Assembly: GCA_036172245.1 (NCBI GenBank)
Contig: JAYWIR010000035.1
Span: 372,001 to 436,000 of the forward strand
Direction: 5' to 3'
Length of the DNA stretch: 64,000 bases
DNA from: Raillietiella orientalis
Taxonomy: Eukaryota
Each line of letters opens with the position of its first letter. Position 1 is the first letter of the stretch. A model generated the notes under the pieces. It was given only the letters and a program-made list of their open reading frames with translations. It made no database searches and was not told the origin of the DNA. This document shows, piece by piece, positions 1 through 64,000 of the stretch. The position numbers were made by a program, and so were the translations under genes.

Positions 1-199
1 TATCTTGAGTGTGTGCAGAGGAGCAACAGAAAATGCTCTGCGATTTCCGTTTCTCATCTCGGTCCAGCGTAATCAACAGCAGACCACTTCGCAACAGCAA
101 AAAGCTGATGAAAACCAGAGGTTTCTTTCTCACCGGGTCGAAAAGTGGAGTTCACGTGCTTCGCACCTACCAAAAAAAAAAAAGGTAGCGTGATGGAAA

Positions 200-700
200 A
201 TCAGGTGGTGGAATTTGAGATCTTCCCATCCCTTCCTCTTCGAGCACACTCGCACAATCATTCTGTAGTCTTTCGTAAGGCATCTCCTGTTGACCGCAGG
301 TTGCTTACGCGAAACGAGCGAGATGTTTGGCTTTGGAATGCAAGTGAGCCTTCTGTCTTCCTGCACGAGCTTTAGGTGCTCAAGGGGCTTCTGGCATCTG
401 CTTTTACAGAATGTAAAAGGGAAAACAGAGATGCTAACTGATTTATAAGACGGTGCGGATTTTCAGAGAGCGGAAAGTCTCGCTCAGGAAGAAATCGAGA
501 ACACGCACAATTGCACAAGAACGCAAAACAGGAAATATCAGGAGAGTGTTACTGCGAAATGCCTTGGAGGGCAGATGACGCTATCAGAAAACTTGCTTCT
601 CGTGATGCAACTGATGGGAAGAGGCCCACCCAGGAACTCGAAGGAAAACGAGAATTCGGGGACGCACTCTAACGGGTAATCACTGAAATTCCTTTACCAT
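200..700 (+). mobile_element. Possible decayed RTE-type LINE 3' fragment
   Basis: One frame near 565-670 reads WRADDAIRKLASRDATDGKRPTQELEGKREFGDAL*, loosely resembling the RTE C-terminal 'R..K...GKR.RGRP..RW.D' pattern. Heavily degraded; boundaries approximate. Confidence 0.3.
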
Positions 701-2222
701 AGGATCCCATGTTTTCCTTTCTTCTTCATTCAGAATGATGTGTTAAGAATGCTAGGTTCATCAGTAATGAGAATGAATGCCAAAGAGTAATCGCAACACC
801 TCCCTTTACGTATACCGGGGTAAGTCGACAAAAATGGTGAATAAATGAAAGAGTGAGCAAGCAGTGGATGCTTGGATTTCTAACTGTATCTTGATGCACT
901 GAAAATCCATAGCTGGTGTTCTCATCTAGAGCAATTAGGAAAAGTTCATCAAAAAGGGAATCCGCTTCTCTACAATGGTGCTGGCAAAGATGGTGACGCT
1001 TGAAATCATAAAAGAAATCTAGAGTCCCTTCTGAGATCAGGAAATGGCGAATTCAGGATCTCCCTGAATCCTTAAAGGAGTTTTTGTATCAAAAAACAAC
1101 AGACCGGGAAAATGCACAGGAATTAGTTCCTCAACACATTCAAGGTCGCGTCTAATCAGATTCCGTAGATCGCGCAACGATTACAAAGCCGTCTCTACTT
1201 TTTGAGGTTGCCGTTAGTTTTTTGTCTTTGCATGCGTGCAACAAATGCTCAGCGCCTAAGGCCTGAATAGCGAAACTCATCTGGCCAGAGATGCAGCACA
1301 CCCTCAACCTGCACAAAATCTTGGTAGAAATCAGAGGATGAATTTCCAGTATGCAGTTGCTCCATGACGTTCCTTTTCCTCAATTCAGAAATGAGGGACT
1401 CGACTTTAAATAAACTTGGCAATCCTGATAAATAAGCATTTGTATGATGCAAACGAGAACAAAGAAACCAAGTTGAGATAACAAAACACTCTTTGAAGAG
1501 GATCAAGAATCTATTACGGAGTTCAAAGACGAGCATCGACCCAACACAAAATTCCCCAGATCATTCTGGCTGCTACCTTCCTACAAAGTCCACACCTTGA
1601 CAACCGAGTGTTCGATTCTTAGAACGAAAAGGAAGTTCCTATTGATTAGATTTTTAGGTTTGTTGTATTGACGTATAAATGAGTTGTGATAAAATCAATT
1701 AATGTAAAAATCCAGATGTAGAATAACGTAGAATCTAGAATCTTGAATGCACAGATTCTGTAAAAGAGTACCTCGACTCACAGAAGCATCGAAAGGATTT
1801 TTAAAATGAAAACGGAAAAGTACGAAGACCATAAAGATGAAACTGAATTAAGCTTTTAAAAGAAAATTATTTACCTCAAATGTTCACTAAGTTTACAAAA
1901 AAATAAAAACTAAATCATAGGGATCAAATTTTTCGAAACAAGCAAACTAGAGGTTTTCTGAAAGGTCATCAAAGTTAGAAACGAGTAATACAACCTTTTT
2001 CAATCTCGTTAGTTAAAGATTGGTTTACTTGAATGCTCACACAAATCCTTAACCAAGCTTCATCCTAGCAGAGATGATCAAATCTTCATTTAGGGTCAAT
2101 TACATTCGGATTCTTTTTACATTAAATAATGTTAAAAGGGGGAAAGAAAACAGATGATTCTGGCTCTCTTCTGCTTCACATGCCTCTTCTCTTCAGCTCC
2201 TCCTGTGAATTTGGTTCCTATT

Positions 2223-3573
2223 TTACGGGCGGTGACCCAGCAGATGTTCCTGGTACACATTGTGGAAATTCTGTACGTTCGAGTACATCTCTTTTCCGAT
2301 GTACTTTCCCTGCTTCTTGGGGGTCTTCGATTCCCTGAACACTCTGCCATCTCTCGAATCCCAGAATTCCACTAGGATTTCTCTCATGGTAGCGACAAAG
2401 TGGAAAGCCAACTCTTCCGCGTTGTCTTTCCGTCTTCTGAATTTCCTCCCCTCAACGCTGTTGATGAATATTGAGGGAGGAGGGGCTAAGAGACGTCCAG
2501 CATGCCCACATTCCCTTATGGGACACCTGGAATCTGAAAACAACGGCACAGCCTCCCAAAAGAGCGAGATCTGGCTTTAACTTCGAATCTGTTAATGAAT
2601 TTTCACAAAGGCCTCGATAATAGGTATAAGCAGCATCTGCAATAGCAGTCGATAATAGCGATCTAAAGGCTGCACCTGTTTTTCGTGTGAGGGTGATACA
2701 CAGCTTTGGCATGTTTGTCAGGATGGCTCTCAAAAGAGCGAGATCTGGCATTAGCTTCGAATCTGTTCCAGGAATAGCCTGGTTGGTAGCCACCAACTGT
2801 TTCGGGTCAGCCTTCTTTATTCGGGTCACCAGCTCGTCTGCCTCTCCTTAACCATCCTCTTCTTGCCGGCACCAGGATAACGTTCCGTTTCTCAACATAA
2901 GCAAATGTTTGATCTGCTGACCCATGGGTTCGACGCTGGATAGGGAATGCCCCCGAGTCCGGCGCCGTCCAACGCAGGACATGAGGGTCTTCACTCAGAC
3001 CAGGTGTTTTGCAAGAGAGGATGTCCACGCTGCCTGGCATTGCATCGTGAAGCGGTTGAGGTGAATTTCCTTTCTCATATAGGCATCAAATATTGAGTCC
3101 CTAAATGCGGTCCTGGATACTGTTCTCTCAAGTGCCCGTTCTACCTATATTCTTCTGAGCCTGCCGATCCAAACGCTTCTGTTGTCGCTGCTAGATTTGT
3201 TCCATTTTCCGTCAATCAGTCCATTGACGTGAAATCTTAAAACTGTTGGTGGTGCCATCGAACTCGACGTCTTTTGAGACAAACCCTGTACTTTCAGACC
3301 GGGAGAGGTCGCCGGTTTGAAACAGTTGCGAGCAGAGAAGCTATCGGCCCCGTCAGGTGGATTGGATCCACAGAGGCATCTCACTGACCTGTCTGGATTC
3401 CCTTGATACCCAGCCGGCACTACGCGTATTCTCGATAAAGCATCGTGGCAATGATCCTGCCCTATCTTTCGTGAAAACAGCATTCGAAGCAATTGATTTG
3501 CGCTTTCCCACATTTCTTTGAAGCAAAAGTGAGACCAGGATTGATGAAACTTGCAGTTTTTGGATCTTGGCAA
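2223..3573 (-). mobile_element. Decayed RLE-type (R2 superfamily, NeSL/Utopia-like) non-LTR retrotransposon, 3' portion
   Basis: Frameshifted minus-strand pieces give, in order: a decayed zinc-knuckle region (CKTPGLSEDPHVL...QRRTH), ELVTRIKKA, a KPDLAL endonuclease-like motif, FWD, and a C-terminal 'NVYQEHLLGHRP*' resembling the '...IY.EH.TGHR' end of NeSL/Utopia ORFs. A related copy lies at 36.6-37.0 kb. Confidence 0.6.
2557..2767. repeat. 37-bp direct repeat pair (2557-2593 and 2731-2767)
   Basis: caaaagagcgagatctggctttaacttcgaatctgtt vs caaaagagcgagatctggcattagcttcgaatctgtt: 35/37 identical, 174 bp apart. Confidence 0.95.
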
Positions 3574-6500
3574 AATAAGCTAATGCAAGTTAGTCGAAAT
3601 ATGCTACACCCTGCAACTGCATTTAAAGCGATGGGTGTTAAACGAATATGACGTATGCAGAATAGTTACCCGCCTTACTTGGAGTGAACGTGGGATATCG
3701 TTCCAACCGAGATCGTGGAAAAGCGGCGGAATCAAATTCAGAATGATATCGGCCGGAGGTGGTAATTTCCTAGATGCATGATAGCAGATCTGTTAACAAG
3801 AAATCGTCTTTTGACTCGACAAGTACTTCGTGTATTAACGATCATCAAGGCTGAAGTGCATTTGAGGGGGTGAAGGGCGTTTCATTTTTTTTCATCGTTT
3901 TGCACTGCAACCTTCCAGTTCCTTCCAAACTAAATAATAAGGAGGAGAAAAGGCCGCTTAACGAGCAAACCATAGCATTATAATATGCTATCATATATGC
4001 GGACTTTTGAAAATTTCAAAAAATTTCAATAAGGCTTTTTCATAAGATTGAAATGGAAGTCAAATTCTTCAGATAAATTGTACATTCTCTTCTAAAGCAA
4101 AGTAATATCATGGGTAATTTACTTGCTTGGCAATGGAAAGTGCTATCTTTTTACCTGTTTTTTATCTGTGTTTCGCTCAGCCCGAAAAAATCGCAGCCAT
4201 TTTTTGGAACACTCAAAGAAGTAAGGCTAATTAGTGTTGTTTTGTGCTTTCTTCAAGTTCACGCTTACACATGCATAAATTGATACAAAACGAATTTATC
4301 ATCATCTGTAATTGTAGCTTAATTAAATAATTATTTCCTTTCTTAGTACAGATTACTTAGTTTCGTTCATGATTCACTTGGTGAATGCTTATTTCATATA
4401 TTACTGCACCCATCGGTGGTAAAATAATACCTACTTTGAGTAAAAACCGTTCTTTCTGATACAAGTCTACACCTGCAGTGTGTTATCTTTTGAAAAAAAT
4501 CTGCTATTAATTGAAGTTGTTTATACTGAATACTTTCCGGACTCAACAACTGCATTTTCTCATCTTCATTCTCGACGCCATTTTAAAAGTGGGAACTTTG
4601 CATTTGTAATACAATTAAGATTGCATTTGCCTATTCACCCCTAACAGCGGAGGAAATGTTACCAACACTGCCAACTTTATCACTGTGTAAAATGCTGATA
4701 TGCAGAAAATTGGATCGTAACTATGTGTAGGCAGCGATTAAAATTGCATTAATGGGAAAGCAAAACGCGCAGATCTAATGCAGTAAACTATCTTTAAAAT
4801 TGCGCATGACTGTTTGATTCATGTATTAAAAAAACAGGAGGTAAAGAAAAGTTCTGTATTTTCATAAGCTGACTTTTTCACAATTTTTCACTTAAATTTG
4901 TTACTTGAAAAAGAAAACAAAAACATCAAAAAGGGGTGTTCGTTTTATGACAACGACAACTCTTATAACGCTTACAGATCTCATTTTCATCAGTAGTATT
5001 CTGCAGCACAGTTACAGCCTTCAAATATTGCTCCAAATGTTAAATCATGCAGTTAAACTAATATTCTTTAAGGTTGCAAGAAGAAAACCCTACCATGAGA
5101 GAGCAATCGAAAAGGCTGATCGGAACGAGAGAAAGAAAAAATAAAAAAATTAAGAACAAAGTGTCCAGGGTATGATATACAGAAAATATATTGTTGAGAT
5201 CAAAGAACTGCTCTTCTATACAGCTACAATAGTAATACAATTATATGGAATAGCAACTATGCTGTCAATGTGTAGAGATCATAACAATGAATGTGAATAG
5301 CAATAATAATGAATATGTGAATATGAAACTATTGAGTTATATTGACATGATTTTATTGGGAGACAATACCCATCTATGGGAGATTACTGAAGTCAGTGCT
5401 TTGAACCCATAAATATAAAATTGAAAAACATAGGGCATATAAAAAGGATGGGCGACAAGATTGTGAAAACTACATGAACCAGCAAAAATTTCAAAGCACA
5501 ATTCTCAAAGCTTTGTTTTTATCTAATAACCCCTCCATACTTAGACATCGAAGAAAACCTTTACCGAAGACGAATTTGATAGTAAAATGAGAAAGATAAG
5601 AAAAGGATTGGCGCAGAAGAGTCATAGAAAGTTTTAACATTCTAACATTGATGGGACAGAAGCATAAAATTAGCTTGGTTTCATGAATTTTAAGGACATT
5701 CAAAGAAAGAAATTGGAAATACAATAATAGTGATTATACTAATACGAATAGGTTTTGTATACGCTTCGAAAGAGGAAGAAATGCACACTAGAAGTAATCA
5801 GTGAGATGATATTCGATGGTCGGGAATTCTAAAGCAAGCAGGCATGGTATAGGCATTTTTATAGAGGAAAAGAAAGCTATAGGATGTACTTAAAAACACA
5901 CACACACATACAGAGGAATCCAGTGTGTTAAATTTAGGAAAACCAAATGCTTGGCTCACATCGGTCTTGATTAAACTTGAAACAGCACTGAATATTTTTG
6001 CATGCTGTCTTGAAAGAACTCACGAACATCACTGCAGGTGCAACTACTGAGATGGTATTAGTAATGAGATTTTTGTACAAATTGCATATTGATATTTGTA
6101 CAAAAATTCGAAGTGAAAAAGGATGTTAGAGCGAAATCTGCTTTGCAGTGAGTGATTCGTATTTATCGATGAAATAACAGAAAATGAATCGTCAGAACTT
6201 GCTTGACTGATAACAAATAACCTATGCTTTGAGGCAACTGAGCAAAGTAAATCAAAATATACTGTACCTGAACTAAATGAAAGGTTTCAATGCAAGAGTC
6301 GATGTTCTGAATGTTCTCACGTCTTGCTTATACACTTCTTCACAGAATAAACAAGTTGATTTGTTAACGCAAGAAACAAGATTTCGTACAAATGCAAGTG
6401 CATTAACGGCAGCATTCGTGTAAATTTGAGGAAATAATCTTTTCTTCTTGTGACGTAATCCTAAGCACTATAGGGTAAGACTATAGTTGACTGAATGCAT

Positions 6501-7496
6501 TGGTGGGCACAATCGCAATAGATGCAATTGGAATAAAAGCATTTCTGAAGTGAAAGGCATTGTAAATGATTGAATGTATATAAATATATCTATTTGATTT
6601 GCTCTAAAAAATGCGTACTTGCTCCGAAAGAAAAAAACGAATTTGAAAGAAACCAGTGAGTATGAATGGTAGATTTCGTGATCGGAATAAGGCTCATGAA
6701 ATCACAAAAAGGCAATCATGAGCACACTAAAGAAGTGCAAGCACTTTATAATCTGTCGACTTGCAATAGAATATTTTAAACTTGTCAGTTGGCAGTTAAT
6801 TGAGACGAGCATCTCGATACTCTTGTATTACAATGTTTTTTGTCTATTGGATTTTGTTTCAGAATTCAAATGATAACGACCTGGAGCACTTGTTTGAAAT
6901 ACCTCTGTCCTGAATAGTCCTCTCGATTTTCTTTTGCTTTTGTTACTCCACCTCTTAGGAAACGCGTTTGTATTTGGCTGTGATCTCCGACTATTGTCCA
7001 TTCCTGCGAGTCTGCTTGTTCGAACTCCCTAGCGGCACTTCGTGTTTTCGCCGCAGATGTCGTCCAAGTCGTCTTATGCTAGTTCTTTGTAGCGCTCAGC
7101 AACAGAACTTCAATTTTGTTTATTTCGGTAGAAATTGCACGGCAACCATTTGAATTCAAGCTCACCGCGAGGTTTGTATCCAGGACTAACCCGAGTGCTG
7201 ATGCCCTGAGGTGTTAAACCAGATTTACATTCTTGTTTCCCACTTTCCCATCATTTCGAGAATCCATGCGCAGATGTTAAGCAGGCGTGAAGTTGTGTCA
7301 CTTACTTGTGGTCCATAGGCTGCCCAGGTGCATCGATTTCTATAGGAAAAAATAAGTGAACTCATCAATGATATAACAATAAACGATCATTAGTACTTAG
7401 TGGTCTTTATGTACTTGGCACTCTTGGATTTTGAATCCAAAGAAAGCTTTTCATCAGCTTATACCATTATATGTTGTGAAAAGGAGCATTATTACT

Positions 7497-8801
7497 ATGA
7501 AGAGATATTTGCCTGCAATAAGCCATAAGACAAAAAGGTGTTCAAGAAATAATGACTTTCGTAAATTTCCCATTTTGAACAGCACTGGTGGAGTAGAAGC
7601 AGACATGAAGCAGTGTAACCAGCATAAAGGAATATTTGACGGGGACAGTGTTTTTATAGATGATGAAACATCTATAAGTATGATGTGCCGTATGGTAAGG
7701 AATTATCTAGTTAATGATAATTTGAAATGGTCTATGTGGCAATGGCTACATTGTCCACCCATAAAATAGGGAGGATTTGGAAAAGGCAATTTATCAAGAA
7801 GTAAACCAGTATTTAAGGAACATTATACAGTAATAGAGAAATGTCAGTATCAGAGGAGATATGAATGGCAGCATATTCTTAATAGTATGTCATTTCTTAC
7901 AGAAAATCCAGATAAAATACAGGAGGAAATATTACATGGTAACAGTTTAAAATTGAAATGTTCAAATAATCATTTTTTTAAAGATTCTCTACTAAAAGCA
8001 CAATGTTCGGCACATCTTCATGAGCAAGTTGGTGAGACCTTGTGCAAAGAGCCAAAGATAATAAACAATGTTATTGATGAACAATCAAAATTAAGCAATT
8101 CGGATGTCTTGGTAGTGGATGACTTCTGTAATGATAAGGAAACTTTCACATACACTATTAAAAAGGACCCATTTCCAATCAAAGAATTACTTTATCTGAG
8201 TTTAGAAGAAGCATTTTTTCTGTCGTATGGTATAGGTTGTTTGTCTGTTTCCATGAAAAATGGCAACATCCTAACATTGGAAAAAATGTGGGAAGAATTT
8301 TCTAATGTAGATAAGCACTTTCCTTTTAAATATGCTTGCTATCATTATTACAGAAGTTGTGGATGGACTGTGAAAACAGGGATTAAGTTTGGTTCAGATT
8401 ATTGTAAGCTGCCATTATTATTTTTTTTGTTCTTTTACCTCTTTTCAGTGCTTTATAATGATGACCCCTCATATATGCATGCTTCCTGCTCTGTGATTAT
8501 CAGAGTAGTAGATCAAAACAGTGCTGTCATTCAGGACAAAAATTGGCGTTTTTTTGACATTCTCACTCTAGCAAGATTATTACGATTAACAGAGTGCTCA
8601 TCAAAGGTAACAAAGAGGATTATTAATTACATTTTAAATTGATGTATCGTACAGACCTTAGTTGTATTTACAATCATGATTCCTGAAAGCATTTCAAGTA
8701 AAAGTACTATCACTGCAGGATTCCTTCGTGATATCAAGGTTTTTGAATGCATCCTATCTCACTGGTCACCAGAGAAAGAACGAGAAACGACAGTACCTTG
8801 A
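7497..8801 (+). CDS. TSEN2: tRNA-splicing endonuclease catalytic subunit Sen2; exons approx. 7497-7694, 7770-7938, 7984-8403, 8449-8606, 8655-8801
   Basis: Spliced product contains G.FGKGNLSRSKP, ELLYLSLEEAFFLSYGIGCL, YHYYRSCGWTVKTGIKFGSDYLLY...YMHAS (catalytic Tyr/His), SSK (Lys) and a C-terminal HWSPEKER. GT-AG introns of 75, 45, 45 and 48 nt restore the frame; the 7939-7983 intron is inferred and could be exonic. Confidence 0.9.
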
Positions 8802-9289
8802 TTATTAATTAATCACTACACAATGGATCATGCAGCTGTGTAATTACACTCATATATTACTCAAATAATATGAAAGTTTAGCTTTTATAATTAAATTTAT
8901 TCACGTATAACTTAAGAAATAGGAAGTACACTAACATGCTCCTATTGAACAGTTTGGTAATCAGATTGTTAAATATTTTGTGGAGCTATACAAATATAGT
9001 CTACCATAAAATGGGTTAAAATAAGTAACTGTTTAGAGATGAACTTTTAAGAAATTTTCACATCACAGTAATGCACATTTTCTTTTTAAATTAAGTTCGG
9101 AGCAAACCGATACCCAGAACTCTTCCCATGTTTTGGTATACTTTGTGATCAATGGATTGATTTCATTTGTACATGATTAGTTTGGGAAGGCTTCATGCAT
9201 TTAAAAAACACATAAAAAAGTGGATATTTAAGAGTCACAGCTATAATTGGCTTGGGTTCCGGGGCAGCAAATTGAAGAGTGAGGAGTGC

Positions 9290-12200
9290 TCAGGCAAAAT
9301 ACATGACTTTATTAGTGTCTGCATGGACAGTAACTGCTCGTGCAAGAGCACTGGGTGTACGATCCTCACTGTTTCCTGATTGATGAGAACCTTCTCCACT
9401 AAAAAATAAACACTAAACTTACAGACTTGAAAACTTCTACAAACCTATCATGTTCCTTCTCAACTAGATGATAGCGAGCACGAAATGCAACAAGATGAGC
9501 ATAGTAGGCAGGAGCTGGTATGGATACACTTCGCGTGCATCTCACATATGTATGGCATAATTGATATGTGAGTTGCTGCAATTCATCTGAGTCGAAATGA
9601 TTATCATCCCATAAAACATGATAATGTGAGGGCCGACTGGTGCCCTGTATTCCTTGGTGTGAACACAAATAAAAATCAAATTCAGTGGGATGTGTAATTC
9701 CCATGTCCACTGTAGTGCCAGCTGGAATATTTCCTGACTTTCCAGACATATCTTTCTTATCAGAACAAAACAGTCTCGTATGATGGCGTTTTTGCACCAC
9801 AATGAAAGTTATACCAGGCCGATACTCAGGTTCAAGTTTGATGCAAGCCTCACGCACAGCAATCAATTCATGCTGTAGCACAGTTTGAAATTGGCCTTCA
9901 CTCACTCCATCTCGGTAGAAAATGATTCGATTAGGTTTAAAACGAGTAGATTTATAAAACTGAATGAGCAACTCTCGGACCATTGCGGATAATTCTTGGA
10001 TAATTTCCTGTCGATGTTGCTGGACCCTCACAGTAGCTGCATATCTTGATGGATGTGCATCCATAGATCCAACAACTGCTGCTATGGACGGTTTTTTGTT
10101 ATCTCCAGCTGGTGGATGTGTTACATCAGCACCAAGGAAAATAACAGGCTCATTGAACACCTGAAGTTACAGAAGTATAATCACCTTTGTGAATGATTTC
10201 TAACCTTAGGTCGAATACTAGGGACAAGAATACTATTGACACCACCTAACTTGACATTAATTTTCAAGCACAAATTAGACAAAGTTTGTGGTGATGTTTT
10301 GTTTACATTTTTTGCTTGAACACACTGAGTAGCCATTCCTAGCACAGTATCACCAACACGTTTCACTTCAGCTAAGCTTTGCATATAAAATGAAACACTA
10401 AGGGCCAATTTACCATATACAGGTGTTTTCCCTGGCAATACAACCACAACTAACTGTAATCCATCAAAATTCGCTTTCAGGTAACGGAACATGGGTTCTA
10501 CTTGGTCAGGACCAGTAGCATATTTACAAAAACATGGACCACCAATAATTGGCATACCTGCATCATTACTTATCTTCTGAAGTTGTTGAGTAAAATTCCT
10601 GTGGTTTTCCATATAATATAATTTTATTTATATCTATTCTGACCTGAGATTGTCTTCACGAACCAGCTTTGAGGAAGCGAAACAGGCAATTGCCCAAACA
10701 CGGATTTCAACACCACAATAGAACTGTTTGCCACGCATATCCCACACACCTTGATTTGGTAAAGCTTGTTGTTTTGTCTAACACATAACATTAAAACAAA
10801 AACACTTTTAATTTTCATGACCACTCTAATGCATAATGTTTCTTAGTATCTTTGCAAGGATAAGTATGTTTACTTTATTTCAAATTTCTCATTTTGATAA
10901 TAAATCAGTTAGGATTACAATCAAAAAATAAAAACATTAAGCAAAATTACATTTTCAAGCCCTACCCTGCCACCATACTGGAGTTTAGGTGGTGGAAGGA
11001 CACGACCACGGACTTCCATCATGCTATGGCTGATAGTCAATCCAAATTCTTTAACATAAGGATCATTGTTAAAATCAGCCTTGCGAACCAAATTATTAAT
11101 TTCTTTTTCTCTATCTGGAGCAGATCTTGCTGTAGCTTTTATCATAGTAGAAGTCTGCATATCTGTCAACTTCTTGATGCAGCGCTGTCCAGCCACAATA
11201 TTACACACCTTTATGGACATCAGCACTTTGGTGATAAGATTTGAATATTTAACTTACTTCTAAAGGAAGATAAGTATGCTTATGCTCTTGACCTACTTGC
11301 AAGCATGAAAGATGGGGATACATGAGTTTCATACGATATTTATCTAGAAAATATTTGGCAACAGTGCATTCAACAGTTTGCCCATTCTCCAGCTGTAGAG
11401 GAAATCTGGGCAAAAATAACATACAACGTATTTAATTTTTCATTTCATTACGATTGCATCTGTGCTGGTCTTCTTGTCACATTACATACACGGTATTTAC
11501 GACGCATAGTGCCACAATGGGTGATTTCTATTTTAAGACCTTTAATCTCCTTTGTAAATTTGACTCTCTGAGAATCGGTTAGAGGTTTTTTTTGTTCATT
11601 GATATCTTGAATGTCCAAGACTTCACACATGAATTTCACAACAGGTTGAGCTTTATAAAATGCAGTTGCAGATACTAAAAACAAAGAACACAAAATTCTT
11701 TGGTATTGAAGAGCATTCCAATTACCATCAATGTTAAGCATCATTTTCCACTGTGATGGTCTTACACTCTGATGAAAACCAAACCAAACTTCCCTACCAC
11801 CACCCAATGGGTGATAATAGCCTTCTGGTGAAGAGAAAAAACTACGACCTACAGGTGTATATGTCATAGAAGGCAAATGACGCATAACAACATCCAAAGC
11901 CTGGACTTAATGTAAACACAAATGTATTCCAATGATATATAATAACCTGAATAGCATCAAATGGGATGGTTCTTGATCTTCCTTCCAAAGCCTCTTCTAA
12001 GGCATACAAAGAAACTTGTGCAACCCATTTGACAGCTACTCTAAATACTCGATCCTTCCCTTCACCTGGTAAAGTTACCTAAATTAGAATTAAATTAGGT
12101 TTGCAAATGACCTGATTAGATTTTAAAAAAACAAATGTCACAGACTTACATCAAGTTTCAAAAAAATAACCAAAATTGTACAAATGTACATAAACCATCA

Positions 12201-13058
12201 AAATCTTTCAAAATTTACCTCTAGTTCAACACGATCATTACCAACTGGTAAAGGGTCACGAGTATATAAATTTGACCGTCCATCAAAAACAGGCTTCAAA
12301 TTTCCAAATATTTTACCATAAGCATGAACCATTGTTTCAATGATTTCTCTTAAAATTGAAAACACTAGATATATGCCTTATAAACATTAATCATTACCTG
12401 TTAACTTTTCTAGGACATTTGTCAGGTTGAATGCTAATATCATAGTGGTGAAGAAAGCCAGTTGGCATAGTAATTTGGAAGTGATTAGCACGCAACAAAA
12501 TTGGACGACCTTCTTTTCCTAGGTTGGGTCTACGTGGTGAAATAAACACTAAAATAAATGATACTGTAGCATAACAGCATCAAAAACTCGTTAACTATGA
12601 AAAAACCTTCATAGCTAATATAAACTGCAAAGGTAATTTGCAATTCCAGCAACTATGCACAAAAGCACATAAACGAAGTTTAGGGGATATAATTTAACTT
12701 ACAGATTGCATACTTCTGAAAGTTTTGAATTAAACAGATCTAGTGAAAATAGACTAACTCAAAAATTAATAAACAACATGTTGCTGAAAATCAGATTTTT
12801 AAAATAATATGACACGAAAAATGAAATCGAAATAGTTCGGTGATTTAGAAAACTCACTTGGAATTTCAGCCATTCCTGACTGATGAAGTGCAGAGAGTAA
12901 AGATCCACTCACTGCACCTGGAGGTACTCCTACTGGGCCTGGTCCAGAAGGTCCCACTGCACCAACTGATGGCCCAGGAGCCCCTGGAGCTATTTTACAA
13001 CAGTAAACAAAGCACTGATTATCCTAGACACAAACTTACATTGCCCAACGGGAAACAT
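9290..13058 (-). CDS. AGO1: Argonaute, miRNA class (arthropod AGO1 orthologue), multi-exon
   Basis: Starts MFPVGQ (exon 13058-13040), then a Gly/Pro-rich exon, [19 protein letters not shown]1/PAZ ([24 protein letters not shown]), MID (GKTPVYAEVK) and PIWI with intact D-E-D-H tetrad ([32 protein letters not shown]). Ends KVMYFA-TGA at 9292-9290. The introns I checked are GT-AG. Confidence 0.97.
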
Positions 13059-16000
13059 TCCCTCCTCTCTCAAGAAATCCAAGAGAGTAATTTTGCTTCA
13101 ATGAAATGTAACTGTTTAAACATAAGCGAAGCCATTAAAACTCTGGCTTCCAAATTCTGCAAAAACATGAAAAGCAAGTGACAGATTATGTTCCATGTTA
13201 CAATTTGAATACCAACATCCACTCTATGCATAAGATTACACGAAACTTTTCACTGAAAGAATACTTGCTACTGACGACACATTTTTATAATGAGTCTTGC
13301 TATATTTTCCTTTATGTATGGAATACAAAATGGCCTCCAATATATACAAATCCAGTAATTATATTTCAGTGCTATTTACGTTTGCTTTATTAGTTCACTT
13401 AAACAAAGCTTGAAATCTTCAAAACATTGTTTCCTTGCAAGCGCATTCCCACCCAACATCCATATTACAGTTTCTAATGGCGTCGCCTTCGTTGCTGTAT
13501 TCAATACCTAACGAATAGCCCTATTCAAACGTCGAAACTGGGAACACGTTCGTACGTCTGGTTTCACCTGAATTTTTCCAGTCAGAAATCTCGACCGTGA
13601 TTCAAACCAAGAACGTGCCGATTTTGATTGCATATTTATGGACGCAATTAATGCTGTGTTTGAGTTTGTCGAGTTACATTTACTGAAAATACGAATTCCG
13701 AATCAATCAACTTGCTTGCTACACAGGAGCAGTGATACAGAAGTTACGTAATTATAACAATTTGAAGCTATCAAAATTCTGATGATTCTGATTTTTGCTA
13801 TTCAGGCTGATTTCAAGCATAAGGTTTTGAGAGAAAAAAAAAAACATTTTAATTAGGTGAAAGCAATTTTTCATTGCATGATTATTAAAAACATGTATCG
13901 CCTCTTTAAATTTATCTTGGCCTCTTGCATGTATTAAAATACTTATTATGAATGATCCGATGCAATTTCTGCATCTATAATAATATACATTTCTTACACT
14001 GAAACATAGAGCGTGCGATGCAATGAATAATATTCATTGATTAAGTCATTAAACATTAAATAATCCAAACAAAAAATTGTAAGCGGTATGCAGTCTTTTG
14101 TTTTTTTTCATTTTTTCATTCCGAAATGAGAAAGTGTAATCAGTGAAATTAATGACTTCATTGAACAAAACAAGATTCATTCAACAGATTTCCGTGACAC
14201 TGTATCTTTACTGTCTCGAAATAGTAAGTTTTCCGCGAAAATTTAATATGAACTCTGTCAGTGTGAAAAAATTCAAAGATACAAGTGAAAATAATGCCTT
14301 TTCAGCTGTCGCCGGAAAAATCTGTCTTCATACGATAATACCTTCCATTAGTTTGGAACGATAGCAAACAAAAAATCAAAGTATTATTTGTAAATAGTGG
14401 GATACCTGAGACGAAAATGGAACCTTGAATCCCATCAAAGTTGTATAAACAGAACTAATCATAAGAGACATTGCATTTATTAGATGGCATTCGAAATTAA
14501 AGGCATGGAACGCCACTGGATTTGAAGTAGTTTGAAATTCTCCCGTCCCTCTGAACATTAGATTGAATAATGTTATGATATGCTTGTAACGAAAAGTCGC
14601 CTTATTTCACTGTGATGTTTTATTAATGAAAAATAATGTTTAACGATTATCTATTAACTGGACAACTCTGGTGCAATCGTGTTAGATAACCTCGAGACAC
14701 AAGAACTGAAGATTCCTGATATGACATAAGTTCATTATTTGTACGTGAATAAGGGCAATATTTGAGTCTGGTTGCCAACGAAGTTTATTATGCTTTCCTA
14801 TACTGATCTTTTAGAAAAAAACAAGAAGTAACCCTAATCACAGCTGGGACACAAACTTAAAACGTGCCTATTCGAAATAGCCGTAGATGGTGTGACTGCA
14901 TTAGAATTGTAATTTCTTGTAATACAATTTTTCAAAAGACAATTTCTTGAAAATTACCTTATTTATTTAGGTGAAATCTCGGTTCTTGCTTCACTCCTTG
15001 GATTACTAGGTAAGAGGATCCTATTCGATGAACTCATCTGTTTTTACGTGCAGTAAGAACTTTATATCAAAGCAACCAGGATTCCAAAATATATCTTTGT
15101 TATGCGTTAATTTTTGTATTTCGAATATTAGATACAGAACTTCTGGACAGATTAAAAGGAAGATTATTTTTTCACATGTAGAAACATTTTTAAATGCATA
15201 CTCATTAAAAATTGCACATTTCTGAACATGAAAGCGAATGAGCTCCAATAGTGAAACATGCTAAAACAGAATTGACCGAAGAATTAAACGCAATTAGAAG
15301 ATGAAGAAAAACAAGTATCGAGTCAGTAGCATTCAACTAAATCATTTCATACCACATCAGTTTGATACATAATTGACATCTTTTTAGCTCTTATGAGCCA
15401 CGCACAAAAATACGTGAGGCATTAGCTATATACAGTGTCAATCAAAGATTATCATTTGTACTTCATTAGTTGTATACATACTTAAGTAAATGCTACAGGG
15501 ATTAAAAATGTAAAACAATCTTCTCAGGTAAAAATACATTATCGCAGACAATATCCCGCAGACTAAAATTTTTTGTTCAAGATTCCACTATGCTGAAAGC
15601 AATTCTTGATATTTCCTTGAAAAAGTAGAATCTTCAATTCATTCAAAATGCAAATGTAGGGCTTAAAATTTTAGCATATTCTCATAACGAATAGCAGAAA
15701 TCGAATACAAAAAAAGGTTCCATCTAATTTGTACCAACAAGAAATCTACACTTATTTAGGCAGATCACCTAATTTACTCTTTAAAAAATTCAGCAGTTCA
15801 AGAGCAAAAAAACAAATCCAATAGCAGCTAAAAAGCTAAAAAGTATGTTGGAGAAATCCAAACACATGAGCAATGAAAATTCTACACAACGACCTATTTT
15901 CAACGCCTTAAAGCGCGAAAATATTTTCATTACATTTGCAGGTCTCTGGCGAAATAGAGTAAAACTGTTTACTTCGTCCTGCTATCATCTCTTGATATCT

Positions 16001-19000
16001 TGAGCTGCTAACGCTGCTGACTGAAAGAAGTGGACAGTACATTGGGAAAACAAGTCATAATCATGCATATTAGATGTATATTAATTACAGCAAAAAGCAT
16101 CCATCCATAGCGTTCGTTAAAATTGTAATTTGTCTATAGTGTTTTAGTTTCTTATTTTTGTTGTTTCATTTAAGAAATGGATTTTTCGAAACTACTCAGA
16201 AAATGATGTGCCGAGATGGAGGAGTATGGGTAAACAGGAAAATGTAAAATATAAAACTTAAAAGTTAAATATAAATTAAAGAATTAACAAAATTCAAAGG
16301 GAATAACTCCGAATATTCCTCAAAACCACAGTCAATCTTGAAGGATAGCCACCTTGCGACATAGATCAGGGCAGTCATAGATCGGGGCAGTTTCTTATTT
16401 GAAATATTTGCATTTCCATATCATCTACCTTTGCATGCTTTGAGATGATGGAGTTCTTGTTTTTGTATGAAGCGAATTTAAATTTTACATCCCATGGACA
16501 TTTCTGATTTTTATTTGTATGATTCACATCGAATTTTATGGCTCACATATCATTGTACACCGACAGGCACTTTTTCAGATAATATTTACTTGAGTTTCGC
16601 AAGCTTAAATGAACTCCAATTCTTATCATAAGCTGTGGATGGGCGAAAGCAGCGGAGTTGTAAATTCAACGATTCCTAGTTAATATTTCATCAAAGGCTC
16701 TCCTTTGTTTCTTATTATACGCAGTTATTTCTTCACCCTTTATTAATTATACAGATAATTAATTTAGCACCTTTGCGCTTCTACTTTGTAAAAAACATCT
16801 GGACGACATAATATCTTTCTTCCTTTCCTCAACAAATAGTAACAAATAATTGATATTTATTTCAGTAGAAATTGTATCCCTTTTAAAATGAATAAACTAA
16901 TGAAATATAAACTGCAATACTTCTTCATTCGCATTCATTCTTTTGTACGTATTCATGTTTCTAAAAATTGACGAATACATACTTAACGATGGACTAGAAA
17001 GAAAGAGCATATTGCCAGAAAACAAGTATCAGCATTGAAAAATTTCATTTGTAGATCAATGTTGTACTGTTTGCTCCAACCAGAACACATTTCAAACGCA
17101 ACAACCTAGAATCCAAAGAGGGGAATTCATAATCCAGTTTCTATATTTTTTTTCCATTATTCTGTAAAATGGGTTGTAAAGAGCGTAAAAACTGCATCAG
17201 CAATGAGTGCAAATGAATGAGATGTATTTTTGAACTTTCTAATGCTTTAATAGCAAATGCTGAGTTTTTTAATCCTATCCTAGAACTCTCGAAAATATTT
17301 TCAATTTCTTGTGGTTTCTGCACTTTTTTTTTTTTTTTTAAAGACCTGATATTTAGAAAATGCAACCATATAAGAATTAAGGTTGTAAGTCATCGGTACC
17401 TACTACGGCAATACAAATGGATCTACTGGAATTGTATACAGCAAATTGTAAAGCCAAAAGAACCTCAGTTTAAAATTTGAAAATTTCAGCTCCAAATTTT
17501 TTTATTACATCAGAGATTTAAGCTCCATAATTCTGTGCATACTTGAAGTGACATTTTGCTCAGTTAAATTGAGGAGGTAAATATTTAGCATTAAAACAAC
17601 GATGTTTTTATGGACTTTGAAGTTCTGAAAAAACTATTAATGCATCAGAATTACAAAAGCCAAAAATTTGTCTGCAGTTATGAGATTTCCTTAATAGAAG
17701 TTTTGATTTTTACCACCTGGTTTGTTTTAAAAGAAAATATGGAGTTAGTTAGATCTAATTATATCTAGATAATCGAGATGATTTCCGAGGAAAAAAAAAA
17801 AAGAAATAAAAGCAAATTTGGCCATTTAAAAAAGGTCTTTGTGGACGCAGTTAAATATAGGTTTTCTCACAGAATTTTTCGTGACTACTGGATCCTCGAA
17901 GATAAAACTCATGGAAAGCTGAGTCGCAAAAATGAATAGGAAATAAACGAAGGCAGATTCTGTGTTTGCAATTTTCAAGAAAGGAGAGGAATTTAGCTCA
18001 CACATCTTCGAAATTTTTTAATAAAAACAACCCCCAAGTCCCCCCATCAAGTGTTTGGGTGATTTTCAAAACTTGACAGCTCTTTTTATTGCCGCTATTG
18101 TAAGAAAGGGAAAATGAATCTTCGTTTGATGTGGCGTCGGGTGATTAGACTGGTATATGGTACTTTTTTGAGGAAGGGTTATCTGAAGAACTTCCAAAGC
18201 GATCGCTAATATTTTGGTTCATGTAATGAATCTGAAATTATTTTGAATATTGATCTATGTTAATAATGATGTCTACATTAATGCAATCGACTAGTTTCTT
18301 TTTGAGTTCTTAGTAGCTCTGCCTGAAGATGTAACGGGCCTTCACTTCTTGTAGCTCAGCGCTGAAAGGCAAACTCGTTTTCCTCAAAACTCGAAGCAAT
18401 GAATCACCCATGAGAGTGCCCGAGTTGCTATAACCTCAGCTTAGGTCTTCGAAGATGAATCAACACAAACAAGAAGGGTCTTAGCACCCAGGTAGGTGTT
18501 GACACGCGTGATGTCATCTACATATGACCGAGGTAGCGCTGCAGATAAACAGTAAATGCTACGTGTGTTGCTGTCAGCTGTATGTATCGCCTTATGTATA
18601 GCACCTGAAAGCTCGGCTCGGGGCAGTCATAAAAGATGAAAAGTTTCTGCAGCTGGAGAATTATTTGCACTTCATAGATAAATTAAAGTGCCAATTTTTT
18701 TCACATATGAAGCTGGATTTGCATGATGGATCATTGTGAAATTCAAGCGCTCTGCTGTGTCATGTTGGTCAACTCGTAGAGCTTTAAACTGAAGCATTTA
18801 CTGCATTCATGCTAAAGAGGTGTTTCACTAAATGTTGCATTGCTTTAAATAATAAGCACTTTTAAAAGAATAAGGTTTTCCTCACTTAAAATCGTCAAAA
18901 CGGTGTTTGCCAGTTTGCAGCTGAAATTCGAATAAATGTATGACCACGAATCGTAATTTTTTGCTTCTAAATAAAATAAATCACGATCTCGGATAGAGAA

Positions 19001-19152
19001 ATATTATAAATAAAAAATAAACCAAAAAGTGGGAATATTTCAAAACAGCGCTCTTTTATTAATAATGGAATTCAAATTGCAGTTGATCAATTCGCCTGGC
19101 AGATGCATGTTCACGTACCCAACCGTGCACAGCATGTTACCAAAGGGTCATA

Positions 19153-22100
19153 ATGAGCTGGTTTCACACATCAAATTTTGCAAACATTGCGAAATCTGCC
19201 TTGAAAGAAGCCCAAAAGACCATTGACAAGGCCTTGGATATAAGAGATTCGGTAGAGGAAGCTGAATCAGGTAATCCAAAGAATTATTCAGATTGTTGGC
19301 TTTGGCTCCACGCAGCATAATATTACACCAAAATTCGAACATTGTGTGTCTATTAATTATTAGCATCCTCAATTTGTGCAGCGGAATTTTATATTTGTTG
19401 AAAATCAAGTTGGTTCTTTCGATCCGTTCTGTTCAGACAGGAAAAGTGCCAACGTTTGTTTCAGCAAATTGCTGTTTCACCAATTCGTATGTCGATCTTC
19501 AAATTTCAAATCACAAAGAGGTTTGAGTTTCTTGTGCAAAAATGATAAAAGCAAATGGAGGTTAAATGAGCAAGCTTTTATTCTTATGAAAAAATATTGA
19601 AGATTCTTAACGTTTAAGAGATCTATTTGTTGCCTTATGTTTAATTTTCATATTTCATTATTAACTGTTGCTCATTTGCTTCATTAGAATTAGCCCACTG
19701 AATTCTAAATGCCTGGTGATGATATCACCAAATTTGAAGTGTTATAAGCAACACAAAGTAGGGTTTGTGGTTCAATGAAACTATTCTATAATTGGTGGAA
19801 TGTGTTGAAAGCATTTGTAGTTTTAATAAAGTCATGATTTGACCAAAGAGCATAAAGTCGAACTTTTTTTTTATAGAATTCATAAAAATTACTGAAACAA
19901 ATGTGCAATTATACCAGATTTCATAATGATTACAAATATAGGTGTATTTCTTTCTGAACATATTGAAAATTTGTAAACTCTGATTTGTATTACGAAGTTA
20001 AAGATGATCGTTCCTTTACAATGAATCTGTTTGCCAGTGAAATTACTTTCACTAGCCAATTAGCATTGCAGTGTAATTAAATTATTGTTTTCTTTATAAA
20101 TATGTATTGTGAATGGCCAAAAATTGCACACATGAATGAATTATATGTCACATATATGAAAGCCTAGATTATTTTCTTTTCACCCATTAACAAAATATTT
20201 TAGTTCATGAATATGAAAACATTAGTTTCTGTGATCATATGCAACCCTCTCATGAAATTAACGAGCATATTTTACAAGAAAAATGTGAGCAGAACTTGGA
20301 GTGTAATTTACAGAAAGAAACTGAAGTTATCAAAGTAAGCAGTTAATGGTCTTAACAAGAAACCAAATTGATGCAGTTTTGGGTATGTAAATCTTAAATG
20401 TTGCTTGTTGTAGGTGCCTTTTAATATATTGGAAGAACCTTATGTTTATGCTGTACAGCAAATAAATGGTTCAGATGAAATAGTTGAAGGAAACTTTAAA
20501 GAAAAGTATGAAGTCTTCCAAAAATGTCCTGACCATAAAGGGGAATTTGGTACCAATAATGAAGTACTAATAGGTAAAAGACCTGTACTTTCTTTAGTTT
20601 CAAATTAAAACAATTTCCTCAAATGGAATTAATAATTGAGGTTTGATTTCAATTGTCAATGTTTTTTATTTAAAATCTAGAAGTTCAGAAGCTAAATTGT
20701 TTCCAAAACTGAGGCAATATAATCTCCCTTTGTTTCCTTGAATGAATCATTATCACTCTCTCATTTATAAGTTATTTTGGATGCTATATTTACATGCACA
20801 TAGCATCCAAAATAACTTATGACTACATAAAAAATTTCTGTTCTATGGTTGCAAACCATTAACAAAATACAACTGCTACAGGGTTGCAAACCCTGTAGCA
20901 GTTACATGACACAGACATGTAACTGCTACAGTTTCTGTAACATAAACTTTTTTTGTTATAGTTAATTTTATAATTACCAATAATAAATGGCAGTCCAAGC
21001 AACAACTATGCAATGTTATCTATAAATGTTTATTTTTGGAAATTATGAAACCGGTTTACAGATAATCTCTTAATATCTCGAGTTTTATTTGCTTATTTGT
21101 AATGACTCAGACAATCCATAGAATGGATATAAAGTTTTGTCTTGAAATAGAGTTTAACCTCTCGGGATTCAATGCAAAGATAATTCAGCTCTAACTTAAT
21201 TTGTTGAATTTCCCACATTATGGAGATAATAATTTTCATTGATGATTGAAACTTTATTATTCATTTTAGGTTATTACAAAGCTATTGTTGGAATGGCTCT
21301 GGAGAATCTTCTGCAATTGTTGTTTTCTCAGATTTGCATTACCCCTTTTTTACTGATTTGTTTGTTGTAATTTGTTTGGAGTAATTTTACAGTAATTCAG
21401 GAAATGTATTGCAGTTTTAGAGAAACTGTTAGAAGTGATATCTGTGCATGAGGACTATCATCACAGGGAAAATACTGAAAATAGTTTGGATGCATCTGCA
21501 CCATACAGTCACTTCATTGATCACCAACCTGTGCAATGTGAACCAGGTAAATGAATTAGATGCCTTAGTGAGTTATTAGCACTTAAGATTCGGGAAGGAT
21601 TTTAATCATGATTTAAATATCATTGAAAAAGTAAGCATCTTTAGTAGCATGAGTTCAGCTTTAACTGTCTGATAGAAATTTAAAGTAAATGACAACTTTT
21701 TTGGTAACCATTCAAGCATGTCATTGAAACTATATGTGCAAGTTTAATTTTGATTAGAAATGATATTAAGAATAGAAAATACTTTGAACACTTGCCTGTG
21801 TATTTCTGAAAATATTTGATGAGCTGTAGTTGTATTGATTGCCTTTTCCCAAAATGAGAAAACTGACGATTTTGGGATTAATTTTTTTAATTAAATTACA
21901 CAATTATTAAAATAGATATTTATTTAAAAGTGCACAACTATTATAAACTAAAAGTCGATGTTGGTGATGTGTAACTTGAAAAGTGATTAAAACTTATGAT
22001 GATTCTTGCAAAGTCTTTAAAGAAGATTCTTAAGAGGAATACACAAAAGGAAAGATTGAGATTTGCCAAAAATTTCGAGTACTTGCAAATTAGAAATTTT

Positions 22101-25100
22101 ACCGATTATTTAGGAATTGCTCTAGCTTCTTTGGTTTTTAGATTTTTGCAAACAATCCTTACATTTGGACTTTCTTGTTCTAAGTCTTTGTAAATATTTG
22201 ATGTTGATTGCGAGAAATGAACATATTTCTGTTCATTTTTTGCAAGGCCCTGTATTGTCATTCCTTGTTTTCAGTTTCCTTTGGGATTTAATAGAATTCC
22301 ATTTTTAACTATATTCTTTATGTAAGTAAGAATAATCAGTTTGGTGGTTTTTTGGCAGACATATTAATGATCAAAGTTTTAGATGTTCAAATTGTGTACA
22401 ATAAGGCAGTTTCTAAAGCATTGAACTTTCAATGTGTACTTGAAAGCATAGTCTAGGTATAATCACAGGATTTATGGATTTCAGGTTCATGAAAATTCAT
22501 GAACTAAGATTATATGTAAAATAAATAAGTTATCCATGTTAGAGTTTTCAAACTAATTTAGTTTACCCTATGCCTATTGCATATTTACTTAGAGCAATAT
22601 ATTGACACTTAAGTTTTGTAGAAATGTGTTCACACAATTTGGCACCAGTTATCACATTAGAATTCTCTTCAAAGGAACATAATGCATTACCATCATTCAA
22701 TGAGGTTTGTGATTGCTTACTTGTGATTGTTTTACTGGAAGCATTTTTTTCTTTATTTAGAGTTTGACGAATTGTAAGGTAATTAACAACAAACTAGCTA
22801 CAGAAAACTATACTGAAGCACCGGTAAAATTAAAAAGAAGTGATACATCAACAGAGTAAGCCTATTTACATCATAGTTTTCATTGGTTTTTGCAGACAGC
22901 TAAATATGATGCCATACCTTGCAAATGAAGGTGAAAAAACACAGACAAAACCCGTTTCTCTTAATGAAAATTGGAAAAAGAAAGATGTAAGCTCTCTTGT
23001 ATCTTTGGAAGTTTTTTACTAATATGTACATCAAATCATTGAATTCTCCTCAAACAGCTTGCATCAATCCTGCCTCTTCTCTCAGAAAAAGATAGGATCA
23101 TAAGGGAACTGAAAGAAGAAGGGGAAAAATTATCTAAACAGCAATTGCACCAACAAACCTTGATTAAGAAACTGAGAACTAAAGAAAAAGAAAACGAAAA
23201 GTGCCTATTTGATTTAAGGTTGGCATTAACATGCAAGATCTAAATGCTGATAATAATCTATCAGAGAGCAATTAGAGCAAAGTGTTCTAAAATTTAAAAG
23301 TATGCAGCAACTGCTGTTATCAAAAGAAGAGAAGGAAAAGAATCTTCATGATACAGTAGAAAAACTAACTGAATTATTACAAGAGCAACAACAGGAGTCA
23401 GATATATTACGCAAGAAACTCAAAGAAGCTGAAAATAATATTGAAACATTGCAAAAAACACTTGATGTCTCAAATAAGTACGTTTTGCATATTAAACTTT
23501 TGACCCATTTTTAAATATTAGGAATTTGGCTAATATGCAGCAATCATTGGTTCTTGTACAAGATAATTGTGAAAAAAAAGTGCTTAATGCTGATACTGCT
23601 TGCAAGCAACAGTTACAGAAATATATGGAAGAGCAGCAAGATATATTTCGGCAGAAAGAGAACGCATTAATGCAACAGTTGGAGAATTTTCAAAATCTTC
23701 AGGTTCAGTTTCATGCTTCCGCCAGCAGCAGAGAAGAGGGACTTAAACAACATATATCAGAACTTCAGAAGCAACTTCAGCAAAGCGAATTGAAGAATGA
23801 AGAATTAAGTAGAAATCTTATTACAGCAACACAGCCCTTGTTGCAGCAGATAGAAGCTCTTCAGGCTTCATTTGGTCTCCAGCAGCAAACTTGGGAGCAG
23901 TCTGAAAGCTATCTTCGGGAACAAGCTTGTAAGTGTTTTCCAGTTGCAATCGGTTTATAGATTTTTCAGATAAAACACAGAAACAACTTGCCTTGACAGA
24001 AGAGCATCTTAAATCATCTACTGAAAAAATCAGGACTTTAACTGACCAGATAACAAAGTCACAAAAGGATTTGGCTAGACAGCAAGAAGCAAATGCATTT
24101 CTCACAAAACAGTTGCAAGTAGAAAGTAAAAAACAGCTATCCTTAGAAGAAGTTAATACTAGGTGAAAAACTGAGTAATGGGAATTAACAGGAAAAAATC
24201 CAGCATTTTAGATAAACTTCGACAGGAAAATGAAGTCCTACATAAGGAATTATCCCAGTTAAAAAAACGGCATTATTCTCTCCAAACTCAACTGGAAAGA
24301 AGTTTCAGAAAAGATGCTTTTATGATGAAGGTGATCCCGAACGTCTTTGCCATATTGCTTCTATGATATTTTGTAGGAGCAACAAGATGATGAGCAAAAA
24401 AAAGAACATAAACATAGTAATTCTTTGGTGTTTGCAAGCCCAACTTCGAATCAGAAAAGTTTGCAAATCTGCCAAGAGAATCCACTTGGTAGCTGGCAAG
24501 TGAGTATGCCATTTTAAAGTGTAGTTTGTTTATTATGTGACAATGTAAAAGTGTTAGAATCATTTCATATTATTATATGTTTGCTTGAAGCAGATTGACT
24601 TAACATTAAGTTGTCTTGTTGATTCCATCAAGAAATTATTATAGGTTTGTTGTATTATATATCTTCAGTTAAAGTTTCTTTTAATGCAAGTCTTATTGTC
24701 TGTACGCTCCACAGCTCAAGCTTTAGTGTCCTATTGAGTGTAGTCCTATTGAGTTATTCAATGGAGAAACAAACATTCGAAACTTTGAAGTTTTGTTTAA
24801 AAAGTTATTTCATGTTGCCTAGTTTCTAACAGGAATTATAACAAAGTAAGAATGTATGGATTTGGTGGAAGCTTAAGAATGGGATGACTTGAAAATTAGT
24901 GAAAAATGCTATACTATTCTTAAATGAATAATTTATGTATTCTGTGTTAAAGTTGGTTATTCATCACTGATCTCTGGTATTGTTTCAGTGCTAATGTGCA
25001 TGTTCTGTTTTGGTTATTTTGACTAGGACTTGATCCCAGTATATTGGATTGTATTATGTGAACAAATATTGTACTAATATATGTCCAAATCGAAATTATT

Positions 25101-27274
25101 GTTTAGAAACAAAAAAAAAGGTATTCTTTGAGAAAAAAATTCTAAATCCATAGAATTTTGAAGATTTATATTTGTGTTCAAACAAACATATGTACGATTG
25201 AATTATGTATGTATATATGTTTGAGTCTCTTATTGTATTTTTTTAAACTCTGCATTGTGGATCGGAGATTGTTAAATGTGTTACATAGGCAGTGTTACCT
25301 TTTTTTTTAATACTCCATCTTTTTATCATAGAATTGAATAGTTTTTTCCTTATTATTCACGATTGCAAACAAATCCATGCGATGCTAATCACAAAACAAC
25401 CATTTAAGTTAAGGTCTTGCCAGGTTATTTGTGAACATATTAGGCCTGTATCTTGTGTGAACAAACATATGAGTCAATTCTTGCTATTTTTTAGCAATTT
25501 AAGTTTGCTCAATCAAGATTGCATGCTCAATGAAAGTTGCATTCTAATGTGTCCTTTTATAATTAGCAATCTCCATAGAATAAAAATTATATCAACATTT
25601 GAAAATTAGTTCAAGGAATTGAATTAGCATGCAAAATTTACATTTTTCAAGGAAAACACATAGATAAGCACATAGTTAATAAATTATGCTCTTAAAATAT
25701 TTGTATGAAACATATATGTGAATGTGGTTTTTTTTAACTTGATGAACTCATTAAAGTGTGGAAACTTACATTCTTTCCTATGAAAATAAAAGTGTTTAAA
25801 ATAGAAAGTTGTAGAAAATCAAGGGTACATATTTATTACTATATGCATGAGGGTTTGAAGCTAACTTTGTTATGTTCTTTTGTTGAGTAGGAAAATGAAA
25901 ATTGATGATAATTACATCGAAATTTAGGGAGTGTTTTGAACCATAGTCTGCAGCAGTTGTGCATTTTTCTTGCTTTGCACACCATTTTGCATATTTAATT
26001 AGCCCAGTGTAAACGTTCAGCATTTTTGACATTTGTTAACTTCCAGTTAATGAAGGTTTTAGCTTTTCTTTTTAGTTTAAGTCAGGGGTTTGTTTATCAA
26101 TTAAAAATTGCTAAAGATTTAGTTAGACTTGTAAATCATCTGTTCACCAAATCATGTGAAGAAAACATTCAGAAAAAGAAGGCGCCGAAAAATAGTTATT
26201 ATGTATTTAATTTAAAAAAATGTCCCTCATTTCATTCAGTTGTGGTGTTACTTGATTTCATCCTTTTCAATTTTCTTCCTTCTAATTTGGCAATAAACAT
26301 CACAGTATGAAGTAGTAAAAAATCATAGTACAAAAAGATCAAAAATAGATCCCAATAAATTCAAATAAGAAGTGAGTCATATTTAGCAGCCACCGAGAAT
26401 ATTCCGTAATTCTGGTGAGCAGTGTAAAATTTAAGATACTTAAGCAGTTTTTAAAAAATATTAAGTATGTTGCAATGCATCACAGTATGAAGTATTTATC
26501 TTTATCTCGTGAAAAAAATCCACAACATTAATTTACTTGTCCATAGTTTAATTAAAATCTTTAGAAATCGAGATTTTAATTAATCAATCTATTATTTTAA
26601 CAAAACTGTAAGTAGAAATCAGCCTTTTTCTTTTTAGAAAAAGAAACTATTCCAGTTATGTTTAACCCACAAAATGTACTTTACTCAAGTTCGAAAGCAG
26701 TTCACAAAATTTCATTCACATTACTTGTGCTACTTTTCAGAATGGATCTTTGGAATTTGTGATTTCTAATCCAGGACTTTCATTTCCTACGTGTGAATCA
26801 CCATCTTTAGAAAACTTAGTTAATCAAGTAAAACAACAGCATGGTAAAATTGAGCCAAGGTTTATTCGTTTCATTGCATTTTGATTTTGTTAGGTCAGAT
26901 TACTCAGTTGCAGTTTGAAGTAAAACGATTAGAAAATTTGAGAAAATCGCTGGAACATGAGATCCTTGATTTAACGAAAATAGATCATTCACATGCTGAA
27001 ACAGGGACAATGCTTGAAAATCTCCAAAAACAATTCACAGAGTTACAGCAACAGCATGCTGTATTGTTGCAGGTATCTCCTTACAATGTTGATAAATTTG
27101 CAATATTGCAGGCAGCTGTATGGTGAGAAACTCGAGGAGTCGGAGGAGCTGAAGCTGGATTTGATAGATTTTAAAGAAATGTATAAATCCCAGGTATGGA
27201 AAGAACACAAACGTGAATGCATAAATATTCGTTTTTAGCTTAATGATTTACTACAGCGTGAACAATCGCAATAG
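19153..27274 (+). CDS. TMF1: TATA element modulatory factor (golgin TMF/ARA160), multi-exon
   Basis: N-terminus MSWFHTSNFANIAKSALKEAQKTIDKALDI (ATG 19153); central ELKEEGEKLSKQQLHQQTLIKKLR and ATQPLLQQIEALQ coiled coils; C-terminal LLQLYGEKLEESEELKLDLIDFKEMYKSQL...TAG 27272-27274. Exons between about 19.3 and 22.9 kb are not fully resolved. Confidence 0.92.
20767..20931. repeat. Cluster of perfect inverted repeats in a TMF1 intron
   Basis: 21-bp arms 20767-20787/20800-20820; 6-bp arms 20845-20850/20854-20859; 15-bp arms 20871-20885/20889-20903; 16-bp arms 20893-20908/20916-20931. Confidence 0.95.
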
Positions 27275-27334
27275 TTTTAAACAGTTCAGATTCTGAATAG
27301 AAAGTTTATTTTTGGTCAGTGCAATCAACTCTCC

Positions 27335-30300
27335 TCATTCTAAGGAACCTAATAAATCAGCACATTCCTCATTTGTGTCATCTTCATCTTCAAATTCTTG
27401 AGCATCTTCATACTTTGATAATAGTTCATGCTTGAATGCTGTGTGGGACAAGTCCACCTCAATAGGAAAAAAATGACGATTTTTCAGGATTTCCAGACAG
27501 TGATCGTAATACTTCGCTAAACCAGTCACAAACCGTTGTAGTTGCAAAACAATGTCTTGTACATGTTTATTATCCAAGAGCTCCAGTTTTTCCAAAACAT
27601 CCTTTCTCAATTTAGCGAACTGATTACGAGCTTCTTGCCTACATCGAAGAACTAAGCGATATTCATAATTTCCGGTTTCTAGTCGGTATAGTGGTTCCTG
27701 TATGGCCATGTAATTATATTCCTCATCATCCATTTCTTTCACTTTCAAACAGTAAGAAAGATATTCAAACTTGGTATCGGCATACTTCTTAATTGTTAAA
27801 CGAGTATCGGGAATTGCTTTTGTTATGTAGGTGCTCATTCCCGATAGGATCTCAAATTAAAAAATATTTGAAAGGTACTTCAAAAATGGTCTTACAAGTT
27901 TCGAGCCTTGTAGAAACTGAATTCCTGCTTTTTCCATCTGGCGATGCACATTTCCAAATTGGCTAAACACTTCACTAGCAGTTGGATGAGGTTCCCGGAC
28001 ACCAATAGCAGAAAAGCATTCTCCAAAGGCTTATGGGGAAGCTTGAAAATGCAGAACAATAGTACTTACCCTTGTAAACTTGCATGAGATGAAAAAAGGA
28101 CTTGAATACTTTTTTTGTTTGTTCCATTATCCCTTTGTACATTTGTTCCGTCTTGTCTAATTCATTCAGCCTTTTTACGAGACTATCATTACAAAGAATT
28201 GCTCTGCTGAGCCCCAAGGCATCAGCTACAGAACTACTCATGTTTTCCACAAGACGATGTTTAACTTTCTTCAAAACTAAAAGAAAACAAAACAAAGCAT
28301 GAACACCACGACATTATATCATTAACATATTTCAACGATTTGAATTTCTTAAATCATCAATGGTTCGACCATAAAATAATCAGTATGAAACAATTCAAAT
28401 AAATTAGGTATCTCGAAACCACAAATCTAAATCCATTTGAATCGTGATTACTCATTGTTTACTGAAATACCTGGATAAGAATTAAACCTAATAATATGGA
28501 TTCAAATTATGTATAATTTCCAAAGCATTTCACCAGCTTGCAGTTTTAAATCTTATGTACTGAAATAATGACTTGTTTTGGGGTAAGCCTTCATCCGTAG
28601 TAACTCATTTTCCGGAAATCTGCCCTCTGATTCAAGTTTTATTCTTCTGGTAGTAGGCACCACGGTTTTTTAGGTTTTCTAAATTTAGATTATGTACATT
28701 GTAGTTCTAAAATTCGACTCTTGTGACAGGGACTTGATCTTGATCTTGTGCTTGACTGCTCCAACATATACTGTTGCAAAACTGCTAGTAAATCATGTTA
28801 TAAACGTAACTTCATTATAATTGAAAAAAAGAAATTCAAAGATGCCTGGTGATGCAGGATCAAATTAATCAATATATTAAACTTCAGCTTGCAATTTTCT
28901 TCATGGTTTTCATAGAAGTAACATCAAGCTATAAATATCAAGACTGCAATCCCATTGTACATGAAAACCATACAGATATATACAAAGGGTGTAACTGGGT
29001 TGATGCAAACCATTTTTTAAACATGCAATCTCAAAGACAGTTATGTATAACCTAGTTGAGTTCAAACTGGTGCTTTTACGATTAACTTAACATTAAATAT
29101 GTCGAAATTTATTGCTAAAATTTTCATGAAATTCAGAACATAAATTTCGGAAAACGTAATTTTCTAAATCCCTCTTTAAAATAGCAGAAACTGCCAAAAT
29201 TTCCAATCAGCTCTGATCTTTCTTATCAAACAAACATGTGAAAATGTCATACAGTAAACATTTTGTGCAAAATTACAGACTGCACATATTTCTCATGGAA
29301 ATTTACGCATAATCTCTTTTGCTAACAGAAGGTTCAATATGGACTAAATTAGCCAGTGCAGTCAAATGACAATATATTTTGTGTGCAGAATTTCCCTGAT
29401 ATATATGTTAAGAAAATGTCCTGAATCTGTAATACCAAATTGCTCCACTCAATATTAAATCAGCAATATAAGATTCACCCTCTGATAGCAATCACTACAA
29501 ACTTAGCTGGAAACAGCAAAACATTACTCACTTTACTTTAGTAGCAATTATGACAAAAGTGTCTACAAACAATAAAAAAAAGAGATGAACTGTTTAAAAA
29601 ATCTCAAGTTCATTCAAATCTATCATTAATGTACCTGAATGAAAGAAAAAGAAATACTTCAGCCACAACTATACTAAATCTATGCCATATCAAAGAAACA
29701 CTGCAATTATCTCGTTAATTTTAAAAGCATCCTTATGGTCACTGAAAATTTATACTTTCAAATCCACTTATTTTACCAGCCAATTGTCTTTATGTTATAT
29801 TTTAAATTTTAGAAATGTGATTAAATCTGCATATTGCAACTTGGCAAGATTTCATACTTCATCAGAAAAATCATTTGATTGAAACAATTTCACACTGATT
29901 TACGTATTTCCGCATTTAATCGAAACTGAAACTTCATTCATGAGAACACAATCACGTATTAACCATTAAAAGCAAACTAATCTAACGCACAACAGATCCT
30001 AGCAGCATATTCAGCAAACAATACAACAAAATGAAGAAAGCACAAAATTCTGATGCAATAAATCTTAGGTTCTTTTCGTCATATCAGTAGAAAGAGTGAT
30101 TTTTAAGACAAATGATCATAAATCTTGCATCACTTTCATACATTAATAGAAGAATAAGTGTATGAAAACAAAATTAGCAAGCACTTAGATTAGATGAAAA
30201 GACAATTTGGGGAGTGGATGGAGCTCTTATTTAGTTAGAGATAAAAAAGTTTCACTAAACATGGTGAAAATTAGTTCAGCTAAATCCTGTTCCTGGGATT

Positions 30301-33300
30301 TCATAAACAAACATTTGTTTAATTCTAACGAACCCTTATTACTGATTACCCTTGAACATAATTGCATGCAAATCACCTTGGTTTCCAAAAAATATGGGCA
30401 AATTATAACAATGTGAACTTGATAACTCCATTTTGTTGGTGACAGAAAACCATCAGAAATACAAATGTACTTTCACATCATCCATAGTTCTGAAGTTCTC
30501 CTTACCTGCTTTGTGGATTAAAAAAAAAAAATCACAAAGCTTACTGTAGATGTCATTAATTTATAAAACTCATTTGTAAACAAATCAAAGTGAAAAACAG
30601 AACTTCAAGGTCTAAAACCTTCAGGCTGAAAGTTCTGTTGATCAAAATGCCTAAAAGTCTTGAACCTGATATAAATATGTATTTCAAACATAAATGAACG
30701 AATATTCCTTTTTGAAACATCCTCTCTGCATCATCAACCAAAGTGCATTCTGATTCACAATGCAAAAGAAATGTTATTTGATGTATTCTTTAAGCTTGGA
30801 ATCAGAGAGTTATAATATTTCCTAACACATATGGTGCACATACGTTAGCTGCATTACGTATTTATTAAATATCAAGGTCCCATCACATGTCACAGACAGC
30901 ATAATTTCCCAGATGATTAGTAAGCTACAACATACTGTAGAAAGTGCTGTAGATCAGGAGTTGCAAGGAAATTGGAATTCCTTTCAAAATGATAATCAAT
31001 GATGAAAAGGTGATCAAATTGTGCCAAAGTTTTGAGTAGAAATTTGGGGAAAAACGCAAAATAGAAATATGAATCATTTGGAATATAAAGCTGGTAATCG
31101 GAAACTAAAATCGGAAACGATGGTGAAAACTGATGAAACAAAAATCAAACGGAAAGAGGAATTGACAAGCTTACATTTAACAGAATCTGTAAACAGTATG
31201 AGATGCGGTAATTTTTTTACTTTACGCCGATAATGTATATATCTATAAATCAAAAACTTTTATGCAACTTTCTCTAGAAAGTTCACAGCATATCAAAACG
31301 AAATAAATATAAAGATACACAAATGAATGATTGGTTCCCCCAAATTACTTTTTTGTAATATAATCTTTTGCACATAATTAGTTTTGAAATAGGAGAAATT
31401 AAGCTTACTGATATCGAGACTCTTTCCTTGCTTAGGGTCAGCATGCAGTTTGTTATAATTAATAATTACAGATCCCTGAAAAGTAGTTTACTTTTTAAAT
31501 ATTTTGCAATATAACATGGAACAAGAACAACATTATATGCTATTCTATTTTCGTAATAAAACCTTTTTTAACTAAACAAAATCAAAATTGCTTAGGTTAT
31601 CTGGGAAATACTTAAAACCAACTATAGAATTTCCATTCAAAATATCTTGCAAATGCTTTTTTGCATGTGACAGTATTCAATGAATCAATTGCTTTGAAAA
31701 TATGAACCAGAGATCTAGACTATCCAATCCTACATAAATTCTCTCATGTAAAGTAACTGAATACATATGACGGATTTAAATTCATTGAAAGTCATGCGTA
31801 TCAAATCTACATCTGTTTGGATTTCCATCACATGGATTTAATTCATTACTTAGCCCAAACCTTTGTTGTATTATTACCTTTGCTCATAAGTGATGAACAG
31901 AACAGAACATATGGAAAATTTAGGTTTGTCAGAAGCATTTCTTCAAAACACAAAAAGGATAGAAATCTATGAGATACTTCATACACTAACATTTCTCATA
32001 AATCTATCAAATTAATTACAATAATATTTACATTGTTTTATTAACCTGTTAAGAACAAAAACACATAACTGGGATTTATAAACCGACTTGTATTTAGAGA
32101 AAGTTTTGAAAATGCCATTGCACATTTAATTACATGTAAGAATACTTAAAAAATGATGAAAAGATACAGGTGTCTCATTTAAAATAACAACAACCTTAAA
32201 GAATATTAACAAATGTGCAAATTTGCAAAGCAAAACCAAAGCATTAATTACCAATTAATTTGGGAAAAATTCGACGAAAATTAGGGCCAAAAATCAAACT
32301 ACGAATCTTGTTGCACGATATCACCGAACAAGAATCTACTTTAGGTATCTCAACTTATAAGTTAACTAAAAACAAGGCATACTAACCATCAAATAGGGGC
32401 AGTATGTTAGAACCTTCGTATATTTAGATTTAAAAGTGAAGGATTTTTGCATATTGCTATTATTCTTAAAATATCTCAGAATGAATGATGTATTTCAACA
32501 TTATTCCGAAATTTTGATCCGCTTCATTGTGACATGTATCAAGAACTTCAATTTGTTACTTTTCTTATCAACTTAAAAGTCTTACAATTATTCAAAAATC
32601 ATATACTAGCTCATATAAAGTTTGACCACCAAAGTGGTTAACCCATTTTGCTCACAAAGACTATATTTTCTAACTTGTTTCTTTTACTGAAATCACTGTC
32701 CATGAAATTGCACTCATATTCTTGTAATGCTTCTTGAATTTGTGATGAATGGCATTATAGCATTATAACTTCTTACATAAAAACCGTTCTTTTTAAAAGA
32801 AACTTTTGTAGATGCTAAATAAGAACAAAAGTGACATGAGCAAAAACATAAAAATAAAAATACAGTACAAAACACAAAAGAAATAAGTGACATTCACAAC
32901 TTAATAAACATTTAAATCATTTTTTTAAATTAGAAAGTCTGACACCAAATATTCTGACACAGGAAGTGAAAAAAATTCCATAAGGAAAAATCAAAGCCTA
33001 CATCTCGGATTAATGAGATGCCTTGAAAGTAGAAAAAAAATTGAACAGTAATACATTGAAAAAAGTGTTCAAAACATTCTCAAAGTTGAGTAGACAACTG
33101 CAAAAGTAGCATTAACATCAAACAAAAATTTAATAACAAATGAAAAAATGACACACAAAAAACACAACAAACAAACAAACAAAAGACAAGAAAAGTACGA
33201 TATCGTTATAAATTTATTTTTACTCATGAATTTCTCAAGAATCACTGTGTTGCTCTGTTTGTTTTTACTACTTTTTTTGCATTACAATTATTTAATATTA

Positions 33301-35836
33301 TATTAATAGTCAATATAATGTTATAACAAAACATAATATTTGTCATTAATAATATAATTCATAAATTGTAATAAGTTTTAGGGAGCAGTTGGTTCTCAAT
33401 TACAGTTTCAATACTTTGCAAGAAAGCGAAAATTTTAATTGGCTTTATCAAACTGAATCACTTCTGACAGAGAAGAATTCAGTTATCATTTTTGAGATTT
33501 ATGGATCTTTCCCCACCTATTACCTACACTGACTGATGGGGATGTCACTTTCTGAACAATGCAATATTCTACATACATAAAAGTGGAATATAATCTGCAA
33601 ATAAAAAAAAATCGTTAAACCACAAAAATAAATCACAAAAAATAAAAATAAAGTTGAAAAGAACAAAAATAAACTGATTATCTGGAAATTACAAAGATTC
33701 TTAAATAGGCACTTGAAAAATAGCCTTTCTTTCAATGCATTGGGGGTAATTATCTGCTAACCAGCTGTAGACACATGCCAAACAAACAAACAAACCTTTT
33801 AAATCAAACTTGTAGAATTTTTCAGACATCAACAATGAAGCTACAGATGCTTGTATTTCAGTTATAAGTAGGGAAACAACAAAAACGCAATATGAGAGAG
33901 CACAATTCTGAGTAACAAAACAATTTGGCTTATAGTTTTTGAAGAGTTGCTAAATAGGAAACTATGCTAAGATCCTGATGTAAGTTTTATCCTGATATTA
34001 AGCAATATCATCCTCAAACTTATATGAAGAAAAGTATTGAATATGTATCCAAACTCATAAGTAAACCTTCTACAAATATTGTGATTTAAGTAAACTTTAA
34101 ATAAATAAGACTATGGTTTTCCTTATAAATAAAATCAGTGCCTCAACTTCAGCTGCTAAAAACTGTATAGGATATGATTAGTACTGGTCACCCAAATTCC
34201 ACCTACAAACTTGTTTCAAAACATTACTCAGAGTGTATTTACTGTCTTGAGTTGTAACATATCTAGAAAATTTTGAAGTCTTTAAAAACCTTTGCAAATT
34301 GGATGCACAAATTGGAGAGGCTCTTGATTGCAACTGTTATATTTGTAAGATGAGATTGAGATAATTTTTTTTTCTTTGAAATATCAAAGTACAATTAGAT
34401 GTAAAGTTGATATCAAGGTATTCGCTGTGATAAATAAATACTTGATATGATTACCATTTGTTAAGCTTTATAATGATAATATCAAAAATCCAAACAGAAA
34501 ATTCTCCAACAAACATACTATGGTTTGCAGCAAGATTTGCATACTTGTTATCTGCCTTATATAATATAAAAACTCTTTTTTAAATCAGAAAATACTTTTA
34601 ATTTACTATCGCTTAATTCTAATTTAATTTAATTTTTTACTTGAAAATCCAAAAAAAAGTTTATCATTACTAAGCTCCCTGGACCTCAGTTTTTTGGTTT
34701 TTTTTAGTGCACACATTGTATTTTCACCAAATAAGAACTTGAGCACTTACACATACAAAAAAGAATGTTTAGATATGCTATATTAACACTAGCTGGTTGA
34801 ATATGCAGATGAACTATTTTGAATCAGCACTTATTTAAACTTTATACAAATGTCTTGACTATTTTGAGAAAAACATGTTTTGGATATTTTGTGATTCAAT
34901 ACGTATTTACTAGGAAGTGAAGCATCAGATGTAAAGACACCATCCATGTGGCCTATCCTACAGATAACATGTACTTTTTTTCCAAGGTATAACCTACAAG
35001 ACGAAGTCATTTCCATTATACATGTTTGCAAGTAGCAACAAAACACTAGATTAGTCACCACTATATTTGTTAGAAAATATACCATGTCATGTCATGTGAA
35101 TGGAAATTGATTACCACACTTCAAAAATCTCAGAAGAAATCAACCTAACTTCAGTTTTCTATTACATGCAAGTATTTGACTTTGTTAGTATGATAAAAAT
35201 AACTGGATTACTGTAAAATTTACCAAGAAACTATACTTGAAACGTATATAAGCATTTGAACTACTCAGCATGCATCTTTCTCATCATGTAACTAGTTTGT
35301 ATAATTACTCATTTAGCACACAAGATGAGATATGTACATCTCCATTTTTGGTCTGAAAGCCTCTAGATCATAACATCCAGAAATGCTTTTCAAAAATAAA
35401 AAACTTTTATGTAAATAAGCATTTCAAGTTATACGCTACCTCAGATGACTGAATCATTCTTGCAACATCAACTTTTGTTTTTCCTTTTACGGAAATTCCA
35501 TTAACCCCAACTATTTCATCTCCACTTTGGAGGCTTCCATCCTGGGATGCAGGTGTGTTATCAAACACCTAACATCTTTATAAAACAAGGATGCATCAAA
35601 AAGGGCACATGTACCTGCACAATATATAGACATGGGCAAAATAAGGCCCCTCCACCAATACTAATACCAATTAAATTGCTTTCATCTTTCTGGATCTTCA
35701 CACATCCAGATGTTATTGTCATACCCCTGAAACATGAAGAGGTTACTATACAATACGAGTAGATAGCTTTTAACTGATACTCCAATTCGGTATTTACGTA
35801 CATACGGTCTTCATACATCGTTTCTAAGTCTATCAT
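27335..35836 (-). CDS. PICK1: PRKCA-binding protein (PDZ + BAR/arfaptin homology domain); exons approx. 35836-35802, 35726-35615, 35568-35440, 31475-31409, 28276-28070, 28029-27896, 27850-27335
   Basis: MIDLETMYEDRMGMTITSG; PDZ (KDESNLIGISIGGGALFCPCLYIVQVFDNTPA); YNKLHADPKQGKSLDI; LKKVKHRLVENMSSSVADALGLSRAILCND; KAIPDTRLTIKKYADTKFEYLSYCLKVKEMDDEE; acidic C-terminal tail. Confidence 0.96.
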
Positions 35837-36569
35837 GACTTCTAACAGTAAAGAAAACACCAGGAGTCTTTTCAGGTATCATAAAAATATTTCTAAAACA
35901 TAAAAAAACCTTCAATTATTACCATTTTATTCGAAAACTCCAAATTTTTTTTTAAATCATATTATTTACAAATATGATTTTAAAAGCCAACAAATGCAAA
36001 AGCTTGAAAAATACTCTAAACATGCACTTCACTTCCGCTTTTGCAAACTGCAATTTACGCAAAAAAAGCACATGCACCAAAGTTTATGAAGTAAAACGGG
36101 GTTAAAACAACTGATCGCACAGGTTACCTTCCCTTTTTAACCTCGAACCCAGAAAAAACAAATGATAGGCTCCAAAGTTCCCAAGAGTTCACACATAAGT
36201 TTGTTCTCAAATATGACTGAAACTCCATGTATATGAACACGCAAATTAAATACAATAATACGCAAGGGCTCATACGTACACTACCGATTAGGTGGATACA
36301 GATACTGAAAATCTACAGTTCAACTCAGTGTGTGTATTACACCCAGTACGGAATCCGTGTGTACCTATTTCCATTGAATATACGAACATACTCAGTAATT
36401 TTTTTAAAAAAGCTGAAATTACAGTTGATGAGATTCGTGTTGTCAAGTAGTTAAATCAAACCTCTACTTGTTGGCGATACAGAATTATACTACTTCATAA
36501 GGAAGTAGAGTAAAAAGGAGTATACAAACAGATGAAACAATTCGACCATCTTCACCTGTGTCATCCCGT

Positions 36570-37010
36570 GTTTCCAAATGTCATTCCATTGCGGGTAGTG
36601 GTCCATCTATTGTTTCCGATTACACCCCAGGAATATTGTACGTTCGAGCACACGATGTTTTTTCTGCTGTGCTCTTCTCGGAAATCTTCAATTCCCCTAA
36701 CACCCCAACGTTTGCCGGATCCCCGAATCCCGGAAATCCTTCTACGGTTCCCTCAAGGTTGCAGGCAAAATGGAAAGCCATTCCTCGATGCTTGCTCTTT
36801 TGCCTAACTTCTGCCAACGCTGTTGATGCATAATCGTAAGGACAAACGCCGACTAGCATGACTCCCTTCCTTCCATCCTGGAGAACTAGGTTTGCTATTT
36901 ACTTTGAGCTTGTTCACTCAATGGTCTGGATGGCAGTCATCAGCTTTCGGTGTTTCAAGGTGGTCTTCTTGATCGGGGTCAGCAGCTTTTCGTGCATCCG
37001 TTATCATGGT
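36570..37010 (-). mobile_element. Second decayed RLE-type (NeSL/Utopia-like) retrotransposon 3' fragment
   Basis: KLLTPIKK...GVMLVGVCPYDYASTALAEVRQKSKH...GDPANVGVLGELKISEK resembles the RLE tail 'IDVTCPFE...ARQ.K..KY...WDPAN..VL..L.IS.KY'. Shares nucleotide blocks with the 2.2-2.9 kb copy (tggaaagcca, caacgctgttgatg, tgtacgttcgag). Confidence 0.55.
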
Positions 37011-39945
37011 ACAACGTTTGTTTAAAACGACCATTAAAAATTCCAATTGAACAGAAGATAAGGATCTTATGTAAGAGTTAGGTTTTCTCATTTTTCCGAA
37101 TTTGTAGTTTGTTTGAAAGTCTTAACGAATATGGTTCTTATCATAAAGTTAGATAATTCGAAATAAATGGGTGTGATATAAAACAAGGGATTCCGTTAAT
37201 CTTGGATGCATAATACAAATCCTTTGGCATAGTGATATATTATCCATAAATACAAAGACAATAACATTTCTATTCTGACTTCTGTGAACAAGTGCTGGTG
37301 CTTCCTTTTTATTATGTGTTCATTTTTCCAGTTTCATTTTATTCGGCCTCAGTCAATAATCATTTTTCCATTTCGTAGGAGTCCCAGTTATTAATTCTTG
37401 GAAACGATATAACGAAAAATAGAGCAGTGGAAGATGCTTGACAATTGTAATAACATTTGTGATTTATTAAGCTTTGTTGATCAAAAGTCATGAGTAATGC
37501 TCGTTCTCATCAATGCATCATTACCATAGTTATAATTCCGTTTCACGTTTAGGGGAAACTATGACTTTATGTCAGTTTGGGGATAGGTCGGGCTCGATGT
37601 ACTACTGGAGATCAAGTGCATGATTGACACGCTGACTATTCTAATAATTTGAGCGAGCGCCTAATAAACGGCAATGACGACGATCTCACCGATGACATTC
37701 TTGAACTGTAGAATTCTGTTTCTCACTGTTTCAATAAATGGTTATTCAAGCATTTTTTGAACAGATGTTACTTTTTTTTTTTATTACTGATATTCTCGAA
37801 ACAGAGTTCAGGCATATTGTGAACATTACTAACACTTGATGAGACAAGCACTGCATCTGTCAGAAACTCAAAATGTGTCTTTGTTTTTAAAAAAGAGCTT
37901 AAGCTTCTGCAAATCCAAGTATTTAATTTTCTAAGAGTTAAATATGTCGCATGCTGGTAGAATCTTGGAAAAAACACTTTGGAAGTCCAATTGGTTAGGT
38001 TTTAATTTATTCTGTGAGCAACTAAATTCTCAAATTCGTTTATCGACACTGGCACTAATAGGATTCCATATAGTTCTACTTTCCTGATTTTCTTATTGAA
38101 ATATAATTATGCTCATAATTTGAATTAGCATGCACAAATTTGGTGTCTCCCGATTGCAGATTAGTATTAGTATCGAAATACTATTGGCAGCGTGAATATA
38201 TCCGTGTTAGCTGCACAGAGGTTGATTCAAATGATCTTTTTTATATACGAACTATATACGTGTTTGATATCTTTCGAATATGTGTTTTTGGTAGTTTGCA
38301 GTTTCATGATGCTATTGATTTTCATCTCTTTTCCCATCCGTTATACTGATCTAACAATTCTCATGGGTTCTCGAGTGCTTGAAGTTCACGTAGGTCCTAA
38401 CTCACGTCGCTGTTCAACATTAAGTAACTACTGAAAATTGAGCTCATTGATTTGAACTTTCCTGACCATTCTCGGGATTCAAGTTCGAGGACATCATGAC
38501 AACCTCTACCTGAATTTTAGATTTGTGTTAATTTTTGCTTTCCAAATTTTACCGATGGTTCATCCGTTTAAGTGTCTGACGAATTTTAGTAGCAAAAGAG
38601 GTATGAATTGCATTTAAGTTGGTCAAAAGAAAGGAAAAAACTAGGCATCGACCGTAGTTCCTCTCAATAGGTAATTGATATCTGTGGGTGCTGATTAATT
38701 CGTTTAAAACAAGGTGGATGGCTTTGAATCGGTTAAAAATTCAAGTTAAAGCCACAGGTTTTCGTATTCACAGAATATTATACTTACTACTAGTTGCCAT
38801 GAAAACATAAATGGTTTCTTGAATAAAAATAATTGTAGTACTTGGTATAAATAGTAACCGTTTAATGTGTCCAGTATTTCTTTGTAAAAAATTTATGAAT
38901 ATTAGATCGAAATTCTAAGTCTAGTTGTTTATCTATATAATCTTGCTTTCAATTGTATTGTGGTGTGATGGTGTAACACTTTGAGTCGGCCTTTACTATA
39001 TCAGTCGTTCAAGTTTAATAGCTTATTTAAGCATGTTGGTATTATATATTCTAGTGGTAGACGGTTCCTGTTCCTAATTTTTTAAAGCCAGTTTGATAAT
39101 GGCAATAATATACTTTGGATGAAATGTGTTAAGGCAAGTATATGTGGCATGTGCTTGCCATGGCACACTCACCACCTATCTGGAATTCTTGATAAAATCT
39201 TCAAGTAATCCATTAAAAGTACAGTAGCATTTGTAAAAAGAAATTAAGGAAAACAGTAGTACAGCCTCAGAAAATTTAGGATGTGCCTGCATCAAGTACC
39301 AAAGTTGAGCGTTTGCAGGGATCTGCATCAAGATGAAACAATAATATTCCGGGAAACATTCCGACCTACAGTGAGTTCAAATCCCCTGCTTTTATGAGTG
39401 CATTAGAATAATTATATAGTAAGATAAAATTATCGAAAATAATTTAGATCTGGTGCAAGGTAAGTCGAGAGTTGTTCATCTTAGGGCTTAATGTTGTAAC
39501 GTTTTTATTTTCAATTAATGTTCCTGAAATAGGATTAATTAACAGTTCATTGCATAGATGCATTAATAGAGAACAAAGAATAACTATTACACAAAAAGGA
39601 GGAAAATTAAATTACACTTCATGATAACAGCTAAATAATAAGCATAAATAATTCCAACATTTTTTTGTGTGTTTTAGCACATGGATAGTTTTTATTAAAA
39701 CTGCCAATGTGTGTATATGTATTGTGGAAAAGGTCTTTAATAAAGTACACAGCCTCACAGTCTTGTAAACTTTGTGAAATTGTACACATTAATGTTCTTG
39801 TGATGTGGTGCTTCCACTTGTTAAAGCTACATAGATCCTTAAACGGGTTTTTTCCTTATAATAGTGTATAAACTCCAACCAACATGGGATTTTGGTTATT
39901 CAATTTGTAAACGTGCGTTTTAAATAAAATGAAATTAGACTGAGA

Positions 39946-40668
39946 TTAAAAATCATTTTTTTGGTGGTCACTAAAAACATTTCCAAGCATTGTTTTAATC
40001 AACAAATCATCTGTTAGCTGATATGCTGTTTCTTTTTCATTGTTTTGTGCTTCAGAATCAGCACCACTACTCAAAAGTAGTTTTACAATTTCAACATGGT
40101 TACAAGAGGCTGCATAATGCAATGGTGTTTGTTTCTCAATATCTTCAGCATTTACATTAGCACCATGTTTAATTAAAAGTTCAACAATTCGCAAATTTCC
40201 TCGATCACTGGCCCAATGTAAAAGAGTCATTTGGGAAGAATCCGATAAATTTGGATTGTTATGTTCATTATTCAACCAATCAGTTACCTTACATTCATTC
40301 CCATTCTTAACCCAATCAAAAATATCATCATCACATATGTCTGAGGGAGCAAGCATTCTACTTACTGCCACTCCAAGCAATTGCTTTTTTTCCACATCTG
40401 TGTATTGCCAATTTGGATCAATTTGCTGAACCATTTGTATATACCTTTCTCTGGCTTCGTTTTGACTTAATTTACTAACATCTTTCCATGCTTTCCATTT
40501 TTTTTTGGCCTGAATATCAAATATTCTAGGTGAAGATAGGGTGCATGGTCCTTCTCTAGCTTGTTTATACAGTCCATACAAATCAAGTAATTGATGCTTG
40601 TCCAATTTGTCCACTAAAATTTTTATATGTTCAGCAGCACTTTCAAAGATTTCCACAGTATCATTCAT
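39946..40668 (-). CDS. ACBD6: Acyl-CoA-binding domain + ankyrin-repeat protein (ACBD6-like), 240 aa, intronless CDS
   Basis: ACB domain (FESAA...LLDLYGLYKQAREGPC...KKWKAWK...ARERYI...DPNW), linker GVAVSRM, then ankyrin repeats (TLLHWASDRGN, QTPLHYAASCNH). Uninterrupted ORF. Confidence 0.93.
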   Translation of the reverse strand: MNDTVEIFESAAEHIKILVDKLDKHQLLDLYGLYKQAREGPCTLSSPRIFDIQAKKKWKAWKDVSKLSQNEARERYIQMVQQIDPNWQYTDVEKKQLLGVAVSRMLAPSDICDDDIFDWVKNGNECKVTDWLNNEHNNPNLSDSSQMTLLHWASDRGNLRIVELLIKHGANVNAEDIEKQTPLHYAASCNHVEIVKLLLSSGADSEAQNNEKETAYQLTDDLLIKTMLGNVFSDHQKNDF

Positions 40669-41405
40669 GATGGCTGTAATGCAAATAATTGAATTGAGTG
40701 AAAATTTGGCACAGAGACACCTGCAACCTCCAAAGAAGAAACTTTGAAACTATCTAAGGTAATCACTGAAGCACTCAGACCCCACTTCCTCAACAAATAC
40801 TCAAATGACCAATTTGAACTCCGATTTTGGTATGTGCAGTAAAATATTGCTTGTGGGTTGACCTTGAATATGAAACTCACAGTTACCAATAAATCTTCGA
40901 AACATGCTGGATCAAACAAACAATCTGATCCTAATATTATATCAACTGGTCCTAATTCCAAAATATCAGGTGTTATTACACCCCACGTCAAAGGTATAAC
41001 ATCGACTACATCAGTGGTCAGATTTAGTTCACTAGATTTTCGGCATGAAGACAATGATTGGGGGTGCAAAGCACTATCTGTTAAAATAACTTTTGTCGCT
41101 CCACATTTGGCTGCCACAATGCCAGGTAATGATGTCCCTGCTCCTAGTTCGACTACGATTTTATCAAGAAAATAAAGCTGATTGTACCAAACGTATTGCG
41201 CTAATATAATTGCACATGGCCAAGTGTAAAGCCCGTAGCTTGCATCTAAAACCTTTCATACGATACTTTAGATGATAATCTGTGAAGCACTTACCTCAGG
41301 TATGTCTATTTCTAAATCAGCTGTTTTCGTCGCTAGAGTATATTCTTTGCGAAAAGTGAAATGTTTAATTACGTGCTTGCGAAGTTTGTTTTCAGAATCC
41401 GTCAT
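40665..41405 (-). CDS. METTL23: Methyltransferase-like 23 (class I SAM-dependent, family 16), 232 aa; exons 41405-41295 and 41252-40665
   Basis: IPEVLDASYGLYTWPCAIILAQYVW, VELGAGTSLPGIVAAKCGA (motif I), VILTD, LTWG, DIILGSDCLFDP, YQNRSSNWS..LLRKWGL. One 42-nt GTAAGT...AAG intron (41294-41253). Confidence 0.92.
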
Positions 41406-43149
41406 AACCAATTTCGCAGTTTGCGCATTAGAGACTTCATTGTTTCAAACAATATTGGTAGACTTTGTAATTGATGCCAACATTGAAAATTGTTTTTCTA
41501 AATTACTTATTATTTACAAAAATTAATATGCCCCCTTGACGATGCATACTATGACTGTGAAGACGCTTGTGCATGAGTGATTCATTAGTGCCATGTAATT
41601 GTATTTATGTACTATTAGATGATGTTTTTTACTTTAAGTTTAACTCGAAAATTAGCTTTTGGCGCTAAAGAACAATCACGATTCAAAAGATATTTAATTT
41701 CATGTTTTTGGAAAGTATCAAGGATAAAATTCATTTCAAGTTGTAATGATGGTTTTAATTTTTTTCGATTTCTTTAATGATTAAAGTAATAAGAGTTGCT
41801 ATTGCCAGATACCAAATCTTTCCTTCCAGTGCAGCAACTTTTGTGAATAACACTAATGACATATGGGTCTAATGATGTACTAATCATAATTTGCATACAT
41901 AGCAAATGTTTTTTTCCAAGTAATAATCAGCTGACATTAATATTCCTCAGATTCCTTTACTTCAGAGAAACGATCATTTCAATAGATAGGATAACGATTT
42001 TTGTGAATCAGATCCAGTTAAACGTGATAAATTTGTGTTAGAAGAATACTAAATCACAAGAATACTTCGATTTCCTAAGAGTAAAATCCCTAGGTTTATC
42101 AGTGTGTAATTGATGTAAGGTTGCGTTGTGCATATGTTGTTAATCGGTTTAGATAATTCCTGCTGGTTCGTTTCTTATTTGCGCAAAAGAATAAGAGAAT
42201 CGGATTTGACCGCTTTGGTGGAAGATTTTATGGTTGTTATTTCAGAAGATAAAATCACCGTTTATTTGCAATAAATTTATTTTTTGCATGATTCAAGCTC
42301 GGAGTTAACATTAATCGCAAATATTGCTCCTGCTATGGATGATGGAGATCTAATTTGTTTTTCTGAACTATAGTGAGCTGATAGGTAGATAATTGTTCTC
42401 ACTGATGATAACTCTTACATGCAAGAGCTATTGTGTTCTACAAAATATAGCTACCTTATATAATTATGAAATAATAAGTAAAATTCTCTTCAGCAACTTA
42501 TGAAAATGAATTGATTTATATAATTCTGTATAAATTTCTTATATGGAATTTTTAAAAATCACTACCATTTGTGTGGATACAATTCAACGATCAATTTAAA
42601 GTATAGGCAATCATTTTAACAGAATATAGGAAGCAAAGCACTGAACTGAGAATAATAAAGTATTCAGATAAGTGACAAATCCTCAGTAATGAGCAGTTTA
42701 TTTTTTGTGGTTTTCTAAGGTGTTTCTAAGTTTTTTAAGGTGGTGCTGGTTGTTTCAGATGCGTCATGTATGTGCATGTTACGTACGTTGGTTTGACAAC
42801 ATTCGGCAAAGTCTCACATTTACACACGGAAATGTTTTTATTTTATTAAAGTACACTACAGCCATTTACAGGAGTGAAGAGCTGAAGAGAAGCTTGCTAA
42901 TAGAGTTGAGAACCTTCCTTTCAGCTTCATTTTCATCAAAATGTGAACTTTTCTTCCACATTACCCTACAGTGTGCCATAAAAAGGAAAAACGTGATGAG
43001 AATAATTTATAAATTTTACCATTTTATAAATTTACATTTTTCTAAGTTGAGCATCAGGTGCTGCTCACAAAGCTAAACAGAGCCCAGAAATGGCTGTAGA
43101 AAAAGGAGCTGGTCCAGAGTGCATGGATGCGGATCTTTTAAATAGAGCC

Positions 43150-45600
43150 TAATAAAAGAGCATTTTCGAAATCCCGTACTTTCCGTAGACAGTAGGTGAT
43201 TCAGTGTCAACGTTTAGAAAATTGAGCTCTAAACGATGGCTCTGTATCAAGGAATCATCCGGTTTATTTTGAGGACAGGACGTACAGAGAAGAAACTGTT
43301 TGAAAACAGGTCTGTTTACATTGCTGCAAGAACAGAAAAGTACAACAGAATTCATTTCAAGAGTTGACGATGACAGGGTAATGAGAGAAGAGCATGTCAC
43401 CCACAGAACACACTACAATAGCTTTTTGCTTCAAGATAATGCTTTCCAGGTCCCCAAGATATGAAAAAGAGCACTTTAATGATTTCTTAACCATAAAATT
43501 TATATGAAGGGGAAAGAAAAAAAATCCGCTGTAACTCTGGAGTTGGAAATCCGAACAAGTCTGGAGGCCTCCTCGACTCTTGAAAGCTAGCATCTCTCGT
43601 GCGAAGCTCTCCAGGCCTCAAGGGGCTATTTCTCCAAGGGAAAACACAGAGAAAGGAGGCTCATGTAGGTCACTTTCTAGTTGTTTCCTACCCAAAGTGC
43701 TCAATACAATTTTCATACATTTATTGGGCCGAGATGCACCAAAGCAAATCATGGCGCCCTCACTCAAATTAATAAGCGTCTTCAGGCTTTGGTGCATTCT
43801 ACGATGCTCCAGCGACGAGTCCCCTGGTTCTCACTTTGATAGACCACTACAAACTGATGACTGATGCTCGTCGGTCTTGAGTGGCAAGCCGCTATGTGAC
43901 TGTCGAGATGCAGTTTGCTTGCGTTATCATGCGTGACATATTGTGCGACCATTGTTCCCGCTGTGATGCAGGACGATGGCAAGGCATCATCCACGAGTGA
44001 ACTCTGAGCTCATCCACGAACACGAGTTTGCTGACTCTCGACAGCCGATGCAGAACACGCAGCGTGGTTGCCACTGTTGCGTTGAGTCCAGTACCACTTC
44101 TTTGGTGAGGCTCATAAGTACTGGATAAGCCATTACTGAGGTCGTGACCTGTCCGTCCCTCGGCAGAGGGTGAAATCTCGCTTCCCTTTTTATTGTTTAA
44201 ATGCCCATCGTTCTGAGTAATCCTGGTTTCAATGAGTCGAATAGGGAAGAGCTCATTTGAAAGCGACGATGTAGGGCAGTGGTATTGAAGAGAGGATGTG
44301 CCACGCTTAAGAGAGGGGCAGCGTTTGGTTTCCTCTTTTGCTCGTGGGTCTTCTCATCCCGGATATTCTTTATCTGCAATGAATAAAGCAAATTGGTACA
44401 GTCGGAGAAGGGTCGACACATACCGGCCCTTCACCAAAAGGACTACGCTCGTAGGGGACAGGACTAGGAAGGAGTGGAGGGTGAGGAGAAAGGGAAAGCG
44501 AATGAGTAAATAAATAGGGGGTGAGGTGGACCGACCCCACAGTATTTCATGTGATTCCCGAGAGTCGGTGTCGGTCAGGGAAGGAATGTAAGGGAAGGGA
44601 TGTACCCCTCTCATTGGTTTTGGGTGAGCCTGCCCACAATCGTCCGAAGTTCCTCTGTACCTCGCTTCCCAGATTGGGCCCATTTCATCGCCCTTCGCAT
44701 GTAGGCGATAGTGATCGCCAACGGCTCTTGGAGATGACGGTCACACTCTTCCTCCCTCCATTTTGGCGGTTACCGTTGCTCGTGAATGGCAGGGAATCGC
44801 CAGCGACGAGGCAACTGACGAACCTGGAGGAGCGAACATTCGTCCACATAGGTCTTCAGGGGTGGCGTCTTGGAACTGAAGTGCCTCAGCGATTCGCCCT
44901 TATCTCTGACGCAGCAGCCTCCCGCATTCCCGCAGTACGTGCGGGAGTGTCTCGACTGTCCCTCAGTGAGGGCATTCCTTGGACACCCTGCCCGCTGAGG
45001 GGTGGTGGCGTTCCTCGGTTCGGGGGAGTGTACCAACAAACGTTGACTAAAGAAGCCTGGGATCTCGAAATTCCCCCGAGAAATTCCCAGAGACTCCATC
45101 CATGCCGCTCGTGGGCGTGGTGGGGGTGAGGGGTGGGGGGAGTTGTGCTGCACGGGCGGATCGCTTTTCGAAGCACTGAGGTCCCGAGGACGCGGCTGAA
45201 AGGGTAGTCTACAGGGTAGCGAGATGTGCGTACCGGGGTTGTAGGAAGGGGTCAGGAAGATGGAACTGATGGGCAGCAGCGGAACATGCAGGACGACGCG
45301 CCAAAGGGAGCAGTCATGAAGCGGGGGAGGGAGGATGAAAGCTGGGGTCCAGATGGCTCCCTACGTGGAAGTGAGACGACCATCCAGTTCTCCTTGGGAA
45401 TGAGGCCTCGGCGAACCCGAGGTCGATCCTTCTTGCTAGTTCGTAGCTCACTCAAGGACCGTTGTGTGCGTGTGTGTGATGGAGTAGAGATGCACTCTGG
45501 AGACTTCCTTGAGTCCATCGCAGGCTTCTTTGCAGGCACGTCCTTTTTGCCACGGGGTTCGTTTCCGCTTCCAATCTCGAAGAAATCTCAGTAGATCGAA
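43150..45600 (-). mobile_element. Decayed APE-type LINE retrotransposon (ORF1-EN-RT order), many frameshifts
   Basis: GC-rich island. Minus-strand remnants in LINE order: a Cys-containing ORF1-like piece (~45.3-45.5 kb), LQEP endonuclease-like motif (~44.73 kb), KKWYW (~44.1 kb), PGD and RP...VLSTLGRKQLE (RT 'RPISLLSTLGK.LE'-like, ~43.7 kb), then DF. Clade not determined. Confidence 0.55.
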
Positions 45601-47380
45601 GGAAACCTAGAAAGAGTACGATGATGAATTTTTACCTTGATATCTGTTACAGGGAATATTAAATGTCCAACAATGTGATGCTATAAAATACTAGTATTAC
45701 GTTTCAGAACACTATCAAATACTTATCCTACCTCTCCTTTCTAAGGAAGGTTAATACAGTCAGACAATGTTGGACAAACAAGGTCGGTAAAGGCAAGATG
45801 TTTTACTCAGCTTTCAAGAAATGTGACACTTGTGCAACAGATCTTGTTTGCTAGAATGTTACGTTTAACAAACTCGTTTGCATTGTAGAATTATTGGAAT
45901 GGAACATACTATCACGTATTTGCAAGCCCAGAAAGAACTATATACAAGTTCTTGAACAGAAAACATCTCATCACGACCTATAAATGATAACCTTTTATCA
46001 GGAAAAGCTTGGTTATGTTGCACTTTCAAGAAGCTGAGTAAGGTCAGTGCTTCATTACAAGGAGGCAATAAAATTCAGTGATGCAACATGATTTAAGTAG
46101 GCCAAATTGGATATTACTAATACAGAAGGGTTTATCCAAAAGCCTTTGAGAGCATCGTAGAATGATACTCATGTCCTTTGCAAGAATACTTTGAAAATTT
46201 ATGTTTCCCTCTTGAAGTGCAATATTCCAATGAGGTAGATCACTTCATTTCTTCTGTGCGTCAACGGTACAGTTTCTTGAAGATTGTCTTGAAATCGAAA
46301 TTTGCAAATGAATCTTTTATGAGAGCTATGATCACGTCGGATAAGAATAAAGTCAAGCAGTTTTCTAACAATAATTTCAGCAGCCTATCTGATACGGAGC
46401 CACAGCTGTTAAAGAAACCAAATGCTACAAGAAAGATCCAACAAAATATTGGGCTCTTCGGCTAATTGCAATACATGACTGAAGTTGGATGAATTTTTCA
46501 GTTCTGACAGGTATGCTGTCTTCAGCCTTCGTTCCATCACTTAGATATCATTCATGATTTTCCTTTAATCCGTTATAATCAGTAAGCTTGAAAGTTCATC
46601 ATGATTCGTTTGCTGAATCAAGTAAGGTGGATTTTCTGAAAGAGAAGTAGATTAACTTAAGTGAAATTAACTCATTCATGCAACAACATGAACTTCGTGA
46701 TCAACATAATTTGCAGGTCAGTTTTATGATTACATATGTGTAGTGATAGGATGAAATGAATTGTAAAAGTGGTTCCGATAGAAAAAATGGCCTTTTGTCA
46801 GAACGTTACTTTTAACTAACCTGTTTATTATTATCAGTCAAACCTGCTAAATAATTTCATCAGTTGAATAAAAACATTTCCAAATTAGGAAATGTATATA
46901 CTAGAGACGTGTAGATGGTTAGATGGTTCCAGCCAACCTTAATTCTCAGGAGCTGTTGGCAATTCTTCCGAAGTGATTTTTTTCAATGCCTGCTTTCCCA
47001 CTAAGGACTTTGTGATTACACTCAACGGTCTCTTATGATAAGTAACTAAAGGGTAGCAGTTTAGAATAGAGATTGAATTTGGTCTGAAATCCATGCAACA
47101 AATTCTGCATGCGTTTTTTGCTATCGTGATTTCAGACATAGGTTTCAGACTATTTATGTATCAGTTAAGGTAATCTGCAATCATAAGAAGTATACAAGGA
47201 TGTACAAATTGTGTTCTGCCTCTTCGCATGAAATAGGCTGCCGAGTTGTAGATGATTTACATTTTACCCAAAGTGTTGTGAGTAACCATTTCTTTATCAC
47301 TGATTTCCCATCATTGCACTTGGGGACGCTCTCGTTCATCTGTTCAAACTATGTACAGCCTTGTTACAATACTAGCACAG

Positions 47381-47453
47381 GGGCCTGTGGCGCAATGGAT
47401 AACGCGTCTGACTACGGATCAGAAGATTCCAGGTTCGAATCCTGGCAGGCTCG
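47381..47453 (+). tRNA. tRNA-Arg (anticodon ACG), intronless
   Basis: GGGCCTG/CAGGCTC acceptor stem, A box TGGCGCAATGG, anticodon arm TCTGA-CTACGGA-TCAGA, B box GGTTCGAATCC, followed by a T-run (aagttttt) as Pol III terminator. Confidence 0.97.
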
Positions 47454-47624
47454 AAGTTTTACCGTTCTGCTAAGCCCTATGCGTATACCCTTCGTACGAC
47501 TCAACGTCAGACTGTGCGACACCGAGCAGCTCAACAAACAAATGCACGTGAGAAATACTCCGATTGGCAGCCATTTTGAGGGAGGCATGGCAGCACCAAG
47601 CCGTACGCTCACTTTTTGGCTCAA

Positions 47625-47690
47625 GCGCAGCGCAAGGGAGGGTTGTTTGCCCTTTTGTTGCGCAGAGCAGGCGAGGGTTGTTTGCCCTGC
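47625..47690. repeat. Two-copy tandem repeat, 35-bp period
   Basis: gcgcagcgcaagggagggttgtttgccct (from 47625) and gcgcagagcaggcgagggttgtttgccct (from 47660); the 16-bp core gagggttgtttgccct is identical. Confidence 0.85.
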
Positions 47691-50600
47691 TAAATAAGAA
47701 CCCGCCGCTGAAAGCACAAGTTGAATTTTAATCATCCGAGAACAAGCAGCAGATGGCGAAGGAGCAGCTCCAAGAAGGTGGTGCTTCACACCGCGGGACG
47801 TTTCTTGCTTCCTGGAGATGCCTGGACCAGGTCCCTACAACGCCCAAGTCCCCAGACGCCCAGGAGTCACTTGAAGCACCGGCGCGTGGGATCCTCAGGA
47901 GAATCCAGTCCGACCGTTCGGCCCACGCCTAACCCACTGGCACCACGGGCGGCTTCGCCCTGCCCACCATCGGGGCTGACCCGCTGCTGAGCAACTCGAG
48001 ATCATCCAAGCTTTTTGCCTTCTACATTTATACATATTTACTCTCCGCGTAAGTGTGTGCTCGGATACACGGCTACATCCCTTAAGATAAGTCGGATACT
48101 GCGCTGGCTTGATACATTCAGGCCAAATACGCACACACATATACTTAGGTACTGATTTCTTCAAGCATTCGTGAATGTAAATCGATTCTTTTTCGCTTGA
48201 CTTACTCTTATTACTCAGTGGCTGGAAGAAATAATACTTCGTTACTGTCACTATGTCCACAGAGAATAATAGCGAGATTCGATGCACGGTGCATTCACAT
48301 TAGATCCATGTCCTTTCTTGGGCTTTAAATGCACCGTCTCAGGAACTTGGATCTGTACTTGGACCGTTGCAGCCACTACGAAGGTCATCAACTTCGTGCT
48401 CCCGGTTTAATTATAATCTTTCATTAATGAACGGCGTGATTAAGATGGAGATGAATCACGGACCTCTTGTTGCTGTTCTTTAAGTGGCACGCCAATGGCT
48501 GATTTCTGTTTTGGAGTTTCATTTCTTCGGCCTTTGTTCAGTTTAATGTAAGCAGGAAAATTTCGATGTACAGAATTCCCATTCCGATCAAGCAGCTGGA
48601 CAGCAATAGTCTTCTTTTATTGCTGGGGACATGACGAGGGTCATTCGGTATGTTTGCTCCACAGCTTTTTTTTTGTTTGGTAAAGAGATACAGGAATATT
48701 GATGCTTTATTGCGGTGAATCAAGTAGTGTCTATCTCTTTCTATGGCTTTTTGACAGCTGGAGACAAAAGGACTTGTATTTCTTGTAGGTAAAAGCACCT
48801 GGGATCTATTGGAGCTACATATTCACCTTTTTGCTATTCCGGGAGTTTCGTAGACGAATGGCACTCTTCATTGGTGCCAAACAGATATAAGCCTGAAGAA
48901 AGGAAGTTATTCCCACCCTTCTCAGCGATGTCATTCCGTAGAGCCTCGTGTTCTAGTGTCAGACTTTTCAACTGGATGTGTTGCATTTGCCAATTTATCG
49001 TCTTCACAGTTCTCTCACTGATTCTCAAATTCGGTGAGACCGCTTATTAGCCACACGTTGTTCTTTTCAGATGATTTCATTATGTTGTACTTCGTCGGCA
49101 GTCAAGGTCGAGGTTAGGAGTTTGTTAAGTGGTTCTTCATTCAGGTTGATGTTTCGTCTTCCTAACCATCTCACGCGTCTCCTCTGTCACTCACCTGTGG
49201 CTTCCTTCGAGCATGCAGTTTTCTGGATGTTTGCGAATTTTCCTACCGTCGCCATTGAGAATTCGACCTCAGCTCTGTGTTTGTGACGCCCTTCGCTGTC
49301 ATGCATTTTAAAGAACGTGCCTCTGGGATACGTTCTGAGACTGTATTTTCGAAAGATGGAATGTTCCAAAAAAAAAAATCAATCAACTTTCTCGTGTTTC
49401 TAATACTCTTTGGCAGAGAAGGGGGGAGGGGGAAATGTGGTAAAGCCCACGAAACTAACCCGGCAAACACTAAAGCTCCGTACGAATTTTTTCGGTGCCA
49501 CATCATTGTCCGATGTTCCGAAATTTGCTTTGTCAGTCAAGCTTTTTCTACAGTTTTGGTTCTCTTCCACGATCCTCTGGTCCTCTCGACTTCGTTCTTC
49601 TATGCGAGATTTTCAAATGCTTTATTTTCAGAGATCAGTTTCAAGTTTGGCGATATCGGCATTGAATTTTTAGGTCAACTTGAAGCCAAGAGTCGACCAC
49701 TTCTCGGATTTCAATGATTCAACGTACTCAAGAACGAGCGCACCCGATTCTTTTTTCTTTTTTTTTTAAAAAAATGGATACTTTTGTTTTGTAGATCACT
49801 GATTTATCTTTCCTGAGACTCGAGATAGTCTCCTGATGTATTCGTGCCAACTTGAAATAAGAGCAATACTCCACAATTTCAGCAGAGATGAAGTGGAAAA
49901 AGAGGACGATCCCAATTTTTATCACACTCTACCAAAGAATAAAGTACAGAAATTCTTGTGAAGAGAGCTCAAGTTACGTGACACTTTTTTCCTGGCGTTG
50001 AATAATTAGGACTCTGCAAATAAGACGTATGAAACGAGTTTAACGCGACCGAGAAAAACAAATGTGGGTTTCCAGTGAATATGTGTCATCATCAGAGCAC
50101 GAATTCGACTATGGCAAACCCACCCTAAGAGAAAGTGTCCTTACAAAGAAAAATGTACTTGGGGTACTTTTTGGACTTGCTTGGATTCCAGAGGCCAAAA
50201 TGGGGAACAGTTCTTTATGGGGACTAGAAGACTGTGTTGGGTCGAGTTTGGTAACCTTTCCACACACTAATGTGTGGTATTCTTCAATAAAGGAAGAAAA
50301 TGTTTCAGTGAAACTCTAAGCATTTCCTGGAAAATTCAAGGGTGCATTTCACCCTGTTGATTATCCACAAATGGAATGGGATAGCAGATTCTCCGCTTGT
50401 AGGTCTAGCACAGAGGTTTCCCTACATTTTTTAATTTAGACCGTTCTCGTGACTTTAGTGTTTTCAATCATGCTTTTGCAGGTTTTGTTTTATCTTGCTA
50501 CGTTTATGGATTCTCTTTGGAAATAATTTTTTTTTAAAAAAAAAAAAGTTGTTTGAGCCATGAGCAAGCGTAAACTTCCTTGCATTTCGAAAACACAAAA

Positions 50601-53600
50601 AACGACAGCAGTGCAATCGTTGTTTTAAAACCTGTTTCTCACCACGAGATTCTACTGGAAAGTGTTTTTTATGGCAAATTACAATGGATCGAATCATCAG
50701 TTTGGTGTGCAAACAGAGAATGGAATGGGGAAAGAAAAAAAAAAAGCCATCTGATACATGCATGCCATGCAAATGCTGCCCATCACGGCCGCGGGATGAA
50801 AGTAAAATAATATGAAATTCAGCTCATTAGAATCGAAATTCTGTGTCATTAACGGATGCTCTTTACTTGCTGAGCACTCGAATGAACATATTCGGTGCAT
50901 CATCAAGTCTGAAAAGGAATTGAAAGTTCATCACAAACTTGGCTTTCACGCTTTTTGAACTGCAGGGATGTTTATCATAGAAAATGTGAAAATTTCGTCA
51001 CTCGAAAATTTCTAGAGACCTGGATGTTGTTCCAGGTGTCATTAGTGAGCAGCCGTGCCTCTTTACAACATTTTGAAGAACCAGACACGACTGGTGATAT
51101 CGAAATGCAAATGATCGGTATCGTTTGCTTGTACACATGAACGTACAAAACTAGAATGTCAACGAGAAGGGTCACGAAACGAATGCCTGAGGGTTGACCA
51201 GAGCAAGTTCCCTCGCAGTGGTTCGTACACTTTCTTGGGCACGAGGATTTCGCTTGGGTTCTACTGAAGATGCCCTCTGAGCAGTGAGTGCAAGAGGAAG
51301 TAGACATCCCTACGGAGATGATTTTATTTAAGTTGGAAGACACTATTGCAAGTCAGATTCGACCTCATAGAAGAGGAAAAAAAATCAGCATCACTTAAAA
51401 AAAATCGCTGCTCAAAGGTGCCGCTTAAGAAAAAAAAAAATCCATGCTGAAACGAGATGTTTCAAGACTCTCCTGCAGCAGTCTCCAAATCAATAAGAAA
51501 TCCTTCCTTGGTTGGGGAGAGGAGATTCGTTAGATTTTGCTGAGCTCAGCCACTATGAAGAAGCAATTGACAAATTCACTAACACTAACCCCTCTGCTAT
51601 CCAGATGGGGAATCCAGCTACAGCAAAACGGAGCCTCTTTTTAGTCCTGTTGTCCTTCTTTTCAAGGCATTTTCAAAAGTTCGCTTTTTTCTGAGGATCG
51701 TTTCATCTTTCGAAAAACGCAATGGGCATGATTTTCTAATCCCCCCTCCCTTCCCCCGGTGATGTGCTTTGATAGAAACGTTCGAAATTCCCAACTTTTT
51801 TCTCAGCATTTATCTTTACTATGCGAATATTTCTGCACATTTTTGCTTTTTTGAATGGCTAGATCGAGTATTTCAGACAGTCTCTAAGTGATCCATTTTT
51901 ATGATTGCTATGCTGAAGACTCGATAACTCTCACTGGGAGAAATGAATCAATGGTTCAGGGATCTGTGAGATCTTATATGATCCATTCTTTCAGAAATAC
52001 ATCATTTTTCCTTACTGTCCTTTTATCATTCCGTTTCCCATGCCAGGCTCTGTATCAATTTTTTGGAGGAAAAAACATGGTTTATGGTTCACATATCGGT
52101 GCTCATGTAGCGGTCTCATCAGCTGGCGAGAATCCTCTTATTCCTTCGTTTTTGGTATGACTTAAGGAAGAGAAGAAGGATACCAATCTTGCCATGACAA
52201 TTCGCCACGATAAAAGATTCGATAAAAGCGAAAATAAACGAATAAGCATTTATAACAGGATGGGATGGTCCATGTCAAAAAGATTCTTCTGCTTTTTCAA
52301 AGATATATCAAAAGAAAACAATTTTCGAAGCTCCAGACTACATACCTAGGCTCTTGGAATTTCATAGGGCAATGAAAAGCAATTGAGAAGTCCATGAGTC
52401 ACATTGAGGAGTAGAGTTTGTTTTGAGGATGAGAACCAAGTAATTGTATATATTGTGCTCGTTAAGCATATTCAAATAAACAAGCACTTGTTATTATTTT
52501 TTTAATTTCGAAGACGCTCCGTAATTTTCTGCGCATACTCTGAAGAAGAGGCACGACAAATGCCAAGTTAAGTAAAGGATGCTAAGGAAGTTCCTGAAAT
52601 TCTAGGCGTAGATCCATCTTGGATGCCCACTTATTGCAGTTCAGTCCGAGTGCACGAACACATCTTCCATGATGATTAATACACGTGAAAAGTGAAGAGC
52701 AATCACTCTGACACTGAGTGAATCCTATGGAGGATAGTTTTCTCTTCGTTAGGCCTCACTTTTGAAACTCCTCGCTAAAATCCATCTTCCTTTGGAGGAA
52801 ATACCCGGGAGAAAATTTTAGTTTCGTTACCACGAACATCAGGGCTTTTTGGCTTCGGTTCCGCCAGAAATCAGTTCGAAGCTCTGGGATTCGATTTCAT
52901 AGCACCGTTCATTATTTTATTCTTTTTTTGGTTTTGCTTTCCGTTTTTAGCGAAAATATACAAAAAATATCCGTTAATTACTGATTTTCTCCTTGCCCCG
53001 TTATTATTGTCTCGTGATGATCACCGTTTGTGGGCCAGCTACCAGCAGCAAAGCTCAGGCTGAGGTTCCACTTCGCGTTTCCTCCTTTTGAGCCGGGAGG
53101 GCTACTTTGAGAGAGAAGAGGAGAGGCGACGACGACCTTTCCAGGTTTCCACGTGCACCCTCGAGTGCGACTGCGCAATAAATCAAATCTTTGTTCACAG
53201 ACCGTTCGCGCTCGCGTTCTTGTGCAAGAAGAGAGGAAGAAAGAGGAAGAAAGAATGCCTGGTGGAACCGAACAAATAAAGTAAAAGTGGCCGTACTCTT
53301 CATTTTGTTGGTACGTGCCATGAAAGGAAAGTTTCGGAAACCCCAGAAACCGACATCCGAAGATCGTTTCCAGCCTCATCTGTAATTTGATGCACCGAAT
53401 GGATGTTCTCGTCGGTTGTGGTACCACACCAAGTTTGGTGTATAGAGCTTCCTCCTTTTCCTTCTATGTGGGCACCAATTCACATTGATGAATGTTCTAT
53501 TAAATTTCTTGGATAGATGTGTTAATAAGCACGTGACACACGCATGGTAATTTCATAGGTTTCATAGCTAACTCTTAGCCCACAGTTTCCACTTGTGGTA

Positions 53601-53697
53601 AGTTTCACGTACTTCAGGGAGTGGAAATAACCACACCCTAAGAATATCGAAGATTCAAGACTGATGCACGTTGCAGCGCATGGCAACACTGCTTTAC

Positions 53698-54068
53698 CTA
53701 CGTTCAGTTCATCTACCATTGAAGTCGATCGCGGGACCTTGTTCATTTTTTGCGACCAAATTTCTTGGTTCGTCGTTGCTTCATTGACTGGAGGAAAAAT
53801 CCTGGAGCAACTTCTTCCCTCAACAACGTGTGATCCTATCACCGGCATGGACTGCGAGCGCTTGACATCCACCACACTGGGCAAGCCGGTCAGCGCAGCA
53901 TGCACATCTTTTTCATCAGGCACGCGATTCAGCATTGATTGCTGCCTCAGTTTGGTCACGCTGCGCAGTACCAAGCCAAAGCCCAGCGAATTTGCAGCAG
54001 ATGTGTGCAGCAACTCCGATGCCGCGCCTTCGCGGTTGCTGATGTGCCCAATCCTTGCTACAGCAGAT
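53698..54068 (-). CDS. Putative coding exon of an unidentified minus-strand gene
   Basis: Stop-free frame of about 195 codons (54111-53522) with a CTCCAG acceptor at 54070-54069 and a G|GTAAAG donor at 53697. The translation looks like disordered protein (KRSQSMP, PRSTSMVDELN). No family recognised. Confidence 0.35.
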
Positions 54069-54177
54069 CTGGAGGCATGAAGCTGAGGCTCTGTCGTGTG
54101 CGTTTGCTTGGGTCATCGAATGTCCACAATTCTGTTTTGCTGTTAGGTTGAGATAGTCACTCTCACCCTTTTCTTTT

Positions 54178-54568
54178 GTCCACAACTGATTCAAAGAGGT
54201 ACTTATCATTGTGGCCTATGTTTATAAAAGTTTGTGCTCTGATCAATTGCATAATTTAAAGCGAATGCTAATGAGTGCAGTGTATTCCGTATATCGTAAA
54301 ATTCATTACGTGGTCAGATTTTTTTTTTTTCCCTTTCTAAATGGTCAAGAGAGAATGCGTCAACTATTTTTGGCTACCAAATGTGTAATCAGCATTTGCA
54401 TAAAGAACCATTTTCAAAAGGTTATTAATCATCCGGCTTGATAACTGATTTCTGTACTTAAAGAAAGCTCATCGTGAAAACCTCTTCGTCCACAATTGGT
54501 TCGAAGAGGCACTCATCATTGTGGTCCGTATTCATAAAAGTGCGCTCTGATCAATTGCATAATTTAAA
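54178..54568. repeat. Diverged ~80-bp direct repeat pair (54178-54259, 54488-54568)
   Basis: gtccacaa...gagg.act.atcattgtgg...ataaaagt..gctctgatcaattgcataatttaaa is present twice, 310 bp apart. Confidence 0.9.
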
Positions 54569-57500
54569 TTAGTAGGAGAAAGATGGTGGTTTAGAAAATG
54601 ACAAACATTTAGAAATTCGTTTAGAATCAGCGAAGGCTCTTTTGTTTGTCTCGGAAATCGAGTGTAAGAGAAGGAACTCTTCGTTCCCAATTGGAAGTTC
54701 CAAGGAAAATTTCAGTTCCATTTAGGCTTGATTGCCCAGGTGGAAGGCCCCTTGCGTCCTCTGCGAATGCATTTGGCAAAATTTCGAGCCGAATTTTCGC
54801 ACTCACGATGGTTCAGGACTGAGGTCTCAATATTACTGCCTCGCAAATTCCTTGGTCAGGTTCCGAGTCGGTAAACAGCAACCGACCCATGCAAACACAA
54901 ACGGCCCCACAGCCCGTAGCTGCCCGTGGTCCTGCAGAACCTACCACCAACGATAACTCAGCTTTCAAGATAACTCAGTTCTTTCTTTGTCGAGTTGCGA
55001 TGCTGATCTCGACGACTTCGAATTGCGTGGAAGTGGAGAAAGCATGTGGCGTGATGTGATGTCGATTATTTCCAGTCAGACCGTACAAAAGGAGGCAGTT
55101 TTTTGTTTTGTACAAGGACAGGGCTGCGAGAAGCCTGGTCGCATAAGCTGCGAACCTTTTGAATCTTGCTTGTTTGATAGATTAATGAAATCTCAAGGGG
55201 AGAGCAAAGTGTGTTTATTAACTGCAGTTGACAAACAGCCTTTGTGATTACACAAATCACCGCAGATTTATACGTGGCTGTCACATGGGCACTCGCATGT
55301 ATGCAATAAAGAGCTTTGTCTGCGTGTTTGCCATCTTTTGAAAACTTCTGCATAAAGTATGATTGAATTGCTGTAGAGTCTTCTTGTTCCGGCACTTTAT
55401 TCCTGGATGCTTCTCTTTTTCCTTCTTTATTTTTCGTTCCTGCAGGGACATTTCGGTTTATTTCGAATGGCTTCCTGGAATTTCTGGCATTCTATCCGCC
55501 TTCGCTCTCAAACTAAGCACTCGTAATTTTTTTCTTCTTCTTCAGTTGTTTTGCAAATATCGTTTTCTACGAAAAAAAATCTCACAGTTCTTCAATTCCA
55601 TAATTTGTTCCATCCGACTGCAGAATATGCTGCTTGCCCCTGCCGAATGCCTTTGGCTGTCTGTTGATTGTATTGGAGATTTCATCCATTAATCAAAAGT
55701 TTGGTCTGTTGATTAATTCATCTCAACGACAGACAAGAGCAGCAAAGAAGAAGAAACGCAGATTTAAGAAATTTTGTTGAATGAACGCTGCAGAAGGGAA
55801 TCGGCTGCTTGTTTTCTGGGTAATTTCGGTCCTTCTTGTAAGGAGCCATTTGATTTCATGATTCTGCCCAGTACCTTCATCTGTTGAAATGGTACTGATC
55901 AAGTACATTGGAGTATTTGGCCTTCCGATGTCCATCTGCATTTGTTTTTCCTCTTCTTTTATTGTCATTACAGCGTAGTAAATTCATTCTGAATGGAACG
56001 CACAAGCTTTTTAAACGAACGAAACCTGTTTCTAAAATCCTACTCAATGGAAATAGTTTCACAGAAGGCAACACAATTCTGATTCCATGTCCAGTGATCA
56101 GAAGATTCTTCTTGTCCTTTCAGTCTTAACATGCAATTTTAACAGTGCAAAAATTTCAGCAAAGAGTCGTTCGCTGCGATTCCAGGAAAAAAAGAAAAAA
56201 AAGCGAAGTGGATTTATGTAAACTTCACTGTAGCATTCGGTAGTTTTTTATCTTAAAAAAAAAGGCAATTCCTACTTCTTCCCGTGCTTTTGCTCGTCTC
56301 AATTATTAAATTGGAAAAAAAAAAAATCCTCTGGTTGTATTTACGAAGCATTGGCGAAAGTCGCTATGTTTTCGTGGATCATCTGTAAGGACGATCGACC
56401 ACCAGGTTGACAAATACATTCAAATATGCAAACAAACAGAACCTAATGCAAAAACTGATGGTAGGGATCCCCCCCCCCCTCATTGCATTGATGAAGCAAT
56501 ATCGTGTCATGGTTTTTCCCAACCATCTCATGATTCTACTGAAACGGAAAGTGACGTTTCATTACAACCAGTTTGCGAGGTTGCCAAGGGAGCGGCTCCG
56601 GTCAGAAAATGAGACTTGCACCAAGTGATAAGAGCAAGCCTTCGTTTTGCATGTTTCGAATGAACCGAAAGCATTTATACCCGAGTCTCAATCAATCCTG
56701 TCATCACGGCACCTGGCTACACTGATATTTCACGATTATGGGACATCCTTTATATTGCATCTGTTGAATTATATTAGAGGATGCTGGTGGCGACGATGGG
56801 CAACCAGTTTAGCCGAAGACCCACATGGACAAAGATTTCTCATGAGAGTCGATGACGATTTTTGTAGAGCAAAAAATAAAAAATAACGCGCCATGTTAAC
56901 GAGATTCTTGGAATTTTTCAGCATCACTCAAAGGACGCTGAGATCCGTTCCTGCAACAGCGAGAGTTCGCTCATCTTCGAGATTACTGCAAGTAAAATGA
57001 TCTGTTTTGTTATACTCGATGTTCTAAGGAGGGGAGGAAGCAAAGAAAAAAAAGAAGAAAATGGCAAATGTGCGCGCCACAGAAATTGAGAGAAAAAAAA
57101 AAATATCTCATGAAAAGACAGCAGTGCCTGCAATTCATTCATTCATTTTTTTTCAGCGTCCATTTCCGGTAAAATGAGCGCTTGCGAAACCGTTGGTTCG
57201 GCATTCATTCTCTTCATGAGAAAAGGTCCAGCCATCCAGGCACCATCTTACTTGCGGAATAAGTGAGCTTAAATTAATGTTCCAAAAATCTCAACGAGTT
57301 CATTCGAGAGTTCAATACCTGTAAATAAAAATGGGAAAAAATTTAGCCTTGAGTCTCATATATTCCTTGCTCTTTGAGTCCACAAAAAATCGGCCCTCGA
57401 GCCATTGGTCAGGCACCACTGCTTGCATCACCTACGATCGATAACTCTGATTATTTGATTACTCATGTGAATGCCTCTTATCTCTTGAATGCATCACTGA

Positions 57501-60500
57501 ACTGTTTTTCGAAATTTTGGGGAAAGCATCTCGATCGTGTATCATTGTAGATGTTTAATAATTCCATATTTCAGAATGGACTTCATCCAATGGACGAAAT
57601 ATTTTCAGATCGAAGACACCACCACGTCGACATAGTCTCCCGTGCCACCTAAATGTCACTTTCCATGTTCGTCTCCAGTTGCTAGCCAGATTCGACTGAG
57701 GTGTCTGAAGTGTCGTGTACTGTTTTTGTACGTACGGTTCAAGTGACTGGTGTCTGTTCACAAGCCAAATAGTTTTTTTTTTTTGTTTTTACATTCTGCA
57801 GGCAGGCGCCTTGCACGCTAAAATTCCCAAGACCCTTTTCTATGGTTTTTGAATGAGAAAATGTCCAAGTTCGTTGTTGAGAATCCTTTTTTTTTTTTTT
57901 TTTTTTTGCCTGCATGGAATCTCTTAATCAGTTGGGGGAGAGGGGAGGGGGGGGCTGATGGTGACATTACCTGTGCACGATTTCGAAAGCCGTCTTGTCG
58001 CCTGCTACGTTGCATGAAGAAGTGCCACCATTGCTAACTTCACGTTTTCAAGGTATGAAACACACTACTAAAAAGAAGAAAAAAAAAGTCCCGGATTAAA
58101 ATTTGCTCAGTGAGCTTTTGCTCTGAAGCAATTTTTTGTTGCACGACGGATGGTGCCTACGAACGGTTCTCCGAGACCACGGAAGAAAAAAAAAAAAAAG
58201 AAATCGGTAGTTTTCTAAAGCGTATTGAAAATATTTGAACGTAGGTTCTCACTCGAAACACCAGAGCATTTGTTGTTGTTGTTGTTGTTTTTCCAGGAGA
58301 AGATGTGCTTTTTATTTGCACGAAGGGGTGGCAGAGATTGACACTGCCGCAAGAAACCCTTTCGAAATCTTCCAGCCATTTGCTGCGGCAAATTTTCCTA
58401 CGAATGGCACCTATGCGGGCGCCATTCTTCGCACGTGTAAAAGTGAAACTTTGATATCAAAGAAGACTTGGTCGGATCTTGGGTTAAACTGGAGGATTTA
58501 GCCTTGAGAATACTTGCCTTCACGAAAATAAAACATCTGTGCGTGCACACATGACGTCAAGGGATTTCGCTCTCCTTTTTTTTTTTTTTTTTTTTTTTCC
58601 TTCCTTTCCTTTCCTTTCCTTTTTTCCCTTTTCGCCAGGTCGTTCCCAACCACTAAACTTCTGTCGAGAAATAGGAAGCCTGGGTAGCTTCTGGGAAAAT
58701 ATTTTCTCGCATTTCACCTCAGGTGATGATCTGATGGCTTCATCAATATGCTTGAGGATATGTAATCGATTCAGAGATTCAGCTGTTGCCTACCCGGATA
58801 CTCTCAAGGCGTCTCGAATTTCTCTAGCGTAAAATAAACTCAGTTATATTTTTACCTGAGCTCATTCGTGAGTTCAGTTTCCTTTCTGCTGATCGTAATT
58901 AGTAGTAGCATTTAGTAATCGGAAGTACGGAGGCTAATCAGAAACGAACTTCCACCATGAACTGTTTGTGCGTATCCCTAAGCTGATTCGAACCCGAGTA
59001 TCAAGAACAAACCTGCCCATGTTTCCCGAAATGAGACAGTGTCAGAAGAACAGTGTACGACCGAAATCATAAACACTTGTCTTGGCCTCGACTCGAGGAT
59101 CCAAAGTTTGTGCAGGAATCGTCTTTCGATGAAATAGCCGTTTCGATTTGAAAAAGTCATCCTGCAGGAACAACCCGTTCTTCATGTAAGTATCAGCTAA
59201 AAATGCAATCGTTTTGAAGTCGAGAATTTGAACTGTGTTTAGCGAAGGATTGTCTCTTAGGAAAAGAAAGAAAGAAAGAAAAAAAAAAAATCAACTTAGC
59301 CTTTACCCCATTTAACACCAGCAGCGCGTAACTGGCGTTTCTGAACTTTGAAAGAAGTGTGGTTCCAGAAAGTCATAGTTATTCGGGTTTTCCATATTTG
59401 CTTTTATTAGTTATACATTTAACCCCACTCATAAGATGTGCGTATCTCTTCGGTGTTTCTTCATCAGACGCCTCGTAATTTCAATTTCCAAAAATTCTCA
59501 CTCGTCCAACTCTACGGCTATTTATCCCGGAAACCCCTTGGTGAATCTGAACGGATCTTCCACAGTTTGCAGGAACCTTTCAAATTCTTTTTCCGGGTGC
59601 AAGAGCGCCTTCTCCAAAAGAATAGGTAACGAATCGGTTAAAAAGCATGCTGCCCTAGAGTTATCTTGAAAAAGCATGATTGCTTGTTACTGCAGTGGTC
59701 TGCAGGATGAATTACCGTATCTGAACGATCATATCTGAGCTGTTGCAGCAAAGTATCACTTAGATAACGAATGGTTCAAAAGCACTTCAGAAGCGAAAAG
59801 AGATTGGTACGAGTTGGTACGTTACCTGAATCATACTCTATGTGAATTGCGGAGTTGGTTTAGGAAAACCTAAGGAAATCCACTGTGCTACAAAAAGGCT
59901 GTTTAGTGAAAGGTGGGGGACATCCTCGTTTTGAGGAATTTATCTGGCTTCACCCTTCCCCTTCACCGTTTACTGACAGAGGTCAATTTCCGAATTCTTT
60001 ATTGACATGAATTTTGTCTTTACACGTTCAGCGTACAAGTCGAAAGATAAGCCGGCACATTGAACGAGCTATTTCAATTTTCGATGGCCGTCATACTCTT
60101 TCGAGTTTTTCATTATCTAGAAAATCCGGTGGAATGTTTGTACCTAAGCGTAAAACAGTCCTGGTGCAGGGCGATTCCTGATTCCACTCGTATACGACCA
60201 GATTCCGTACTGTCCGCACGGAATCTGGAATCACAAGTCGATTTTCTTTTTAGTTTTCAAGAAAGCAATCCATGCACTAGTTGTTTTTACCCTTCAGGAA
60301 TAAGCCTTCTGAAAAAAAAAGAAGCATCAGGAGATAAAAGTATGCCTGTGCTTGAGAAATCCGGAATGCAGAAAACAGTCATCGGCAGACTGTACACGGC
60401 ACTTCGGTAACCCCAAAACATAATGTAATTCCAACGTTTTCTACGGATGTTGCGCAAATGTGAAAAAATGAACTTGGTGAAATGGACTCCCTGGAATCGA

Positions 60501-60990
60501 AACATCCCGTTGTGCCAGTGAGACATTCCGCAGCATCACCCACTGTCCAGCAGCCGCAACCGAGCGTCTCCGCGCGTGTCTTCCTTCCTATCTGCACACT
60601 GCCCCTTCATTGAGCAAAAACTTGACATGATGCTGCGGGTGACGCACCCGTGTGCAACACGAGCCATCTGAACACCTGAAGCCCTAAAAGGAAATTTTGC
60701 TTCGACCATTCGGCGCAATTTTCGTCCGATTCATACCTTGAAAGGTTCAAATAGAAAAGCTCTCTTTATGTCCCGTGGCAATCTGTTTGTTTTACGCGGG
60801 GGGAAAGTTCCAAGCTGCAGCATCTGGAAGAGGTTCAAGGAACCATTGGAATTTTCGCATAAAATAAGCATCAAAAATCCATTGTGTGTTGTTTGTGTGA
60901 AATTTTTATTGCATTTATGTACATACGTGTTGTGTGTAATAACATCAGTATTAATACTCACCGGTGTGATTCTTTTCTCCTAACAGAATA

Positions 60991-61903
60991 ATGTCAAAGA
61001 GGAAATGGTACCACTATCCAAATAAATGGTTTGCCCGGCGTGATGCGACCGAACTAAGAATTTCCCAATGTGAGGCACAAGAAGAGTGCTCTCCCGACAG
61101 CATTCCAATGAAAGATCTGCTTAGGGAAAGGAGCGAAGATCGGGAGCTGGTCGAAGAGCCATCAAACATGGAAGTAGCAATCCCTGAATGCGCTCAACCA
61201 ATGCTGGAGGGAAGAACAGATGTCGGCAGGAGTGTTCCGAACCGCGGTTTCTTCGCATCAAAGTACGCGTTCATGTTGACATTTTGCGTTGCCTTTGTGT
61301 TACAAGGCATGTTCTACACGTACTTGGTCAGCAACTTGACAACGATAGAAAGAATCTTCAAGATTCCAAGCAAAACCATTGGATCGGTTATGAGCGTAAC
61401 AGAGCTTGGGATGATTATCGGCTCACTGGGGCTGAGTTACTACGGTGGTCATGCTCACCGGCCTAGACTGATGGGCTGCGGAATGTTATTGGTGGCGACG
61501 GGCTCGTTCATGCTGATCCTTCCTCACTTCATCGAGGATAGGAGCGATATGTCTTTCATGTCGACAAAGCAAGTGAACTCCAAACTGTGCATTCCTTTGG
61601 CCGAGGAATTGAAAGTGCGAAACTCCACTCTCAGCCCCAATTCCACTCTCCGCGACGATTTGGATTTGCTCGGTCCCCCAGATCACGAATATGGCGAACC
61701 CCTTCATCCCCATCCGGAGGAGGAGGAACTCGACCAGCGATGCCAGCCTGAAGATGATAAGACTGCCAGGACCAGAATGAGAGGCCTGGTCATCTTCGTA
61801 ACCAGTTTGCTGGGAGTTGGCATCGGGGCGGCCGCCCTCAACACGCTAGGAATACCATACCTTGATGACAATATCACGAGCAAGGAATCATCTCTCTATT
61901 TCG
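60991..61903 (+). CDS. Oatp74D: SLCO/OATP organic anion transporter, Oatp74D (ecdysone importer)-like; first coding exon, gene continues beyond what can be resolved here
   Basis: FMLTFCVAFVLQGMFYTYLVSNLTTIERIFKIPSKTIG...SYYGGHAHRPRLMGCGMLL...LPHF and SLLGVGIG...TLGIPYLDDNITSKESSLYF (OATP signature region). Acceptor ttttctcctaacag at 60986 and donor G|GTAATT after 61903. SLCO family is secure; subfamily assignment is from remembered motif similarity. Confidence 0.85.
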
Positions 61904-64000
61904 GTAATTTTTTTCAATTCAGATTAGTATTAGTAGATCATAGTTACTGTGTACTTGTGTGAACGTTTTATAATCGCAAAGAGTCGGAAGTTCTTCTGAA
62001 TCATTCTCAGTGACTCAATCTGCGCTTTCCCGCTTGCAAAACCTCTAAATAACTGATGACGGTCAGAAATCTGCTTTTCAAAAAAAGAAAAATCAGGTCT
62101 CCTTACGCGAGAGTGAAGTGTGACGGAAAGGGGAGAAATTCGTCTGCCGATCAAATTTCCATGGTAATGTCTTTGAACGTAGCACCTCGACAAGGAATCG
62201 CATCCCCTTGTGGGTGAGGCATTAGAGAAATACGGATGTGGAAGAAGCAGCAGCAGCAGAAAAGAGCAAGCATTTAGGTGAGATCTGAGATTACCGGTTA
62301 GCCCACAAGGAATCAGGTGGATTTCGGCAGGCTCAAACGGATGGGAATGGTGAAAATGACGTAGCCTCAAGTCTTTTGTGAAGATGTATTGAGAATCATC
62401 GTACAAGAGTGAACTGCTTTTTTTAATTATAAATGAGCACCAGCGTGCTCTGGCATCGCAACAGGCATTTCAGTGTTTTCTTGAAAATGAAATCCAGCAG
62501 AAATCCATTCAGAAAATGCTTTGCTCGAGTGGACAGTGTTTATTCAGCACGTGACTATGCTTGAAATCAAACGAGTAACGTTACTGCAATGGCATCTGCT
62601 ACTAAATTCACAAGGGTTGACGTCCACTAAAATGGCGAAAATCGAAGGCTGTGATGTCGCAATCTGCATCTCGGATTTGATTTACATTACTCGATTGCGA
62701 CTGAGCTGACCACCGTCGGTATCTACGTAATTTAAGAAGTCGTTGTGATCCACTCTTCGCTTCTTTTTCTCTTTTTAAACGACACTTGGTGCTGTCTTGA
62801 AAGCCAATCCTATGTCTATTCTTTAACTTACAACCCGATTTGTCATCCCTTAGAACATTCCAGCCGATGAAATTATCGGAAAAGTGCAGCGCGAAACGGA
62901 CAATACATAGAAAGAAGAGCATGGGCAAACTTTCAAACCAAGTGGTTTTTTCAAACGCAGCTGAGTAGGCTGTTTTGAACGGCTTTCTGTACAGTACTGT
63001 TCCCTGGACGCATACCCTGTGGCACCACGTGATCACGTCGTATTGGTAATCCGTTCTTCTGCAAGCTCCTTGCATTGTTCCTCTTCGGAATGGACCTCTC
63101 CTCTCCTGACCCTCTTGAGCAGAAAGCTCGCAGAATGTCAAATGTGTCGTTCGTAACCTGGCAGGGATGCTTGAAATTCTGCTCCTCACTTCTATCACAC
63201 AACTCTCCTTCAAAAGCTCGCCTTCAGCTGTCTCGAAGAGTGAACGCTGAAGGGTTTTCTTTTGTAACAGCGAAGCTGGGATGGAAATCCAACCACTCAT
63301 TTTGCATCGGAATCTGGAGAACTGGCGCGGTTCTTTCATTTACGTACTGATCAAGAAACATCATGCTGAAACAAGGTTAAAACACCAGAAGTACTGTGTC
63401 TAGCAATGACTGCAAGAGACCAGAGACCCTCACAGAGGAATTTCGAGTTTTCATGCCTTTTTTGCTTTGAAGATGACCATCTTAACCAATCGAGGTCACC
63501 AACACTGGAAACCAATAATTGCCAGAATGAAAAATAAAAATGGAGATGACCTGCTGGAAATCGTGATGTATGATGTTCTAAATTGCAAAGAAAAAAAAAA
63601 ATCCAGCATTTCCAATTATTTGTGTATTCACAAGAATGGTTTTTGTTGGCATAAAATGATGAGAGTCTGTAATCAGCAGTTCTTGAGAACACAAACAGAA
63701 CTTCTCTTCCTACTTGTTTCCGCGTTTCATAAATGAATTCAAACATCATCATTGCTGGAAAGTTTTGTCTGCTTTATTTGCATTAAGCCTTCCTCGAACT
63801 TCTTTCTGCTATTCAAGAGTGCATTCGATTTGGGATGCTGCACCGGAGCTTCACACTGATGATGAATGCAATGAAAAAAGGTGAAGTTGAATCGGATCTC
63901 CAGTCAACGAATCGTCAGCTTGAGGATCCTTTCGGAAAAATTCGTGCAATCCGATAGACAAAAATGAAACAATTTTTTAACATGCAGAGCTAACTCTGGT

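Follow-up and report, generated by a model that had tools for sequence, protein, structure and literature searches.

How is a second protein made when its start codon overlaps the stop codon of the gene before it? The question is raised by a METTL23-like and an ACBD6-like gene on the minus strand of the window, the whole 64-kb stretch of DNA analysed here. A sequence-only reading had described the two as an operon-like pair joined by an ATGA overlap, and had proposed that one dicistronic mRNA yields both proteins, possibly by stop-start reinitiation.

Two intact genes joined by a stop-start overlap

The minus-strand junction reads ...CAG CCA TCA TGA, with the ACBD6 ATG at 40668-40666 and the METTL23 TGA at 40667-40665, and the letters agree with the overlap as first read. 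The distance from the METTL23 stop to the ACBD6 start is therefore -4 nt. The METTL23-like coding sequence (41405..40665, minus strand) encodes 232 aa, contains the Pfam domain Methyltransf_16 (PF10294, E=1e-18) and can be aligned over its whole length with 15 orthologues, natural C-termini included. Its exon 2 product is 51-53% identical to the named METTL23 proteins of Palaemon, Penaeus and Oratosquilla over 98-100% of the exon. The METTL23 intron occupies exactly the same position as in related genomic contigs (L007, L008, L010, L015, L017, L018, L029, L061 and L021), after the residues IPE. Tiny introns are normal in this window, since its Argonaute gene has one of 44 nt.

The ACBD6-like protein carries the ACBP domain (PF00887, E=2.5e-24) together with Ank families, and is 40% identical to the named ACBD6 of Bemisia tabaci over 96%. 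Its N-terminus matches the natural N-termini of 19 homologues, and a search 5' of its start found no in-frame ATG. The two genes are thus members of the METTL23 and ACBD6 families and both are intact and full-length, as had been claimed. The first AATAAA after the METTL23 stop also lies beyond ACBD6, at 39696-39691, as first noted, though two ATTAAA variants occur within the ACBD6 coding sequence, at 40173 and 39999.

Table 1. Features of the METTL23/ACBD6 locus in window coordinates
Feature	Position	Strand	Remarks
ATGA stop/start overlap of METTL23 and ACBD6	40665..40668	-	sequence read directly
METTL23-like exon 1, 37 codons	41295..41405	-	start context ttggttATGac
42-nt phase-0 intron, GTAAGT...AAAG, in-frame stops inside	41253..41294	-	GT..AG, same position as the intron in relatives
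METTL23-like exon 2, 195 codons + TGA	40665..41252	-	without in-frame ATG; 7 out-of-frame ATGs
ACBD6-like coding sequence, single exon, 240 aa, ACBP domain + ankyrin repeats	39946..40668	-	start context gccatcATGaa
First AATAAA past either stop codon; candidate shared poly(A) signal	39691..39696	-	250 nt beyond the ACBD6 stop
12-codon upstream ORF (MKSLMRKLRNWL*), putative part of the transcript	41402..41440	-	TGA overlaps the METTL23 ATG

The adjacency recurs among relatives

Among 80 METTL23 loci taken from metagenome records, 32 have ACBD6 just downstream on the same strand. ACBD6 comes directly next in 15 of them, at a gap of -8 to about 190 nt, and in the other 17 a small RRM ORF of 79-88 aa lies between the two genes. 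Seven further loci run from METTL23 to this SLIRP-like ORF, after which the contig ends or no ACBD6 was found. Across the cluster variants spacers range from -8 to about 460 nt, and in the linked loci the first ORF is 212-470 codons long. Six additional ACBD6 queries returned no extra linked loci. Inside the linked clade, L030 has neither ACBD6 nor SLIRP within 4.9 kb downstream, while L070 and L058 have SLIRP but lack ACBD6 over 4.2 kb and 0.44 kb, respectively.

Genome compaction does not account for the overlap, because roughly 3 kb on both sides of the pair contain no convincing ORF. These ORF-poor flanks, together with the recurrent adjacency, make it more than chance. Nor does the junction look like an artefact. 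That a 1-nt assembly error conceals a single fused METTL23-ACBD6 ORF is scarcely credible, even though the two frames lie one base apart at the junction: METTL23 stops at the natural C-terminus of its orthologues, ACBD6 starts at its natural N-terminus, and each of the 32 linked relatives encodes them in distinct ORFs that have stop codons. A Pfam check for a fused protein, covering 12 long representatives among the best 150 of 3917 METTL23-like clusters, revealed no ACBP, ankyrin or RRM domain.

The middle ORF is provisionally labelled SLIRP-like for its size, its position and the fly precedent discussed below. In comparisons with solved structures it matches a human SLIRP chain at 1.2e-13, with generic hnRNP RRMs scoring higher. 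The window itself contains no match to SLIRP within its 64 kb, and the interval 5' of METTL23 (41.4-44.5 kb) holds no ORF of note that could be SLIRP or snapin.

A quick METTL23 tree, restricted to loci long enough to enter it, places the linked loci in one clade (SH-aLRT 92) together with the named insects; the malacostracan references form its sister group. The window sequences form long, unplaced branches in both the METTL23 and the ACBD6 tree. Kinship of the window with the linked clade is suggested by the shared architecture and by its Argonaute exon, which shares 95% identity with Darwinula and 94% with Strigamia and has near matches that are all arthropod. The METTL23 of L022 has an arthropod METTL23 as its nearest protein cluster.

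Spacing varies even among close relatives. The gaps are 28, 16 and 24 nt in L024, L025 and L028, and 3, 27, 8 and 18 nt in L005, L006, L027 and L021; L022 and L023 show overlaps of 8 nt, L029 has UAAUG at both junctions, and spacers of 3-30 nt predominate in the direct loci. Whether adjacency and the ATGA phase are both conserved thus has a split answer: adjacency is, and the phase, given the spread of gaps in the 15 direct loci, is not.

These spacings bear on the idea that ribosomes ending METTL23 at its UGA reinitiate on the overlapping AUG as the main source of ACBD6. Termination-reinitiation takes place at AUGA- and UAAUG-type junctions in caliciviruses and influenza B. After long ORFs it generally requires a helper element, and the TURBS motif is TGGGA (UGGGA), complementary to 18S. 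The window does have a true AUGA overlap, and the 8-nt overlaps, the UAAUG junctions and the prevalence of short spacers in relatives point the same way, but the first ORF is long at 232 codons, no TGGGA occurs within 200 nt upstream, and closely related loci do not keep the overlap. As the main route, stop-start reinitiation has therefore lost ground since the sequence-only reading, and we consider it quite unlikely. The window shares the overlap of stop and start with viral systems, such as the UAAUG junction described for hypovirus CHV1 in the available text of PMC2699510, and differs from them in the missing upstream TGGGA and in an overlap that relatives do not conserve.

Spliced contigs carry both cistrons

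Several relatives are represented by contigs that resemble RNA. L004 and L012 lack the IPE intron, which the first eight genomic contigs named above possess, yet all three ORFs are present. L005 and L006 likewise contain both ORFs, and both introns of genomic L021 are missing from them. Because these are short contigs without the METTL23 introns of related genomic contigs, L004, L012, L005 and L006 are read as spliced polycistronic RNAs. In L004, L006, L024, L025 and L039, the contig ends 14-147 nt 5' of the METTL23 ATG and 53-176 nt past the ACBD6 stop. The intron argument does not extend to L022, L024, L025, L028, L031 and L039, since genomic L049 also has no intron at IPE. The earlier view that METTL23 and ACBD6 form one operon-like unit of intact genes is borne out by the four spliced contigs, and in the window's own species the pair would presumably be co-transcribed as well.

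A spliced-leader operon, in which the precursor is cleaved and trans-splicing adds a leader at the ...ttacag just before the ACBD6 ATG, could also yield both proteins. Trans-splicing is reported in some crustaceans, and the acceptor-like motif lies 5 nt 5' of the ATG; a cut at this site would, however, take away the METTL23 stop codon, and the RNA-type contigs of relatives keep both cistrons together and spliced. The window also contains no recognisable SL RNA family, although 64 kb is a small sample for such a search. This arrangement is very improbable.

Three features shared by the linked loci

The linked loci have three features in common: an ATG-poor first cistron, a poor METTL23 start context paired with a strong ACBD6 one, and an upstream ORF (uORF) that overlaps the METTL23 start. 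Between the METTL23 and ACBD6 starts, the median ratio of observed to expected ATGs is 0.43, against 0.93 in the ACBD6 coding sequences of the same loci, and it is the lower of the two in 13 of 13 loci and 9 of 9 lineages. Unlinked METTL23 genes have a median of 1.06. ATG counts fall below the mean of synonymous shuffles in 11 of 13 linked loci and in 3 of 12 unlinked ones. The p-values for these comparisons are rough, as the loci share phylogeny and are not independent: 0.004 for the paired ratios (Wilcoxon), 1.6e-4 for linked versus unlinked genes (Mann-Whitney) and 0.005 for the shuffle counts (Fisher). Across the linked loci, ATG is depleted before the downstream start, as in leaky-scanning polycistrons.

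The window follows the same trend, with 7 ATGs in the 692 nt before the ACBD6 start versus 27 in 720 nt of ACBD6 (ratio 0.53) and no internal Met in METTL23. At two of these seven internal ATGs the -3 base is a purine. Judged on the window by itself, the count is not significant against synonymous shuffling (mean 7.7; fraction at or below, 0.46), and codon-order shuffling gives a mean of 10.4 and a fraction of 0.13. Pure leaky scanning assessed from the window alone was set aside for this reason: its ATG depletion is a trend, not a significant effect.

Start contexts form a gradient along the cluster. A at -3 is the arthropod optimum, and it is found at 1 of 20 METTL23 starts versus 21 of 27 ACBD6 starts; G at +4 likewise occurs at 21 of 27 ACBD6 starts. 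In the window the -3 base is G for METTL23 and A for ACBD6, which suggests the suboptimal first start and better downstream start expected of leaky scanning.

Of 20 linked loci, 15 have an out-of-frame uORF that overlaps the METTL23 start (8 of 12 lineages as grouped here), compared with 2 of 12 unlinked loci; shuffling predicts 4.6 of 20. The TGA of the window's putative uORF falls on the METTL23 ATG, creating a second ATGA junction and what appears to be a short uORF across the first-cistron start, of the kind found at KSHV ORF35-ORF36. Since it ends at +3 relative to the METTL23 start, this uORF could feed METTL23 instead of serving bypass.

How ribosomes may reach ACBD6

The METTL23-like and ACBD6-like genes are probably two cistrons of one transcription unit, with ACBD6 reached by bypass or leaky scanning. 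The unit would represent a compact form of METTL23-(SLIRP)-ACBD6, a long-standing gene cluster of arthropods. Its transcript would most likely be a single capped mRNA that begins 5' of 41440 and is polyadenylated beyond 39696. Ribosomes initiating on the moderately placed METTL23 AUG would make METTL23, and those passing over it would make ACBD6. They may pass by translating the short uORF that ends on this AUG and then resuming scanning, or by plain leaky scanning, and would then move across METTL23, whose coding sequence is poor in ATG, until they meet the ACBD6 AUG in its favourable context. This route is predicted from sequence features. Because the ATGA is not conserved, uORF-assisted bypass combined with leaky scanning fits better than stop-start reinitiation, which also leaves the ATG depletion, the start-context gradient and the uORF unexplained. 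Termination-reinitiation at the AUGA may still contribute, without being the conserved principle.

ACBD6 could instead come mainly from a monocistronic mRNA of its own, made from a promoter in the METTL23 coding sequence or by splicing the exon-1 donor at 41294 to the acceptor-like ttatttgcattacag. This string is pyrimidine-rich (...ttacag, 40687-40673), and the two ATTAAA variants in ACBD6 could terminate a METTL23-only mRNA. According to the available text of PMC4528330, both genes seem to be expressed solely as dicistronic transcripts at only 45 of the fly's 159 dicistronic loci, but the same text lists the fly counterpart as 'all di/polycistronic'. Moreover, the string encodes conserved METTL23 C-terminal residues in an AT-rich genome and is not seen 5' of the ACBD6 ATG in other direct loci, and selection against ATGs in the upstream cistron has no explanation if ribosomes never scan METTL23 toward ACBD6. 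A separate ACBD6 mRNA as the main source is therefore unlikely, though it deserves some weight. The string ends 5 nt before the ACBD6 ATG, and a splice there would leave only a 39-codon uORF with the same TGA.

Comparison with known polycistronic systems

The sequence-only reading stated that the Drosophila ACBD6-like gene anox, which we take to be CG33713, is annotated as dicistronic with a different partner. The case is real: in the accessible parts of PMC2276209, PMC4528330 and PMC4267620, CG33713 (acyl-CoA-binding) and CG33714 (RNA-binding, DmSLIRP1) are exclusively di/polycistronic and 59 nt apart. The available text of Hayden & Bosco (2008, PMC2276209) reports the pairing in ESTs out to 'Carmae' (Pancrustacea). 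In the fly, as predicted for the window, an ACBD6-type protein comes last on a polycistronic mRNA, and the 59-nt spacer falls within the 46-82 nt that separate SLIRP from ACBD6 in L017, L026, L061, L062, L004 and L012. The window differs in having METTL23 as upstream partner, no SLIRP and overlapping ORFs; the fly locus is listed in these texts only as a pair, versus a three-gene unit in relatives. Another fly gene, CG9960, a 'putative methyltransferase', is given as dicistronic with snapin (PMC4528330 and PMC2276209, available text); it is a candidate for the fly orthologue of METTL23.

Calling such overlaps rare in animal nuclear genes was an overstatement for arthropods, since FlyBase, according to the available text of PMC4528330, records 159 dicistronic pairs, whose spacing between stop and start begins at -34 nt. 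Exclusively polycistronic fly loci span -34 to 319 nt in that text. Polycistrons of the FlyBase type have two or more conserved same-strand ORFs at a short or negative distance on one processed mRNA; the window pair, at -4 nt, has this spacing and would probably share such an mRNA. For downstream cistrons the same text leaves an IRES, resumed scanning or another mechanism open. It also remarks that most fly dicistronic pairs do not satisfy the demands of scanning and that many of them also yield monocistronic transcripts as an alternative, a remark that counts against the scanning model proposed here.

A parallel for bypass comes from KSHV ORF35-ORF36, where, in the available text of Kronstad et al. 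(2013, PMC3561293), a short uORF that overlaps the start of ORF35 allows reinitiation at ORF36. Both systems have a short uORF across the first start, a first cistron with at most two internal Met codons, a uORF conserved in position and not in sequence, and a downstream start that linear scanning reaches in KSHV and would reach in the METTL23 cluster. KSHV is viral and has experimental proof, whereas the present case is a cellular animal gene known from sequence alone. The scanned stretch is also longer, at 0.7-1.4 kb in the METTL23 cluster versus 332 nt in KSHV.

Cellular leaky-scanning polycistrons are known as well. Green-algal bicistronic loci combine a weak ORF1 context with AUG depletion, shown to reflect leaky scanning (Duenas et al. 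2025, PMC11892635, available text), and the silkworm uENF1-uENF2-PP mRNA is described as a tricistronic leaky-scanning message (Kanamori et al. 2010, PMC2978622, available text). The METTL23 cluster resembles them in its weak first context, the scarcity of ATG before the second ORF and the unrelated proteins encoded, and differs in its long first ORF and in the 7 out-of-frame ATGs that the window retains.

Origin and significance of the cluster

Part of the cluster is already known as Drosophila SLIRP1 (CG33714)-CG33713, and polycistronic genes are common in flies. A literature search on METTL23 with ACBD6, and on METTL23 with 'cistronic', found no description of METTL23 as a first cistron. 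It is quite conceivable, if not quite probable, that METTL23-SLIRP-ACBD6 is an ancient three-gene arthropod 'operon', dating back at least to the common ancestor of crustaceans and insects and expressed from a single mRNA. Protein ratios would be set by the start-overlapping uORF, the weak first start and an ATG desert of up to 1.4 kb, an arrangement that would parallel, in a cellular gene, the ORF35-36 strategy of a herpesvirus. The window lineage would then have dropped SLIRP and squeezed the rest into the AUGA overlap, with a second AUGA where the uORF meets METTL23. Under this reading, selection has held the three on a single messenger, and their proteins may therefore have a common function that has gone unrecognised.

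How downstream proteins are synthesised is unresolved for most fly polycistronic mRNAs, and the METTL23 cluster offers a deeply conserved natural test case. Its many independent sequence variants, some of which lack the middle gene and whose spacers run from -8 to about 460 nt, have the same three signatures throughout, and the mechanism is therefore directly testable. That the genes have stayed on one messenger in a large share of arthropods may also be a lead to a shared METTL23/SLIRP/ACBD6 pathway. For annotation, the arrangement is a warning that gene predictors may miss or merge the METTL23 and ACBD6 cistrons. In humans, METTL23 and ACBD6 are both neurodevelopmental disease genes. The available text of an epilepsy review lists the two together.

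Gene pair and junction in the window

The overlapping METTL23-ACBD6 pair is real. The minus-strand junction reads ...CAG CCA TCA TGA ATG..., and the ATGA stop/start overlap described in the sequence-only reading is borne out, as are its two intact ORFs and its placing of the first AATAAA past the METTL23 stop at 39696-39691; ATTAAA also occurs twice within the ACBD6 coding sequence. The ACBD6-like N-terminus coincides with the start site of 19 aligned homologues, and no in-frame ATG precedes it. The METTL23-like product (232 aa; Methyltransf_16, 1e-18) contains no internal methionine and aligns end to end with 15 orthologues, natural C-termini included. An assembly error at the junction is unlikely.

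The best protein matches are distant, namely decapods and a stomatopod for METTL23 (51-53% identity) and Bemisia for ACBD6 (40%); in the trees of both proteins, the window sequences sit on long branches, unplaced. No convincing ORF lies within ~3 kb on either side of the pair, so the overlap is not a by-product of a crowded genome. Elsewhere in the window, an Argonaute exon of 255 aa matches an ostracod at 95% identity and a centipede at 94%; almost all its remaining named matches at ≥88% identity are arthropods, which places the window among arthropods. G+C is 0.40-0.51 above 44 kb versus 0.28-0.37 in 20-42 kb.

Features of the METTL23-ACBD6 pair and its neighbourhood (window coordinates)
Feature	Position	Strand	Remarks
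tRNA-intron-endonuclease-like ORF	7770-8639	+	
Argonaute	9399-12000, intron 10161-10204	-	Piwi domain, 2.4e-97
Arfaptin exons	27338-28313	-	
ACBD6-like ORF	40668..39946	-	240 aa; ACBP domain, 2.5e-24; ankyrin repeats
METTL23 TGA	40667-40665	-	overlaps ACBD6 ATG
ACBD6 ATG	40668-40666	-	overlaps METTL23 TGA
METTL23-like exon 2	41252..40665	-	
METTL23-like intron	between exons 1 and 2	-	42 nt, GT..AG
METTL23-like exon 1	41405..41295	-	one splice required for full gene
uORF	41440..41402	-	12 codons; TGA overlaps METTL23 ATG (second ATGA junction)
tRNA-Arg(ACG)	47381-47453	+	
OATP transporter exon	60970-61959	+	

A conserved METTL23-(SLIRP)-ACBD6 cluster

A METTL23-alignment scan of metagenome records yielded 80 loci (L-numbers below), in which ACBD6 was sought by tblastn with the window ACBD6 as query. 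An ACBD6-like ORF is present in 32 of them, in every case 3' of METTL23 and on its strand, and six additional ACBD6 queries added no linked loci among the 80. The sequence-only reading had proposed checking conservation by tblastn: adjacency is kept in these 32 loci, but the ATGA overlap is not, even among close relatives. METTL23 and ACBD6 are direct neighbours in 15 linked loci, separated by -8 (L022, L023), 3, 5, 7, 8, 16, 17, 18, 24, 27 or 28 nt, or by about 64-190 nt (L038, L039, L045); the window gap of -4 nt lies at one end of this range.

The remaining 17 linked loci carry a single-RRM ORF of 79-88 aa between the two genes. This ORF matches human SLIRP (1.2e-13) as well as generic RRMs; the name SLIRP-like rests on its size, its position and the fly precedent. 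Seven further loci have METTL23 followed by a single-RRM ORF without detected ACBD6; five of these contigs stop before ACBD6 could be detected, and ACBD6 is absent from 4.2 kb more of L070 and 0.44 kb more of L058. The tightest three-gene version seen, genomic L029:2143-3889, has TAATG overlaps at both METTL23/SLIRP and SLIRP/ACBD6.

In a quick maximum-likelihood METTL23 tree that took in only some of the linked loci, these form one clade (SH-aLRT 92), which also holds named insects and has malacostracans as its sister. Three-gene loci group with insects, and two-gene loci form two clades of their own. L030, inside the linked clade, lacks a partner gene within 4.9 kb. The hemichordate Glandiceps, the only non-arthropod species in both match lists, has METTL23 and ACBD6 on contigs of different length. 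One two-gene clade (L022, L024, L025, L028, L031, L039, L049, L051) has an acidic, serine-rich, almost methionine-free METTL23 N-terminal extension of 130-320 residues, with a single ATG in the 1140 nt of L049 and a single internal methionine in the 470 aa of L031.

A probable single messenger and its introns

The proposed single dicistronic METTL23-ACBD6 mRNA is well supported by relatives, where spliced, RNA-type contigs hold the cistrons together; for R. orientalis it is a prediction. An intron follows "..IPE" in genomic L007, L008, L010, L015, L017, L018, L029 and L061 but not in L004 and L012, each of which holds METTL23, SLIRP and ACBD6 on a single contig. Of the two METTL23 introns in genomic L021, neither occurs in its relatives L005 and L006, which retain both genes. 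Five complete contigs have mRNA-like ends, 14-147 nt 5' of the METTL23 ATG and 53-176 nt 3' of the ACBD6 stop. The "..IPE" site is intron-free in genomic L049, so for its clade the contig ends are the sole argument for RNA origin. A spliced-leader operon is unlikely.

The 42-nt METTL23 intron is credible because introns occupy exactly its place in related genomic contigs and the Argonaute gene of the window has a 44-nt GT..AG intron (10204..10161). Together, the two suggest that the minimal introns of this genome are unusually short for an arthropod. Twelve genomic contigs bear METTL23 introns (L007-L011, L015, L017, L018, L034, L021, L029, L061), and in each, as in the window, the tblastn match to ACBD6 is a single uninterrupted stretch. 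Within the cluster, introns of these 12 loci and the window are confined to METTL23, the first cistron, with SLIRP and ACBD6 uninterrupted. In vertebrates, ACBD6 and SLIRP are split by several introns; intronless downstream cistrons may reflect a retroposition origin or a constraint on polycistronic mRNAs.

Signatures of probable scanning past METTL23

Linked loci are depleted of ATGs ahead of ACBD6, by statistics that are rough because the compared loci are mutually related. Across 13 linked loci, the median ratio of observed to composition-expected ATGs is 0.43 in the stretch between the METTL23 and ACBD6 starts and 0.93 within the ACBD6 coding sequence, the former being lower in 13/13 loci and 9/9 lineages (p=0.004). 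The median for unlinked METTL23 is 1.06 (n=12, p=1.6e-4), where unlinked means that no partner was detected, several loci having too little downstream sequence to judge. When protein sequence and codon usage are kept constant, ATG counts fall below the shuffle mean in 11 of 13 linked versus 3 of 12 unlinked loci (p=0.005). Linked METTL23 proteins, 212-470 aa long, contain 0-1 internal methionines.

Start contexts form a gradient: A stands at -3 in 1/20 METTL23 starts versus 21/27 ACBD6 starts of linked loci, a purine at -3 in 13/13 SLIRP starts, and G at +4 in 21/27 ACBD6 starts. Moreover, a short out-of-frame uORF, whose start lies 7-38 nt upstream of the METTL23 AUG and whose end lies 3-39 nt past the A of that codon, overlaps the start in 15/20 linked and 2/12 unlinked loci, against 4.6/20 after shuffling; its position is kept across loci, its sequence and frame are not. 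In green algae (PMC11892635) and in a silkworm tricistronic mRNA (PMC2978622), ATG depletion and a start-context gradient were shown by experiment to mark leaky scanning. The uORF and ATG depletion recall the KSHV ORF35-36 mRNA, in which a uORF over the first start causes skipping and downstream reinitiation, and whose ORF35 homologues have at most two internal methionines (PMC3561293). By these sequence signatures, ribosomes would probably reach ACBD6 by bypassing the METTL23 start through leaky scanning and/or the uORF.

Termination-reinitiation at AUGA, the mechanism suggested in the sequence-only reading, may contribute to ACBD6 output; with the overlap unconserved and no TGGGA in the 200 nt upstream of the junction, it is probably secondary. 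A separate ACBD6 mRNA could arise from an internal promoter, or from splicing of exon 1 at an acceptor-like ...ttacag that lies 5 nt ahead of the ACBD6 ATG, but neither route would account for the ATG desert, and monocistronic forms of the corresponding fly pair are absent from its FlyBase record.

The window itself fits bypass of the METTL23 start. Given the second ATGA, its order is uORF-ATGA-METTL23-ATGA-ACBD6, with G at -3 for METTL23 and A for ACBD6. The 692 nt ahead of the ACBD6 start contain seven ATGs and the following 720 nt contain 27, a depletion that is not significant in the window taken alone. A pyrimidine occupies -3 at five of the seven (contexts read by eye). The ORFs opened by the seven span 1-34 codons and all stop about 130 nt or more short of the ACBD6 ATG. 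The candidate uORF of the window ends at +3 and so might serve METTL23.

Fly precedent

Drosophila CG33713/CG33714 is a dicistronic pair with an upstream ORF for a 90-aa RNA-binding protein and a main ORF for an acyl-CoA-binding one, kept in ESTs out to a crustacean (PMC2276209); CG33714 is DmSLIRP1 (PMC4267620). A FlyBase table gives both as "all di/polycistronic", 59 nt apart, and lists no third gene; the FlyBase totals are 159 dicistronic, 7 tricistronic and 2 tetracistronic loci, whose stop-start distances range from below zero to >1 kb (PMC4528330). Polycistronic loci as a kind, and the SLIRP-ACBD6 half of the cluster, are therefore already known. A literature search found no published placement of METTL23 in this cluster; the known fly pair proves to belong to a larger and more ancient METTL23-(SLIRP)-ACBD6 unit, whose translational design is recognisable. 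Separately, CG9960, a "putative methyltransferase" that may be the fly METTL23 orthologue in another dicistron, shares a dicistronic locus with snapin (CG9958) at a distance of 18 nt (PMC4528330 File S1; PMC2276209).
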